From contig JAVKIP010000001.1 in NCBI GenBank assembly GCA_031459385.1, positions 224,001 through 288,000 on the forward strand: a stretch of 64,000 nucleotides of DNA. Direction: 5' to 3'. The stretch's first letter is position 1. Every line of letters starts with the position of its first letter. The notes below the pieces were generated by a model, which had not been told where the DNA came from, did not search any database, and saw only the letters and a program-made list of their open reading frames with translations. This document shows positions 1 through 64,000 of this stretch, in pieces. This DNA is from Candidatus Fervidifonticultor secundus. Lineage in GTDB: Bacteria > Sysuimicrobiota > Sysuimicrobiia > Sysuimicrobiales > Humicultoraceae. The position numbers and the translations under genes were made by a program.

Positions 1-669
1 GCCCTCGTGCACCGCGGTCAGCACCTCGGCCAGGCCGAACAGGCCCACGGCCACCGGCACGAAGGGCACACCGCTCAGCAGCTTGAGGTGGCCGAAGGTG
101 AAGCGCGGCTGCCCGCTGATCAAATCCACGCCCACGGTGGCCAGCCACAGGCCCGCCAGCGTGGAGACCGCGCCCTTCCAGCGCTGCTTTTCGCCCAGGT
201 AGACGACCAGGCTGAGCGCGAGCACGAGCAGCGTGGCGTACTCGGGCGGTCCGAACGCCAGCGCGATGCGCGCCAGGCCGGGTGCCAGCAGCATCAGCGC
301 CACGACGCCGAGCGTGCCGGCGATGAACGAGCCGAAGGCCGCGATGCCGAGCGCCGCCCCGCCGCGCCCCTGCTGCGCCATCTGGTAGCCGTCGAGGGTG
401 GTGATGACCGAGGCCGACTCGCCCGGCAGGTTGAGCAGCACCGACGTGATGGTGCCGCCGTACATGGCGCCGTAGTAGACGCCGACGAACATGATCATCG
501 CGGCGGTGGCGTTCAGGCCAAACGTCACCGGCAGGAGGATCGCGATGGTCGAGGCGGGGCCGATGCCCGGCAGGACGCCGATGAGCTGTCCGACGAGCAC
601 GCCGGCGATCGCGGCGGCCAGGTTGACGGGCTGGAGGGCGACGGCAAAGCCGTCGAGGAGCGGCCCCAC
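1..669 (-). CDS. tctA: Tripartite tricarboxylate transporter large permease TctA (runs off window start)
   Basis: Manual translation from GTG at 669: GPLLDGFAVALQPVNL...IGVLPGIGP...YYGAMYGG...LPGESA...GQPRFTFG; lies downstream of tctC/tctB. Confidence 0.92.
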   Translation of the reverse strand, partial: MGPLLDGFAVALQPVNLAAAIAGVLVGQLIGVLPGIGPASTIAILLPVTFGLNATAAMIMFVGVYYGAMYGGTITSVLLNLPGESASVITTLDGYQMAQQGRGGAALGIAAFGSFIAGTLGVVALMLLAPGLARIALAFGPPEYATLLVLALSLVVYLGEKQRWKGAVSTLAGLWLATVGVDLISGQPRFTFGHLKLLSGVPFVPVAVGLFGLAEVLTAVHEG

Positions 670-672
670 AGC

Positions 673-1224
673 TCAGAAGCCCCAGGGCCCCCGGGGCAGC
701 GGGACCTGCAGCCAGCGGCCGAAGAGCAGGACCAGGCCCGCGGTCAGTCCGACCGCGGCCAGCAGGGCGGTCCGCCAGGCCCCGCCCAGCAGCCGGACCG
801 ACGCCACGACCAGCAGCACCAGCGCCGAGGCCATGCCGATCCGCTCTACGAGCGCCACGGTGACGACCGTCACCGTCGCCAGTCCCACCGCGGTCAGCCG
901 TCCGGGAGCGGCCACGGCTGCCTCCGGCGATCCTGGCGAGGCCGGCACCGCCGCGTCCCGCGCGGACGTCCCCGTACCCGGATCGTGCGTTCCCGTATCC
1001 GTGCCGCGCGTCCCGGCGCCCGACGCGGGGGGTGCCCCGCGCGGTGCCCGCCATGTGCCCACCAGCACGCCCGCCGCAGCCACGGCCAGGGCGATCCCCA
1101 GCCACAGCGGCACGAAGCCTGGCCCGGGAATGCGTCCCTGCCAGTACGCCATCCCGCGGGCCAACTCGACGACGTAGACGGCGAACAGCAGCACCGCGGC
1201 GGCGACCGCGCGGTCCCACCGCAT
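673..1224 (-). CDS. tctB: TctB small permease (alternative start 1254)
   Basis: Hydrophobic helices, PGPGFVP motif, C-terminal LQVPLPRGPWGF; between tctC and tctA; Gly/Thr/Pro-rich cytoplasmic insert. Confidence 0.85.
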   Translation of the reverse strand: MRWDRAVAAAVLLFAVYVVELARGMAYWQGRIPGPGFVPLWLGIALAVAAAGVLVGTWRAPRGAPPASGAGTRGTDTGTHDPGTGTSARDAAVPASPGSPEAAVAAPGRLTAVGLATVTVVTVALVERIGMASALVLLVVASVRLLGGAWRTALLAAVGLTAGLVLLFGRWLQVPLPRGPWGF

Positions 1225-1270
1225 CTGCGCCTCCTCGGCCCGGTCCCACCGCATCTGCGCCTCCCCGGCG
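1211..1270. repeat. 30-bp tandem duplication covering the RBS and start codon of tctB
   Basis: cggtcccaccgcatctgcgcctcctcggcc followed by cggtcccaccgcatctgcgcctccccggcg (28/30 identical). Confidence 0.9.
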
Positions 1271-1304
1271 CTCGCCCACGGCTCGATCGTCCCGAGGGTC
1301 GGGC

Positions 1305-2267
1305 CTATTTGATCAGCCCCAGGTCCTGGAAGATGCGGCGGTACTTCTCGTTGACCGCCTCCAGGGACTTGGCGAACTCCTCGGGCCCCTGGCAGACCGG
1401 CTGGAGGACGTTGGGCTCGATGTACTCGCGCTGCCAGCGGACGCTGCGGCAGAGCTTCGCGAAGGCGTCGGCCATGACGCGTACTGCGTCGGCGGGCACG
1501 GCCGGCGGCATGACCACGCCGCGGAACTGGTCCCACACGATGTCGTAGCCGAGCTCGCGGAAGGTGGGTACGTCCGGCAGGATCTTCAGGCGCGTGGTCG
1601 CAGTCACGGCCAGCGCGCGCACCTTGTTGGCCTTGAGCTGCTCCAGCGCTTCGCCGGGATTCATCCACGCCGACGAGACGTGGCCGCCCAGCAGCGCCAC
1701 CAGCGCGGGCCCGCTGCCGCCGAACGGGATGTAGGTCAGACGGATGTTGGCGCCGCGCTGCAGCAGGCCCGTGGCCACCCGGTCGTCGGAGGCCACCGCC
1801 GAGCCGCCGACGCTGATCAGGTCGGGCGACCGCCGCGCGACCTCGATCACCTCGCGCAGCGTGCGGTAGGTCGACTCGCGGCGCACCACCAGCAGGAAGA
1901 CATCGCTGGCCAGCCCTGCCAGGGGTGTGAACTCCTTATAGGTGAAGGGCGCCTGGCCCATGAGCGGCGTCGTCCAGAAGCTGGCGCTCACCGTGGCCAG
2001 GAAGTACGGGTCGCCGCGCTTGCTCAGAACGTAGCTGTACCCCACGGCCCCGCTCCCGCCCGGACGGTTGGTGACCGTCAGCGGCACCGGGAGTAGCCGC
2101 TCGTCCGCCATGACCTTGGCGATGGCACGGGCCAGCAGGTCGCTGCCCCCGCCGGCGCCGAAGGGCACCACGAACTCGATAGGCCGGCTCGGGTAGGCCT
2201 GGGGCCACGCCGGGAGCCCCAGCCCCAGGAGCGCGATGCTTGCGATCGCCAGGACCCGTCTTTGCAT
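1305..2267 (-). CDS. tctC: TctC/Bug substrate-binding protein
   Basis: Signal peptide, YPSRPIEFVVPFGAGGGSD, NRPGGSG, PDVPTFRELG. Confidence 0.95.
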   Translation of the reverse strand: MQRRVLAIASIALLGLGLPAWPQAYPSRPIEFVVPFGAGGGSDLLARAIAKVMADERLLPVPLTVTNRPGGSGAVGYSYVLSKRGDPYFLATVSASFWTTPLMGQAPFTYKEFTPLAGLASDVFLLVVRRESTYRTLREVIEVARRSPDLISVGGSAVASDDRVATGLLQRGANIRLTYIPFGGSGPALVALLGGHVSSAWMNPGEALEQLKANKVRALAVTATTRLKILPDVPTFRELGYDIVWDQFRGVVMPPAVPADAVRVMADAFAKLCRSVRWQREYIEPNVLQPVCQGPEEFAKSLEAVNEKYRRIFQDLGLIK

Positions 2268-2285
2268 CGCAGGCCCCCCTTCTCC

Positions 2286-3218
2286 TTAGATCTTGAAGAT
2301 GGACAACGGCAGGTACGCCGACACGATCCAGTTGGGCGCATCGACGATCTCGCTGATCTTCAAATCCACGGCCACGCTGCACAGCACGTACGCGTCCTCG
2401 CGCGACAGGCCGTAGGTGCGCCCCAGGTGGGCGATCATGGCCCGGATGGCGTCCCTGGCGTCCTGCATCAGGTCGGGCCCGACCGCGGTGGTGGCGTAGT
2501 AGCCCTGCGCATCGTATCGCGGCGTCAGCGGCCCGGGCGTCCGGAACTGCGGCGCGGGAATCGTCAGGCCCGGGCGCACGGAGAAGCGCAGGGTGAACTC
2601 CATGGGGCACTCGATGCCCGTGACGCACACCTCGCCGTCGCCCTGGGCGGCATGGCAGTCGCCGGCCGAGAACAGGGCGCCCTCGACCTGCACCGGCAGC
2701 AGCAGCGTCGCGCCCCGGTTGAGGTGTCGGATGTCCATGTTGCCTCCGAAGGGGCCCGGCGGCAGCACGAAGTGCTCGCCCGGCGCCGCCGGCGCCACCC
2801 CCATCACGCCGCAGAAGGGCTGCAGGGGGATCACGATGTCCTCGCGCAGGCGTGTCGTGTAGCCGTCGGTCAGGTCCCAGTGTCGGATGTAGGGGGTCGT
2901 GAACTCCTCTGCGAGCAGGCCCAGGGTGGGGATGATGCCCGTCCAGCCCCAATCCGCTGGCCGCAGGTCGAGGATCTCCACCTCCAGCGCGTCACCGGGG
3001 CGCGCGCCCTCGACGTAGATGGGGCCTGCCAGGGGGTAGATGCGCTCGAAGTCCAGCGACGCCAGCACGGAAGCGTCGCAGCCCGGCGTCACCTGGCCGT
3101 CGGTGACGTCCCGGGTCCTGCACGTCACGGTATCGCCGGGCTCCACGACCAGCGCCGGGGGAAGGTCCCGGTTCCACTTGTAGTGCACGCGTTCGGGGGG
3201 CAGCAGGTGTGCGGCCAC
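2286..3218 (-). CDS. Acetamidase/formamidase family protein
   Basis: GPIYVEGARPGD, GGNMD, GDCHAAQGDGEV, DAYVLCS; GTG start after AGGGAG. Confidence 0.93.
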   Translation of the reverse strand: MAAHLLPPERVHYKWNRDLPPALVVEPGDTVTCRTRDVTDGQVTPGCDASVLASLDFERIYPLAGPIYVEGARPGDALEVEILDLRPADWGWTGIIPTLGLLAEEFTTPYIRHWDLTDGYTTRLREDIVIPLQPFCGVMGVAPAAPGEHFVLPPGPFGGNMDIRHLNRGATLLLPVQVEGALFSAGDCHAAQGDGEVCVTGIECPMEFTLRFSVRPGLTIPAPQFRTPGPLTPRYDAQGYYATTAVGPDLMQDARDAIRAMIAHLGRTYGLSREDAYVLCSVAVDLKISEIVDAPNWIVSAYLPLSIFKI

Positions 3219-3427
3219 GCGGGTCTCCCTCCTTCGCTCCCGGATGTGCGGCACGGAAGAGTTTCCCGGCAGGTCGGACGGCTCCTCCCGAGCCGGGCGG
3301 GGCCGGGGCCGCGCGCTCGCCGGGCCGGCGGGCCGTCGCCCGATCCCGGCAGGCCCGCGCCGCCATGCCGACCCGGACGCTCTTCAACCCGGCAGGCCTG
3401 CGCCCGCCCGCGCGGAACTCTCTACGT

Positions 3428-4258
3428 ATGGAACGCCGCGTCTTCGGCCCCACCGGCGTGCGCGTCCCCGTCATCGGACAAGGCACCTGGCTGCTGGAGC
3501 GGGACGACCGGCGCGAGGCGATCGCCGCGCTGCGCCATGGTCTCGACCTGGGCGCCACCCATATCGACACCGCCGAGTCCTACGGCGACGGTGCTGTGGA
3601 GGAACTCGTGGGCGAGGCGATCGCCCCCCGCCGCGCCGACGTCTTCCTGGTCTCCAAGGTGCGGCCCAGCAACGCCTCACGCCAGGGCACCGTGCGCGCG
3701 TGCGAGCGCAGCCTGCGCCGGCTGCGCACCGAGTACCTCGACTGCTATCTGCTGCACTGGCCGGGGTCGTATCCGCTGGCCGACACCATCGCCGCCTTCG
3801 AGCACCTCGTGGCGGCCGGGAAGATCCGGAGCTGGGGCGTCTCCAACTTCGACGAGGATCAGCTCGCCGAAGCCGCGCGCCTGGCGCCCGGCCGTGTCGC
3901 GTGCAACCAGGTGCTCTACCACCTCGGCGAGCGGACCATCGAGCACTACGTCCTGCCCGCCTGCCAGCAGCACGGCGCGGCCATGGTCGGCTACAGCCCG
4001 TTCGGTCAGGGGAGCTTCCGCACCCACCCGGTGCTCGAGGCCGTCGCCCGCGCTCACGGGGCGACGCCGCGACAGGTGGCGCTGGCGTTCCTGATCCGTC
4101 ACCCGGGTACCTTCACGATCCCCAAGGCGGGGCGCATCGCCCATGTGGAGGAGAACGCCCGCGCCGGCGCGCTGCGCCTGTCCGACGACGACGTGCGCGC
4201 CATCGACGCCGCGTTCCCGGCGCCGCGACCCCGGCGGCACCACGTGCCGATGCTGTGA
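3428..4258 (+). CDS. Aldo/keto reductase
   Basis: IGQGTW, IDTAESYG, YLLHWP, WGVSNF, NQVLY, IPKA. Confidence 0.93.
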   Translation: MERRVFGPTGVRVPVIGQGTWLLERDDRREAIAALRHGLDLGATHIDTAESYGDGAVEELVGEAIAPRRADVFLVSKVRPSNASRQGTVRACERSLRRLRTEYLDCYLLHWPGSYPLADTIAAFEHLVAAGKIRSWGVSNFDEDQLAEAARLAPGRVACNQVLYHLGERTIEHYVLPACQQHGAAMVGYSPFGQGSFRTHPVLEAVARAHGATPRQVALAFLIRHPGTFTIPKAGRIAHVEENARAGALRLSDDDVRAIDAAFPAPRPRRHHVPML

Positions 4259-4289
4259 GAACGACGCCCCTGCGAGGAGGCCCCTCCCC

Positions 4290-5372
4290 GTGCTGATCGT
4301 CGACGCGCATCTCGACCTGGCCATGAACGCCCTGCAGTGGAACCGCGACCTGCTGCAGTCCGTCTACACCATCCGCACACAGGAGAACTACACGCCGGGC
4401 AAGGGCCGCGGGCAGGGGACCGTGGCGTTCCCCGAGATGCGCCGCGGCCGCGTGGCTTTGAGCTTCGCCACGGCCCTGGCGCGGTCCACCGGGCGCCCGG
4501 TGCCGCACATGGACTTCCTCTCGCCCACGCAGGCCTACGCGGTCGCCGTGGGCCACCTGGCCTACTACCGGGCGCTGGAACGCCGCGGCTACGCGCGCAT
4601 CGTCACCGACGCCGCGGGGCTCGACGCCCACATGGAGGCCTGGGAAGCCTGGGAGGCCCGGGGCGCCGACGAAGCCGTCACGCCGCCGCTGGGGTTCGTC
4701 TTCAGCATGGAGGGCGCCGACCCGATCCTCGACCCCGATCAGCTGGAGGAGTGGGTGCAGGCCGGCCTGCGGGTGCTGGGCCCCACCCACTACGGGCCCG
4801 GCCGCTACGCTGGCGGCACCGGTACCGAGGTCGGGCTCACCGATCTGGGCACCGTGCTCCTGGCGGCGATGCGGCGCCTGGGCGTACTGCTGGATCTGAC
4901 GCACCTCTCCGACCAGGCGTTCTGGGAGGCTCTGGAGCGCTACGACGGCCCGGTCCTGGCCTCACACACCAACGTCCGGGCGCTGGCGCCGCACCAGCGG
5001 CAGTTCACCGACGAGCAGATCACGGCCATCGCCGCCCGGGGCGGCGTCATCGGCGCGGCCTTCGACAACTGGATGATCCTGCCCGGCTGGCGCCACGGCG
5101 ACGACCCCAGGCTGGTCAAGCTGGAAGATGTGGTCAGGCACATCGACCATATCTGCCAGCTGCTGGGCACCGCGCGCCACTGCGGCATCGGGAGCGACCT
5201 GGACGGCGGGTTCGGTCGCGAGGGCTCGCCGGGCGACCTCGACACCATCGCCGACCTGCAGCGGATCGCGGCGCTGCTGGCCGAGCGCGGGTACTCCGCC
5301 GACGACGTCGCGGGCATCATGTACCGCAACTGGTGGACGTTCCTGCGGCGGGCGTGGAGCCCGCAGGCCTAA
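4290..5372 (+). CDS. Membrane dipeptidase (peptidase M19) family
   Basis: DAHLD, SMEGAD, DLTH, ASHTN, GIGSDLDG; GAGGAGG RBS. Confidence 0.92.
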   Translation: MLIVDAHLDLAMNALQWNRDLLQSVYTIRTQENYTPGKGRGQGTVAFPEMRRGRVALSFATALARSTGRPVPHMDFLSPTQAYAVAVGHLAYYRALERRGYARIVTDAAGLDAHMEAWEAWEARGADEAVTPPLGFVFSMEGADPILDPDQLEEWVQAGLRVLGPTHYGPGRYAGGTGTEVGLTDLGTVLLAAMRRLGVLLDLTHLSDQAFWEALERYDGPVLASHTNVRALAPHQRQFTDEQITAIAARGGVIGAAFDNWMILPGWRHGDDPRLVKLEDVVRHIDHICQLLGTARHCGIGSDLDGGFGREGSPGDLDTIADLQRIAALLAERGYSADDVAGIMYRNWWTFLRRAWSPQA

Positions 5373-6408
5373 TGCTATGGGATCCGTCGCTGCGCTGGCG
5401 CCGCGCCCATCTCCGCGCGAGGCTACCTGTGAAGCCGCCGGGCATGAACAGCACCAGCAGCACCAGGGTGGTCCCGAAGGCGACGCCCCGGAAGACGGTG
5501 GTGCGCAGCGCGGCTTCCTGGATCGCCACCCATGCCAGGGCGCCCGCCACCGGCCCCCAGAACTGTCGCAGGCCCCCCAGTACAGTTACCAGGACCAGCT
5601 GTACCGACAGCATCCAGTGCAGCTGGTCCGGCGTCACCTGGTTGTCCAGCTGCCCGGCCAGCCCGCCGGCCAGCCCTGTCAGCACCGCCGAGAGGATGAA
5701 CGCATACCACCGGAACCTGTGCACCGGGATGCCGATGCACGCCGCACGCGCCTCGTTCTGCCCGATGGCGCGCAGCGCCTGGCCGAACGGTGAGTTGGTC
5801 ACCAGCCCCAGCAGCGCCAGCGTCCCCACGAACGCCGCAGCGACCACGTAGTAGAGCACCGTGTGGTAGTGAGGCCAGGGCAGGTCACGGCCGAGCAGGT
5901 GGAACCGGGGGATGTACATGCCGCCAGAGCCCATGAGGAACAGGCCTCTCCCCGTGCCACCGAAGGGCCGCAACACGATGCCACTGGTGAACAGCGCGTG
6001 CACGGTCTGCGTCAGCACCAGCGTCAAGATGGAGAAGTACCCTCGCCGGGCGCGCACGGCCACCCACCCCACGGGCGCGGCCACCGCCGCGACCAGCAGG
6101 AGCCCGGACGCCAGGTAGGCCTCGAACGACGTCAGGGTGCCAAAGCTGTAGAGAAACCCACCGGCGTAGGCTCCCAGGCCGTAGAAGGTGGCGTGCCCGA
6201 AGGACACGAGCCCGGTCAGGTGGAGCACGTTCAGGCCCAGCCCGGCTACGGCCAGCACCAGTGCGCGAGCCACCAGGCCGGCGTAGTACGGGCCGAGGAG
6301 GGCAGGCACGACCACGAGGAAGCCCAGGAACCCCCCGACCGCCAGGCCCTGGCGGACCGCGGGGCCGGTGGTACGCCGGGGCGCACCGGGGGGCAGCGGC
6401 GTGTTCAT
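5317..6408 (-). CDS. Branched-chain amino acid ABC permease (LivM-type), orphan
   Basis: GLVSFGHATFYGLGAY, SPFGQALRAIGQNE, VLGG..FWGP; no partner liv genes adjacent. Confidence 0.85.
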   Translation of the reverse strand: MNTPLPPGAPRRTTGPAVRQGLAVGGFLGFLVVVPALLGPYYAGLVARALVLAVAGLGLNVLHLTGLVSFGHATFYGLGAYAGGFLYSFGTLTSFEAYLASGLLLVAAVAAPVGWVAVRARRGYFSILTLVLTQTVHALFTSGIVLRPFGGTGRGLFLMGSGGMYIPRFHLLGRDLPWPHYHTVLYYVVAAAFVGTLALLGLVTNSPFGQALRAIGQNEARAACIGIPVHRFRWYAFILSAVLTGLAGGLAGQLDNQVTPDQLHWMLSVQLVLVTVLGGLRQFWGPVAGALAWVAIQEAALRTTVFRGVAFGTTLVLLVLFMPGGFTGSLARRWARRQRSDGSHSIRPAGSTPAAGTSTSCGT

Positions 6409-6459
6409 CGTTTCTGCGCTCGGTGATGCAAGACGGCGCGGCCCCTGCCAGGGCGTCGC

Positions 6460-7173
6460 CTACCGGCGCACTACGGTAAAGACGTAGCGGTCGCTGCGGA
6501 CGTAGTTGGTGGAGAAGTAGAGCGGCCGGCCGGTGGTATCCTCGGCCGTCCCCTGCAGCAGCAGGATCGGGTGCCCGCGGGCGACACCCAGGTGCCGCGC
6601 CACCGTCGCGGGTGCGGCCACGGCGTGCAGGGCCAGCACCGCCCGGCGCAGGACGATGCCCACGTCCTGTTCCAGGTAGTCCTGCAGCGACTCCCGCTCG
6701 CGCCGCTGCTGCACGTGCTGGACCATGCCCACCAGGTCCAGCGGCAGGACGTCCTCGCAGTAGATGACCGGCGCACCGTCGGCATAGCGCAGGCTCTCCA
6801 CCAGGACGCCGGGACTGCCGGGCGGGCGGCCCAACGCGTGCGCGGCGGCTTCGCGCAGGGCGATCGGGTGGATGGCCAGCACGCGATCGCGCGCGGCGCG
6901 CCCGGCGCGCCGGATCGTCTCGGTAAAGCTCTCCAGCCGCTCGATGCCCGCCACCACCTGCCGCGTGATGAAGGAGCCCACGCCGTGCCGGCGGACCACC
7001 AGGCCCTCCTCCTCGAGGGTACGGAGGGCCTCACGCAGCGTCATGCGACTGACGTGGAACGCCCGGGCCAGGGCCGCCTCGGACGGGAGCCGCTCGGCGG
7101 TGGCGAAGCGCCCTGCGGTGATCTCGTGCCGCAGCCGGCGGGCCAGCTGTTTGGACAGCGACAGGCGCGTCAT
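6460..7173 (-). CDS. GntR (HutC/UTRA subfamily) transcriptional regulator
   Basis: LPSEAALARAFHVSRMTLREAL...HGVGSF plus UTRA-type C-terminus. Confidence 0.93.
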   Translation of the reverse strand: MTRLSLSKQLARRLRHEITAGRFATAERLPSEAALARAFHVSRMTLREALRTLEEEGLVVRRHGVGSFITRQVVAGIERLESFTETIRRAGRAARDRVLAIHPIALREAAAHALGRPPGSPGVLVESLRYADGAPVIYCEDVLPLDLVGMVQHVQQRRERESLQDYLEQDVGIVLRRAVLALHAVAAPATVARHLGVARGHPILLLQGTAEDTTGRPLYFSTNYVRSDRYVFTVVRR

Positions 7174-7186
7174 CGAAAAAGCCTCC

Positions 7187-8074
7187 TCACACCACGAGCC
7201 TGGGATCCAGCAGGTCGCGCAGCCAGTCGCCCAGGACGTTGATGGCCAGCACCGTCAGCATCAGCGCCAGCCCGGGGAACGCGGCCAGCCACCAGGCGAT
7301 GGCCAGGTAGTCGCGGCTGTCGGCCAGCATGGCTCCCCAGGTGGGGGTGGGCGGCTGCACGCCCAGCCCCAGGAAGCTCAGCGCCGATTCGAGGATGATC
7401 ACCTGCGCCACCGAAAACGACGCCAGCACCACCAGGGGCGATAGCGCGTTGGGCAGCACGTGGCGGAACGCGATGCGGGCATCAGGGCAGCCCACGCACC
7501 GCGCCGCCAGCACGTACTCGGCCTCCCGCAGCGACAGCACCTGCGCGCGGGCCATGCGGAAGTACCCCGCCCACCCCCCGAGCGCCATGGCCGCGATCAC
7601 ATTGAGCAGCCCCGGGCCCAGCAACGCGATGAGGGTGATGACCAGCAGCGTCAGCGGGAACGCCAGCTGCACGTCGGCCAGACGGGTCAGCAGGCGCTCG
7701 AGGCGGCCGCCGTAGTACCCGGCCACCACGCCCAGGACCGTCCCGGTAGCCCCGGCCAGGGTGACTGCCACCACGGCCACTCCCAGTGAGACCCGCGCGC
7801 CGTAGAGGATGCGGCTGGCGATATCGCGCCCCAGCTGATCGGTGCCGAGGAAGTAGCCGCGATCCCCCCCGACCCAGGCCGGCGGTGTGAGGCGGCGGGC
7901 GATCTGCTGGCGCGTGGGAGAGTACGGGGCGACCCACGGGGCCAGGACGGCCGCAGCCGCTGTCACCACCAGAAACGCCGCCGCTGCAGCGGCGACCGCG
8001 TGCCCGCGGCGCCGCCACGGACGGCGCCGGGCGCTCCCGCGGCTCACCGCCGGCCAGACCGTCGCGCTAGCCAT
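7187..8074 (-). CDS. Peptide/nickel ABC permease (DppC-like)
   Basis: LGTDQLGRD, EYVLAAR, HVLPN, ESALSFLGLG..PPTPTWG. Confidence 0.93.
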   Translation of the reverse strand: MASATVWPAVSRGSARRRPWRRRGHAVAAAAAAFLVVTAAAAVLAPWVAPYSPTRQQIARRLTPPAWVGGDRGYFLGTDQLGRDIASRILYGARVSLGVAVVAVTLAGATGTVLGVVAGYYGGRLERLLTRLADVQLAFPLTLLVITLIALLGPGLLNVIAAMALGGWAGYFRMARAQVLSLREAEYVLAARCVGCPDARIAFRHVLPNALSPLVVLASFSVAQVIILESALSFLGLGVQPPTPTWGAMLADSRDYLAIAWWLAAFPGLALMLTVLAINVLGDWLRDLLDPRLVV

Positions 8075-8103
8075 GGCAGCGCCGGCCACGTGCGCCCATG
8101 TCG

Positions 8104-9039
<936 letters not shown>

Positions 9040-9046
9040 CGGCGCC

Positions 9047-10582
9047 CTAGCGCCCGCCCACCTCGACGCGGTGCAGGTCCATCAGATAGTCGGGGCGCCA
9101 GGTGAAGCCCTTCACCCGCGGCTGCGCCGCGTAGATACCCGGCGTCTGCACCAGAAAGATCACCGGTGCCTCCTCCCGCACCAGCAACGCGACCCGCTGC
9201 AGGAGCGCCCGTCGCCGGGCGGGGTCCATCTCGCGGCGGCTCTGGGCGAAGAGCTCGTCGAAGTCGCGGCTGCAGAAGAAGTTCCCCACGCCAGCGCACG
9301 TGAAGAAGTTCAGCGGCAGGTCGGCGTCCATGGCGGGGAAGTACTGCCACGCCCAGATCCACAGCGGGCCCAGCTGGCGCGCGATGTGGCGCTGGATGTA
9401 GACGCCGCCCTCCACGATCTCCAGCCGGGCCCGGACCCCGACCTCGGCCAGCTGGCCGACAATCAGCTCCTCGATCTCCTTGTCTTTCGTATAGCGGCCG
9501 ATGGTGCCGTGGAAGGTGACGTCGAAGCCGCTGCCGAGCCCGGCCTCGGCCAGCAGGCGACGGGCCCGCGGCACGTCGTAGGGGTAGGGGGTGAGGTTGG
9601 CGTTGTGGCCGAAGGCGTCGGGCCCCACCACCTGGCCGTTCAAGATCCGCCCGTAGCCACGCAGGATCGACCGCAGGATCGCTTCCTTGTCCACCGCGTA
9701 GTTCAGCGCCTGGCGCACCCGGCGCTGCTGGAGCGGCCCGGGAACGTTAGAGCGCAGGTTCACCACCATGCCCTGCCCGAGGTTGACCGTTCCCAGCTGG
9801 AGCCCCCGCGCCTTCAGGCGGTCCACCTGCTCGGGCGGCACCAGCACCCCCACGTCCAGTTCGCCGGTCTCCAGGCCGGCGACCCGGGTCGAGTCCTCGG
9901 GAATGGCCCGGAAGACGACCTCGTCGAGGCGCGGGCGCCCGCGCCAGTAGCCGGGGTTGGCGCGGACCGTCATGCGGTCCTGGCGGTGCCACTCGCCGAA
10001 CACGAAGGGCCCGGTGCCCACGGGCGCCGCCGCGAACCCCGCCGGCCCCCGCTCCTGGAAGTAGGCCGCCGGCAGGATGTCCACCACGGTCAGCCCCTGT
10101 AGCAGCGGGGCGAACGGGCCGCGGGTGACGATGCGGAACGTGAGCGGGCCAGTGACCTCCACGCGCTCGATGGCGGAGATCCGGCCCAGCCACGGCGACC
10201 GCGTTGCCGGGTCGAGGATCCGCTCGATGGTGAACTTCACGTCTTCGGCCGTCAGGCTCATGCCGGTGTGGAAGCGCACCCCGGAGTGCAGCACGAACTC
10301 CCACGTGGTGGCATCCACCAGCCGCCACGAGCGAGCCAGCACCCCACGGAACCCACCTTTGCCGTCGGTGGCCACCAGCTTCTCGAAGAGCGTGGCATAG
10401 GCTGGCAAGGCGTTGGCGGTGCTGTCCAGGTGGGGGTCGGGCGTGTTGGGAATGGAGCCGATGCCGATCACCAGGCGGTTCGGACCCTGTGCCGCCGCAG
10501 GCGGCATAGGCGTGCCCCCCACTACGGTCGTCCCCAACAGGATGGTCGCGACCAGGCCCGCAACCCGCTGTCGTGTGCTCAT
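9047..10582 (-). CDS. Peptide/nickel ABC substrate-binding protein (family 5)
   Basis: Signal peptide, TAEDVKFT, VGTGPF, VRQALNYAVD. Confidence 0.94.
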   Translation of the reverse strand: MSTRQRVAGLVATILLGTTVVGGTPMPPAAAQGPNRLVIGIGSIPNTPDPHLDSTANALPAYATLFEKLVATDGKGGFRGVLARSWRLVDATTWEFVLHSGVRFHTGMSLTAEDVKFTIERILDPATRSPWLGRISAIERVEVTGPLTFRIVTRGPFAPLLQGLTVVDILPAAYFQERGPAGFAAAPVGTGPFVFGEWHRQDRMTVRANPGYWRGRPRLDEVVFRAIPEDSTRVAGLETGELDVGVLVPPEQVDRLKARGLQLGTVNLGQGMVVNLRSNVPGPLQQRRVRQALNYAVDKEAILRSILRGYGRILNGQVVGPDAFGHNANLTPYPYDVPRARRLLAEAGLGSGFDVTFHGTIGRYTKDKEIEELIVGQLAEVGVRARLEIVEGGVYIQRHIARQLGPLWIWAWQYFPAMDADLPLNFFTCAGVGNFFCSRDFDELFAQSRREMDPARRRALLQRVALLVREEAPVIFLVQTPGIYAAQPRVKGFTWRPDYLMDLHRVEVGGR

Positions 10583-10637
10583 GCCCGCACCTCCTCAACC
10601 CGTACAGGATGCTGCACCGACCCGCGTCGCGGGCCGG

Positions 10638-10829
10638 TCATACTGGCAGGGACCGCGGTTCGACGCTGTAGTGGGCTGCCAGGGCCTGCAGCAGCGCCTC
10701 GACCCGCGGCGCCACCACCGGCACCACGGGCCGGGTCCGGGCAACGGCCTGCACGTCCTTCAAGCCGGCGGCGGTCAGGACCACCACCACGTCGTCGTCG
10801 GCGTGCAGAACGACGGGAGGAGGCCTCAT
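10638..10829 (-). pseudogene. C-terminal remnant of a threonine synthase-like PLP enzyme
   Basis: DDDVVVVLTAAGLKD resembles the ThrC C-terminal VVxVLTGxGLKD motif; no N-terminal PLP-lysine region. Confidence 0.6.
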
Positions 10830-10831
10830 AA

Positions 10832-10850
10832 GTGTTAGACGTCTAGATGA
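10832..10850. promoter_or_regulatory. Putative GntR/HutC-type operator (palindrome TAGACGTCTA, 10836-10845)
   Basis: Perfect 10-bp palindrome in an AT-richer patch at the head of the operon that contains the UTRA-GntR gene. Confidence 0.55.
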
Positions 10851-11020
10851 GCTTTCCTCCCGACAAGGACGCCATCCGCCAGGGGTTGCTACTCCTGGAG
10901 GAGATAGCCATTACGGGCCTTGTTCCAGTCAGGACACTAGGGAGCCTTGGCGGCGCGGCCCCCGGGGCGACGGGGCTCCTGTGGCGGCCAGGAGGAAAGC
11001 GGCGGTGGGTGCAGAAACTT

Positions 11021-11045
11021 GAAACGATGTTCCATTGACTGGAAC
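11021..11045. promoter_or_regulatory. Putative IclR operator 1 (GTTCCA-N5-TGGAAC)
   Basis: Inverted repeat directly before the LeuC-like start; related copy at 14551-14575. Confidence 0.6.
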
Positions 11046-11050
11046 GACAG

Positions 11051-12313
11051 ATGCCGCCAGTGTCGCCTATGACGCTCACCGAGAAGATCATCGCCCGCGC
11101 GGCGGGGTTGCCGTCCGTGGTGCCCGGCGATGAGGTGTGGGCCAGCGTGGACCTGGCGGCCATGCACGACTCCTCGGGGCCGCGCCGCATCGCGCCGACG
11201 CTGGAGCGCCTGGGCGGCCGCCTGTGGGATCGCTCCCGGATCGTGTTGGCCGTCGACCACTTCACGCCGGCGGCGAACCTCCGCCACGCCGAGATCCTGG
11301 CCACCACCCGCGCGTGGGCCCGGGAGGCGGGCCTCCCGCACTTTTTCGACAGCGTGGGGGTCATGCACAACCTGCTGCTGGAGCAGGGCCTGGCGAAGCC
11401 GGGCACCCTGATCGTGGGGGCGGACTCCCACACGGTCACCGCCGGCGCCATCGGCGCGGTGGCGGTCGGTGTCGGAGCCACGGAACTGGCCACGGTGCTG
11501 GCCACCGGACAGATCTGGCTGAGGGTCCCGCCGACGGTGTTGATCCGCTTCGACGACGCCATGCCAGAGTACCTCACGGCCCGGGATCTCGCCATGGAAG
11601 TGCTGCGGGAACTCGGGGCGGACTTTGCCATCTACCGGGCCGTGGAGTACGCCGGCCAGGCGGTGGAGGCGCTGGATCTGGACGAGCGCGCCGTGCTCGC
11701 CAACCAGGCCATCGAGATGGGGGCGAAGAACGGCATCATCCCGCCCAGCGGGGCAGTTCTGCGGCGGTTTGACCGGGACGTGAGCACGACAGGCCTGCCG
11801 GTGGCGGGCGATCCCGGCTGCGCCCACGAGGCTGTTCACACCTTCAGGCTCTCATCGGTCCCGCCGCTGGTGGCTGCGCCGCCCGACGTGGATCGCGTGA
11901 TACCGGTGCAGGAGGCCGCGGGGCTTTGCCTGGACCGCGCGTACGTCGGGTCGTGCGTCGGAGGAAAGGCGAGGGACCTGCGCGAGGCGGCGCGCGTCCT
12001 CAGGGGAAAGCGGGTGAGGATTCCGCTGACGATCACGCCGGCCACGCAGCAGGTCGTCGTGGAGACCCTGCGCGACGGGACCCTGCAGGCGCTCATCGAG
12101 GCAGGGGCGGTCATCCAGGCCCCGGGATGCGGGGCGTGCGCGGGGCTGCACTCGGGGCTGCTCGGCCCAAAGGAACGGTGCGTCGCCACCGTCACGCGGA
12201 ACTACCCCGGCCGCATGGGCGATCCTACCGCGGAGATCTACCTGGCCTCGCCGCTGACCGTGGCGGCCTCCGCCCTGGCCGGGCGGCTGACCGATCCGAG
12301 AGAGGTCCTCTGA
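11051..12313 (+). CDS. Aconitase-family hydratase large subunit (LeuC/HacA/DmdA type)
   Basis: MTLTEKI, DH, GADSHT, GSCVGG and CGACAG [4Fe-4S] cysteines, RNYPGRMG, YLASP. Confidence 0.93.
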   Translation: MPPVSPMTLTEKIIARAAGLPSVVPGDEVWASVDLAAMHDSSGPRRIAPTLERLGGRLWDRSRIVLAVDHFTPAANLRHAEILATTRAWAREAGLPHFFDSVGVMHNLLLEQGLAKPGTLIVGADSHTVTAGAIGAVAVGVGATELATVLATGQIWLRVPPTVLIRFDDAMPEYLTARDLAMEVLRELGADFAIYRAVEYAGQAVEALDLDERAVLANQAIEMGAKNGIIPPSGAVLRRFDRDVSTTGLPVAGDPGCAHEAVHTFRLSSVPPLVAAPPDVDRVIPVQEAAGLCLDRAYVGSCVGGKARDLREAARVLRGKRVRIPLTITPATQQVVVETLRDGTLQALIEAGAVIQAPGCGACAGLHSGLLGPKERCVATVTRNYPGRMGDPTAEIYLASPLTVAASALAGRLTDPREVL

Positions 12314-12822
12314 TGCGGTCGGTCCTCGAAGGATGCGCCTGGGTGTTCGGAGATCACGTGAACACCGACCAGATCCTGCCCGGCCGCTTCCTGGACCGGC
12401 CGGCCGAGGAGGCGGGCCGGTACGCGCTCACGGGGCTGGACGCGACCTTCCCCGAGCGGGTGGCGCCGGGAGACTTGGTGGTGGCCGGGGTCAACTTCGG
12501 GTGCGGGTCGAGCCGGGAGACCGCGGTCCTGGCGCTGCAGCAGGCGGGCGTGTCGGCGGTCATCGCGCGGTCGTTCGCGCGCATCTTCTTCCGCAACGCC
12601 ATCAATAACGGCCTCCCCGCCGTCATCGTCGGCGACACCGCAGGCATCGGCCAGGGCGATCGGCTCAGGCTCGATCTGTCGGCCAGGACCGTGACCAACC
12701 TGACCACGGGCGCGGTGCTCCCCGTAGAGAACCTCGCCGGCACGTCCCTGGAGATCCTCCGGCACGGCGGGATCGTCGCCTACACGCTGGCCAGGATCGG
12801 CCAGCGCGGAGGACAGCCGTGA
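12313..12822 (+). CDS. Aconitase-family hydratase small subunit (LeuD/HacB/DmdB type)
   Basis: VNTDQILP, NFGCGSSRE, SFARIFFRNAINNG; TGATG coupling. Confidence 0.93.
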   Translation: MRSVLEGCAWVFGDHVNTDQILPGRFLDRPAEEAGRYALTGLDATFPERVAPGDLVVAGVNFGCGSSRETAVLALQQAGVSAVIARSFARIFFRNAINNGLPAVIVGDTAGIGQGDRLRLDLSARTVTNLTTGAVLPVENLAGTSLEILRHGGIVAYTLARIGQRGGQP

Positions 12823-13706
12823 CGGCGGCCTCCCTGCGGCCGTCAACCCGGCTGCGCCACCGGCTGCATACCCCGGCCATCGTCATCGCGCCAGGAGCCC
12901 ACGACGCGCTGACGGCGCGGATCATCGAACGCGCGGGCTTCGAGGCGGTGTACTTCACCGGCGCCGGCTTCTCCTACACCCACCTCGGGGCCCCCGACCT
13001 GGGCCTGGTCAGCCTGACCGAGACGGTCTGGCGCCTGGCCGCGGTGGTGGAGGCGACGGCGCTGCCCGTCATCGCCGACGCGGAGACCGGGTACGGCAAT
13101 GCGCTCGCGCTGCCCCGGACCATGCGGGAGTTCGAGCGGGCCGGCGCCGCGGCGATCCAGCTGGAAGACCAGGTCGCCCCCAAGCGGTGCGGGCACCTGG
13201 TCGGCAAGGCCGTGATTCCCACCGACGAGATGGTCGGAAAGATCCGGGCTGCCGTCGACGGCCGGCAGGATCCCGATCTGCTCATTATCGCCCGCACCGA
13301 CGCCCGGGCCGTGATGGGCCTCGACGCCGCCATCGAGCGGGCGCATCGGTACCGGGAGGCGGGGGCCGACGTTCTGTTTGTGGAAGCGCCTGCGACCAGG
13401 GACGAACTGACCCGCATCGCCCGCGAGCTGGCCCCGCCGGTGATGGCCAACATGGTGGAGGGCGGGACGACGCCGCTGTGCAGCGCCGCGGAACTGGAGG
13501 CGATGGGCTATCGGCTCGTCATCTTCCCCGGGGCGGCGGTCCGCGCGGCCGCGGCGGCCATCATGCGGTTGATGGGGGCCTTGAAGCAGCAGGGCACGAC
13601 CGCAGGGATGCTGGATGAGATGCTCTCCTTCCAGGAGCTCAACGACCTGGTGGGGCTGCAGACGTACCGACGGCTCGAGGAGCGCTACCTGCCCCGGCAA
13701 CGCTGA
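12819..13706 (+). CDS. Isocitrate lyase/PEP mutase family C-C lyase (PrpB/2,3-dimethylmalate lyase-like)
   Basis: PDLGL, DAETGYG, LEDQVAPKRCGH, IARTDA, ANMVEGG. Confidence 0.92.
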   Translation: MTAASLRPSTRLRHRLHTPAIVIAPGAHDALTARIIERAGFEAVYFTGAGFSYTHLGAPDLGLVSLTETVWRLAAVVEATALPVIADAETGYGNALALPRTMREFERAGAAAIQLEDQVAPKRCGHLVGKAVIPTDEMVGKIRAAVDGRQDPDLLIIARTDARAVMGLDAAIERAHRYREAGADVLFVEAPATRDELTRIARELAPPVMANMVEGGTTPLCSAAELEAMGYRLVIFPGAAVRAAAAAIMRLMGALKQQGTTAGMLDEMLSFQELNDLVGLQTYRRLEERYLPRQR

Positions 13707-13727
13707 AGGGGGGTGAGGTCGGCCAAC

Positions 13728-14531
13728 ATGCCGCGACAGCCGTCCGCGAGCGTCCGCAGCGTCGAACGGGCGCTGGACGTCCTGCTCTGCTTCGATTTCG
13801 AATCCCCGCGCCTGGGCGTCAGCGAGATCGCCCGGCGCCTCGGCCTGTCCAAGGGCACCGTGCACCGCCTGCTGGTGGCCCTGGAGCGCCGCGGATTCGT
13901 CCGGCAGGATCCCGCCACCGGCGCCTACACCCCCGGGCTCCAGCTCTTCCGCCTGGGACGGGTGGTGCAGAACGGCATGGAGTTGCGCGCGCAGGCCCTG
14001 CCCGTCATGCGGGAGCTCCAGGGCCAAAGCGGGGAGACGGTCAACCTCAACATCGTGGTCGGCCGGCACCGGGTCTGCGTCGAGAAGGTGGAGAGCCGGC
14101 ACGACGTCCGCCATTTCGTCGAGATCGGGAAACCGCTCCCGCTGCACCTGGGCGCCTCGGGGAAAGTGCTGCTGGCGCACCTCCCCCCGCAGGAGGTCGC
14201 CGCGGTCATCCGGGAGGCCCGGCGGTGGCCCGGCAGCCCCCGGGCCAAACTCGCCGCCCTCCCCCGCCAACTCGCGGAGATCCGCCAGCGCGGCTATGCC
14301 TGGGGGATCAGCGAGCGGGTGCCCGGCGCGTTCTCCGTGAGCGCGCCGATCCGCAACGATACGGGCGAGGTCGTCGCCGGGCTGACCATCTCGGGGCCGG
14401 TGCTCCGGCTGGCCAAGGGGGACATCCCCCGGTTCGCCAGGATGGTCGTGCGGGCTGCGGCCGAGATTTCGGCGTCGCTGGGCTTTCTGGCCGGGGAGCG
14501 CCCCGGCAGGAGTTCGGGGGCGCGGCGATGA
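13728..14531 (+). CDS. IclR family transcriptional regulator
   Basis: SVERALDVL HTH, GETVNL, GASGKVLLA, VSAPI. Confidence 0.94.
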   Translation: MPRQPSASVRSVERALDVLLCFDFESPRLGVSEIARRLGLSKGTVHRLLVALERRGFVRQDPATGAYTPGLQLFRLGRVVQNGMELRAQALPVMRELQGQSGETVNLNIVVGRHRVCVEKVESRHDVRHFVEIGKPLPLHLGASGKVLLAHLPPQEVAAVIREARRWPGSPRAKLAALPRQLAEIRQRGYAWGISERVPGAFSVSAPIRNDTGEVVAGLTISGPVLRLAKGDIPRFARMVVRAAAEISASLGFLAGERPGRSSGARR

Positions 14532-14550
14532 AGACGGCGGCGCCGGATCC

Positions 14551-14575
14551 GAAACGTCGTTCTGGTGTACGGAAC
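14551..14575. promoter_or_regulatory. Putative IclR operator 2
   Basis: GAAACGTCGTTCTGGTGTACGGAAC shares GAAACGnnGTTCnnnTGnnnGGAAC with the site at 11021-11045. Confidence 0.55.
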
Positions 14576-14622
14576 AACACGGCGTGGACGGTCTGCGCCA
14601 CGCTGCAAAGGGGGATACGGCC

Positions 14623-15861
14623 ATGAGCAAGCTCACGCGCAGGGAGTTCGTGAAACGGTCGGCTATGCTGGGCGGGGCGGCGGCGCTGACCACTGTGCCG
14701 CAGTGGGCCATCCGCGCCGCGGAAGCCGCCACGCCCGCGGAGGTGAAGATCGGCCACCTCCACCCTCTCTCCGGCGGGCTCGCGCTGGAGGGAGGCGAGA
14801 TGCGCGATGCGATCCTGCTGGCCGCCGACGACGTGAACCGTGCCGGCGGCATCAGGTCACTGGGCGGTGCCAGGGTCACCGTCGTGCACGGGAACACCGA
14901 GGGCTCCCCGGACAAAGGCGCGGCGGAGGCCGAGCGCCTCATCGGCGAAGGCGTCGTCGGGTTGCTGGGAGCCTACCAGAGCGCGGTGGCGTTCGTGACC
15001 ACCCAGGTGGCCGAGCGCCGGCGCATCCCCTACGTCATCACCGTGGCGGTGGCCGACGAGATCCTCGAACGCGGCTTCACCTACTCCTTCCGGGTCCAGC
15101 CCAACTCTACGGCCATGGCCCAGTACGCCGTTGAGTACCTCACCACCCTGGGCAAGATGACCCGCACCCCGGTTCACACCATTACCATCATGCACGAGTC
15201 CAGCATCTTCGGCGTCTCCATCGGCGACCGGCTGGTCCGGTTTGCCGGCCCCGCGGGGCTGCGGATCCTGGAGCGCATCGTCTATCCCACGGCGACCGCC
15301 GACGTCACGACCGAGTGCACCAAGGTGCGGGCGGCGAACCCTGATGTGGCCATCTTCACCGGGTACTTCCGGGATGGTGTGCTGGTCGCGCGCACGATCC
15401 GCGAGGTCGGCCTGCGGGCCAAGGCGATCATGGGCGTCGCCAATGGCGCCTTCAGCCATCCCAGGTTCTCCGGCGAGGCCGGTCCCCTGGCCAGCGAGAA
15501 CGTCATGGACGCCAACTATTACTACAACCCGGTCAACCCCCGGACCCGCGGCGTCTTTCGGGCCTACCGGGAGCGGTTCAATCGCGACATGTCCACCCAC
15601 GCGGTGTACGCGTACGCGGCGACCCGCGTGCTGCTCGACGCCATCGAGCGGGCCGGAGCGGTGGATCCGACGAAGATCCGCGCTGCCCTGGCTGAGACCA
15701 ACATGCGGGACCACATCCTCCCGCAGGCGGAGATCAAGTTCGACAGCAAGGGGGAGAACGTGAACGCCCGCCCGGTGCTGCTGCAGGTGCGCGGCGGAAC
15801 CCCGCGCGTGATCCTCCCGGAGCGCTACGGTGAGATGACACCGGTCTTCCCGGCGATGTGA
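14623..15861 (+). CDS. Liv-type ABC substrate-binding protein with Tat signal
   Basis: LTRREFVK twin-arginine motif, KIGHLHPLSG, GAYQS. Confidence 0.92.
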   Translation: MSKLTRREFVKRSAMLGGAAALTTVPQWAIRAAEAATPAEVKIGHLHPLSGGLALEGGEMRDAILLAADDVNRAGGIRSLGGARVTVVHGNTEGSPDKGAAEAERLIGEGVVGLLGAYQSAVAFVTTQVAERRRIPYVITVAVADEILERGFTYSFRVQPNSTAMAQYAVEYLTTLGKMTRTPVHTITIMHESSIFGVSIGDRLVRFAGPAGLRILERIVYPTATADVTTECTKVRAANPDVAIFTGYFRDGVLVARTIREVGLRAKAIMGVANGAFSHPRFSGEAGPLASENVMDANYYYNPVNPRTRGVFRAYRERFNRDMSTHAVYAYAATRVLLDAIERAGAVDPTKIRAALAETNMRDHILPQAEIKFDSKGENVNARPVLLQVRGGTPRVILPERYGEMTPVFPAM

Positions 15862-15906
15862 CGGTGCGGGGCGCACTCCCTCACCGCGCCCTCCCGGGGT
15901 AGTCCC

Positions 15907-16779
15907 GTGCTGCTCCTGCTGGGCCAGGCGGCGGTCACCGGCCTGCTCACCGGGGCGGTCTACGCCCTGGTGGCCGTCGGGCTCACCCTTATCTTCGGCG
16001 TGATGCGTGTGGTGAACTTCGCCCACGGCGCGCTGCTCATGCTGGGGATGTATGCGGCCTACTGGTCCCACGTGCTCCTGGGCGTCAACCCGTACCTCTC
16101 GCTGCCGGTCACCTTCATTTTGCTGTTCGCGCTGGGAGCCGTCATGCAGCGAGGGCTCCTGCAGCCGATCCTGGCGGCTCCCCAGCACAACCAGCTGCTC
16201 CTCACGCTTGGGGTGATGTTGATCATCGAGAACCTGGCGCTCTTCCTGTGGAGCCCCGACTTCCGGACGCTGCGCATCGGATGGCTGGAGGGGGCCGTTC
16301 CGCTGGGCGGGCTGCTGCTCAACAAACCCCGGCTGATCGCCTTCGTCGGCGCCCTGGTGCTCACCGCGGCGCTGTATCTCTTCCTCACCTTCACCGAGCT
16401 GGGGCGTGCCATCCGGGCGACCGCGCAGGATCGGACCGGCGCGTCCCTGGTGGGGGTGAACGTGACGCGGATCAACACCCTGACCTTCGGGCTGGGGGCG
16501 GCCTGCGCGGGGGTGGCCGGGGCGCTCATCGCCCCCTACCTGTACACGGCACCCCAGGTCGGGCACGTCTTCCTGCTCTACGGCTTCGTCGTGGTCGTCC
16601 TGGGGGGCCTGGGGAGCTTCACCGGCGCGCTGGCCGGCGGGCTCCTGATCGGGATCGGCGAGTCATTGGGGGCCGCGCTGCTTCCCGGATCGCTCAAGGA
16701 ACTGGTGGTCTACATCGTCTTCATCCTCGTGCTGCTGTTCCGCCCCACCGGGCTCTTTGGGGTCCCCCACCGTGGGTGA
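15907..16779 (+). CDS. livH: Liv-type ABC permease
   Basis: YALVAVGLTLIFGVMRVVNFAHG, GRAIRATAQD, VVLGGLGS. Confidence 0.92.
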   Translation: MLLLLGQAAVTGLLTGAVYALVAVGLTLIFGVMRVVNFAHGALLMLGMYAAYWSHVLLGVNPYLSLPVTFILLFALGAVMQRGLLQPILAAPQHNQLLLTLGVMLIIENLALFLWSPDFRTLRIGWLEGAVPLGGLLLNKPRLIAFVGALVLTAALYLFLTFTELGRAIRATAQDRTGASLVGVNVTRINTLTFGLGAACAGVAGALIAPYLYTAPQVGHVFLLYGFVVVVLGGLGSFTGALAGGLLIGIGESLGAALLPGSLKELVVYIVFILVLLFRPTGLFGVPHRG

Positions 16780-17767
16780 GGCGCCCGTTTCGGTCCGGAC
16801 CCTTTCAGCGGTCCCGAAGGTCCCCCTGGCGCTCGGCGGCCTGGTGCTGGCCGCCCTCGTATTGGGGGCGCCGCTGGTGGCCACACCCTACCTCCTGCGC
16901 ATCCTCATCATGACCTTCTACGGAGCCTACCTGGCCCAGAGTTGGAACCTCGTGGGCGGGTACGCCGGACAGTTCTCCTTCGGCCACGCAACGTTCTTCG
17001 GGCTGGGGGCGTACACCACGGCACTCCTCTTCGCCAAGGGCGGGATCAGCCCGTGGCTGGGGATGTTGGTCGGGGCCATCCTGGCCGCCGGGGCAGGCGT
17101 GTTCATCGGGTTCCTCAGTTTCCGCTACGGCCTGCGGGGGCCGTATTTCGCCCTCGTCACCCTGGCCTTCGCCGAGGTCTGCCGCATCGCCGTGACCAAC
17201 TGGCGGGCCCTGGGTGGCGGCATGGGGGTCCTGATCCCGCTCCGCCAGTCCCCGTGGACCCTCCAGTTTTCGGAACCCGCGGCGTACTACTACATCATCG
17301 TGACGATGACCGCGGGCATCTCGATGCTGGCGCTGGTGCTGGAGCGCTCCCGCCTGGGCGTCTTCATGGAGGCCGTCCGCGAGGACGCCGATGCGGCGGA
17401 GGCCCTGGGCGTGGACACGACCCGCACGCGCCTGACCGCCATGGGGCTCAGCGCCTTCTGCACGGCCCTGGCGGGCACGTTCTACGTGCAGTTCTTCTCC
17501 TATGTGGACCCCCACCTGGCCTTCGGCATCGACGTCTCCATCGCGGCCATCCTGCCCAACATCATCGGCGGCACCGGCACGGCGCTGGGACCGCTGGCCG
17601 GGAGCGCCATCCTCATCCCGCTCGGCGAATGGATGCGGGCCTACCTGGGCGGCTACCGCGGCGTCCACCTGATGATCTACGGGGCCATCCTGGTGGTGGC
17701 CATCATCTTCCTCCCTCGCGGTCTCGTGGGGGCGATCCGGCGCTGGTGGGGGAACAGGACGCCATGA
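16772..17767 (+). CDS. livM: Liv-type ABC permease
   Basis: WNLVGGYAGQFSFGHA, AVREDADAAEALG, IIGGTG. Confidence 0.92.
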   Translation: MGEAPVSVRTLSAVPKVPLALGGLVLAALVLGAPLVATPYLLRILIMTFYGAYLAQSWNLVGGYAGQFSFGHATFFGLGAYTTALLFAKGGISPWLGMLVGAILAAGAGVFIGFLSFRYGLRGPYFALVTLAFAEVCRIAVTNWRALGGGMGVLIPLRQSPWTLQFSEPAAYYYIIVTMTAGISMLALVLERSRLGVFMEAVREDADAAEALGVDTTRTRLTAMGLSAFCTALAGTFYVQFFSYVDPHLAFGIDVSIAAILPNIIGGTGTALGPLAGSAILIPLGEWMRAYLGGYRGVHLMIYGAILVVAIIFLPRGLVGAIRRWWGNRTP

Positions 17768-18481
17768 GTCTGCTGGCGGCGCGTGGCCTGGTGAAGCGGT
17801 TCGGTGGCCTGGTCGCCGTCAACCGGGTCAGCCTGCACGTGGAGGCGGGGGAGATCGTGGGCCTGATCGGCCCCAACGGCGCCGGCAAGACCACCGTCTT
17901 CAACCTCCTCTCCGGATTTCTCCGGCCCGACGAAGGGTCGGTGCGCCTCGACGGGCGCGAGCTGGTGGGCCGGCGCCCCTTTGAGATCTGCCGCCTCGGG
18001 CTGGTCCGGACGTTTCAGATCGTCCGGCCCTTCGCCGACCTCCCGGTGCTGCGCAACGTCATGGTCGGCGCATGGGCCCGTGCCTCCGAGTCCAGGGCCG
18101 CGCGTGGGATCGCCGAGGAGTGCCTGGCGTTCGTCGGACTGTCGGACAAGGGCGCGGTGCCGGCCCGCGACCTGACCATCAGCGAGCAACGACGCCTGGA
18201 GGTGGCGCGCGCGCTGGCCACCCGGCCCCGGCTGCTCCTCCTGGACGAAGTGATGGCCGGGTTGAACCCGCACGAGGTCGAGGTGATGAGCGATCTGCTG
18301 CGCCAGCTGGTCGGCCGCGGGATCACGCTGCTGCTCATCGAGCACGTCATGCGCGCGGTGATGCGCACCTGCCACCGCGTCATGGTCCTCCACCACGGCG
18401 AGAAGGTCGCCGACGGGCCGCCGGCGCAGGTGGCCCAGGATCGCCAGGTAATCGACGCCTACCTGGGAGAGGCGGCGTTGC

Positions 18482-18489
<8 letters not shown>
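17764..18489 (+). CDS. livG: Liv-type ABC ATP-binding protein
   Basis: GPNGAGKTT, RTFQ, LLDEVMAGL, IEH, DAYLG. Confidence 0.94.
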
Positions 18490-19186
<697 letters not shown>

Positions 19187-19189
19187 GCG

Positions 19190-20560
19190 ATGCGGTGGGA
19201 TGCCGAGACCGACGCGGTCGTGGTCGGGGCAGGCGCATGCGGACTGGCTGCCTCGCTGACGTTGGCCCAGGAGGGCTGCGACGTCGTGCTGCTCGAGAAG
19301 GGCCGGCGCATCGGCGGGAACACCGCGATCAGCACCGCGATGATCCCCGCCGCGGCCTCGCGGCAGCAGCGCGACCTGGGCATCCGGGACTCACCCGAGC
19401 AGATGGCCTCGGACATTTTGACCAAGGCGGGGCCCGGGGCGGATCGGGATCACGTCCTGGAACTCTGCCGGCGGTCGGCTGAACTCGTCGACTGGCTGAT
19501 CGATGCCGGCGTGCCGCTGCGGCTGGTGACCGATTTCCTCTACACAGGCCAGTCGGTCCCGCGCTTCCACGCTCCGCCCTCGCGCCAGGGGAAGGATCTG
19601 GTAGTCCCGCTGGGCGATGCCGTCGCCGCCACCGGCCGGGTGACCGTGGTTACCTCGGCGCCGGTGCACCGGCTCATCGTCGATGACGCCGGCGCGGTCG
19701 TCGGCGTCGAGGCCGGCGAGATGCACGAGCGGATCGGCGCGCGCTCCGTCGTGCTCGCCGCCTGCGGGTTCGGCGGCAACCCCGAGATGGTCGGCACCTA
19801 CTGTCCGGAGATCGCCGGGGCCCTCTACTTCGGCGAACGGACCGTGACCGGAGACGCGATTCGCTGGGGCATGGCGCTGGGGGCAGAGACCCGCTGCATG
19901 GACGCCTATCAGGGCCACGGCACCGTGGCAATCCCCCACGGCGTCCTGTTGAGCTGGGCCGCGGTCGAGAAGGGCGGGTGCCTCGTCAACGTCCAGGGGG
20001 TGCGCTTCGCCAACGAGGACCTCGGCTACAGCACCTTCGGAGCCCTGGTGATGCGCCAGCCGGAGGGGCTGGCGTTCGTGATCTTCGACAGCCGCATCGA
20101 CGCGGAGATGACATCCCACGACCAGAACTACCGGGAACTGGACGCCCTGGCCGGCATCCGCCGCGCGGGATCGTTGGCCGACCTGGCTGACCGGCTGGGG
20201 CTGCCGGGGCCAGCCCTCACCCGCACAGTTGAGGCGCTCAACGCCGGCCTCCAGGCAGGGTGCGACCCGCTGGGCCGCTCGCCCGGACAGCGTCGGCCGC
20301 TGGAAGCACCTTACTGCGGGGTGAAGGTCACCGGGGCGCTGTTCCACACCCAGGGCGGGTTGGCCATCGACACCGCGGGCCGGGTGCTGCGTCCGGGCGG
20401 ACGGCCGGTCGTCAATCTCTTCGCCGGCGGCGGCAGCGCCGTGGGCATCTCGGGCCACGGCGCCGCCGGGTACTCGCCCGGCAACGGGTTGCTGACCGCG
20501 CTGGGATGGGGCCGCATCGCGGGCCTGACCGCCGCCCGCCAGGTCCGGAGGGGAGCATGA
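19190..20560 (+). CDS. FAD-dependent oxidoreductase, fumarate reductase/TcuA/ketosteroid dehydrogenase flavoprotein family
   Basis: VVGAGACG, GGNT, GVRFANE, HTQGGL, NLFAGG, GNGL. Confidence 0.88.
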   Translation: MRWDAETDAVVVGAGACGLAASLTLAQEGCDVVLLEKGRRIGGNTAISTAMIPAAASRQQRDLGIRDSPEQMASDILTKAGPGADRDHVLELCRRSAELVDWLIDAGVPLRLVTDFLYTGQSVPRFHAPPSRQGKDLVVPLGDAVAATGRVTVVTSAPVHRLIVDDAGAVVGVEAGEMHERIGARSVVLAACGFGGNPEMVGTYCPEIAGALYFGERTVTGDAIRWGMALGAETRCMDAYQGHGTVAIPHGVLLSWAAVEKGGCLVNVQGVRFANEDLGYSTFGALVMRQPEGLAFVIFDSRIDAEMTSHDQNYRELDALAGIRRAGSLADLADRLGLPGPALTRTVEALNAGLQAGCDPLGRSPGQRRPLEAPYCGVKVTGALFHTQGGLAIDTAGRVLRPGGRPVVNLFAGGGSAVGISGHGAAGYSPGNGLLTALGWGRIAGLTAARQVRRGA

Positions 20561-20797
20561 CGCCGGAAGCGCAGCTCGCGGCGTTCGCGTGCACGCTGCG
20601 GCCCGCCCACCTGCCCGGGCCGGTCGCTGCGCGCGCGGCTGGTGGTGATCGACACGCTCAGTTCGATCATCGATGGGATGCTCACCATCCTGCTGGCTGT
20701 GGCCGGGACCGGCCTGCTGGCTGCCTTCGGTCTGGGGCGCCTGGCGGGGCGCGGCGCCGCCGGGGCCGCAGACCGGCTCGAGGCGCAGGCGGAGTGA
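20557..20797 (+). pseudogene. Frameshifted and truncated MmgE/PrpD-like N-terminus joined to an unrelated hydrophobic tail
   Basis: MTPEAQLAAFACTLRPAHLPGPVAARA, then in the shifted frame RLVVIDTL; shift falls in a (GC)n run; ATGA-coupled to the flavoprotein stop. Confidence 0.55.
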
Positions 20798-20832
20798 GGC
20801 GAGGGAGACCGATCAGGGAGGGGTGAGCAGCC

Positions 20833-22323
20833 ATGGCACGCTGGGATCTTGCGGTGGTGAACGGTACGGTCGTAATCCCCTACACCGGCGCGGTCCGGGC
20901 TGACGTGGGCGTCCGCCACGGGCAAATCGCCGCGCTCGCCGACGCCATCGACCCCGCTTCGGCGGACGAGGTCATCGACGCAGCGGGGCGCCTGGTCCTG
21001 CCCGGGGCGATCGACTCTCACTTCCACCTGGGGATCTACCGCTCGATGGCAGAAGACACCGGGTCCGAGACCCGGTCGGCGCTGGCCGGTGGCGTGACCT
21101 CGGTCATCAGTTACTTCCGCACCGGCCAGCACTACCTCAACAGGACCGGCCCCTACCGCGACATCTTCCCCGAGGTGCTGGGTCTCGTCGGGGGCCGCGC
21201 CTACACCGACTACGGCTTCCACATCGCCATCATGACCGCCGACCAGCTCGAGGAGGTGGACTGGCTGGTCGGCTCCCAGGGCGTGGCCTCGTTCAAGTAC
21301 TACATGTTCTACAAAGGGTTGAATCTCACGGCCGACTCCACCCGCGGCAGCGACTACACCATGTCCGAGTCCTACGACCTGGGGCACCTCTACCTCCTCA
21401 TGCGGCAGGTGGCCGCGGCGGCCCGGCGGGTCGGATCGGCGGGACGGATTTCCCTCAGCCTGCACTGCGAGCACGCCGAGTTGATCCGGGTGTTCATCGA
21501 CGAGGTGAAGCGGGCCGGGCTCGCCGGCCTGGAAGCCTACCACCGGGCCCGCCCGCCGCTGACCGAACGGCTCTCGATGGCCGAGGCGGTCATCCTGGCC
21601 GACGCGGTGCGCTGTCCGATCAACCTGCTGCACCTGAGCAGCCGGGAGGCGATCAGTGCGGCGTCGGAGGCCAAGCGGGACCACCCCCACCTGGACGTCC
21701 GGCTGGAGACCACCCTGCACCATCTGGCGCTCACGTACGCCACGGCCGGCGGGCTGTGGGGCAAGGTCAACCCGCCCATCCGCACCGAGGATGACCGCGC
21801 CGCGCTCTGGGAGGCGGTCGCAGATGGCAGAATCGACACCGTTGTCAGCGACCATGCCTGCTGCTTCGAGGAGCAGAAGGGCGAAGACCTCTGGAAGGCG
21901 CTGCCGGGGTTCGGCGGCACTGCGCTGCTCTATCCCTATCTCATCTCAGAGGGCGTTCACCGGCGGGGTCTGCCGCTGGCGCGGATCGCCGAACTGGCCA
22001 GCGCGAACTCCGCCCGGGCCTTCGGCCTCTACCCGCGGAAGGGCACGATCGCGCCGGGCAGCGATGCCGATCTGACCGTCGTCGATCCGGACAGGGAGCA
22101 GGTGGTCTCCCCGGCCCTGCTGCTCTCCGCGCAGGATTTCACGCCGTTTGCCGGCATGCGGGTCCGCGGCTGGCCCACGCATACGGTGCTACGGGGCCGG
22201 CTCGTGTACCGGGACGGCGAGCTGACCGCCCCGCCGACCGGGCGGTATCTGCGCAGACCCGTCGGCCTGCATGAGGTGCCGGCAGAGGTGCCGCCGGCTG
22301 CGGCCAGGGGCGGGCGGATGTGA
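20833..22323 (+). CDS. Cyclic amidohydrolase (dihydropyrimidinase/allantoinase/dihydroorotase family)
   Basis: PGAIDSHFH, SFKYY, LHCE, LHLS, KVNPPIR, SDHA, KGTIAPGSDAD. Confidence 0.92.
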   Translation: MARWDLAVVNGTVVIPYTGAVRADVGVRHGQIAALADAIDPASADEVIDAAGRLVLPGAIDSHFHLGIYRSMAEDTGSETRSALAGGVTSVISYFRTGQHYLNRTGPYRDIFPEVLGLVGGRAYTDYGFHIAIMTADQLEEVDWLVGSQGVASFKYYMFYKGLNLTADSTRGSDYTMSESYDLGHLYLLMRQVAAAARRVGSAGRISLSLHCEHAELIRVFIDEVKRAGLAGLEAYHRARPPLTERLSMAEAVILADAVRCPINLLHLSSREAISAASEAKRDHPHLDVRLETTLHHLALTYATAGGLWGKVNPPIRTEDDRAALWEAVADGRIDTVVSDHACCFEEQKGEDLWKALPGFGGTALLYPYLISEGVHRRGLPLARIAELASANSARAFGLYPRKGTIAPGSDADLTVVDPDREQVVSPALLLSAQDFTPFAGMRVRGWPTHTVLRGRLVYRDGELTAPPTGRYLRRPVGLHEVPAEVPPAAARGGRM

Positions 22324-22458
22324 CGCGGCCGTCCGCAGCGCGGTGTCGGGGCGAGGCGGCCCGAACTCCGTTGCCTAAGGGATCTGCCCCCCGGATCTTC
22401 CCTCCAGTAAAGGCCGTTGTGTGGGCGGCACGCGGCCAGGCCAGTGGTCCCCCTAGGC

Positions 22459-23425
22459 TGTCCTGTTTCGCATTAGTGTTGACAGTAGAGGAGGGCCATG
22501 TGACGAATCCTACCCGCTGGACACCAACCCCGTCCGGGTTGACGGGGAGGACCGCCCATGACCCTCACCGACAGTGTACACGTCTTCCGGCTCCGTGTGA
22601 TCGCCCGGGCCCAGGCCCTGAGGAACGTCAGCCAGGCGTGCCGGGAGTTCGGCATCTCCCGCACGCTGTTCTACCGATGGCGCCGTCGCTACCTGGCCTA
22701 CGGTCCGGATGGTTTGCATCCCCGCCGTCAGGGTCCCGGGCGGGGTCGGCCACCCACCCTGACCGCGCAGGAGGAGCGCGCTATTCTGGCGCTCGCCGTC
22801 GCATGGCCGACATGGGGGCCGGCCCGATTGCCGCCCAGCTGGCGCAGCAGGCCCGGCACATCGAGGCGCGCCGTCCCGGCGAAGTGGTCTGTGTCGATAC
22901 GTTCTACATCGGTAAGCTCAAGGGGGTCGGCAAAGTCTGGCAGTACACCGCCTGCGATGCAGCATGCTCGTATGCCATCGCCGAGGTGTCGACCGAGTTC
23001 TCGGCCCGGGCGGCAGCCCGTTTCCTGACCGGGCGAGTCGGGCCGGCCTATCAGAAGGCGGGCTGGATCATCCAGTGGGTCCTGACCGATCAGGGCAGCG
23101 AGTACCGGGGGGCGTTCGATCAGGCCTGTCGGGCGCTGGGAATCCAGCACACGCGGACCCAACCCCGCCATGCCTGGACCAACGGCTTCGTCGAGCGCCT
23201 GCAAGGCACCATCCTGAGCGAGCTGTGGCGCCTGGAGTTCCGCCGACGCTTCTTCACCCGCGTGGTGACCATGCAGGACGCTCTGGATCGCTACCTGACG
23301 TTCTACAATCACCACCGTCCCCACCTGGGGTATCGGACCCGAGGTCGTACCCCTGGCGAGCTCTTCATGCACCACAAGGAGGTCTCCTCATGAGCAAGGT
23401 GTCAACACCCTTCCGGAACTTGACA
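22459..23425 (+). mobile_element. IS481-family insertion sequence (967 bp, defective)
   Basis: Ends TGT...ACA; 26-bp imperfect IRs (19/26 match) at 22459-22484 and 23400-23425; flanking direct repeat CCCTAGGC at 22451-22458 and 23426-23433. Confidence 0.9.
22558..23393 (+). pseudogene. IS481-family transposase, frameshifted near 22825 and apparently internally deleted
   Basis: HTH part NVSQACREFGISRTLFYRW in one frame; integrase core VDTFYIG...TDQGSEY...TNGFVER...YNHHRPH in another. Confidence 0.88.
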
Positions 23426-23514
23426 CCCTAGGCTAAGGGCGGGTCCTCGACGCCAGGAAGCCGGGGCGCCTGACCACAATCCCCGGCAAAGCCACCGTAT
23501 GCTCCGTCTCTTCC

Positions 23515-23712
23515 ATGCCTATTGCTTCGCTGCCGAATCGGACTTTCGCGCCTGACGCGACGTTCTTGCGTGAAGCGCTTGAAGACCTCGGCCAGCTTCG
23601 CTTCTATGTTGCCGGCCCCCCGGGCATGGTGGACGGGATGGTGCGCGCGCTCGTCGAGGTGGGCGCCGCCGCCGACCGCATCAGAACCGAGCAGTTCTCG
23701 GGATACGAATGA
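23515..23712 (+). pseudogene. C-terminal remnant of an FNR-like NAD(P)-binding oxidoreductase
   Basis: FYVAGPPGMV...RIRTEQFSGY; no FAD-binding N-terminal domain upstream. Confidence 0.7.
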
Positions 23713-23836
23713 GCCCCGTGCAGGTCCTTGGGTGGGCCGGAACAGCCGTCGTGGTCTACCCGTATCTGCCGCAGATCGTCCGCCTTGAGCGAGCGCGTGG
23801 GGTGCCGCGACGGACGGCCGCAGGCTGGTGTGGTCC

Positions 23837-24736
23837 TCATGCCGCGTAGCGCAGCCGCGGGTCGAGGAAGTCGCGCAGCCCGTCGCCCAGCAGGTTCAGC
23901 GCCAGCACCGTCAAGATGATGGCCGCGCCGGGGAAGATGCTGATCCACCAGGCCTGCTGCACGTAGAGCTGCCCGCTGGCGATGAGGCCGCCCCAGGTGG
24001 GGATCTCGGGCGGCACGCCCACGCCCAGGAAGCTCAGGGCCGCCTCGCCCAGCATGGCGTAGGCTGCGATGAAGGTGGCCTGCACGATCACGGGCGAGAC
24101 GCTGTTGGCCAGCACATGACGCACCAGGATGCGGCCGCCCGAGGCGCCGACGGCCCGCGCGGCGTCCACGAACTCCTGGTGGACGATGACCAGCACCGAA
24201 GCCCGCACGACCCGCGCCACCCTGGGCGTGTAGACGAAGCTGAGGGCGATGATGACGTTACGCAGGCTGGGGCCCAGGGCCGCCATGAGGGCGATGGCCA
24301 GCAGGATGTCGGGGAAAGCCATCAAGCCGTCCATCACCCGCATGATGACGCGGTCCAGGCGCGGGCTCGCCCCGGCCACGAGCCCCACGATGACGCCGGC
24401 GCAGATGGCCAGCGCCGTCACCAGCGCGCCCACCAGCAGTGACAGGCGCGCGCCGAACATCACGCGGCTGAGCACGTCGCGGCCGAAGTCGTCGGTGCCG
24501 AACCGGTGCCGGGCGCCGGGTCCCTGCAGCCGCGCCGGCGGATCAAGTTCCAGCGGATCGTAGGGCGCGAGCCACGGGGCCGCCACGGCCACGGCCACCA
24601 TGGCCGCCAGGATGGCCGCGCCCAGGCCGATGACGCGGCGCCGGCGGATCATGCGCGCAACGAGCGCCACCACCCCGGGCCGCCGTCCGTCTGCGGCACC
24701 GGGCCGCGCTGGCCGGGCGAGGGCCGCGCCGCGCAT
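23837..24736 (-). CDS. Peptide/nickel ABC permease (DppC-like)
   Basis: FGTDDFGRD, EFVDAAR, EAALSFLG, LGDGLRD. Confidence 0.93.
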   Translation of the reverse strand: MRGAALARPARPGAADGRRPGVVALVARMIRRRRVIGLGAAILAAMVAVAVAAPWLAPYDPLELDPPARLQGPGARHRFGTDDFGRDVLSRVMFGARLSLLVGALVTALAICAGVIVGLVAGASPRLDRVIMRVMDGLMAFPDILLAIALMAALGPSLRNVIIALSFVYTPRVARVVRASVLVIVHQEFVDAARAVGASGGRILVRHVLANSVSPVIVQATFIAAYAMLGEAALSFLGVGVPPEIPTWGGLIASGQLYVQQAWWISIFPGAAIILTVLALNLLGDGLRDFLDPRLRYAA

Positions 24737-24737
24737 C

Positions 24738-25679
24738 TCAGTACTTCACCCGGGGGTCCACGGCCAGGTAGAGCACATCGACGACCAGGTTGATCAGGAC
24801 GTAGCTGGTGGTGACCACCAGCGTCACGCCCTGTATCACCGGGTAGTCCCTGCGCAGCACCGAGGAGACCACGAGCTGGCCCAGGCCCGGGATCGCGAAG
24901 ACCGTCTCGGTCACCACCGCGCCGCCCATGAGCGCCGCGAACGTCAGCCCTACCACGGTGAGGATCGGCACCAGCGCGTTGCGCAGGGCATGCCGGAAGA
25001 TCACCACCCGCTCCGCCAGGCCCTTGGCCCGCGCCGTGCGCACGTAGTCGGCGCCGATCACGTCCAGCAGGCTGCTGCGCACGAAGCGGATGATGAGCGC
25101 CGAGTTGGGCAGCCCCAGGGCCAGCGCCGGCAGGATCAGATGACGGACGCTGGGCCAGAGCCCCTCGGTGAGCGGTTTGAACCCCGACGAGGGCAACCAG
25201 CCGAATCCCACGGCGAACACTACGATCAGCGACAGTCCCAGCCAGAAACTGGGGACCGCCGCGCCGAGCAGGGCCAGGGCCAGGCTGGCCTGGTCGAGCC
25301 ATGAGTTGCGGAAGACGGCCGAGACGATCCCGACGGGGATGCCGATGCACAGGGCCACGGTGATGGCCACCAGCGAGAGCATCATCGTTGGGCCGATGTG
25401 CTGCGCGATGATCCGACGGACGGGGAGCCGGTTGAAGTAGGAGACGCCCAGGTCGCCGCGGAGGGCCCGCCCTGTCCACAGACCGAACTGGACCACCAGC
25501 GGCCGGTCGAGGCCCAGGTGGCGGCGCAGGGCCTGCACCTGCTCGGGCCGGGCGTCCTCTCCTAGCAGCACGCGCACCGGGTCGCCGGGGGTGAAGCGCG
25601 TGAGGCCGAACACCACCGCGGCGACCACCAGGAGCACCGGCACCAGGGCCAGGACCCGTCCGGCCAGGTACGACGTCAC
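24738..25679 (-). CDS. Peptide/nickel ABC permease (DppB-like)
   Basis: PGDP, LGLDRP, DYVRTARAKG, HALRNA, RDYPVIQ. Confidence 0.94.
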   Translation of the reverse strand: MTSYLAGRVLALVPVLLVVAAVVFGLTRFTPGDPVRVLLGEDARPEQVQALRRHLGLDRPLVVQFGLWTGRALRGDLGVSYFNRLPVRRIIAQHIGPTMMLSLVAITVALCIGIPVGIVSAVFRNSWLDQASLALALLGAAVPSFWLGLSLIVVFAVGFGWLPSSGFKPLTEGLWPSVRHLILPALALGLPNSALIIRFVRSSLLDVIGADYVRTARAKGLAERVVIFRHALRNALVPILTVVGLTFAALMGGAVVTETVFAIPGLGQLVVSSVLRRDYPVIQGVTLVVTTSYVLINLVVDVLYLAVDPRVKY

Positions 25680-25728
25680 GGGGGAGCCTCGGCGGGCGCG
25701 GGCACGGGGGACGCTGACGCACACGCCG

Positions 25729-25760
25729 CGCGGGCCGGCGCCAGAAGGCGCCGGCCCGCG
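25729..25760. terminator. Perfect 14-bp GC hairpin between binding-protein and permease genes (stabiliser or attenuator)
   Basis: CGCGGGCCGGCGCC-AGAA-GGCGCCGGCCCGCG; no clear poly-U tail. Confidence 0.6.
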
Positions 25761-25794
25761 TTGCGGCTAGGTCCGCACAGGGCGCGTCACCCGG

Positions 25795-27351
25795 TCACTT
25801 GATCGCCGGCAGGTTCCAGGTGACGAACCACGGCGCCGGCGTGAAACCCTGCAGCGCCCTGGCCCGCAGGTGCACGAAGAAGAACTCGCCGGCCTTGACC
25901 CAGCTGGCCTCGGTGAAGACCAGCTCGTGCAGCTTGTGCCAGAGGCGCTGGCGTTCCTGCGGGTCGACCGCCCGGTTGAACTGACGGAACAGCTCGGTCT
26001 TGGCCGGCGAATCCCACCAGCCCGGGTAGGCCGGGCTGAAGACGTCGATGAGGGACGGGTCGGGCACGAACCCGTGGCCGGTGGTGAACATCTCCCATTC
26101 CGCGGGCTTGGCGCGCCGCTCGACGACACCGGCCCACTCGTAGACCTGCTGGTCGATGGTGAACCCCGCGCGCCGCAGCTGTGTGACCGCCACGGTGGTG
26201 GACTTGAACATCCAGTCGTACTGGAGCGTGGTCAGCCAGCGGATCGGCTCGCCCTTGTAGCCCGCTTCGGCGGCCAGCCGCTTGGCCCGCTCCACGTCGC
26301 CCACGTTGTACCACTCGGCGCCGGCCTCCGAGTACCAGGGCGTGCCGCGCGGGTAAAGGCTGGGCGACAGCGCGTACAGGTCAGGGTTCCCGATCGTCAC
26401 CTGCAGGATCGGCTGCATGTTGAGGGCCACCAGGATCGCCTGGCGCAGCTTCACGTTGGACGTGAGGGCTGACTTCTTGTTGAAGAAGAAGACCAGCCAG
26501 ATGCCACGGTCGACGATCTCGGGCACGACCCGCGGGTCGGCCTTCAGCTGAGCATAGAGGTCGGTGCTCACGCTGTCGGCCACGTCGAACTCGCCGGTCT
26601 GCACGCCCGCGATGCGCGTGGCCACGTTGCCCACCGGGTAGAAGACCACCTCGTCAGCGAGCGGGTCGCGCCGGCCAGCGTAGAGGCTCGGCGGCTCCGT
26701 CCGCGGAGTGTACTTCGCCCACCGCGCCAGCCGGATGTGCCGGTTGGGCGCCCACTCCACGAAGCGGTAGGGCCCGGTGCCGATGAACTCCTTGACCGGC
26801 CCGACCGGCGTGGCGTCCGCGATCTCCTTGGGCATGATGGCGGCCATGGAGCTGGGCAGCGCCAGAAAGGCCAGCAGGGGCGCGAACGGGTCCTTCATGC
26901 GCATGACCACCGTGTACCGGTCCTGCGCGCTCACCGCCTCCACCGACTGGTAGACGACTGCGCCGCGCGAGCCGACCTTGCCCCAGCGGTTCAGCGACGC
27001 CACCACGTCGTCGGCGGTCATCTCCTTGTCGTTGTGGAAGACGACGTTGCGCCGGAGCCGAAACGTGTACGTGCGGCCGTCGGGGCTGATCGTGTACGAC
27101 TCGACCAGCATCGGCTGCGGGCGCCAGCTGCGGTCGAAGGCGAACAGGCCCTCGAAGATCGAGGCGCCAACGTTGGCCGTGACGCCCACGGTCGTCGCCG
27201 ACGGGTCGAGCGTCGGCGGCTCGCCGATCAGGGCGAAGCGCAGCACCCCGCCCCGCCGTGGTGTGGGGCCGGCCGTCGATGTCGCCGCAGCCGCCAGCAC
27301 GGCGGCGATCACCAGGACACCACAGAGCCGCAATCCTTGCCCACGCCCCAT
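25795..27351 (-). CDS. Peptide/nickel ABC substrate-binding protein (family 5)
   Basis: Signal peptide, RGGVLR, PPTLDP, TADDVVAS, IGTGPY. Confidence 0.94.
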   Translation of the reverse strand: MGRGQGLRLCGVLVIAAVLAAAATSTAGPTPRRGGVLRFALIGEPPTLDPSATTVGVTANVGASIFEGLFAFDRSWRPQPMLVESYTISPDGRTYTFRLRRNVVFHNDKEMTADDVVASLNRWGKVGSRGAVVYQSVEAVSAQDRYTVVMRMKDPFAPLLAFLALPSSMAAIMPKEIADATPVGPVKEFIGTGPYRFVEWAPNRHIRLARWAKYTPRTEPPSLYAGRRDPLADEVVFYPVGNVATRIAGVQTGEFDVADSVSTDLYAQLKADPRVVPEIVDRGIWLVFFFNKKSALTSNVKLRQAILVALNMQPILQVTIGNPDLYALSPSLYPRGTPWYSEAGAEWYNVGDVERAKRLAAEAGYKGEPIRWLTTLQYDWMFKSTTVAVTQLRRAGFTIDQQVYEWAGVVERRAKPAEWEMFTTGHGFVPDPSLIDVFSPAYPGWWDSPAKTELFRQFNRAVDPQERQRLWHKLHELVFTEASWVKAGEFFFVHLRARALQGFTPAPWFVTWNLPAIK

Positions 27352-27453
27352 GCCAATCCCCCCTGGGAACGAGTGACGTGCCCGGTGCGATATCGGGAAC
27401 CCGTCGGCCAGTATTCGAACGCCTCGGGGCCCTCTCCTGCGGCTGCGGTGCCC

Positions 27454-28125
27454 TCAGGGCGGCGTCCTGAGGAGCGTGACCCCGAAGGAGGCAAAGTAGA
27501 GGCTGGTGGCCATGACGAACACGCCGCAGACGGCCAGCGCGGCGCGGTACACCTGCTGGGGAATCCTCCCGCGCCCCGCGCCCACGACCAGCGCCAGCAG
27601 GCTGCACCAGCCCAGGTCCAGCGCCAGGTGGCCGGCCAGGAAGAGCGCCAGGAGCGCGGCGGCGCCGAACCGCGCGAACAGCACGTAGTACGCCGCGCCC
27701 ACCGTCGCCCACCAGAGCAACCAGTACGGGTTGGCGACGGTCGCCAGCAGGCCCGCGCGCACGACCGCCGCCCCGCCGCCCGCGATGCCCGGCCCGGCCG
27801 CGGCTGGCCCGGCCCCCCAATCCATGCTCCGGCGCGCGGTCTGCACGATGCCCCAGCCCATCCACGCCAGCACGATGCCGCCGGCCAGGCCGATCGTCCC
27901 CACGACCGCGGGGTGCTGCAGGATGCGGCTCGTGCCCGCCGCCAGCGCCCCGAACATGGCGGCCTCGGCCAGGGCGTGCCCGAGGGTGACCAGCGGGCCA
28001 GCCACGGCGCCGCGCCGGGCGCCCTCGCTCACGGCCAGCGCGGAGACCGGCCCGGGGGCGAGCACCCCCGACAGGCTGATCGCCCACCAGCTCAGCGAGA
28101 CGAGCAACAGGTCGCGCAGGGCCAC
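27454..28125 (-). CDS. LysE family translocator
   Basis: SGVLAPGP, GHALAE, NPYWLLWWATVG. Confidence 0.88.
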   Translation of the reverse strand: MALRDLLLVSLSWWAISLSGVLAPGPVSALAVSEGARRGAVAGPLVTLGHALAEAAMFGALAAGTSRILQHPAVVGTIGLAGGIVLAWMGWGIVQTARRSMDWGAGPAAAGPGIAGGGAAVVRAGLLATVANPYWLLWWATVGAAYYVLFARFGAAALLALFLAGHLALDLGWCSLLALVVGAGRGRIPQQVYRAALAVCGVFVMATSLYFASFGVTLLRTPP

Positions 28126-28142
28126 GGCGCGCCGCCGGGCGC

Positions 28143-28931
28143 TTACGTCCGCGCCCGGGCCCGGCTCGCCAGCCCCTCGGCGATCCTGGCGTAGAGGGCC
28201 TGGGCCGCGCCGGCGAACAGCCGCGCGTCGCTGGTGGCGCCGACGAACGTGAACCCCTGGTCGATGCGCTCCAGGACTTCCTCGGCACCGCCGCAGAGGT
28301 ATCCTGCAGCCTTCCCGTGGCGCTGCGCGGCCCTGAGGACGCGCGCGCACGCTGCCCGGAATTCGGGATGGTCGAACTGCCGGAACACACCCAGGCTGGT
28401 CGACAGGTCGTTGGGGCCGATGAAGAGGACGTCCACGCCTGGGGTCGCGGCGATCTCGTCCACGGCCTCCAGGGCGCCCGGCGTCTCGATCTGGATGACG
28501 ACCAGGACCTCCTGGTTGAAGGTCCGGTAGTACTCCGCCAGGTCCATGCCGTAGCGCGTGAGCCGGGCGCCGGCGACCCCGCGGATCCCCTCCGGCGGGA
28601 ACTTCGCGGCCGCCACCGCCGCCTGCGCCTCCCGGGCCGAGTTCACCAGGGGCACGACGATCCCGTACCCGCCCCGGTCGAGGGCCTGTTTGATCAGCGG
28701 TACCTCGTTGCCCGCCACGCGCACGATGGGCACCACCGGTGTGCCCTTGATGGCCCGCAGCATGTCCTCCAGCCGGTCCCCGGCGATGGGGGAGTGCTCG
28801 GTGTCGAAGACGAGCCAGTCCATGCCGAACGAGGCCAGCAGCTCCACCAGCGACGGGGACGGCAGGCTGATCCAGTGGCCGATGACGGGTTCGCCGGTCC
28901 GCAGACGCGCCTTCACACGATTGGTGACCAC
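28143..28931 (-). CDS. HpcH/HpaI aldolase family
   Basis: DTEH, KFPPEGIRG, IQIET, FIGPNDL; GGAGG RBS. Confidence 0.92.
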   Translation of the reverse strand: MVTNRVKARLRTGEPVIGHWISLPSPSLVELLASFGMDWLVFDTEHSPIAGDRLEDMLRAIKGTPVVPIVRVAGNEVPLIKQALDRGGYGIVVPLVNSAREAQAAVAAAKFPPEGIRGVAGARLTRYGMDLAEYYRTFNQEVLVVIQIETPGALEAVDEIAATPGVDVLFIGPNDLSTSLGVFRQFDHPEFRAACARVLRAAQRHGKAAGYLCGGAEEVLERIDQGFTFVGATSDARLFAGAAQALYARIAEGLASRARART

Positions 28932-29105
28932 TCGTGTACACCTCCAGGGCTGCGTTATCGTAACGGGTTCACCGCGCGTGCGCTCCAGGCCTGCCGGCGG
29001 TCGCCGCGCGCCGCGTCCGCGCCGGACGGCCACGCGCGTGGAGGAGGGCGCCGCTACGGCCGTGAACATCCTGGCCGGTCCACAGCGATGGGAGGCGATG
29101 CCGGT

Positions 29106-30131
29106 GTGAAGATCGACGTGTTCTGCCACATCTTTCCCGAGCAGTACTACGAGCGCATGGTGGCCCACGCCGCGGCCGGGGGGTACATGCAGAAGCGCGT
29201 ACGCGGGCTCGATACCCTGGTGAACCTCGAGCGCCGCTTCCGGCTCATGGACCAGTATCCGGGCTACGTGCAGGTCCTCTCGCTGGCGTCGCCGCCGCCC
29301 GAGGCCGTGGCCGGACCGCAACACGCGGCGGAGCTGGCCCGGGTGGCCAACGATGGCATGGCCGACCTGGTCGACCGCTACCCTGACCGGTTTCCGGGGT
29401 TCGTGGCCTCGCTCCCCATGCACGAGCCAGATGCGGCGGTGCAGGAAGCGGAGCGTGCGGTCGGCGCGCTCGGCGCCACCGGCGTGCAGATCTACACCAA
29501 CGTCAACGGCCGACCCCTGGACGACCCCGACTACCTGCCGCTGTTCGCCCTCATGGCCCGCCACGACCTGCCGGTCTGGGTACACCCCGCGCGCACCCCC
29601 GAGCACGCCGACTACCCGACGGAGACGCGGTCGAAGTACGACCTGTGGTGGGCGCTGGGCTGGCCGTATGAAACCAGTGTGTTCATGGGCCGCATGGTCT
29701 TCGCGGGCATGTTCGACCGCTTCCCCGGCCTCAAGCTCATTACCCACCACATGGGCGGGATCGTGCCGTATCTGGAGGGCCGCGTCGGGTACGGGCTCGA
29801 TCAGCTCGGGCGGCGCACCGACGACGCGGAGGACCTGCGGGCCCGCCAGGCGCTGCGGCGGCGCCCGCTCGACTACTTCCGCATGTTCTACGCCGACACG
29901 GCCCTCTTCGGCGCGCTGCCCGCGACCGAGTGCGGCCTGGCCTTCTTCGGCGCCGACCGCGTGCTGTTCGCCACCGACTTCCCGTTCGATCCCGAGGGCG
30001 GGGCGCTGTTCCTGCCGCTGACCATCAGGGTGATCGAGGATATCACGGCCTCGCCCGACGACAAGGAGAAGATCTTCGCGGGCAACGCGCGACGCCTGCT
30101 GCGGCTGAAGCCGTCGGCCGGCAGGGACTAA
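29106..30131 (+). CDS. Amidohydrolase_2 family (decarboxylase/hydrolase-like)
   Basis: KIDVFCH, WVHP, WPYETS, THHMGG, FATDFPF. Confidence 0.9.
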   Translation: MKIDVFCHIFPEQYYERMVAHAAAGGYMQKRVRGLDTLVNLERRFRLMDQYPGYVQVLSLASPPPEAVAGPQHAAELARVANDGMADLVDRYPDRFPGFVASLPMHEPDAAVQEAERAVGALGATGVQIYTNVNGRPLDDPDYLPLFALMARHDLPVWVHPARTPEHADYPTETRSKYDLWWALGWPYETSVFMGRMVFAGMFDRFPGLKLITHHMGGIVPYLEGRVGYGLDQLGRRTDDAEDLRARQALRRRPLDYFRMFYADTALFGALPATECGLAFFGADRVLFATDFPFDPEGGALFLPLTIRVIEDITASPDDKEKIFAGNARRLLRLKPSAGRD

Positions 30132-30207
30132 GCCGGGCGGCGGCGTCGCCTCTTGCGCTTGCGCGGTCTTGCGGGTAGCCTGACACAGGCAGGGCAGGGG
30201 AGTCGTC

Positions 30208-30300
30208 ATGGTCCTCACGGTACGTGCGGTCTCCACCCTCGACGCCGGCTCCCGCGTGCACCGCATGCCGAAAGGCCGGATGCTGCGCATCGTGCCCTAG
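30208..30300 (+). CDS. Candidate 30-aa small protein MVLTVRAVSTLDAGSRVHRMPKGRMLRIVP
   Basis: GGGGAG RBS, GC3-biased codons, upstream TTGCGC-N17-TAGCCT promoter-like motif (30153-30181). Confidence 0.45.
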   Translation: MVLTVRAVSTLDAGSRVHRMPKGRMLRIVP

Positions 30301-30315
30301 CCGTCGGGCGCCCCG

Positions 30316-31095
30316 ATGCCGTCCGCCCTCATCGTGCTCGGGTCCAGCGGCGCCGTGGTGGCGGCGCATCGGGACAACACCGCGCTGGCCTGTCGGCTGG
30401 ACGACGCGGTCGTGCTGGTGGACTGCCCGGGCAGCCCGGCCGTGAAGCTGCGCCGGGCGGGGGTCGATCCCCGGCGGGTGGTCGGGGTGGTGATCACGCA
30501 CACACACCCCGACCACGTCTACGGGCTGCCGTCGCTCGTCCACAACCTGAAGCTGCTGGGGCGCACCGCGCCCCTGCCGGTCTTCGCCCTTCCCGAAGAC
30601 GTCGACCGGCTGCACCGGCTGCTGGCCGTGTGGGGGGCGGACACGCACCCGCCGTTTGTGACGCTGCAGGCCATGCCAGCCGACGGTGTGGCGCCGTTCT
30701 GGGAGCACGCCGGGCACCGGTTCTACGCGCGGCCGGCGGACCACAGCGCGCCGGTGTGCGCCGTGCGCTGGGATCTGCGCACCGGGGCCCGGGTGGTCTA
30801 CTCCAGCGACACGCGACCGGTGGCGGCGCTGGCGCAGTTCGGCCGCGATGCCACAATCATGGTGCACGAGGCCACGTACCTGGACGCGGATGCGGCGGAG
30901 GCCCACCGGCTCGGGCACTCGACGGCGGCCGATGCGGGACGCATCGCTGCGCAGGCCGGCGCCGCGCGGCTGCTGCTCGTGCACCTGGTGGCCGAGGCCG
31001 ACCCCGCGCGATGGGTCGCCGAGGCCCAGGCGCTGTTCCCTGGACCCGTGGAGGTGCCCGACGACGGCGCCATCTATCTCCTCGACGGCGCCTGA
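30316..31095 (+). CDS. MBL-fold metallohydrolase, RNase Z/BN-like
   Basis: LGSSG, THTHPDH, DHS, SSDT, HEAT, GHST, VHL. Confidence 0.85.
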   Translation: MPSALIVLGSSGAVVAAHRDNTALACRLDDAVVLVDCPGSPAVKLRRAGVDPRRVVGVVITHTHPDHVYGLPSLVHNLKLLGRTAPLPVFALPEDVDRLHRLLAVWGADTHPPFVTLQAMPADGVAPFWEHAGHRFYARPADHSAPVCAVRWDLRTGARVVYSSDTRPVAALAQFGRDATIMVHEATYLDADAAEAHRLGHSTAADAGRIAAQAGAARLLLVHLVAEADPARWVAEAQALFPGPVEVPDDGAIYLLDGA

Positions 31096-31170
31096 CAGGA
31101 CCGCGGCCGGGCCGTCGCGAACGGCGAGGGGGCGGGCATGGCACGACAGGTTCTGCCCGCGAGGTGTGTC

Positions 31171-31995
31171 ATGCGCGTAGGACTGGCACAGTACGGCGCG
31201 ACACCCGACAAGGCCGCCAACCTGGCCCGCGCCCTGGAGGTGATCGCCGAGGCCGGGCGGCGCGGCGTCGACCTGCTGATCTTCCCCGAGGTCTTCATGG
31301 TCCGGTGGGAAGACGGCGCCGGGCCCCTGGCCGGGATGGCCGAGCCGCTCGACGGGCCGTTCGTGCGCGCCCTCGGTGCGGCCGCGGCCGAGCGCCGGCT
31401 GCACCTGGTCGTGGGCCTGGCCGAGCGCGCCCCCGGCGAGGCGGTGCGGGCCTACAACACCGCGGTGCTGATCGGCCCGGACGGCGCCGTGCTCGCCGCC
31501 TACCGGAAGGTGCACCTGTTCGACGCCTTCGGATACCGTGAGTCCGACCGCATCGTCCCCGGCAGCGCCCCGCCGCCCGTGGTGGCGACGGCGCTGGGAC
31601 GGATCGGGCTGGAGGTCTGCTATGACGTGCGCTTCCCGGAGTGGACGCGCCTGCTGGCCCTGGCCGGCGCCGAGGTCGTGGCCATGCCGGCGTCGTGGGT
31701 CGCCGGGCACATGAAGGAGGACCACTGGATCACCCTGGTGCGGGCCAGGGCGCTGGAGAACACCGTGTGGATCGCCGCGGCCGATCAGGTGCGCGCCGAC
31801 CGGCCGGGCCGGTCGCTCGTCGTCGATCCCATGGGCGTCGTCGTGGCCGACGGCGGCGAGGAACCCGGGCTCGTGGTGGCGGAGATCGACCTCGACCGCA
31901 CGCGCCGCGTGCGCGAGAAGCTGCCCGTCCTCGGCCACCGGCGGCCCGAGCTCTACGGGGCGCTGGCCACGGCCGCGCACGCCAGGATGGGGTAA
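31171..31995 (+). CDS. Carbon-nitrogen hydrolase (Nit1/YbeM-like)
   Basis: FPE, YRKVHLFDAFG..ES, CYDVRFPE, ARALEN. Confidence 0.92.
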   Translation: MRVGLAQYGATPDKAANLARALEVIAEAGRRGVDLLIFPEVFMVRWEDGAGPLAGMAEPLDGPFVRALGAAAAERRLHLVVGLAERAPGEAVRAYNTAVLIGPDGAVLAAYRKVHLFDAFGYRESDRIVPGSAPPPVVATALGRIGLEVCYDVRFPEWTRLLALAGAEVVAMPASWVAGHMKEDHWITLVRARALENTVWIAAADQVRADRPGRSLVVDPMGVVVADGGEEPGLVVAEIDLDRTRRVREKLPVLGHRRPELYGALATAAHARMG

Positions 31996-32049
31996 CGTGA
32001 CGGAGTAGCGACGGCGCCGGCGCGACGGCGCGCGGGGAGGAAGGCGGCG

Positions 32050-33081
32050 GTGAGCTGGAAGTACCCGGCCCTGCTCTGGTTGCTCCTGCTGCCCGGCGCG
32101 CTGGCAGGGCTCTACGTGCGGTCGGCGCAGCGCATTCCCCGGCGGGGCGCGGTGCGCTATCCTGGGGCGCTGGTGGCGGCCGCCGCGCCCTTCGCCCGCC
32201 CCGTGCGGCGACACCTCGCCGCGGCGGCATTCGTCCTGGCCGCCGCCGCGGCCGTGCTGGGGATGGCAGGACCGGTGGTGCCCTGGCCTGTGGCCTCGGG
32301 GCGCCCCGTGGTACTCATCATCGACATCAGCCGGAGCATGGAGGAGAGCGACGTCAGGCCGAGCCGTATCGAGGCGGCCAGGACCGCAGCCCTCGAGTTC
32401 ATGGACCACCTGCCGCACGCCAGCCGCGCCGCCCTGGTGACCTTCGGCAACTTCGCATCGGTGGTGGTGCCGCTCACCGACGACCGGGAGCGGATGCGGG
32501 AAGGGATCCGTAGCCTCACCACGCAGCTGCGGACGCAGCTCGGCAACGGGCTCGTGGAGGGGATCCGGGCGGTGCTCGGCGAGGGCGGCACCTTGCCCGC
32601 AACGGGCCCGTCGCCGCCCTCCACCGCGCCGCCGGGCCCGTCGCCACCTTTCGCTGCGCCTTTCGGGGCAGCGCCCGGTGCCCTCCCCCCGCTGGATCGC
32701 CCGCGGGCCATTGCGATCCTGCTCTCCGACGGTCGGGCCAGCGACGGCATCCCGCCCCTGGAGGCCGCAGCGGAGGCGCGCCGGCGCGGCGTGCGCGTAT
32801 ATACGGTCGGCGTCGGCACCGCGGCCGACCCGAGCACGCTGCGCAGCGGCTACTGGGGGGTGCTGGACGAGCCCACGCTGCGCGCGATCGCCGCCGAGAC
32901 CGGCGGTGAATACTTCCACGCCAGCGCCGCGGAGCGGCTGCGGGAGGTCTACCGGGACCTGGCCCGTCGCGTCGGCTGGGAGCGCCGCCCGACGGAGATG
33001 TCGGCCGCCGCCGGGGCGGTGGCCCTGGCGCTGCTGGTGGCCGCGGTCGTGGCGCGCACCTGGCTGGCGCCGCTGGCCTGA
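32050..33081 (+). CDS. BatA-like membrane VWA domain protein
   Basis: N-terminal TM helices, MIDAS DISRS, LLSDG, C-terminal TM helix. Confidence 0.9.
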   Translation: MSWKYPALLWLLLLPGALAGLYVRSAQRIPRRGAVRYPGALVAAAAPFARPVRRHLAAAAFVLAAAAAVLGMAGPVVPWPVASGRPVVLIIDISRSMEESDVRPSRIEAARTAALEFMDHLPHASRAALVTFGNFASVVVPLTDDRERMREGIRSLTTQLRTQLGNGLVEGIRAVLGEGGTLPATGPSPPSTAPPGPSPPFAAPFGAAPGALPPLDRPRAIAILLSDGRASDGIPPLEAAAEARRRGVRVYTVGVGTAADPSTLRSGYWGVLDEPTLRAIAAETGGEYFHASAAERLREVYRDLARRVGWERRPTEMSAAAGAVALALLVAAVVARTWLAPLA

Positions 33082-33090
33082 GCGGCGCCG

Positions 33091-34503
33091 CTACACCTCC
33101 AGGGGGACGCCCGGCGCGGGCTCCAGCACCCGCACCCCCGGCACCAGGTCGCGCCACAGCTCGGCCTTCTCGGTGTGCACCGGCACCAGGATCTCCGGCT
33201 GCAGCGTCTGCACCATGCGCACCAGGTCGGCCTGGCCGGCGTGCCCCGAGGCGTGGGTGTTCAACCGCCGGCGCACGCCGAGCAGGTCCAGCCAGTTGTT
33301 CAGGCGCCACAGGTCGCGGGCCTGCTCTTCGTCGTGGGCCTCGCTGGAGGAGAAGATATAGAGCGCCTCGGGTCCGATGCCCAGGTCAATGAGGTTCTGT
33401 ACGTCCCAGAAGGAGAGCGCGAAGATCATGCGGTGCGCCGCCGGCCGCAGCTGGTCGGCGGTGCGCACCGTCGGCCAGGCCAGCACCCGGCGCTCCCAGG
33501 TATCGTAGTCCTTGTCGCTGTAGGTCCCGCTCTGCTTGCGTTCCTTCAGGATGAGCAGGGGAGCCTCGCGGACGTCGGGCACCAGCGGGTGGAGGCCGCG
33601 CAGGCGGTCGAGCATGAAGGCATCCTGGGGCAGCACGACCAGGGACCGTTCCGTCTCGCGCGCGACGCGGAGGAAGGTGGCCAGGCGGTACAGATCCCGC
33701 GGGGCGAAGTCGGCGATGACCGGTCCCGGCACCTCGCGCACGGCGGCCAGCGCCTCGCGGAACACATCGTCCTCGGTGCGGTGGTCTGTGACGTCGAGCC
33801 GCGTCCCTTCCACGATCAACATCCACACGCCCTCGCGGGCGGCCGCGGCCAGCATCTCTTCGCTGAGATCCGCCTCCGGGCCGTGGAACCGCAGGTCCCC
33901 GGTGTAAAGTACCGGGCCCCGCGAGGTGCGCACGTGGAACGCGACGCAGCCCAGCATCGAGTGGTCCACCGGCAGCGCCTGCACGGGCAGACGTCCCAGG
34001 GGCACCTGGCCGGTGATCTCACGGAACGGCCGCACCACCACGCCGCGGTCGCCGGGGAAGGCCGGGCGCGGCCGGAAGTCGATGATCTCGCCCTCGAAGT
34101 CGCGCGCCCGGCTGTGCTGGATCGCCTCCAGCGTGCGGTGGGTCAGCGGCGAGCAGTAGACGGGGATGCGCTCGTCGAGGAACGCGATGTGACCCGCATG
34201 GTCCAGGTGGGCATGCGACAGGAGCACGGCATCGACCGCGGGGTCGGCGTGCACCGGCAGGCCACAGGCGGCGATGCGCAGCAGGTCCCGGCGGTAGATG
34301 CCAGGCACCGGGGGGAGCACCCCCGTGACCAGCAGGTCGGTGAGCCCGGCGGCGGTCCGCGGCTTCAGGTACTCTTCGAAGAAGCGCTTGCGCTGCGCGT
34401 ACGAGATACCGAAGTCCAAAAGGACGCGCGCGCCGCTGTCTTCCAGCAAGATTTTGTTGCCGCCGATCTCGCCGGCGCCGCCGTGAACCGTCAACCGGAC
34501 CAT
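33091..34503 (-). CDS. MBL/beta-CASP nuclease (RNase J-like)
   Basis: GGAGEIGGN, SHAHLDH, VDHS, YTGD, HASGHA, PVHTE. Confidence 0.85.
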   Translation of the reverse strand: MVRLTVHGGAGEIGGNKILLEDSGARVLLDFGISYAQRKRFFEEYLKPRTAAGLTDLLVTGVLPPVPGIYRRDLLRIAACGLPVHADPAVDAVLLSHAHLDHAGHIAFLDERIPVYCSPLTHRTLEAIQHSRARDFEGEIIDFRPRPAFPGDRGVVVRPFREITGQVPLGRLPVQALPVDHSMLGCVAFHVRTSRGPVLYTGDLRFHGPEADLSEEMLAAAAREGVWMLIVEGTRLDVTDHRTEDDVFREALAAVREVPGPVIADFAPRDLYRLATFLRVARETERSLVVLPQDAFMLDRLRGLHPLVPDVREAPLLILKERKQSGTYSDKDYDTWERRVLAWPTVRTADQLRPAAHRMIFALSFWDVQNLIDLGIGPEALYIFSSSEAHDEEQARDLWRLNNWLDLLGVRRRLNTHASGHAGQADLVRMVQTLQPEILVPVHTEKAELWRDLVPGVRVLEPAPGVPLEV

Positions 34504-34550
34504 CGGAGTCCCACGCCGCGGTCGCCGGTGGCCGCGCCGCGGGGCGCGGA

Positions 34551-35057
34551 CTACCCGCGGGGGCCGCCCTGGGCCCGGGTCTCCGCGTACTGCCGCCGCC
34601 GCGTGGCGATCGTACGGAGATGGTGGTCCACGTGCTCGACGAAGTGGGCCACGATCCCCTCCACGGTCTGCGCGCCCTCCCGCGTGTGCTGGCCGGTGCG
34701 GGTCCAGGCCTCGGGCGGCATGCGGCGCAGGAGGTCGGCGGTCGTCTCGCGCACCGCGCGCAGCAGCGCCAGCGAGGCCTCCAGCGAGCGCCCCGCGTAG
34801 TCCAGCGCCCTGCCCCACTGCTCCTGGTCGAACGCGACCAGCGCGACGCCGGGCTCGGCCAGGACGTGCCGCAGGCGGGCCGCGGCCACGAGGTCGGCGT
34901 CCGCCAGGTGCACCACGTTCTGGTGGATGCTCCAGTGGCCCGGCGCGGGTGTGAAGTGCAGTTCGTCCGTGGAGAGCCCGCGCACCGCCGCGGCCACCAG
35001 CCGCGGTCCCTCCGTATAGGCGTTGATGAGCATGGCGATACGCTCGGCGGACGGCAT
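34551..35057 (-). CDS. DinB/YfiT-like protein
   Basis: WSIHQNVVHLAD, FDQEQW, HVDHHL. Confidence 0.88.
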   Translation of the reverse strand: MPSAERIAMLINAYTEGPRLVAAAVRGLSTDELHFTPAPGHWSIHQNVVHLADADLVAAARLRHVLAEPGVALVAFDQEQWGRALDYAGRSLEASLALLRAVRETTADLLRRMPPEAWTRTGQHTREGAQTVEGIVAHFVEHVDHHLRTIATRRRQYAETRAQGGPRG

Positions 35058-35264
35058 GCGACCCCCTGCACGCAGGAATCGCGTGCGGGTTCGCGGCAGC
35101 CGCCGGCGATCCCTTCTGGCGCGCGCAGGCGGTTACTTCAACGCATCGGCCACGGAGTGCCGCCACCCCCCTGGCCGCCATCTTGTCACCGTACGGCCGC
35201 AGGCGGTCAGCCGATGGACGAAGTGCGGTACACTGGGAGCGGGACACTCGGATGGGAGACCGTC

Positions 35265-35951
35265 GTGCGTGATGCGACAGCCGGTGGGCTCGCAGCGCTG
35301 ATGCTGGCGCTGCTGGCGCCCGGCTTGGTGGCGCCTCCACCTCCGGTCGCGACACCTGCGCCGGCCCTGACGCTCGATGGTGTCGCCCACGGGCTGGAGG
35401 CCCGGGCGCTGGTCGTGACCGGCGCGGTGCGCAACCGCGGACCCGAGCCGGTCCGCGGCGTGGCCGTCGACGTCACCGGACTCTCGCCGTCGGGTGCGCC
35501 GGCGTTCTTCGGGAGCGACGGCATCCCCTGGCCGCTGCCGCCGGGTACCACTGCCCGTTTCACCGTACGGCTGCCGCTGGCCGCAGGGGTCGTCCGCGAG
35601 TATGCGGTGGAGGTCTGGCTGGCCGGGGTGCGCCGGGACGTCCTGGCCCGTACGCGCCGGCAGGTGGAGCCGCTCCTGTACCTTCCCGTGCTGCCGGCGA
35701 TGGTGCGGGTGGACGGCGCGGTGACCGGCGACACGCTGGTGGTGCGCAGCCACGCCACCGACCTCCCCGTCACCCACGTCGTCGTCGACGCCACCGTGAG
35801 CCTGCCGGGGCTGCCCGTGAACAGCCTCGAGCGCTTCGTGCTGCACGTGCCGGCCAATGACCGCGCCGTGCTGCGCCTGGGCACCCGGGGCGCGTTCCTG
35901 GTGGCGCTCCGCGTGGTGGACGTCTGGGTGCAGCGGGCCTGGACGGAGTGA
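35265..35951 (+). CDS. Exported hypothetical protein, FxLYD-like Ig domain
   Basis: Signal-like N-terminus, VTGAVRN...V.V, LPPG..ARF pattern; start uncertain (35214 possible). Confidence 0.6.
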   Translation: MRDATAGGLAALMLALLAPGLVAPPPPVATPAPALTLDGVAHGLEARALVVTGAVRNRGPEPVRGVAVDVTGLSPSGAPAFFGSDGIPWPLPPGTTARFTVRLPLAAGVVREYAVEVWLAGVRRDVLARTRRQVEPLLYLPVLPAMVRVDGAVTGDTLVVRSHATDLPVTHVVVDATVSLPGLPVNSLERFVLHVPANDRAVLRLGTRGAFLVALRVVDVWVQRAWTE

Positions 35952-35979
35952 GCCGCGCAGGCCGACCCTGGAGGGCTGG

Positions 35980-37287
35980 ATGCCCCCACGCGCGGTGGTG
36001 ATCGGTGGCGGTGCGATCGGCGCCGCCTCGGCCTACTACCTCGCCCAGGACGGCTGGGACGTCACCCTCGTCGAGCGCGGCGAGGTCGGCCGGGGCTGCT
36101 CCTACGGCAACGCCTGCCTGATCGTCCCCAGCCACGCGCATCCGCTGCCGCAGCCGGGCGTCGTCGGTGAGGCGCTGCGGTGGCTGCTGCGGGCCGACAG
36201 CCCGGTCTACATCCGCCCGCGGCTCGACCCCAGCCTCGCGGCCTGGCTGTGGCGGTTCTGGCGCGCCTGCCGGCCAGCCGCGGCGGCCCGGGCCCACGGC
36301 GCGCTCGTGGCGCTGGGCCGGCTGAGCCTCGCGCTGTACGAGGACCTGGCGCGGACCGTGGCACAGTCTGTCTTCTTCCAGCGCCGCGGGCTGCTGCACG
36401 TGTATCTCGGCGCGCAGGCGATGGCACACGCGCGGGCCGAGCAGGAGCGCTACGCGCGGGAAGGCTTTCCCGGCCGCGTGCTGGGCGGCGACGACCTGCG
36501 CGCCTTCGAGCCAGCGCTGTCGCCGCGCGCGAGCGCGGGGCTGTACCTCGACGGGGAGGCCCACGGCGACTCGTTCGCGTTCGTGCGGGCCCTGGCCGGT
36601 GCGGCCGCCGCGCGGGGCGCGCGGGTACTGACGGGCGTGACGGCAACGCGCATCGTCGTCCGCGGCGGGCGGGCGACCGGCGTGGCCGCAGACGGCGACG
36701 AGCTGCCGGCCGACGCCGTGGTGCTGGCCGCGGGCGCCTGGTCCCCGGCACTGGCCGCCTCCGTGGGCCTGCGCGTCCCGATGCAGCCGGCGAAGGGCTA
36801 CAGCTGCACGGTCCGGCCGGTGGGTCCGGCGCCCTCGGTGCCGCTGTACGTGGTCGGCCGCCGCGTGGCGATCACGCCGCTGGGCGACCGGCTGCGCTTC
36901 GGCGGCACGCTGGAGCTCGCCGGATACGACGTCCGCATCGACGCGCGGCGCTACGGCGCCGTCGTGGCCGCAGCGCGCGAGGTGTTGCGCGACGACGTCC
37001 GATGGGAACAGGAAGAGGCATGGTGCGGGCTCCGCCCGCTCATGCCCGACGGCCTGCCGCTCATCGGCCCGGTGCCAGGGATCGAGGGCGCGATCGTGGC
37101 GACAGGCCACGCCATGCTGGGCTTCACGCAGGCGCCAGGCACCGGGCGGATTGTCGCCGACCTGGCTGCCGGCCGGCCGCCGGCCGTGCCGCTGGCGGTC
37201 TTCCGGGTGGACCGCTTCGGTCCGATGGGGCGGACGCGGGACCAGCGTCGGGCCGCGCGCGGGGGCGAGGGCTGTGACGGGTGGTGA
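35980..37287 (+). CDS. D-amino acid dehydrogenase (DadA/DAO family) flavoprotein
   Basis: IGGGAIG, CSYGNA, KGYS, WCGLRP..PDGLP, GHAMLG. Confidence 0.9.
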   Translation: MPPRAVVIGGGAIGAASAYYLAQDGWDVTLVERGEVGRGCSYGNACLIVPSHAHPLPQPGVVGEALRWLLRADSPVYIRPRLDPSLAAWLWRFWRACRPAAAARAHGALVALGRLSLALYEDLARTVAQSVFFQRRGLLHVYLGAQAMAHARAEQERYAREGFPGRVLGGDDLRAFEPALSPRASAGLYLDGEAHGDSFAFVRALAGAAAARGARVLTGVTATRIVVRGGRATGVAADGDELPADAVVLAAGAWSPALAASVGLRVPMQPAKGYSCTVRPVGPAPSVPLYVVGRRVAITPLGDRLRFGGTLELAGYDVRIDARRYGAVVAAAREVLRDDVRWEQEEAWCGLRPLMPDGLPLIGPVPGIEGAIVATGHAMLGFTQAPGTGRIVADLAAGRPPAVPLAVFRVDRFGPMGRTRDQRRAARGGEGCDGW

Positions 37288-38089
37288 CGCCTCGGCCGCA
37301 GCTGCGCTCTCGCCGCTCGTGCGCCGGGTCCGCGCGCCGAACGCCTCGTTGATGACCGGTACGGGAACCAACACCTACCTGGTGGCCGGCGACGGGATCG
37401 CCGTGATCGATCCCGGACCGGACGACGCACGCCACGTGGCAGCGGTGCTCGCGGCGACGGGCGGCCGGGCGGTGCGGTGGATCCTGGTCTCCCACCGCCA
37501 CGTCGACCACGCGCCGGCGGCGGCGGCGCTCGCGCGCGCCACCGGCGCACCGGTGGCGGCCCTGGCGGGCAGCGCTGTGCCGCATGACCGCGGCCTGCGC
37601 GACGGTGAGACCGTGGCGGGCCCGGGCTATACGCTGCAGGCGTTGCACACGCCCGGGCACGCGTCCGATCACCTGTGCTTCCTGCTGCGCGAGGAGCGCG
37701 CGCTGTTCGCGGGCGACCTGGTCGCGCAGGGGGGGACCGTGGTGATCGCGCCGCCCGACGGGGACATGGCCGCGTACCTGGCCTCGCTGGAGCGGGTGCG
37801 CGCGCTGGATCTGGCGCGGCTCTATCCCGGCCACGGCGAGCCGGTCGACGATCCTGCCGCGCTGCTCGGCGAGTACATCGAGCACCGGCTGGCGCGCGAG
37901 CGCCAGATCATCGCCGCCCTGCGCGGCGGCCCGCGCCGGATCGAGGGGCTGGTCGCGGCGATCTACACCGAGGTTCCCCAGGCGCTGCACCCGGTGGCGG
38001 CGAAGTCCGTGCTGGCGCACCTCCTCAAGCTCCGGGCGGAAGGCCGCGTCGCAGGCGAGGAGGACGGGGTCTGGCGCCTGCTGGAGTGA
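37274..38089 (+). CDS. MBL-fold hydrolase (LACTB2-like)
   Basis: APNAS.MTGTGTNTY, SHRHVDH, TPGHASDH, PGHG. Confidence 0.88.
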   Translation: MTGGDASAAAALSPLVRRVRAPNASLMTGTGTNTYLVAGDGIAVIDPGPDDARHVAAVLAATGGRAVRWILVSHRHVDHAPAAAALARATGAPVAALAGSAVPHDRGLRDGETVAGPGYTLQALHTPGHASDHLCFLLREERALFAGDLVAQGGTVVIAPPDGDMAAYLASLERVRALDLARLYPGHGEPVDDPAALLGEYIEHRLARERQIIAALRGGPRRIEGLVAAIYTEVPQALHPVAAKSVLAHLLKLRAEGRVAGEEDGVWRLLE

Positions 38090-38119
38090 TGGTGCATGAG
38101 CGGTGGTTCGTGACGAGGC

Positions 38120-38250
38120 TGGGCCTGATCGTCTGGGGGGGGCGCGGTGATCGCCGACTCGGCGCAGTTCTCGTTGGCCGTGAGCGAGCTCGTCGAGCGC
38201 CGCCGCGTCGGCAGCGCCAGCGAGGCCGTCCGGCTCGCCGCCGGGCGGCG

Positions 38251-38254
<4 letters not shown>
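38120..38254 (+). pseudogene. Collapsed remnant of an MFS transporter C-terminus
   Basis: GLIVWG (G8 run) AVIADSAQFSLAVSELVERRRVGSA joined to EAVRLAAGRR*; motif related to ADSPSY in the MFS at 55330. Confidence 0.6.
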
Positions 38255-40161
<1,907 letters not shown>

Positions 40162-40313
40162 AGACACTTGACCTTAGGCACGCCGCGGCAGTGCTGTCAA
40201 GGCGCGCACCCGGGCGCGGCGCGCACCCGGCTGCGCACAGGAACTCCCCGCGCGGGTGTCCAAGAGCCCACGCGACGCCCGCAGGGACCATCGTCATCGA
40301 AGGAGGGAGCACC

Positions 40314-41009
40314 GTGCCGCTTGCGCCGGAGACGCTTGCCGCGCTGCGCACGCTGTCCAGCCCCACGGTCGCCAACGCCATCGAGACGTTCCGGGTGCGG
40401 CCCCGCGAAGCGGGCAACCTTGCATCGGGGATCCGGGCGCTGTTCCCCGACCTCGGCCCGATCGTCGGGTACGCCGCCACCGCGGTAATCCGCGCCGAGC
40501 ACCCCGCCGCCGGGGGACGCCGGGCCAGCACCTTCGCGTGGTGGGACTACCTGCAGACGATTCCGGCGCCGCGCATCGTGGTCGTCCACGACCTGGACGA
40601 CCCGCGCGGCCAGGGCGCGTTCTGGGGCGAGGTCCAGGCCAACATCCACATGGCGCTGGGGTGCGTGGGGACCGTGACCGACGGAGCGGTGCGCGACCTG
40701 GACGAGGTGCGCGCCCTGGGGTTCCAGTGCTGCGCCGCGCACGTCTCGGTCTCGCACGCCAACGTGCACCTCGTCGAGTTCGACATCCCCGTCAAGGTCG
40801 GCGGCGTCTGGATCGCGTCCGGCGACCTGCTCCACGCCGACCAGCACGGCGCCGTGGTCATCCCGGCCGAGGTGGCCGACAGGATCCCCGAGGCCGCGGA
40901 ACGAATCGCTGCCGACGAGCAGCGCATCATTCAGGTCTGCCAGGCCGGCGGCTTCTCGCTGGAGCGCCTGAAGGCGGTCTACAGGGCGGTGCGGCCCGAC
41001 GCGTACTGA
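40314..41009 (+). CDS. RraA/HMG aldolase family protein
   Basis: PTVANAIE, AFWGE, TDGAVRD, GDLLHAD.HG. Confidence 0.88.
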   Translation: MPLAPETLAALRTLSSPTVANAIETFRVRPREAGNLASGIRALFPDLGPIVGYAATAVIRAEHPAAGGRRASTFAWWDYLQTIPAPRIVVVHDLDDPRGQGAFWGEVQANIHMALGCVGTVTDGAVRDLDEVRALGFQCCAAHVSVSHANVHLVEFDIPVKVGGVWIASGDLLHADQHGAVVIPAEVADRIPEAAERIAADEQRIIQVCQAGGFSLERLKAVYRAVRPDAY

Positions 41010-41029
41010 GCGCCGCCGGGGAGGGGACG

Positions 41030-42277
41030 ATGGGGTCGCAGGATCTGCGTGACGAACTGACCTATGCGCGTGCGCGCGCCGACGAGGTGGTGTGGTGGCG
41101 GGCCAGGCGGCTGGGGATCTCCCGGCGCCGGTTCCTGGCGCTGCTCGCCGCTGGCAGCGCGTCGCTGGTCGCGCGGTCGCCGCTGCCAGGGCGGCAGACG
41201 GCCGCGGCCGCGCCGGCGGCCTCCCTGGTGGTGAAGCCCGTGCCCCCGGACCTGTTCTACAACTTCGGCAGCAACCACGAGATGCGCTGGGAGCAGATGC
41301 GCGCCCGTGGCTACGTCGTGCCCAACGAGCTCTTCTTCATCCGCAACCACACCCGCACGCCGCACATCGACCCCGCCACGTGGCGGCTGCGCGTCGAGGG
41401 GTTCGGCGTGGCGCGGCCCCTGGCGTTGACCTACGACGAGATCCTCTCGCTGCCCGACGTCTCGGTGCGGCGCTACATCGAGTGCGCCGGCAACGGCCGC
41501 AGCTTCTTCGAGCTGGCCTACGGCCGCCGCGCGCAGGGCACGCAGTGGCGCCTGGGCGCGGTGGGCGTGGCCGAGTGGACCGGCGTGCCGCTGCGCGAGA
41601 TCCTGGCCCGCGCCGGGATCAAGCGGACCGCCGTGGACGTCATGCCCGAGGGCCTCGACGACCTGAAGGTACGGCGGCCGATGTCCGTGGCCAAAGCGAT
41701 GGAAGAGGACACGCTGCTCGTCTACGCCATGAACGGCCACCCGTTGCCGCCCGACCACGGGTTCCCGGCGCGGCTGCTGGTGCCGGGGTGGATCGGCATC
41801 GCCAACATCAAGTGGGTGGGGCGAATCGAGGTCTCGGAGACGCCGCTGTTCTCGGCCTGGAACACCGAGAGCTACGTGCTCATCGGGCCCGACTACCGGA
41901 AGCCGGAGCACTCGCCGGCCCTGGGGCCGATCCTGTCGATGCAGAACGTGAAGAGCGCGTTCGAGCTGCCCTGGCCCGCGGAGCTGCGCGCGGGCCGGCA
42001 GGTGCTCCGGGGCCGGTCGTGGGGGCCCTACGCGATCGCCGGCGTGGAGGTCAGCTTCGACCGCGGCGTGACCTGGCAGCCGGCGCGCCTGCGGGACGCT
42101 GCCGCCCCGCGGGCGTGGACGCGCTGGGAGGTCGAGTGGGACGCGCGGCCGGGCGAGTACAGCCTGCGGGCGCGCGCCACCGACGCGGCCGGCAACCGCC
42201 AGCCAGCGGGCGTGCCGTGGAACGAGCAGGGCTACCTGTACAACGCGGTCGTTGGGCACCCGGTGACCGTGAGTTGA
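41030..42277 (+). CDS. Sulfite oxidase family molybdoenzyme with Tat-like signal
   Basis: ISRRRFL, FFIRNH, ECAGNGR, DHGFPARL, IKW, RATDAAG.QP. Confidence 0.92.
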   Translation: MGSQDLRDELTYARARADEVVWWRARRLGISRRRFLALLAAGSASLVARSPLPGRQTAAAAPAASLVVKPVPPDLFYNFGSNHEMRWEQMRARGYVVPNELFFIRNHTRTPHIDPATWRLRVEGFGVARPLALTYDEILSLPDVSVRRYIECAGNGRSFFELAYGRRAQGTQWRLGAVGVAEWTGVPLREILARAGIKRTAVDVMPEGLDDLKVRRPMSVAKAMEEDTLLVYAMNGHPLPPDHGFPARLLVPGWIGIANIKWVGRIEVSETPLFSAWNTESYVLIGPDYRKPEHSPALGPILSMQNVKSAFELPWPAELRAGRQVLRGRSWGPYAIAGVEVSFDRGVTWQPARLRDAAAPRAWTRWEVEWDARPGEYSLRARATDAAGNRQPAGVPWNEQGYLYNAVVGHPVTVS

Positions 42278-42672
42278 CGGCGGTGCTGCGGGCGAGGGCC
42301 CGCTGGCGCGCGCTGCGCGTGGGGCTCGCCACCGCCGGGGTCGGGTTGTGGCTGGCGGCGGGACCGCCGGGCGCCGCGGCCCCGGCTCCGCGCCCGGTCG
42401 AGATCAAAGCCCGCGAGTTCGCCTTCGACCCCAGGGAGGTCACGGTCCGCGCCGGCGAGGTCACGTTTGCCGTCAAGAACGAAGGGTCGATCGAGCACAA
42501 CTTCGTCCTGCAGGACGGCACCCGTCGCACCGTGGCGGAGATCGCGGTCATCCCGGCGGGCGCCATCGAGGACGTGAAGGTCACGCTCCGCGCCGGTACC
42601 TACGCCATGCTCTGCACGCTGCCCGGCCACCGCGACGCGGGCATGCACGGCACGGTGCGGGCCCAGCCCTAG
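42274..42672 (+). CDS. Cupredoxin (type 1 copper protein)
   Basis: Signal peptide, EHN...CTLPGHRDAGM (His/Cys/His/Met); overlaps upstream stop. Confidence 0.88.
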   Translation: MTAVLRARARWRALRVGLATAGVGLWLAAGPPGAAAPAPRPVEIKAREFAFDPREVTVRAGEVTFAVKNEGSIEHNFVLQDGTRRTVAEIAVIPAGAIEDVKVTLRAGTYAMLCTLPGHRDAGMHGTVRAQP

Positions 42673-42693
42673 GCCGGGGCGGGTCTCGGGCGG

Positions 42694-43050
42694 CTAGCGC
42701 CGCAGGTAGGCGTCCGCGCCCGCGATCCAGTCCTGCCGCGGCGGGCTGAAGATGTCGACGTCCACGACGTCCTCCAGGGCCTCGGCACCGTGCGGCAGGT
42801 TGCCCGGGATCAGCAGCATCTCCCCCGCCCGCAGGATGACCTCGCGGTCGGGGAAGGTGAAGCGCATCGTGCCGGCCACACAGTAGGAGAGCTGCTCGTT
42901 CTCGTGCTGGTGCGTGGGTACCACCGCGCCGGCCTTGAGCTCCAGCAGCGCGCACATGATCCGGTCGCCCCAGAACATCCGCCGGGTGATCTTGGGGTTC
43001 AGCGCCTCGGGCGTCATGGCGGCCAGGACATGGTGTTGCAGCTCGGCCAT
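42694..43050 (-). CDS. Cupin domain protein
   Basis: HQHENEQ, IPGNLPH, DIFSPPRQDW. Confidence 0.9.
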   Translation of the reverse strand: MAELQHHVLAAMTPEALNPKITRRMFWGDRIMCALLELKAGAVVPTHQHENEQLSYCVAGTMRFTFPDREVILRAGEMLLIPGNLPHGAEALEDVVDVDIFSPPRQDWIAGADAYLRR

Positions 43051-43191
43051 CCGTCTCCTCCTCACAGCAGAATGCCGGTACCGTGAGGGTTGCACGCCAG
43101 GGAGAGGCTTCCTGCCGCAGGAGGCGCCCGCGGGCGGGTATAAGCAAGGAAGCACTCCAGCACGTCGCCAGCACCCGGGAGGAGGACGTCC

Positions 43192-44133
43192 ATGAAGTAC
43201 CGTCGCCTGGGCTCGTCCGGGCTGCAGGTCTCCGTGATCGGCGTGGGGTGCAACAACTTCGGCCGCGCCTGCGATGCGGTCCAGACTGCGCGCGTCGTGC
43301 ACGCAGCCCTGGACCAGGGCATCAACTTCTTCGACACGGCCGAGATCTACGGCCAGACGAAGTCCGAAGAGTTCCTCGGACAGGCGCTGGAGGGCCGGCG
43401 CGACGGGGCAGTGATCGGCACAAAGGTCGGCTGGGAGATCGGCCCCCATCCCAACGAGGGGGGCGCGTCGCGGCGGCGCATCCTCCAGGCGATCGAGGGC
43501 AGCCTGCGGCGCCTGCGGACGGACTACGTGGACCTTTACCAGATCCACCACTGGGATCCGCACACGCCCCTCGAGGAGGTGCTGGCGACGCTGGATACGC
43601 TGGTGCGGCAGGGCAAGGTGCGCTACATCGGCTGCTCCAACTTCGCCGCCTGGCAGCTGGTCTGGTCGCTCTGGGTCAGCGACCGCCGGGGCTTTGCGCC
43701 CTTCGTCTCGGTGCAGCCCCACTACAGCCTGCTGCACCGGGAGCCGGAGCGCGAGCTGCTACCGGCCTGCCAGGCGTTCGGCGTGGGGGTGATCCCCTAC
43801 TTCCCGCTGGCGGGTGGAATGCTCACGGGCAAGTATCGCGAGGACGCCCCACCGCCACCCGGCACGCGGTTCGAGACCCTGGAGCGGATGCGCACGCGCT
43901 TCGCCACGCCGCGGAACTTTGCCGTCGTGCGGGCGCTGGAGGCCTGGGTGCGGCCGCGGGGGCGCGCGCTGGCAGAACTGGCCATCGCCTGGTTGCTGGC
44001 CCGCCCGGCGGTCTGCACCGTCATCACGGGCGCAACGAAACCCGAGCAGATCGAGGCCAATGCGCGGGCGGCCGACTGGGACCTCACGGCCGCGGAGGTC
44101 GAGGAGGTGGCGGCGCTGGCGCCCGCACCGTAG
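43192..44133 (+). CDS. Aldo/keto reductase
   Basis: GCNNFG, FDTAEIYG, DLYQIH, IGCSNF, PYFPLAGG. Confidence 0.94.
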   Translation: MKYRRLGSSGLQVSVIGVGCNNFGRACDAVQTARVVHAALDQGINFFDTAEIYGQTKSEEFLGQALEGRRDGAVIGTKVGWEIGPHPNEGGASRRRILQAIEGSLRRLRTDYVDLYQIHHWDPHTPLEEVLATLDTLVRQGKVRYIGCSNFAAWQLVWSLWVSDRRGFAPFVSVQPHYSLLHREPERELLPACQAFGVGVIPYFPLAGGMLTGKYREDAPPPPGTRFETLERMRTRFATPRNFAVVRALEAWVRPRGRALAELAIAWLLARPAVCTVITGATKPEQIEANARAADWDLTAAEVEEVAALAPAP

Positions 44134-44168
44134 CGGCGGGCGCCAGCCCGGCAGCGGTTCCGGACCGG

Positions 44169-44348
44169 TCAGCGGGCCAGGAGCCCCAGCACGGGCAGGC
44201 CCAGCAGACCGTAGACGAGGATCAGGAAGATCCCCGCCACGAGTTCCTGCTCCTCCGGAACGCGGAGGGTGCGTAGGCTGTACCGGGTGAGGGAGAGGAC
44301 CGTCGCGATCGCGGCGGCGATCAGCAGCGGCAGCTTGAAGATCACCAT
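44169..44348 (-). CDS. Small two-TM hypothetical protein (59 aa)
   Basis: GGGAGG RBS, extended -10 TGGTATACT at 44384-44392, two hydrophobic stretches. Confidence 0.6.
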   Translation of the reverse strand: MVIFKLPLLIAAAIATVLSLTRYSLRTLRVPEEQELVAGIFLILVYGLLGLPVLGLLAR

Positions 44349-44503
44349 GGCGCCCTCCCGTCCAGCGGGGTACAGATGTCGGAAGTATACCACGGTACGG
44401 GAATGTGGCGCCCGCGCCGTGCAGGCCGGCACGCGTGCACATACGCCCGGAGAGGCTCCGTGCGTTCGCGCCGCGCGGACCGGCCTGGCGCAGCCGCAGT
44501 GTT

Positions 44504-44854
44504 CTAGCGGGCAGGCGCTTCCTTCGCCAGCACCCCGAACGCCAGCCAGGCGCTCAGAGCCAGCGCCGCGATGCCGCCGATCAGCGACGTCCACAGGACA
44601 GCCGGCGTGGCCGACAGCGCGAACACGAAGGGGAAGAGCACGAACCAGATGCCGGCCAGCCCGTTGACGTACTGCACCCACCGCTGCCGGCGGGCGTTCT
44701 CGTCGAGCGCGGCCCAGCCGCCCAGCACGAAGAGAATGGCTCCTCCGACGATACTCGTCCACATCGCCCCGGCCTGAGTGCTGTAGCCCACCACGAACGG
44801 GGCGATGACGAACCACAGACCGATGAGCGCGTTGACCGCGTTGGGCCACGTCAT
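44504..44854 (-). CDS. SPW-repeat membrane protein
   Basis: Two W..VN.L.G.W...PFV repeats; GGAGG RBS. Confidence 0.8.
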   Translation of the reverse strand: MTWPNAVNALIGLWFVIAPFVVGYSTQAGAMWTSIVGGAILFVLGGWAALDENARRQRWVQYVNGLAGIWFVLFPFVFALSATPAVLWTSLIGGIAALALSAWLAFGVLAKEAPAR

Positions 44855-44924
44855 CCGACCTCACCTCCTGTGCACGCGATTGAGGCTCCGCCGGCCGGTC
44901 CCGCGCGGCGTCCAGCTTGCGCTT

Positions 44925-44967
44925 CTATTGTAATACCAAGGACCATTGTCAAGTCTATACCTTGACA
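44925..44967. promoter_or_regulatory. AT-rich promoter/operator with inverted repeat TGTCAAG-N7-CTTGACA
   Basis: Perfect 7-bp IR at 44947-44967 upstream of the SPW gene; TACAAT on the minus strand. Confidence 0.55.
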
Positions 44968-45074
44968 GGTTCCACCCCTCCCGCGCCGGCGAGGCCCGCC
45001 CGCAGGGCGCCGGTCCCCGGGCGGCTCCGGGAGGCTGCGCCGCGACCTGCCCCCGCGGCGTGCACTCCTGGGCG

Positions 45075-46559
45075 TCAGGCCGGGCCCACGTACGTGCGGA
45101 TCGACTTCGTCTCCAGGTACGCCGCCAGCCCTTCCGCGCCCAGTTCCCGGCCGAGGCCGCTGTCCTTGACCCCGCCGAAAGGCGTCTCGGGCACCGAGAG
45201 CGGCTTGTAGTTCACCCAGACGATGCCGCTCTCGATGCCAGCCACGAACCGCTCGATGCGTTTCGCGCTCTCGGTCCACACCCCGGCACCCAGGCCGTAC
45301 GGGGTGCCGTTGCACGCCGCGATGGCCTCCTCCAGGGTGCCGACGCGCCGCACGGGCAGGACCGGCCCGAACACCTCCTCGGTCCACGCCCGGGCACCCT
45401 CGGGCACGTCGGCGAGCACCGTGGGTTCGAAGAAATGGCCCCGCTCCAGCCCCGCGCCGCTGGCGCGCCGACCGCCAGTCACCACGCGCGCGCCGGCGCC
45501 GAGGGCGTCGGCGACGACCTGTTCCATCTCGTCGCGGGCCCGGGCGGTGTGCAGCGGGCCCATGTCGGTCTGCGGGTCGAGCCCGTCGCCGAGACGCAGC
45601 CGCCGGGTCTCCTCGGCCAGCAGCGTCAGGAACCGGTCGTAGACCGCCTCGAAGACGAACAGCCGCTTCACCGACGTACAGGACTGGCCGCAGTTGCGGA
45701 ACCGGCCGGACCGCACGATCGTCTGGGCTGCCAGTGGCAGGTCGGCGTCGTCGCAGACCACGGTGGGGTCGCTGCCGCCCAGCTCGAGGGTGACGTGCTT
45801 GAGGTGCTCGGTGGCCATCTTGTAGACGTGCCTGCCCACCTGCGTTGAGCCGGTGAAGGCGATCTTGCGGATCGCCGGGTGCATCACGATCTCGTCACCC
45901 ACAGTGGCCGCGGGACCGGTGACGCACGACGCGATCCCGGCGGGTATGCCGGCCTCCTGCAGGAGCGCCGTCAGGCGCAGGTCGACCAGGGGCGTCGTGG
46001 CCGCGGGCTTGACGATCACGGCGTTCCCGGCCATGAGGGCCGGCGCGACCTTCCAGGCGTAGAGCGAGACCGGGAAGTTGAAGGGCAGGATCGCGGCGCA
46101 GACGCCGATGGGCTCCTTGCGGGTCTCGACCTTGACGATGCTGTCGCCGTCGCGGACGTACTTCACCTCGCCGGCGATCTTGCCGCCGTAGCCGGCATAG
46201 TACTCGAAGGTGTTGATGAGGCTGTCGAGTTCCGCGATAGACTCGCGGTAGATTTTCCCCTGCTCGCGGGTGAGCAGGCGCGCCAGGGCATCCTTGTGCT
46301 GCTCGACCAGTTCGCAGAAGCGCAGCAGCACCCGGCCGCGCCGGCGGGATTCGTGGGCGCGGGACCACCACGACGTCTCCAGGGCCGCGCGCGCGGCCTC
46401 GGCGGCGCGGCGGACGTCCTGGCGGTCGCCCCGCGGTGCCCACCCGACGATCTCGTCGGTGTCCGCAGGGTTGCGCACCTCGAACACCTCGCCGCTGGCG
46501 GCCTGGACCTCGCGGCCGTCGATGATCATGTCGTAGCGCTGCGGCGCGGTCGCGCGCAT
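45075..46559 (-). CDS. NAD(P)-dependent aldehyde dehydrogenase
   Basis: PFNFP, FTGST, LELGG, GQSC, EEVFGP, PFGGVK.SG.GRE. Confidence 0.94.
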   Translation of the reverse strand: MRATAPQRYDMIIDGREVQAASGEVFEVRNPADTDEIVGWAPRGDRQDVRRAAEAARAALETSWWSRAHESRRRGRVLLRFCELVEQHKDALARLLTREQGKIYRESIAELDSLINTFEYYAGYGGKIAGEVKYVRDGDSIVKVETRKEPIGVCAAILPFNFPVSLYAWKVAPALMAGNAVIVKPAATTPLVDLRLTALLQEAGIPAGIASCVTGPAATVGDEIVMHPAIRKIAFTGSTQVGRHVYKMATEHLKHVTLELGGSDPTVVCDDADLPLAAQTIVRSGRFRNCGQSCTSVKRLFVFEAVYDRFLTLLAEETRRLRLGDGLDPQTDMGPLHTARARDEMEQVVADALGAGARVVTGGRRASGAGLERGHFFEPTVLADVPEGARAWTEEVFGPVLPVRRVGTLEEAIAACNGTPYGLGAGVWTESAKRIERFVAGIESGIVWVNYKPLSVPETPFGGVKDSGLGRELGAEGLAAYLETKSIRTYVGPA

Positions 46560-46663
46560 CGATCGTCCCCCCGGAGAGCGAGCGTCTTGGTCTCGATGGT
46601 AGCGGAGCGGCGGTGCCGTGTCGAGCAAGTGCTGCGGCCGCGACCGTCGAACCTCCCCAAGGG

Positions 46664-47923
46664 ATGCAGGTGGCAGTGATCGCCGACGACTTGACCGGGG
46701 CGTGCGCCACCGGTGCCCTCCTGGTGCCACTGGGCCGCGTGCAGGTCATCTGGGACGTCTCCCCGTCCTGGCTGCGGGCCGTGGGCAGGAGCGCGCCGGA
46801 GGCGCTCGTCGTCTGCACCGACTCGCGGCCCGCGCCGCCTGACGTCGCCGCGGGCCGCACGGTGGCCGCCGCGACCGCCCTGCGGGCGCTGGGCGCGGCG
46901 CTGGTGGCCAAACGCATCGACTCGACGCTGCGTGGGTGGATCGGGCAGGAACTGCGGGCGCTCCTCGAAGTGCTGCCAGGCCGCGCGGTCGTGGTGGCGG
47001 CCGCGCCCGCTGCGGGGCGCACGGTCACAGGCGGTGTGGTCCACGTGCACGGCGTGCCGCTCGATCGCGCCGAAGGCGTCCGCGGGCCCGATGGCCCCGC
47101 GCGCGCCCACGTCCCCACGCTGGTGGCGGCCCAGGCCGAGATGGACGTCGCCCACGTGCCGCTCGAGACGGTCCGCCAGGGTGGGCAGGCCGTGCGCGCC
47201 GTGCTCGAGGCGTTCCACGGCCGTATCGTCGTGGCCGACGCCGAGACCGACGCCGACCTGGCGCGCATCGCCCGCGCCTGCGACGGGCTGCCGGTCATCC
47301 CCACCGATCCGGGACCGTTCACCGCAGCCGTGGCGCGCCGCCGCGCTGCGGGCGCGGGCCCGCCAGGCGGTGGAGGCCATGGCCTCGTGCGCCCCACGGC
47401 CGTGCGGGTCCTGGTGCTGGCGGGGAGTCCCACGGCCCTGGTGGCGCGCCAGGTGGATGCGCTGGCGCGAGAGACGGGCACGGACGTCGTCCGGCTGGAT
47501 CCGGCGCGCGCGGCCGACCCCGCGCACCGTGCCGACCTGGCCGACCGGGCCCGCGGCCTGCTGGACCGCGCGGCGGTGGCCGTCGTCCATGCCAGCGCGG
47601 GCGACCACCCTGCTGCGCCCGGGCGTGCTGTGGCCGGTGCGCTCGGCGAGGTCGCCGCCCGCGTGCTGGAGGCCACGGCCCCGGGCCTGGGGCTGGTCGC
47701 CACCGGGGGCGACGTGGCGCTCGCGGTCTGCCGCGCGCTCGGCGCGAGCGCCATCGAGGTGCTGGGCGAGGTGCTCCCGTTGTGCGCGGCCGGGCGCCTC
47801 CTGTATGGTCGCCATGAGGGCACGCCGATCGTCACCAAGGGCGGGATGGTCGGCGCCGACGACGCGCTGGTGCGCGCTTGGCGCGCGCTCCGGGAAGGGT
47901 GGGTCCCTGCGTGGAGCCCGTGA
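46664..47923 (+). CDS. Four-carbon acid-sugar kinase (DUF1537; DtnK/DenK-like)
   Basis: IADDLTGA, KRIDSTLRG, TGGD, TKGG; coupled to a PdxA-type gene. Confidence 0.88.
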   Translation: MQVAVIADDLTGACATGALLVPLGRVQVIWDVSPSWLRAVGRSAPEALVVCTDSRPAPPDVAAGRTVAAATALRALGAALVAKRIDSTLRGWIGQELRALLEVLPGRAVVVAAAPAAGRTVTGGVVHVHGVPLDRAEGVRGPDGPARAHVPTLVAAQAEMDVAHVPLETVRQGGQAVRAVLEAFHGRIVVADAETDADLARIARACDGLPVIPTDPGPFTAAVARRRAAGAGPPGGGGHGLVRPTAVRVLVLAGSPTALVARQVDALARETGTDVVRLDPARAADPAHRADLADRARGLLDRAAVAVVHASAGDHPAAPGRAVAGALGEVAARVLEATAPGLGLVATGGDVALAVCRALGASAIEVLGEVLPLCAAGRLLYGRHEGTPIVTKGGMVGADDALVRAWRALREGWVPAWSP

Positions 47924-48897
47924 TCGGCGTGACGATGGGCGATCCGGCCGGCATCGGGCCGGAGATCGTGGCGAAAGCCGCCGTGCGGCCGGACGTGTTG
48001 GCGCACGCGCGCCCCCTGATCGTCGGCAGCGCCGCGCACCTGGCGCGGACCGTCGCCGCGCTGGGCCTGCGCGCCGACGTGGCAGTCGCCGGTGCGCCCG
48101 GGCCGGGGCGCATCGTCGTGCACGACGTGGCCATCCCGGCCCTCGACGGGCTGCGCATGGGCGTCGTGCAGGCCACGGCGGGCCGGGCGGCGGCCGCCTA
48201 TGTGGAGGCCGCGGTGCGCCTGGCGCTGGACGGTCGCGTCGCGGCCGTGGCGACGGCTCCCCTGCACAAGGAGGCGCTGTGGGCTGCGGGCTACCCGTAT
48301 CCCGGGCACACCGAGATGCTGGAAGCCCTGACGCAGAGCCCCTACAGCCTGACGATGTTCCAGGTACGGGGACTGCGCATCTTCTTCCTCACCCGCCACC
48401 TGGCGCTGCGCGAGGCGATCGCGCAGATCACGGCCGACCGCACGGTGCAGATGCTGGAGCGGATGCAGAACGCGCTGGCCCGCCTGGGAATGCCGCAGCC
48501 GCGGATCGCCGTGGCCGCGCTGAATCCCCACGCCGGGGAGGGCGGGCACCTGGGCACCGAAGAGCGCGAGCACTTAGGCCCGGCCGTTGCCGAGGCGCGG
48601 CGTCGCGGGCTGGATGTCACCGGGCCCGTGCCGGCCGATACCGTGTTCGCCCAGGCCCTCGAGGGACGCTACGACGCGGTGCTCGCGCTCTACCACGACC
48701 AGGGGCACATCGCCGCCAAGACCCTGGACTTCCACGGCACGGTGAGCGTGACCCTGGGCCTGCCCTTCATTCGCACGTCGGTCGACCACGGCACGGCGTT
48801 CGATATCGCGGGCAAGGGCGTCGCGCGCGAGGACAGCATGGCCGCAGCGATCGTGGCGGCGGCCCGGCTCGCGCGTGCGGGCGTGGTCGCCCGCTAG
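47911..48897 (+). CDS. pdxA2: PdxA-family dehydrogenase (PdxA2; threonate/erythronate 4-phosphate dehydrogenase-like)
   Basis: MGDPAGIGPE, GHTE, LNPHAGE, YHDQGH, RTSVDHGTA. Confidence 0.88.
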   Translation: MEPVIGVTMGDPAGIGPEIVAKAAVRPDVLAHARPLIVGSAAHLARTVAALGLRADVAVAGAPGPGRIVVHDVAIPALDGLRMGVVQATAGRAAAAYVEAAVRLALDGRVAAVATAPLHKEALWAAGYPYPGHTEMLEALTQSPYSLTMFQVRGLRIFFLTRHLALREAIAQITADRTVQMLERMQNALARLGMPQPRIAVAALNPHAGEGGHLGTEEREHLGPAVAEARRRGLDVTGPVPADTVFAQALEGRYDAVLALYHDQGHIAAKTLDFHGTVSVTLGLPFIRTSVDHGTAFDIAGKGVAREDSMAAAIVAAARLARAGVVAR

Positions 48898-48982
48898 CGC
48901 TAAGGGGAAGGCCAGACGCCGTCGCTTTCACCAGCGGCCGCCGCTTCGACCAGCGGCCATCACGCATACCGGCGATCCCCGC

Positions 48983-49522
48983 TCACACCGGCGGCGCGTC
49001 GGCCCCTAGCCGCCGCATCACGCCTTCCACGAACGCGGCACGCTGCGGGTCGAGGCGCACGAGGTCGCTGCGGGCGTGGTCGACCGGCACCGCGCTGGCT
49101 GTGGCGGTCCACCACGCTTCGAAGTCCTGCGCCCACCCTTCCTCCGGCCGCTCGGCGCTGTACGCGTCCAGCAGCCGGCCGGCGTGCCGGGCGGCCTCCC
49201 ACAGCGGGAAGTACCCCTGCCAGCGCTCCTGCGGCGTCAGCAGCAGGTACCACACGGCGTGGCCGAGCTCGTGCAGGTCGCCGCGGTACGTGCCGTACCC
49301 TGCGTGGCGGCCGGCCGCGATCGCCTCGGTCATGGCCAGCACGCGCCCGGGCGGGAAGTAGAACGCCGGGCCGGACCAGATCGCCGGGTTGGCGCCGTCC
49401 ACGCGGACGTCGTCACCGCGCTGGACGCTCACGGTCATCCCCTGCGCCAGGCACGCGTCCACCAGCGGCCGCAGCGGCTGCCAGCGGTGCCGCAGCGCCT
49501 CGGGCAGGTCGTCCCAGGTCAT
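48983..49522 (-). CDS. Hypothetical zincin-like metallopeptidase
   Basis: HELGH plus downstream AYS...EEGWAQDF. Confidence 0.6.
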   Translation of the reverse strand: MTWDDLPEALRHRWQPLRPLVDACLAQGMTVSVQRGDDVRVDGANPAIWSGPAFYFPPGRVLAMTEAIAAGRHAGYGTYRGDLHELGHAVWYLLLTPQERWQGYFPLWEAARHAGRLLDAYSAERPEEGWAQDFEAWWTATASAVPVDHARSDLVRLDPQRAAFVEGVMRRLGADAPPV

Positions 49523-49551
49523 GCGCGGCGCCGGGCCGCGGCGGGGCGCGG

Positions 49552-50037
49552 TCAGATCAGCCAGGGCAGCAGCCGCCTCGTGCGGGCGCGGTAGGCAGCG
49601 TACTCGGGGAAGCGCTCGAGGAGCCAGTGCTCTTCCCTGCGCGCCTTCGCGTCCAGGTAGAGCGCCAGCGCGGCAGCCAGCGTCAGGTGGACGCCGCTGG
49701 CGCGCCACAGCGCCCATCCGGCCGCGGCCACGATGAGGCCTCCGTAGATGGGGTGCCGCGTGCGGGCGTACGTCCCGGTTTGGACCAGCACGGCCCGACG
49801 CCGTGGCCGGGGGAAGGGGCTCAGGCTCGGGCCGAGGTCGTGGACCGCCCGCGCCGCGTAGGCCAGCCCGACGACGACCAGCAGGGCGCCGGCGACGGCC
49901 AGCACATCCCGCACCGGCCCGCTCCACGTCCACCCGGGGCGCGCCAGCACCACGGCCAGCACGAGCGCCCCCTGGCCAGCGACCCACCACTCGCCGCGGG
50001 TGCCTTTCCACCACGGCCGGTGCTCTGACGTGCTCAT
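49552..50037 (-). CDS. Isoprenylcysteine carboxylmethyltransferase/PEMT family membrane methyltransferase
   Basis: LVQTGTY..TRHPIY, REE..L...FPEY..Y...TRRLLP. Confidence 0.88.
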
Positions 50038-50249
50038 GCGGGTGCGCATACGCCGACCGGCCTCCCGGCGTGGGATTCGCCGCGCCGGGAGCAGTTCCCA
50101 CCGGGTACCGCCCGCCATGCCAGCCCCCCGCGTCACAGACCGGGCCCGCGGCCCCGGGGGTGCCGGCGGGGACGGTGCGGCGTGGCCGCGAACTGCCCCA
50201 GGGACCTGCGCGCCCGCAGACCGGCCGCGCGGTCCGCGGGGAGGATGCG

Positions 50250-50669
50250 ATGAGACGGCAGAACATCAGCAGCGACGCGCCCTGGGAAGCCCTGGTCGGC
50301 TACTCGCGCGCGGTGCGCGTCGGAGACGCCGTGTACGTCTCGGGCACCACGGCGACCGGGCCGGGCGGGACCCTCGTGGGGGGCGACGACGCGTACACGC
50401 AGACCATGCAGGCGCTGCACAACATCGACGTAGCCCTGCGCGCGGCCGGCGCGACGCTGCGCGACGTGGTGCGCACGCGGATCTACGTCACCGACATCGC
50501 GCGCTGGCCAGAGGTGGGCCGGGCGCACGCGGAGGTGTTCGGCGACGTGCGCCCGGCCACGAGCATGGTCGAGGTGCGCCGGCTGATCGCCCCCGAGATG
50601 CTGGTCGAGGTCGAGGCGGATGCGGTTCTGGGCGCCGGCGGTGCGCTGCCCGGCGCGCCGGCGCGCTGA
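50250..50669 (+). CDS. RidA/YjgF family protein
   Basis: [27 protein letters not shown]. Confidence 0.92.
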
Positions 50670-50674
50670 GCGCC

Positions 50675-51376
50675 GTGGCACCCGTGCGGCCGCTGCACAC
50701 GACCTTCGATATCAAGGTGCAGTGGCGCGTTGCCGCCGACGGCGCGGCGGTGCAGCGGCGTCTGCCCGCGCCGTGGCGGCCGGCGCCTGCGGCCGGCGGT
50801 CCGCACGCCGGCGCCAACCTGCTCCTGGTCTTCTCCGAGGTCCTGCTCCGCCTGGACCATGACGGCCGGCCGGCACCGGCCGCGCAGGGGTGCCACCTGG
50901 CGGTCCTGGCTCCCGCCGCGCACCCGGGGGGCGAGCGCGCGACGTTCCTGCTGGCGATGTGGACCGCGCACCCGCAGGGTGTCCCGGGGCCCCTGGGGCT
51001 GGCGCAGCCCGCGGCCGTGCGGCACGAGCAGGCGCTGCAGGCCGGAGCGCCCGACGCCACGTGCGAGGAGCGCTACGAGGTGACGCCGCAGGCCGGCGGG
51101 AGCGTGCGCCTGGCGGTGCGCTACCGCCGCGGCCTGCCCCAGCACGTTACCTGGCCGACCGTGCTGCGGTCGGCCGTCGCGCCCGAGGTCGCGCGCCGGT
51201 ACGAGAACGAGGCCCTGCTGGACGTCGTGCGCAGCGAACCCGCAGGCATCGACCGCGTCGAGGCGTTCCACGTCGCCGCGGACGTGGCCGCCCTGGCAGA
51301 CCTGCTGGACGGACGCCAGCGTCTGATCAGCGTTACGGCCGTGCCCTGGTTCGTGCGGCGCGAATACGCGCGCTGA
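50675..51376 (+). CDS. Hypothetical protein
   Basis: GC3-biased ORF directly after the RidA gene; no recognised motif. Confidence 0.6.
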   Translation: MAPVRPLHTTFDIKVQWRVAADGAAVQRRLPAPWRPAPAAGGPHAGANLLLVFSEVLLRLDHDGRPAPAAQGCHLAVLAPAAHPGGERATFLLAMWTAHPQGVPGPLGLAQPAAVRHEQALQAGAPDATCEERYEVTPQAGGSVRLAVRYRRGLPQHVTWPTVLRSAVAPEVARRYENEALLDVVRSEPAGIDRVEAFHVAADVAALADLLDGRQRLISVTAVPWFVRREYAR

Positions 51377-51459
51377 GCGGTCCGTGCTGGTCGGCGCGGG
51401 CCCGGGGTCCGCACCGACCCTGGTGGCGCCGATCCCGCGCGCCCGGCTGCGGCGGCGGG

Positions 51460-52365
51460 CTACCGGTGCGGCGCGGGCCAGCGCGCCAGCGCCACCCCGG
51501 CCAGGATTACCACCGCGCCTGCCAGCTGCTGCAGCCCGAACGACTCGCGCAGCCCCAGCACCGCGGCGACGACGCCGACCACCGGCATCAGGTAGCTGTA
51601 GGCGGTCGCCCGCGTGGGGCCCAGCCGGCGGATGCCCTCGTACCAGCACAGGTAGCCCAGCGTGCCGGCGCCCAGCGCCGCGTAGAGCAGCGCGCTCCAG
51701 GCCGCGGGCGAGAGGGCCCACGACTGGCGGGCGAGCTCTGGCGCGCCGGCGAGCAGCAGCAGCACCGTGCCCGCGCTCATCGAGACCGCCATCACCGTCA
51801 GCGTGCTGTAGCGCCGGTACAGGGGAAAGATCATCACGGGCGTCACGCCGTACGACCACGCCGCCAGCAGGGTGAGCAGGTCGCCCCGCAGGTGGAGCCG
51901 CGAGAGGTGACCGCTGGCGTCCACCAGGACCGCCACCCCGAGCGCGGCCAGGCCGATGCCGGCCACCTGGCGCCCGGTGAGGCGCTCTGCGCCGGTGGCC
52001 CATACCAGCAGCGTCGTGATCACCGGCGAGGTGTTGATGATGAGCACCGAGTTGCTGGCGGTGGTGTCCTTCAGCCCCAGGCCGAAGAAGATCTGGTAGA
52101 GGCCCACGTGGCACAGGCCGACCACCACGGTCCGCGGGACGTCGCCGCGCGCCACGCGCAGCGGCTGGCGCAGCGCCGCCACCACCAGCGCCAGGGCCGC
52201 CGAGGCCAGCACGAACCGCACCGCGGCGAAGGCCAGCGGGGTCAGCTCGTCGTAGGCCGACTTGATGACGGCGAACGACGCGCCCCAGAGGACGACCGTG
52301 GTGAGGGCGAAGACGTCGCCGAGGCCGAACGGCCGGCCGGTGCGCGCTGGTGCGGCTGGCGCCAT
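51460..52365 (-). CDS. DMT/EamA family transporter
   Basis: WGASF..IK, two EamA repeats, LMPVVG. Confidence 0.92.
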   Translation of the reverse strand: MAPAAPARTGRPFGLGDVFALTTVVLWGASFAVIKSAYDELTPLAFAAVRFVLASAALALVVAALRQPLRVARGDVPRTVVVGLCHVGLYQIFFGLGLKDTTASNSVLIINTSPVITTLLVWATGAERLTGRQVAGIGLAALGVAVLVDASGHLSRLHLRGDLLTLLAAWSYGVTPVMIFPLYRRYSTLTVMAVSMSAGTVLLLLAGAPELARQSWALSPAAWSALLYAALGAGTLGYLCWYEGIRRLGPTRATAYSYLMPVVGVVAAVLGLRESFGLQQLAGAVVILAGVALARWPAPHR

Positions 52366-52368
52366 GCG

Positions 52369-52731
52369 TCAGCCCTTGAGCGCCCCGGCCAGCAGGCCCC
52401 GCACGAAGTACCGTCCGAGCACCGGGAGCACCTCGCCGAACGCCTTGAGGCCGTTGTTCACCAGCACGTACACGGGCAGCAGGTACAGTGCCGTGAACCC
52501 CGCCAGCACCAGGTAGAGCACCGCCCGCCCCAGCCGCGCGCTACGCCGCAGGTCTCGATGAGCTCGGGCCGCCGTGGACCTGGAAGCTGTCGGGGGATCG
52601 CCCCCCTGCATGCGCGACTTCAGCACTGCCTTGGCGTTGGTGCCCGCGCCCCCGGCCACGGTGGCGTTGATGATCTCCACCCTGGGGTGCCGCTTCCTGT
52701 AGACCTCGAACATGGCGGCCAGGCCGTCGGT
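52369..52731 (-). pseudogene. Mosaic remnant of a carbohydrate ABC operon (binding-protein fragment plus permease fragments)
   Basis: [29 protein letters not shown] (binding protein), [15 protein letters not shown] (permease N-part), [14 protein letters not shown] (permease C-end) within about 360 bp. Confidence 0.75.
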
Positions 52732-52741
52732 CGCAGGGGTG

Positions 52742-54208
52742 CTAGATGGCGATGAAGACGTTCTTCACCTCGGTGTACAGGTCCAGCGCGTGCATGCCCA
52801 GCTCGCGGCCGAACCCGCTCATCTTGAACCCGCCGAACGGCGCCTCCTGGTGCACGCTGTGGTTGGTGTTGATGCTGAGCACGCCGCTGCGGATCGCCTG
52901 TGCCATCCGCAGAGCCCGGCCCACGTCCCGCGTCCACACCGAGCCCGACAGGCCATAGGGCGAGTCGTTCACCATGCGCAGCGCGTCGGCCTCGTCGTCG
53001 AAGGGGATCAGGCAGGCCACCGGCCCGAAGATCTCCTCGCGGGCGACGCGCATCTCGTTGCGAGCCGCTACCAGCACCGTGGGCAGGAGGAACGCGCCCG
53101 CCGCCAGGCGCGGGTCGTCCGGCGGGGTGCCGCCGTAGGCCACGACGGCGCCTTCTTGGCGTCCCAGCTCGACGTAGCGCAGCACGTGGTCGCGCTGGGC
53201 CAGGGAGACCAGCGGCCCCATCTCGGTGGCCGCATCCAGCGGGTCGCCCACCCGCAGACGGCGCGCGCCGTCCACGAACAGCGCGGCGAAGCGGTCGTAG
53301 ACCGTCCGCTGCACGAAGACGCGGCTGCGGGCGCAGCAGTCCTGCCCGGCGTTGCCGTAGACCGCCAGCACCCCGGCCTGGGCGGCCCGCTCCAGGTCAG
53401 CGTCGGCGAAGATCACGTTGGGCGACTTGCCGCCGAGTTCCAGCGACACCCGGGTCATCGTCTCGGCAGCCAGCTTCATGATCTGGATGCCGGTGGTGGT
53501 CTCGCCGGTGAACGCCACCTTGCCCACCAGGGGGTGCGTGACGATGGCCGCGCCAACCGACGCCCCGGGACCCGTGACCACGTTGAGCACGCCCGGCGGC
53601 ACCCCGGCTTCCAGCGCCAGCGTTCCCAGCCGCAGCGCCGTCAGCGGCGTGTACGAGGCCGGCTTCAGGATCACGGCGTTGCCGGTGGCCAGCGCGGGCG
53701 CCACCTTCCACGAGGTGATGAGGAACGGGAAGTTCCAGGGGACGATGAGGCCCACGACACCGATGGGCTGACGCAGCGTGAAGTCCAGGCCGCGGTCGGC
53801 GACCGGGATCGTCTCGCCGAAGTGTTTGTTGGCGGCCCCCGCGTAGTACTCGAAGCAACCGGCCGCCGCCTCGACCTCGCCGCGCGCGTCGGCCAGCGTC
53901 TTGCCGCCCTGGCGCACCTCAAGGGTCGCCAGGTCCTCGGCGTGGCGGCGGATCGCTTCGGCCAGACGCGTCAGCACGCGGCCCCGCTCGGTCGCGCTCA
54001 GGCCGGCCCAGCGGCCGTCCTCGAACGCCTGCCAGGCGGCGCGCGCGGCGCGGTCCACGTCCTCGGGACCGGCCTGGGGCACCTCGGCGACGGCCGTGCC
54101 GGTGGCGGGGTCGGTGACCTCGAACGTCTTGTCGCCCAGCGCGTCCGTGGCCTCGCCCCCGATCAACATGGAGATCCGCATCCGCTGGACGCGCTGCTGT
54201 GTGCTCAT
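52742..54208 (-). CDS. Aldehyde dehydrogenase (PuuC/betaine-aldehyde-like)
   Basis: PWNFP, FTGET, LELGGKS, GQDCCA, EEIFGP. Confidence 0.93.
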
Positions 54209-54427
54209 CGGCTCGCCTCCCCCGGGGTCTGGCGAGAACTTCCTCCCCCGGCGCGCCGCACCCTGCGTCGCCCGGTGGCGGCAACCGGAGGCCTGGGGGG
54301 GCGCGAGGGGCTACCGGGTGCTGCCCGACCGTCGTGCTGCCGCGCGAAAGACGGTACAATAACACCCACGATCTGCGGCGCCGTACCGGGCACCCACGGC
54401 GGCTCGGTCGGATGCGAGGAGGCTTGG

Positions 54428-55294
54428 ATGCCACTGCGCTTCTGCATCATCAACGGCTATCCCGCGAAGAACCGCGAGGTGCTGCTCCAGGCGGGGCACT
54501 GCAGCGCCGACGAGATGTACGTCCGGGCGTTTCGGACGCTTGCGCCCGAGGCCCGGTGCGAAGTGCTCTACCTCGCCGATCTGGACGTGCCGGTCCCCGA
54601 CGACGATTGGATCGCGGGCTACGACGCCTTCCTGTGGACCGGCTCGAACCTGACGATCTACGACGACGATCCGCGCGTGCAGCGCCAGATCGCGTTCTGC
54701 CGGCGGATCTTCCAGGTCGGCCGGCCCCAGTGGGGCAGTTGCTGGGGCGTGCAGATGGCGGCGGTGGCCGCGGGCGGCGAGGTGTCGAAGAACCCGCGCG
54801 GCCGCGAGATGGCCTTCGCCAGGAAGATCCGCCTGACGCCCGAGGGGCGCGCCCACCCCATGTACCAGGGGAAGCCCGACGTCTTCGATGGGTTCATCTC
54901 GCACCTCGACGAGGTCACGCGCATCCCCGAGGGCGGCACGCTGCTGGCCACCAACGACCATACGCAGGTGCAGGCGCTGGAGGTCCGGTGGGGCCGCGGC
55001 GTCTTCTGGGCCACGCAGTACCACCCCGAGTACGACTTGGTGCAGATGACCCGCCTGCTCGTGGCGCGGGGGGAGCACTTGATCCAGGAGGGCTTCTTCG
55101 CCGACCGCGCAGCCCTCGAGCACCGGGTGGCGCGCATGGAGGCCCTGGCCCGCGATCCGTCGCGCAAGGACCTGCGCTGGGACCTGGCGATCGACGACGA
55201 TCTGCTCGACGAGCGGATTCGCTGGGCGGAGCTGCGGAACTGGCTGCAGGTGCTGGTGTTGCCGGCCGCCGGCCAGCGGGTGGAGCGCGTCTAG
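54428..55294 (+). CDS. Type 1 glutamine amidotransferase-like protein
   Basis: WTGS, GSCWG nucleophile elbow, QYHPE; TACAAT at 54355-54360. Confidence 0.88.
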   Translation: MPLRFCIINGYPAKNREVLLQAGHCSADEMYVRAFRTLAPEARCEVLYLADLDVPVPDDDWIAGYDAFLWTGSNLTIYDDDPRVQRQIAFCRRIFQVGRPQWGSCWGVQMAAVAAGGEVSKNPRGREMAFARKIRLTPEGRAHPMYQGKPDVFDGFISHLDEVTRIPEGGTLLATNDHTQVQALEVRWGRGVFWATQYHPEYDLVQMTRLLVARGEHLIQEGFFADRAALEHRVARMEALARDPSRKDLRWDLAIDDDLLDERIRWAELRNWLQVLVLPAAGQRVERV

Positions 55295-55329
55295 GCCGGC
55301 CCTGGGGCATCGTCACCTCCTGCTGGCCG

Positions 55330-56655
55330 TCAGCCCCCGCCCGTTTCCTCGCCCGTCGCAGGCGCCGCGGCGGGGGAGGTACCGGCGGCACGCCGCGGGC
55401 GTGCAGGCGCCAGGGCCACCAGTCCCACCAGCGGGCCCGCCGCCAGCAGCGCGAACGCCCATCCCCACCGGGCCGCAGCCGGCAGCCCGAGTCGCGTGCC
55501 CGCGTCGAGCGTCAGGCCCACGGCAGCAGGGGAGGCTGCGGTGGCCGCCCATCCCAGCAGCATCTGGACCGCGAACGCGCCACCGAGCGAGCGCGCAGGG
55601 ACGACCTCCATCAGCGCTGCCGGATACGACGGTGAGTCGGCCAGGCTCACCGTACCGTAGAGGAGCGCGACACCCGCGGTGAGCGCCACCGGCGCCGCGA
55701 CGAGCCACCCGAAGCAAAGCGAGCAGACCAGGCTCACCGCCAGCATGACCCTGGCCGCCGGCATGCGTCCCAGCCGGTCGGAGAGCCGGCCTCCTGCGAC
55801 CGCGCCGAGCGCGCCGCCGGCGCCGATCGCCGCTGCGGCCATCAGCCCGCCCCATGCCAGCACGGCGCGGTCGGCCTCGCCGCGGGCCTGGAGCGAGGCG
55901 ACCATGAACGGCGCGAGCCACGTCCACAGGCCGAACAGCTCCCAGTTGTGGCCGGTGTACGCCAGGATCACCCTGCGGGCCGGAGCGTTGCCGAGCACGT
56001 CGCGGGCGTAGCGCGACAGGGCCGCGGGCCCCGGCGGCGCCGGGAGCGGTACGGCCGGTACCTGCCACGCCATGACCAGCGCGCCCAGCACCTCGAGCAC
56101 GCCCACGGCCGCCATGGTGGCCCGCCAGCCGATGCGCGGGACCAGCACGCCGGCGTAGACCAGTGGCAGGGCATAGGCCGCGACGATCGTGGCGATGAAG
56201 ATGCCGGTGGCGCTTCCGCGCGAGGCACGGGGCACGGTGTCGGCGATCTGCTTGAGGGCGGGCAGGTAGAGCCCGCCGACCAGCACCCCGACCAGCATCC
56301 GCAGGGCCAGTCCCGAAGGGAAGTCGCGCGCGGCTGCGGCGAAGGCCAGGTCGCCGATCCCCACGAGCGCGGCCGAGGCTGCCATGATGGGCTTGCTCTG
56401 CACGCGGTCGAGCAGGAAGCCGATGGTCACGTACGCCGCCAGCGTGCCCAGCTGGAAGCCGCCCAGGATCACGCCGGCCTGCGCGGCCGAGAGGCCCCAC
56501 GCCGTGCCCAGCACCGGAATCAGCGCCGAGAACACCAGCCCGGTCTGGTGGCCGAGGAACTGGCCGACGCAGAGGGCGACGAAGCCGCGCACCCACATCC
56601 GGCTCCCGGCACCGGGCGCGGACACCGGCGCGTCACGCATCGGACGCCGGTTCAC
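55330..56655 (-). CDS. MFS transporter
   Basis: About 12 hydrophobic segments, GRLSDRLGR motif; start overlaps the kinase stop. Confidence 0.9.
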   Translation of the reverse strand: MNRRPMRDAPVSAPGAGSRMWVRGFVALCVGQFLGHQTGLVFSALIPVLGTAWGLSAAQAGVILGGFQLGTLAAYVTIGFLLDRVQSKPIMAASAALVGIGDLAFAAAARDFPSGLALRMLVGVLVGGLYLPALKQIADTVPRASRGSATGIFIATIVAAYALPLVYAGVLVPRIGWRATMAAVGVLEVLGALVMAWQVPAVPLPAPPGPAALSRYARDVLGNAPARRVILAYTGHNWELFGLWTWLAPFMVASLQARGEADRAVLAWGGLMAAAAIGAGGALGAVAGGRLSDRLGRMPAARVMLAVSLVCSLCFGWLVAAPVALTAGVALLYGTVSLADSPSYPAALMEVVPARSLGGAFAVQMLLGWAATAASPAAVGLTLDAGTRLGLPAAARWGWAFALLAAGPLVGLVALAPARPRRAAGTSPAAAPATGEETGGG

Positions 56656-57560
56656 GCATCGCGCGCGAGGGCCAGCCAGGCCGGGAGCCGGGGATCGTCC
56701 AGCGCCCGGCGGTATCGGGCGAAGTGCGCATCGGCGCGGGCGGCGAAGTCGGGCGCGCTGGTGGCCAGGGCCTGCGCGGCCAGGTACCAGGTGGCATCCC
56801 GCATCTCTGCCAGGAGCCGCATGAGCTTGAGGCGGGCCATCCTAGCGGGCGTCACCCCGCCGAAGTAGGCGGTCAGCAGCGCGGCGTCGTCGGCGTCGCC
56901 GGGCGCATGGTAGATGGCGAAGGTGGCTAGGTCAAAGTACGGGTCGCCCAGGCCCGCGTACTCCCAGTCCACGATCCAGACCCGCGCGCCATCGTCGACG
57001 AGGTTGGCACCCCACAGGTCGTTGTGGCAGGGGACCAGCCGGGGCTCCGACTCCAGGACGGCTGCCACCTCGGCGAGGCGGGCGGTCAGGACCGGCAGAT
57101 CGCCGGGGGTCGGCACGCCCCGCGCACGCGCAGCGTCCAGGTAGGCCTCGGTCGTGCGCAGCGGAGAGAACCTCCCGGGGACGGGCGGCGGGCTCTCGTG
57201 GTAGCAGCGGACGGCTGCCACGACGCGCCGGACGACTGCCGGCGCCGCGGGCTCGCCGGGCGCCAGCGTCCGGCCGGGCACGAAGCGCGTGACCATGAGG
57301 CCGGCCTCGGGCGCGACGTGCACGACCTCGGGCGCCGCGCCGGCGCGGCTCGCGGCCAGCGCGCAGGCACGTTCCCGCTGGCGGTCGATCCCGAGCACCT
57401 CGGCCGCCGGCGCGAGCAGGCGCACCACGAAGGCCTCGCCGTCCACGTCCACGCGGTAGGTGCGGTTGGTGAGGCCGCCGGCGAGCGGTGCGATGCGCAC
57501 CGCGCGGGCCGTCCGCCACGCGGGAATCCGGGTGATGGCCTGCGCGATCTCGTCGCACAC
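56652..57560 (-). CDS. Choline/ethanolamine kinase family phosphotransferase
   Basis: GGLTN, Brenner motif CHNDL...N, VDWEYAG. Confidence 0.88.
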   Translation of the reverse strand: MCDEIAQAITRIPAWRTARAVRIAPLAGGLTNRTYRVDVDGEAFVVRLLAPAAEVLGIDRQRERACALAASRAGAAPEVVHVAPEAGLMVTRFVPGRTLAPGEPAAPAVVRRVVAAVRCYHESPPPVPGRFSPLRTTEAYLDAARARGVPTPGDLPVLTARLAEVAAVLESEPRLVPCHNDLWGANLVDDGARVWIVDWEYAGLGDPYFDLATFAIYHAPGDADDAALLTAYFGGVTPARMARLKLMRLLAEMRDATWYLAAQALATSAPDFAARADAHFARYRRALDDPRLPAWLALARDA

Positions 57561-57570
57561 GGCCGCGTTT

Positions 57571-57849
57571 TCACTCCCGCGCGCTCGCCCGGAACGCGTC
57601 GAACTGCGCCTCCAGTTCCGCCGCCACCGCCGCCGCCACGGCCTCGGGCTCCCCCTCCCGCTCCAGCTCCGGACCCACGTGCCAGCCCTGCAGGTAGGCG
57701 TCGGTGCCGGTCAGGCCCTGGCGCATCGCGGCCGCGTCGATGAGTCCCTGGAACCGCGGGTCGAGGGGGCGTCGCACCCGCACCGTCGCGTCGAACGCCT
57801 CGACCTGCGCCGGGATCGTCTGCCAGTAGGTGATGCGGTAGCGGGCCAT
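57571..57849 (-). CDS. Small Virulence_fact (Cvf-type) domain protein
   Basis: YW..IPAQV...RFQ..IDAAAM...DAYL..W pattern. Confidence 0.75.
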   Translation of the reverse strand: MARYRITYWQTIPAQVEAFDATVRVRRPLDPRFQGLIDAAAMRQGLTGTDAYLQGWHVGPELEREGEPEAVAAAVAAELEAQFDAFRASARE

Positions 57850-57856
57850 CGCGCCC

Positions 57857-58528
57857 TCAGCCCTGGCCCGCGGCCCGCATCTGCTCCACGAAGCGGATGG
57901 CCAGGGTGACGCCGGCCTGCGCGGTCTCGCCGTAGCCGTCGGCGGCGATCCTGCGCGCGAACGCCTCGGTCACCGGCCCGCCGCCCACCAGGATCGTGTG
58001 CCGCTCGCGGATGCCGCGGGCCTCGAAGAACTCGATGACCTCACGCATCGACGGCATCGTGGTGGTCATCAGCGCCGAGAGCCCCACGATCTGCGCGCCG
58101 GTCTCCTCCGCCTTCTCGACGAACTTCCCCGGGTGCACGTTCACGCCCAGGTTGTGGACCTCGAACCCGGCTACTTTCAGGAGCGTCCCGAACAGGTCCT
58201 TGCCGATCGAGTGCACGTCGCCCTTGACCGTACCGATCACCGCCACGCCGCGCTTCTGGTAGCCGGCGCCCTGGGCCAGGATCGCCGGTTCGAGCACCTT
58301 CATCGCCTCCAGGAAGACCTTGGCGGCCATCATGAGCTCCGGCAGGAAGATCTCCATGGCCTGGAACTTCTCGCCGATGACGGCGATCCCGGGCGAGAGA
58401 CCCTCGTCGATCAGCCGCAGCGGCGGCAGGCCCCGCTCCAGGCCCTGCCGGACCAGCGCGACGCCGCGGTCGGCGTCGTAGTCGAGCACCGCCTGCTTCA
58501 GGCCCTCCAGGAGGGCAGCCTCGTCCAT
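57857..58528 (-). CDS. Cognate corrinoid (B12-binding) protein, MtmC/MtbC-like
   Basis: Cap domain FLPELM, GTVKGDVHSIG (DxHxxG), SALMTTT, VGGG. Confidence 0.94.
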   Translation of the reverse strand: MDEAALLEGLKQAVLDYDADRGVALVRQGLERGLPPLRLIDEGLSPGIAVIGEKFQAMEIFLPELMMAAKVFLEAMKVLEPAILAQGAGYQKRGVAVIGTVKGDVHSIGKDLFGTLLKVAGFEVHNLGVNVHPGKFVEKAEETGAQIVGLSALMTTTMPSMREVIEFFEARGIRERHTILVGGGPVTEAFARRIAADGYGETAQAGVTLAIRFVEQMRAAGQG

Positions 58529-58585
58529 TCATGAACCTCCCCACGCGCCGCCGCCGCACGGCCCGCGCCGTGCGGCTCCGTGCGG

Positions 58586-59959
58586 CTAGCGCAGCGGCAG
58601 CCCCAGCCGGCGCAGGTCCTCCTTGGCCCGGGCGTAGATCTCGTAGTGCCAGGGTGCCGGCTCCAGCGTGTCCACATCGTAGCAGTCCTGGAACCGGTGG
58701 CCCTCCGGCGCGCCTTCCAGGTGCGGTTCGTAGCGGGCGAGTAGCGCCTGCACGATCTCGTTGCCCTGCTCGCGGGTCATGCCCGCGGCCGCGTGGGCCA
58801 CCTCGCACGCGAAGCGCATCTCCAGCGGGCTGTAGTTGTCCATCAGGATGCCCTTGGCCGGATGGACCGTCTCGATGTTGGCGCCCGAGACGACGTCGGC
58901 GATGATGCGGGCCGCGGTCTCGTCGTAGAGTTGTGGCGTGGCGGTCCCGGCCGCGGCGTAGCCCAGGTCGAAGTAGGGGAAGGCCATGTTGCGGCTGACG
59001 GCCTGGCAGCCCAGCGCGACGCTGGTCAGCACCTCGCGGGCCGTGGAGTTGGACTGGGTGATGTGCAGAGAGTAGAGCAGGTGGTAGGTGGCGCCTACCA
59101 GCAGGGGCCCGGCCATGATGTACGCCGCGTTGAGCACCGCCGAGCCAATGACCCCGCCGGCGAACCCACCGTAGATGGCGCCGGCCGCGAACCCCACGTT
59201 GCCCCCGAACGAGAGCACGGCGGCGGTCTTGTTGAGGACGTTGTAGTCTAGCTTCAGCTCCGACAGCGACACGATCAGCCAGCCGTCGCTGGGGCGCAGG
59301 CCGTACTCGCGGTTCGTCACGGCCAGCACGCCCATGGGCGACGCGGAGGTGGACAGCAGGTTGATGATGGGCAACCCCGGCCGCCCCGCACGGCGCATCG
59401 ACTCGCGCCCCAGCCGCACCGACTGGATGGCGGCGAAGATCTCCGAGGGGGCGCCGGCCTGGACCGGCATGCCGCGGATGCGGGTCAGCGCCGGGATGCT
59501 CATGGAGTCGGCCTGCGGGATGCGCGCGTAGCCTTCCACTACGGCCGAGGCGATCTCGTCGGAGGAGACCGGGATTCCGCCACCCACGTGGCACCACGGT
59601 CGCCGCGGGTCCTCGGGCCGGCGCGGCCGCATGGCCCCCCGGTCTTTCCCCTCGCCCAGCACGCACTCCCGCGGCGCGTGGTGGATCGCGTCGTCGAGTT
59701 CCTCCCGGGTGAACGTGATGACCCGGTTCGTGTCGGGGCAGTAGCAGCCTGTGTCCACCAGGAACTCCCTGGCGGCGTGGAAGATGCGGTCGGCCAGGTC
59801 GTCGTCCCACGGCACGACCACGTCCTTCGGCGGGGCCTTCAGCCCGTACCGGGCGACGGCCTTCGCCAGGTTCGGCACGAACCGCTGCATGTCGAACTCC
59901 TCCGGTGCGACGATCGGGCCGGTCGTCGCCCGCCGGCAGATCTCCAGGAAGGGCACCAT
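58586..59959 (-). CDS. mtmB: Monomethylamine:corrinoid methyltransferase (MtmB) homologue lacking pyrrolysine
   Basis: RATTGP, DDLADRIF.AA, YCPDTNRVI.FT.EE, AGRPG, IYGGFAGG, C-terminal FQDCYDV.TL.P; 457 aa open frame with no internal TAG. Confidence 0.85.
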   Translation of the reverse strand: MVPFLEICRRATTGPIVAPEEFDMQRFVPNLAKAVARYGLKAPPKDVVVPWDDDLADRIFHAAREFLVDTGCYCPDTNRVITFTREELDDAIHHAPRECVLGEGKDRGAMRPRRPEDPRRPWCHVGGGIPVSSDEIASAVVEGYARIPQADSMSIPALTRIRGMPVQAGAPSEIFAAIQSVRLGRESMRRAGRPGLPIINLLSTSASPMGVLAVTNREYGLRPSDGWLIVSLSELKLDYNVLNKTAAVLSFGGNVGFAAGAIYGGFAGGVIGSAVLNAAYIMAGPLLVGATYHLLYSLHITQSNSTAREVLTSVALGCQAVSRNMAFPYFDLGYAAAGTATPQLYDETAARIIADVVSGANIETVHPAKGILMDNYSPLEMRFACEVAHAAAGMTREQGNEIVQALLARYEPHLEGAPEGHRFQDCYDVDTLEPAPWHYEIYARAKEDLRRLGLPLR

Positions 59960-59992
59960 GCGTCTCCTCCTCGGCCCCGTGGGCAGCACCCG

Positions 59993-60907
59993 CTAGCGAC
60001 GGGCGCGCACGACCGCGGCGATGCGCCGGATGTGCTCGGGCGTGCTGCCGCAGCAGGCGCCCACGATGCGCGCGCCGGCCGCGACGATCGCCGGGTAGCC
60101 GGCGGCCATCGCGTCCGGGGCCAGGTCGTAAACCGTGCGGTCGTCGACGATCTTCGGCATGCCGGCGTTGGGATAAGCGACCAGCGGTCGGTCGGTGGCC
60201 GTGCGCATCCCGGCGATGATGACCGCAGCGCGCGCCGGGCCGCCCTCGCCGCAGTTGCAGCCGACGATGTCGGCGCCTGCCTCCGCCAGCACGCGCGCGG
60301 CCTCCGCCGGCGTCGAGCCCCAGAGGGTGCGGTCCATCTGCCGGGCCGCATTGTACTGGAAGAACATGGTGGCCATTACCGGCAGGCCCGTGGTCTCCTT
60401 GGCGGCCCGGATGGCGGCGACCGCCTCGTCGGGTACCATCATCGTCTCTACCGCGAGCAGGTCCACGCCCCCGTCGGCCAGCGCCATGGCCTGCTCGGCG
60501 AAGCTGGCGCGCATCTCGTCGACGGAGACGTCGCCCATCGCCGCCAGGGTGTCGGGCAGGTGCCCGGTGGGCCCCATGGAGCCCGCAACATACCTGCCCG
60601 GCGGACAGGCCGCACGCGCCAGCCTGGCCCCCAGGTAGTTCAGGTCGCGCACCCGCGCCTCGAGGCCGTAGGGCGCCAGTTTGAGCCGCGTGCCGCCGAA
60701 GGTGTTGGTCTCGACGATGTCCGCCCCGGCGGCGAGGTAGGCGCGGTGGATGCCCTCCACGACGTCGGCGCGGGTCTCGTTCCATAGCTCCGGGCAGGCG
60801 CCCTGCGTCAGGCCCGCCTCGAAGAGCATGGTGCCCATGGCGCCGTCGAGGATCAGGACCTCCGACGTCAGGCGTTCCAGCAGTTCCCGTCCGCGCGCGT
60901 CCCCCAT
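59993..60907 (-). CDS. Stand-alone homocysteine S-methyltransferase (MetH Hcy-binding module)
   Basis: ILDGAMGT, AGADIVETNTFG, Zn ligands GCNC and GACCG, YPNAG.P. Confidence 0.93.
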   Translation of the reverse strand: MGDARGRELLERLTSEVLILDGAMGTMLFEAGLTQGACPELWNETRADVVEGIHRAYLAAGADIVETNTFGGTRLKLAPYGLEARVRDLNYLGARLARAACPPGRYVAGSMGPTGHLPDTLAAMGDVSVDEMRASFAEQAMALADGGVDLLAVETMMVPDEAVAAIRAAKETTGLPVMATMFFQYNAARQMDRTLWGSTPAEAARVLAEAGADIVGCNCGEGGPARAAVIIAGMRTATDRPLVAYPNAGMPKIVDDRTVYDLAPDAMAAGYPAIVAAGARIVGACCGSTPEHIRRIAAVVRARR

Positions 60908-61038
60908 CGCTGTGTCCCTCTGGCTTGCGCGCCCGTGCGTCCACCGAGCCCACGTCTCGTACGTGGTGCCCGCGCATCCGCCCCGCCAAGACGCGCCCGG
61001 CCCGATCCGCTGGGCGTCCGGCGCGGCCCACCCTTTCG

Positions 61039-62907
61039 CTACCGAAACTGCAGCGCCTCCAGGAACACGTCCTGGAACTCCGGGTGCGTGGCGAGCGGCA
61101 CGTGCCGGATCCGGCCCGCCAGCGCCTCCGCCCGACGCCGCTCGGTCTCGGAGACCAGCGCCAGCTGCGCGCCCAGCCCGGCCGCGTTGCCCACGTAGTG
61201 TACGCGCTCCTGGGGCAGGCGCGGGATGAGTCCGATGCGCGCAGCGCTGTCGACGTTCAGGTAGTTCCCGAACCCGCCGGCCAGCAGCAGTTCCGCCAGC
61301 GCGCCGTCCGGCACGTCTGCCAGCCGCTGGAGCATGGCGATGCCGCTGCGGATCGCGCCCTTCGCGAGCTGCACCTGACGGATATCCGCCTGCGTCAGCA
61401 CCACGGCCTGGCCGGTGGCGGTCTCCGCCGCCGGCGCCACGAGGAAGGCGGGCAGGCCGTCGGGCAGGACGATCACCCGACGGCGCAGCGCGTCCGACAC
61501 GCCGGGCGGTGGCGAAGGATGGAGACGCCCGGAGGGGTCCACGATGCCTGCGTCCAGCAGCCCCGCGAGCAGGTCCAGCATACCCGAGCCGCACAGGCCG
61601 GCGGGCGCCACGTCGCCGATGACGTGATAGCGCACGTCGCGCCCGACATGCACCCGGTCCACGGCGCCGCGGGCCGCGCGCATGCCGCACCGCAGCTGCG
61701 CGCCTTCCAGCGCGGGGCCGGCGGGTGCCGAGCAGGCGACGAGCTCGCCGGCGCTGCCCAGTACCATCTCGCCGTTGGTCCCGATGTCCACCGCCAGGCG
61801 GGGCGGGCCGTCCGCGTCCAGCCGCGTGGCCAGGGCCATAGCCGTGGCGTCGGCCCCGACGAAGCCGGCCACGATCGGCAGCAGGAAGACCGGGGTTGCC
61901 GCGGGCAGCCGCAGGCCGACTTCGTGGGCGCTGAGGCGCAGCCCGCGGCGGACCCCCGGTGCGTAGGGTGCCTGCCCGACGTACGTGGGGTCCAGGCCCA
62001 GGAAGAGGTGGTGCATGACCGTGTTGCCGACCACGACGACTTTGTAGATGCGCTCGCGCGCGACCGCGGCCTGCCGGCACGCGTCGTCGATCTGGGCGTT
62101 CAGGTGCTGCAGCAACCGCACGTGCAGGCGCCGCACGTTGGCGGGGTGCTCCTGCGCGAACGCGATGCGCGACATCAGGTCGCCGCCGTAGGCGGCCTGG
62201 GGATTCAGCCCCGAGACCGTCGCCGCCACCGCGCCGCTTTGGAGGTCCACCAGGTAGCCGACGACGGTGGTGGTGCCGATGTCGAACGCCAGCCCGAACG
62301 CCTCTGCGCGCGTGTCACCGGGCTCCACGGCCAGCAGCAGGTTGCCGAAGAGAGCCACCGTAACTCCCGCCGGGCCGGCCCGCAGGAGCGACGGCAGCCG
62401 GCGCAGGGCGTCGAGGGCCACCTCCGTCCCCTCGGGCCGCGCGACGCCCAGCGGCCGCAGGAGCTCCTCCAGGTCAGAGGTGGAGCGCGTCTCGTCGGCC
62501 GGTGGAGCCGGGGCCACGAACGTCTTGACGAGCCCCGAGTCGAGGACGATCTCGTGCGCCGCCGGCAGCGTCGCCGTGGCGGCCAGGATCTGGAACGAAG
62601 CTTCCTCGAAGACCGGCGCCACCAGCGCGGTGAGATCGGTCCACGCCTCGGCCTGACAGGCCAGCCGGTAGCGGTCGCGCACCGCGTCGTCGCCGAGCTG
62701 CACGCGCTCGGCCAGCGAGGCCGGTGGCGGGGTGCCCGCGGTGATCTGCACGCGGCAGCTGCGGCAGCGGCCGCGCGCACCGCAGGTGGCCACGATCTCC
62801 ACCCCTGCCCGCTGCGCGGCGCGCAGCAGCGTCGTGCCCGCCTGGACGGCGACCGTCTGCCGTCCGGGCGCGAAGGTGATCGTCACCGGCTGGGTCACGG
62901 GCGGCAC
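61039..62907 (-). CDS. RACo/RamA-type ATP-dependent reductive activator of corrinoid proteins ([2Fe-2S] plus ASKHA)
   Basis: CGARGRCRSC...RLAC, DIGTTT, YGGD.MSRI, FVGAD, DIGTNGE, AGPALEG, LAGGFG, GNAA. Confidence 0.93.
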   Translation of the reverse strand: MPPVTQPVTITFAPGRQTVAVQAGTTLLRAAQRAGVEIVATCGARGRCRSCRVQITAGTPPPASLAERVQLGDDAVRDRYRLACQAEAWTDLTALVAPVFEEASFQILAATATLPAAHEIVLDSGLVKTFVAPAPPADETRSTSDLEELLRPLGVARPEGTEVALDALRRLPSLLRAGPAGVTVALFGNLLLAVEPGDTRAEAFGLAFDIGTTTVVGYLVDLQSGAVAATVSGLNPQAAYGGDLMSRIAFAQEHPANVRRLHVRLLQHLNAQIDDACRQAAVARERIYKVVVVGNTVMHHLFLGLDPTYVGQAPYAPGVRRGLRLSAHEVGLRLPAATPVFLLPIVAGFVGADATAMALATRLDADGPPRLAVDIGTNGEMVLGSAGELVACSAPAGPALEGAQLRCGMRAARGAVDRVHVGRDVRYHVIGDVAPAGLCGSGMLDLLAGLLDAGIVDPSGRLHPSPPPGVSDALRRRVIVLPDGLPAFLVAPAAETATGQAVVLTQADIRQVQLAKGAIRSGIAMLQRLADVPDGALAELLLAGGFGNYLNVDSAARIGLIPRLPQERVHYVGNAAGLGAQLALVSETERRRAEALAGRIRHVPLATHPEFQDVFLEALQFR

Positions 62908-62953
62908 GCGGGAGCAGTGCGCATCAGGTCTGCGACCTGGCCGCAGGGCAGCC

Positions 62954-63589
62954 TCAGGGACGACCGGCGGCGACCAGACCGTACAGCCCCGAGACAGACT
63001 TGCCCGGCCGCATCACGCAATGGTCAGTGAGGCGCACCGCCACCAGGCCCTCGCCGAACGCGTCGAAGAGCGCGCGCTGCTGCTCCAGCGGCCAGCCGGC
63101 GAAGCCGGGCGCCAGGCGGGCCGTGAGCCGGTAGCCCCGCCGGCGGGCGTCAGCAGCCAGCCGCTGGCGCACGTCCCGGAGGAGGGCGTCGATGGCCACC
63201 CAGCCGCCGGTGTCGAGCAGGAGGCCTTCGACCACGTGCTCTTCGCGCATCAGGGCCTGGGCGCGCCGTTCGAGCGCGCTGCCGATGGTGAGCACCAGCA
63301 GCACGACTTCGGCGGCGCCGTCGAGCCGACGCGCCAGCGCCTGACTGTGGAACGCCACGCCGTCGTCGAGCAGCACCGCGCCCTGCGGGTCCACGCCGTG
63401 CACACGCGCGCGCCGCAGCCACCCGCGCGGCTCGAGCAGCGTCTCCGCCTGCGCGGCCATCCGCCGCGCAACCTCGCGGAGTTGGGGCGCCACCCGCTCG
63501 GGCCTGCGGTACTTGTGCAGGCGCAGGATGAGGGTAGCGTCGATGCGCGGCGGCCGCAGGCGCAGTTCCTCGATCATGTCTTGCCCCAT
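62954..63589 (-). CDS. Stand-alone methionine synthase reactivation-domain-like protein
   Basis: LTIG..LE, LLLD..G, RLAPGF..WPL..Q, M.P.KSVSG pattern. Confidence 0.8.
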   Translation of the reverse strand: MGQDMIEELRLRPPRIDATLILRLHKYRRPERVAPQLREVARRMAAQAETLLEPRGWLRRARVHGVDPQGAVLLDDGVAFHSQALARRLDGAAEVVLLVLTIGSALERRAQALMREEHVVEGLLLDTGGWVAIDALLRDVRQRLAADARRRGYRLTARLAPGFAGWPLEQQRALFDAFGEGLVAVRLTDHCVMRPGKSVSGLYGLVAAGRP

Positions 63590-63856
63590 GACGTCACCCG
63601 GCGGGCGATCACATCCCTGGCGTTCGCCCTGGCGCGACGCGCTCCTACTCCCTGCCGAGACCTCGGGGAGGCGCGCGGGTGCGGTGCCCGGCAGGCTCGT
63701 GTTCCCTGCGGCAGCGTCGGACGCCGCAGGGAGCGCGTCGGGCGTCACAGCCGCGGTCACGGCGGATGGATGGGTCGGCACCATCGTTGTGAGTGTGCGA
63801 CCGGGACCCGGGCGCGGCAATCACCGGTTCCGGGGACGCCGCCGGCGCCGGTTCCA

Positions 63857-64000
63857 CTACTTCTGCAGGTACCGGATCGCGGCCTCGGTGCGCGTCCGCA
63901 CCTGCAGCTTGGCGAAGATGCTGCGCAAGTGGTGGTGGACCGTCCAGCTGCTGATGCCCAGGCGGGCAGCGATCTCCCTGTCGAGGTAGCCCTTGCTCAG
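63857..64000 (-). CDS. LuxR/NarL-type HTH regulator, C-terminal end (runs off window)
   Basis: LSKGYLDREIAARLGISSWTVHHHLRSIFAKLQVRTRTEAAIRYLQK*. Confidence 0.88.
   Translation of the reverse strand: MSKGYLDREIAARLGISSWTVHHHLRSIFAKLQVRTRTEAAIRYLQK

Follow-up and report, generated by a model that had tools for sequence, protein, structure and literature searches.

Why a corrinoid operon should end with a kinase of the choline type and an MFS permease is the question raised by this locus, which lies within a 64,000-nucleotide stretch of DNA, here called the window. An earlier note had proposed that the permease imports an N-methylated amino alcohol, that the kinase traps it and that the resulting phospho-ester is the methyl donor for the operon's MtmB homologue, the phosphate explaining why Pyl is dispensable. 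To our knowledge, MthK/MthB is the only kinase-dependent corrinoid demethylation route known, and MtqB is the only Pyl-free MtmB with a characterised function.

In Eubacterium limosum, choline is phosphorylated by MthK, and phosphocholine is the only form of it that MthB demethylates (Jiang et al. 2025, PMC12155760). MtqB of Methanococcoides methylutens Q3c removes methyl groups from tetramethylammonium and choline in their free form (Kashyap et al. 2026, PMC13044021). Because this Pyl-free enzyme uses free choline, a phosphate is not required to explain the absence of Pyl, and that element of the earlier proposal is unnecessary. MtmB is absent from the main text of the Kountz & Balskus preprint (PMC10418091), in which the kinases are unrelated; the main text of two phylum-level papers (PMC11604079, PMC11962464) contains no mention of methylamine, choline, corrinoid, betaine or dimethylglycine.

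The corrinoid operon and its methyl-acceptor gene

The last two genes of a compact run of eight on the minus strand encode the kinase and the permease, and the next gene, encoding a GATase-like protein, is convergent with that of the permease (Table 1), bearing out the earlier description of the pair as closing the operon. The order, 5′ to 3′, is MetH-activation-like protein, RACo, homocysteine methyltransferase, Pyl-free MtmB homologue, corrinoid protein, PF13769 protein, kinase and MFS permease. The adjacency of the MetH-activation-like gene and RACo is conserved in related loci. The PF13769 gene, separated by 7 nt from the corrinoid protein gene and by 10 nt from the kinase gene, occupies the same position in eleven of them (L001, L002, L003, L010, L011, L046–L049, L055 and L059).

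Table 1. The corrinoid operon and its flanking genes, in window positions
Feature	Coordinates	Strand	Matches and remarks
MetH activation-domain-like protein	62954..63589	(-)	First gene of the string; Pfam Met_synt_B12 22.5 bits, cut-off of 25 not reached; start uncertain, frame open up to 63820
RACo-type corrinoid reductive activase (2Fe-2S + ASKHA)	61039..62907	(-)	Pfam RACo_C_ter 257.9, Raco_middle 186, Fer2 48.1 bits; NCBIfam AcsV 383.6 bits, under the model's cut-off
Homocysteine S-methyltransferase-family protein, methyl acceptor module	59993..60982	(-)	Pfam S-methyl_trans 248.7 bits; NCBIfam BHMT 220 and MetH 205 bits, both under cut-offs; start uncertain, placed at 60907 by the gene caller
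Pyl-free MtmB homologue, presumed donor-specific corrinoid methyltransferase	58586..59989	(-)	Pfam MtmB (PF05369) 300.1 bits, cut-off 25; sole Pfam match
Corrinoid (B12-binding) protein	57857..58528	(-)	Pfam B12-binding 92.2, B12-binding_2 67.6 bits; NCBIfam pyl_corrinoid 194.8 and MtgC 192.9 bits, both under cut-offs
PF13769 ('Virulence_fact') protein, 92 aa	57571..57849	(-)	Between corrinoid protein and kinase; Pfam 56.3 bits
Choline/ethanolamine-kinase-family phosphotransferase, KIN1 type, 302 aa	56652..57560	(-)	Pfam APH (PF01636) 91.6, Choline_kinase (PF01633) 45.6 bits, cut-off for the latter 29
MFS permease	55330..56655	(-)	Last gene of the string; Pfam MFS_1 (PF07690) 105 bits, cut-off 33.4; no NCBIfam subfamily reached; start GTG 56655 or ATG 56640
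Class-I glutamine-amidotransferase/peptidase-C26-like protein (GATase-like)	54428..55294	(+)	Context; Pfam GATase 49.7 bits; start uncertain
Aldehyde dehydrogenase (ALDH)	52742..54208	(-)	Context; Pfam Aldedh 581.8 bits; NCBIfam HpaE 541 bits, under cut-off; recurrent neighbour of the kinase–MFS module
EamA-family transporter	51460..52365	(-)	Context; Pfam EamA 158.3 bits

Genes flanking the operon recur in related loci: the GATase-like gene adjoins the kinase or ALDH gene in L003, L027, L041 and L042, and the EamA-family transporter lies near the MFS or ALDH gene in L029 and L059. A DMGDH-like flavoenzyme gene lies divergently just past the window's end. A promoter and terminator scan of positions 54300–64000 returned one promoter-like site, within the kinase gene, and no terminators; the DNA is 72% G+C and the scan was uninformative.

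The MtmB homologue, 32–34% identical to archaeal and clostridial MtmB-type loci, matches the MtmB structure 1L2Q at E = 1.4e-58 and has Ile at the Pyl position. Its frame is open, with no in-frame TAG or other stop, so that it is not of the Pyl-dependent monomethylamine methyltransferase type. A PylS profile search of the genome gave no match over the cut-off of 178, the best score being 21.5.

The operon encodes its B12-binding (PF02310) and homocysteine-binding (PF02574) functions on separate proteins, a feature of split methionine synthases. In this it resembles MtgBCDE of Ruegeria pomeroyi, where separate corrinoid- and homocysteine-binding proteins are combined with a donor-specific methyltransferase (Mausz et al. 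2025, PMC12478193); the donor module there is the MttB-type MtgB for glycine betaine, without a kinase. At the window's locus there is no pterin-binding (PF00809) partner, and the single PF00809 match in the genome lies elsewhere, on C11. In the relatives L001, L010, L011 and L013, a pterin-binding methyltransferase and a MetF-like enzyme extend the resemblance to the MtgBCDE system; a search of the window's genome for homologues of the relatives' pterin-binding or MTHFR-like genes found none.

This parallel with MtgBCDE favours an alternative in which the two halves of the operon use separate substrates. The MtmB homologue would act on a non-phosphorylated quaternary amine (choline, or glycine betaine derived through the ALDH) and, like BHMT or MtgBCDE, use its methyl groups to form methionine. 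The kinase and permease would serve a DMGDH-like or DmdA-like branch, having simply become joined to the end of the operon in this lineage. The ALDH lies near the betaine-aldehyde dehydrogenase model (NCBIfam BADH, 522 bits, under the cut-off of 668.6), which also favours this alternative. We nevertheless consider it improbable; against it, the kinase gene in four genomes is packed on the same strand as the corrinoid genes, with gaps of 7–10 nt, and so shares their transcription unit.

The kinase and its coupling to the permease

Both open reading frames described in the earlier note are present and supported by Pfam. Judged by its sequence, the kinase is a member of the choline/ethanolamine kinase family with intact catalytic motifs. 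CHNDL (residues 178–182, window 57015–57029) opens a Brenner phosphotransferase motif, CHNDLWGAN (residues 178–186), taken as (CS)HNDhX3N (PMC4364537), and DWEYAG (residues 198–203, window 56952–56969) includes the Mg-binding D of DWEY; the P-loop GGLTN is also retained. Among solved structures the kinase most resembles 3DXQ, described as a 'choline/ethanolamine kinase family protein' (E = 1.2e-35), and the choline kinase LicA (4R77, E = 7.2e-12). It shares with them a fold family as well as the Brenner motif, an Mg site of the form DxEY, Tyr197 and Trp251 (PMC4364537). The choline-kinase motif reads VWIVDWEYAGLGDPYFDLATFAIY, in which ID is replaced by VD, the fixed N by G and the final E by Y; the N-to-G change is common to all 29 of the 29 aligned kinases.

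Pairwise alignment with LicA indicates that two of the four aromatic-cage residues are kept (Y197 and W251), with W254 replaced by A and Y268 by R, and that Glu213 and Val178 are replaced by Tyr and Trp. At the LicA Y268 position most relatives have Tyr. LicA differs in purpose, as its phosphocholine serves cell-surface decoration, not catabolism (PMC4364537). The nearest named NCBIfam model is that of the GntI pre-guanitoxin N-oxide kinase (NF041256), of which the kinase is not a member, a full-length match scoring 223.3 against a cut-off of 357. A tblastn search of a plasmid collection with the kinase gave no match at 1e-15. The names given to its homologues are all generic ('thiamine kinase-like enzyme', 'phosphotransferase', 'choline/ethanolamine kinase family protein').

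The first of these labels, used by some sources, and a match of 78.1 bits to the NCBIfam thiamine kinase model TIGR02721 raise the alternative that the kinase supplies the corrinoid system by salvaging a cofactor precursor of an unrelated kind, thiamine or the aminopropanol linker of cobamides for example. The match is far under the TIGR02721 cut-off of 299.45, and PRK10271 is matched at 33.8 against 206, so that the kinase is not a member of either ThiK model. No thiamine or cobamide genes are adjacent, and the kinase–permease pair stands beside demethylase genes in 18 genomes that have no corrinoid operon. A role in thiamine or cobamide salvage is highly improbable on these grounds and was rejected.

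At the junction between the kinase and permease genes (56633..56660, minus strand), the 9-mer GATGCGTGA occurs twice with a 19-nt period; the first copy holds the kinase stop and the second an ATG (56640–56638). Starting the permease at this ATG yields an N-terminus like those of its orthologues and a gap of 11 nt after the kinase, and it is likely to be the true start. The 4-nt GTGA overlap implicit in the earlier description of the two genes as overlap-coupled, which requires a start at GTG 56655, is one possible reading. The tight coupling itself is upheld: in 12 of the 14 orthologous pairs, a permease start is found 7 nt ahead of the final base of the kinase stop codon, giving an 8-nt overlap, which argues that the coupling is conserved and not due to chance. 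An MFS gene lies directly downstream of 14 of the 19 KIN1 kinases, and 6 of the 10 KIN2 paralogues follow an ABC ATPase, a pairing with an ABC importer. The kinase and the permease are a conserved, translationally coupled unit in the phylum.

Occurrence and neighbourhoods across the phylum

The kinase is present in 10 of the 11 phylum genomes that have a close MtmB-like gene, lying within 1.4 kb of it in four of the ten and 2.8–7.7 kb away in two. Conversely, the MtmB-like gene is absent from 18 of the 28 kinase-bearing phylum genomes (the 18 include two unpublished ones, G016 and G024). Five genomes outside the phylum (G094–G098, completeness not given), whose MtmB-like genes are 81–84% identical, gave neither a kinase at E ≤ 1e-5 nor a Choline_kinase match over the cut-off. 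These counts, drawn from related genomes, are non-independent samples. Co-occurrence, which the earlier note had offered as a check on its route, thus extends to nearly all MtmB-like phylum genomes but fails in the opposite direction and beyond the phylum; the link between kinase and MtmB-like gene is not obligate.

Taken alone, the two genes' occurrence without each other is what separate substrates would predict, and gene order around the operon, which is fluid across the mapped loci, points the same way; retention of the kinase in 10 of 11 genomes argues against it. The string from the MtmB homologue through the corrinoid protein, PF13769 and kinase to the permease is shared by L001, L011, L042 and L046; in L002 and L059 the MFS gene directly follows PF13769, with no kinase.

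Wherever its neighbourhood was looked at, the kinase–permease pair lies among N-demethylase and one-carbon genes. In genomes without the MtmB-like gene, 13 of the 15 kinase loci contain a DMGDH-like gene (DAO+FAO_M+GCV_T) or a DmdA/GcvT-like gene, and MTHFR-like, SDR, ALDH and GATase-like genes are also frequent. The pair is probably part of N-methyl-amine catabolism and forms a portable cassette in the phylum; here it closes, at the 3′ end, a corrinoid operon resembling a split methionine synthase. In four of the five kinase-free genomes, homologues of the permease (56–62% identical) adjoin DUF362 genes, not MtmB, and offer no pathway context.

The order of phosphorylation and demethylation could also be reversed, the MtmB homologue and DMGDH-like enzyme acting on the free amino alcohol and the kinase, as an ethanolamine or amino-alcohol kinase, following them; a phospho-lyase or phosphatase would split the product, and the aldehyde would pass to the adjacent ALDH. 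MtqB provides a precedent for demethylation of free choline (PMC13044021). An ALDH gene recurs beside the kinase or permease, and the kinase-free genomes retain both the MtmB-like and the DMGDH-like gene, in keeping with this order of steps. Class-III aminotransferases are the family that includes phospho-lyases. A gene of this kind was seen among the mapped loci in L010 and L040, yet only in these two, with HemL as its best NCBIfam match; neither it nor any other phospho-lyase-like gene adjoins the window's operon. Both kinase paralogues adjoin importers rather than a lyase, and demethylation first is in our view unlikely.

A proposed phospho-ester route and its precedents

The reading we tentatively prefer, at somewhat less than an even chance, is that the kinase and permease import and phosphorylate a small N-methylated amino alcohol, one like choline or dimethylethanolamine, the phospho-ester of which is demethylated by the MtmB homologue. 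The permease would bring in the substrate and the kinase would phosphorylate it with ATP. The MtmB homologue would then demethylate the phospho-ester at its (quaternary) nitrogen and load the methyl group onto the corrinoid protein in its Co(I) state; the PF02574 protein would hand it on to homocysteine, forming methionine. RACo would maintain the reduced corrinoid, and the DMGDH-like flavoenzyme would strip the remaining methyl groups. The gene identities, the coupling and the conservation of the neighbourhoods are observed; we infer that import precedes phosphorylation, that the substrate is of this type and that the donor is the phospho-ester over the free or oxidised compound; for the phospho-ester as substrate of the MtmB homologue specifically, the chance is likewise close to, but below, even. 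The earlier phosphorylate-then-demethylate proposal is thus retained in part: the kinase family, the transporter pairing, the demethylase neighbours and the MthK/MthB precedent (PMC12155760) speak for it, and the non-obligate link to MtmB speaks against it. The preferred reading is also favoured by a possible phosphatase, a PHP/CehA-McbA-type metallohydrolase, with orthologues at least 61% identical only in seven kinase-bearing genomes, in five of which it adjoins the kinase or permease gene. Counting against that reading are the two loci in which the permease follows PF13769 without a kinase, the use of free substrates by MtqB (PMC13044021), the lack in the window's genome of a PHP orthologue and, beside the operon, of a phospho-lyase-like gene, the departures of the choline-kinase motif at two fixed positions, and the retention of two of the four LicA cage residues.

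The closest parallel is the MthK–MthB–MthC–MthA system, in which a kinase gene with the choline-kinase motif likewise adjoins corrinoid methyltransferase genes (in the present case on the same strand, with gaps of 7–10 nt, in four phylum genomes). Its logic is also similar, an amino alcohol being phosphorylated before its N-methyl group passes to a corrinoid protein, which is proven there and proposed here. MthB belongs to the MttB superfamily, whereas the window's methyltransferase is of the MtmB family; the acceptor in E. limosum is THF, reached through the pterin-binding MthA, whereas the window's locus has only a homocysteine methyltransferase; and mthK is divergently transcribed, whereas the window's kinase gene is co-directional and followed by the MFS gene. 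MtqB/MtqC resembles the locus in that a Pyl-free MtmB homologue is matched with its own corrinoid protein, the substrates being quaternary amines, choline among them, but MtqB works without a kinase and passes methyl groups to coenzyme M, unlike the system here with its kinase and homocysteine methyltransferase (PMC13044021).

In kinase-free genomes, a PhnS2-like (aminoethylphosphonate-type) ABC binding protein gene adjoins the MtmB-like gene (242–265 bits, under the cut-off); as a lead only, this neighbour would fit a donor carrying a phosph(on)ate group. A broader and more doubtful possibility is that the cassette is the entry to a pathway, so far undescribed, in which lipid head-group amines are processed as phospho-esters, running from phosphocholine through phospho-dimethylethanolamine and phospho-methylethanolamine to phosphoethanolamine. 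The MtmB-like, DmdA/GcvT-like and DMGDH-like proteins, which are unrelated demethylases, would all take substrates that bear a phosphate or phosphonate group. The MtmB homologue would have phosphocholine (or trimethyl-aminoethylphosphonate):corrinoid methyltransferase activity and deliver choline methyl groups directly to methionine. In the kinase-free relatives the phosph(on)ate would enter through the PhnS2-like ABC system.

The kinase–transporter cassette accompanies three kinds of N-demethylase, and the known kinase-dependent route, MthK/MthB, uses a different methyltransferase superfamily from that of the window's MtmB homologue. If the latter does use a phospho-ester, phosphorylation of the substrate would stand as a convergent and general acidic handle on quaternary amines for corrinoid methyltransferases, and in this uncultured phylum of hot springs choline-type lipid head groups would feed straight into the synthesis of methionine.

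The corrinoid operon and its kinase–MFS end

Within the window (G+C approximately 72%), eight tightly packed minus-strand genes run from 63589 down to 55330, with gaps of 7 nt between the corrinoid protein gene and the PF13769 gene and 10 nt between the latter and the kinase gene. The gene downstream of the MFS permease is convergent, so the kinase and MFS genes end the string, as the earlier note had proposed in placing them at the close of the corrinoid operon. The PF13769 gene is kept between the corrinoid protein gene and the kinase or MFS gene in many related loci. The MtmB homologue (MtmB-like) has an open frame with an isoleucine aligned to the pyrrolysine of 1L2Q, and a profile search of the window's genome gave no PylS match above cut-off.

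Features of the operon and of the flanking region of the window's genome (G000)
Feature	Location	Strand	Remarks
MetH-activation-domain-like protein		-	gene 1 of 8; Pfam 22.5 bits, under cut-off
RACo-type corrinoid activase		-	gene 2 of 8
Homocysteine S-methyltransferase-family protein		-	gene 3 of 8; PF02574, 248.7 bits
MtmB-family protein	58586-59989	-	gene 4 of 8; PF05369, 300.1 bits
Corrinoid protein	57857-58528	-	gene 5 of 8
PF13769 ('Virulence_fact') protein, 92 aa	57571-57849	-	gene 6 of 8; absent from the earlier note's description
Kinase	56652-57560	-	gene 7 of 8
MFS permease	55330-56655	-	gene 8 of 8
DAO+FAO_M+GCV_T (DMGDH-like) protein, 806 aa	G000:C1:289396-291792 (L043:3376-5796)		~1.4 kb past window's end
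PhnS2/T2/U2-PhnW-ALDH cluster	G000:C1:304788-311875 (L043/L044)		~17-24 kb past window's end; Phn genes all above NCBIfam cut-offs

The kinase–MFS junction, previously read as an overlap, contains the 9-mer GATGCGTGA twice on the minus strand as a direct repeat of 19-nt period (window 56633–56660). The kinase stop lies within the first copy, and the second supplies an ATG (56640) opening an MFS N terminus similar to that of its orthologues; a 4-nt GTGA overlap is a possible reading, but this alternative start would leave an 11-nt gap, and the coupling in the window's genome is one or the other. In 12 of 14 orthologous pairs the MFS gene starts 7 nt ahead of the final nucleotide of the kinase stop (at −10 and +7 in the remaining two), and this agreement indicates that the coupling is conserved. 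The repeat has the look of a minor duplication by which an ancestral 8-nt stop/start overlap (ATGnnTGA), kept in those 12 pairs, was broken up.

The operon resembles the split methionine synthase with a donor module set out by Mausz et al. 2025 (PMC12478193). In four related contigs (L001, L010, L011 and L013) the operon is preceded by a gene for a pterin-binding methyltransferase, and further operon genes encode an MTHFR-like protein (L001 and L013) and formate–THF ligase (L001). A search of the window's genome (97.6% complete) for the pterin-binding and MTHFR-like genes of these relatives gave no homologue of either, and the genome's single PF00809 match lies away from the operon. The homocysteine methyltransferase is therefore the sole acceptor module of the locus. 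Before the operon lies a gene for a LuxR-type regulator, from which the genome's DMGDH-like gene diverges. Elsewhere in the window, two genes at 46664–48897 (+) encode, in this order, a four-carbon acid-sugar kinase-like protein (SBD_N + NBD_C) and a PdxA-family dehydrogenase.

Kinase family and genomic partners

The kinase scores above the Pfam cut-off for Choline_kinase (45.6 bits, cut-off 29) and 91.6 bits for APH; among solved structures its best matches are 3DXQ, labelled 'choline/ethanolamine kinase family protein' (E = 1.2e-35), followed by LicA (E = 7.2e-12). The CHNDL (residues 178–182) and DWEYAG (198–203) motifs were confirmed. When the choline-binding residues of LicA, as given in PMC4364537, were mapped by alignment, Tyr197 and Trp251 were retained, and four positions were changed (Trp254 to Ala, Tyr268 to Arg, Glu213 to Tyr and Val178 to Trp). 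The Asn of the choline-kinase motif is Gly in all 29 relatives aligned. The catalytic apparatus is intact, but the sequence does not reveal the substrate. Of the named NCBIfam models the closest is that of the guanitoxin kinase GntI (223 bits, cut-off 357); the thiamine kinase model is far weaker (78 against 299) and was rejected.

Genes were called with a GC3-based script, clustered by BLAST single linkage and named from Pfam and NCBIfam. A tree of 29 kinases, leaving out one duplicate row and kinases shorter than 230 residues, splits into the window's type (KIN1, 19 rows) and a paralogous type (KIN2, 10 rows, support 100/100). An MFS gene lies directly downstream of 14 of the 19 KIN1 kinases; KIN2 kinases have an adjacent upstream ABC ATPase in six cases and an MTHFR-like gene in three. 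Among 15 kinase loci of genomes lacking MtmB-like, 13 contain a demethylase gene, encoding either an approximately 800-residue DAO+FAO_M+GCV_T protein resembling dimethylglycine dehydrogenase or a 381-residue GcvT-family protein (best model DMSP demethylase DmdA, 264 bits, under cut-off); the two exceptions are loci on contigs 7.6 and 5.4 kb long. MTHFR-like, SDR, ALDH and GATase-like genes are frequent in these loci. Orthologues of a PHP/CehA-McbA-type metallohydrolase (at least 61% identity) occur in seven genomes, all kinase-bearing, and adjoin the kinase or MFS gene in five. This neighbourhood is seen at L038/L039 of G007, L041 of G006, L042 of G001 and L029 of G017, one of these genomes being a congener of the window's; the window's genome itself has no orthologue.

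Co-occurrence with the MtmB-like gene

Across 94 phylum genomes, the window's own included, MtmB-like was matched in 12 (11 close, one at 33% identity) and the kinase in 28. Co-conservation is partial: the kinase is present in 10 of the 11 genomes with a close MtmB-like protein, the exception (G022) being 59% complete, but 18 of the 28 kinase-bearing genomes lack MtmB-like, a count for which alone the unpublished genomes G016 and G024 were used. The two genes lie at most 1.4 kb apart in G000, G001, G002 and G003, 2.8–7.7 kb apart in G007 and G021, 26 kb apart in G019, and on separate contigs in G006, G020 and G023. Loci L001–L004 and L010–L013, being contigs of G002, G020, G021, G022, G006, G003, G023 and G019, were counted once.

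Outside the phylum, five genomes labelled Methylomirabilota/NC10 (G094–G098, loci L005–L009; completeness not given) carry MtmB-like genes 81–84% identical to the window's, and none of the five has a kinase homologue at E ≤ 1e-5 or a Choline_kinase match above cut-off. A DMGDH-like gene flanks MtmB-like in all five and in six metagenome loci, and such genes border it in nearly all related loci. Of 17 close metagenome loci mapped, one (L046) repeats the window's gene string, two have the kinase upstream and divergent (L055, and L060, a fragment at a contig end), one (L059) has PF13769-MFS-ALDH without the kinase, as does L002, and seven are of a kinase-free DMGDH-MtmB-CorP type (L052, L053, L054, L056, L057, L058 and L061, with only short flanks in L058 and L061); another six are too short to class. 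The closest MFS homologues in the kinase-free genomes (L067–L070) are 56–62% identical and divergently paired with DUF362 genes in four of four loci.

Phosphorylation and the methyl donor

Phosphorylation before demethylation is a mechanism of a known kind: according to Jiang et al. 2025 (PMC12155760), MthK of E. limosum phosphorylates choline, and MthB, of the MttB superfamily, accepts phosphocholine alone as methyl donor for its corrinoid protein, which the authors call the first substrate modification ahead of demethylation in that superfamily. In the literature searched, no paper was found that reports a kinase gene next to one of the MtmB family, and none that contains both 'MtmB' and 'choline kinase'. 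The earlier note had further proposed that a phospho-ester donor would explain why pyrrolysine is dispensable. That explanation is not needed, because MtqB, the first pyrrolysine-free MtmB given a function, demethylates free tetramethylammonium and choline, according to Kashyap et al. 2026 (PMC13044021). The MtqB precedent and the kinase-free orthologues argue against an obligate dependence of MtmB-like on a phospho-ester.

A PhnS2-like, aminoethylphosphonate-type binding protein (242–265 bits, under cut-off) is encoded near MtmB-like in the kinase-free genomes and in G007. The Phn cluster of the window's genome is a bona fide system for 2-aminoethylphosphonate uptake and catabolism, and a 120-residue remnant of a second, KIN2-like kinase adjoins PhnW, PhnU2/T2/S2 and the ALDH there. 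Speculatively, these findings would fit a phosph(on)ate-bearing donor that either enters the cell in that form or is produced by the kinase, which could reconcile kinase-linked and kinase-free loci.

The observation of the kinase–MFS pair stands and its interpretation is supported in part, a phospho-ester being a candidate substrate of MtmB-like. The evidence supports the pair being an import-and-phosphorylate cassette of N-methyl-amine catabolism that has, in this lineage, been joined to a corrinoid, methionine-forming methyl-transfer operon.
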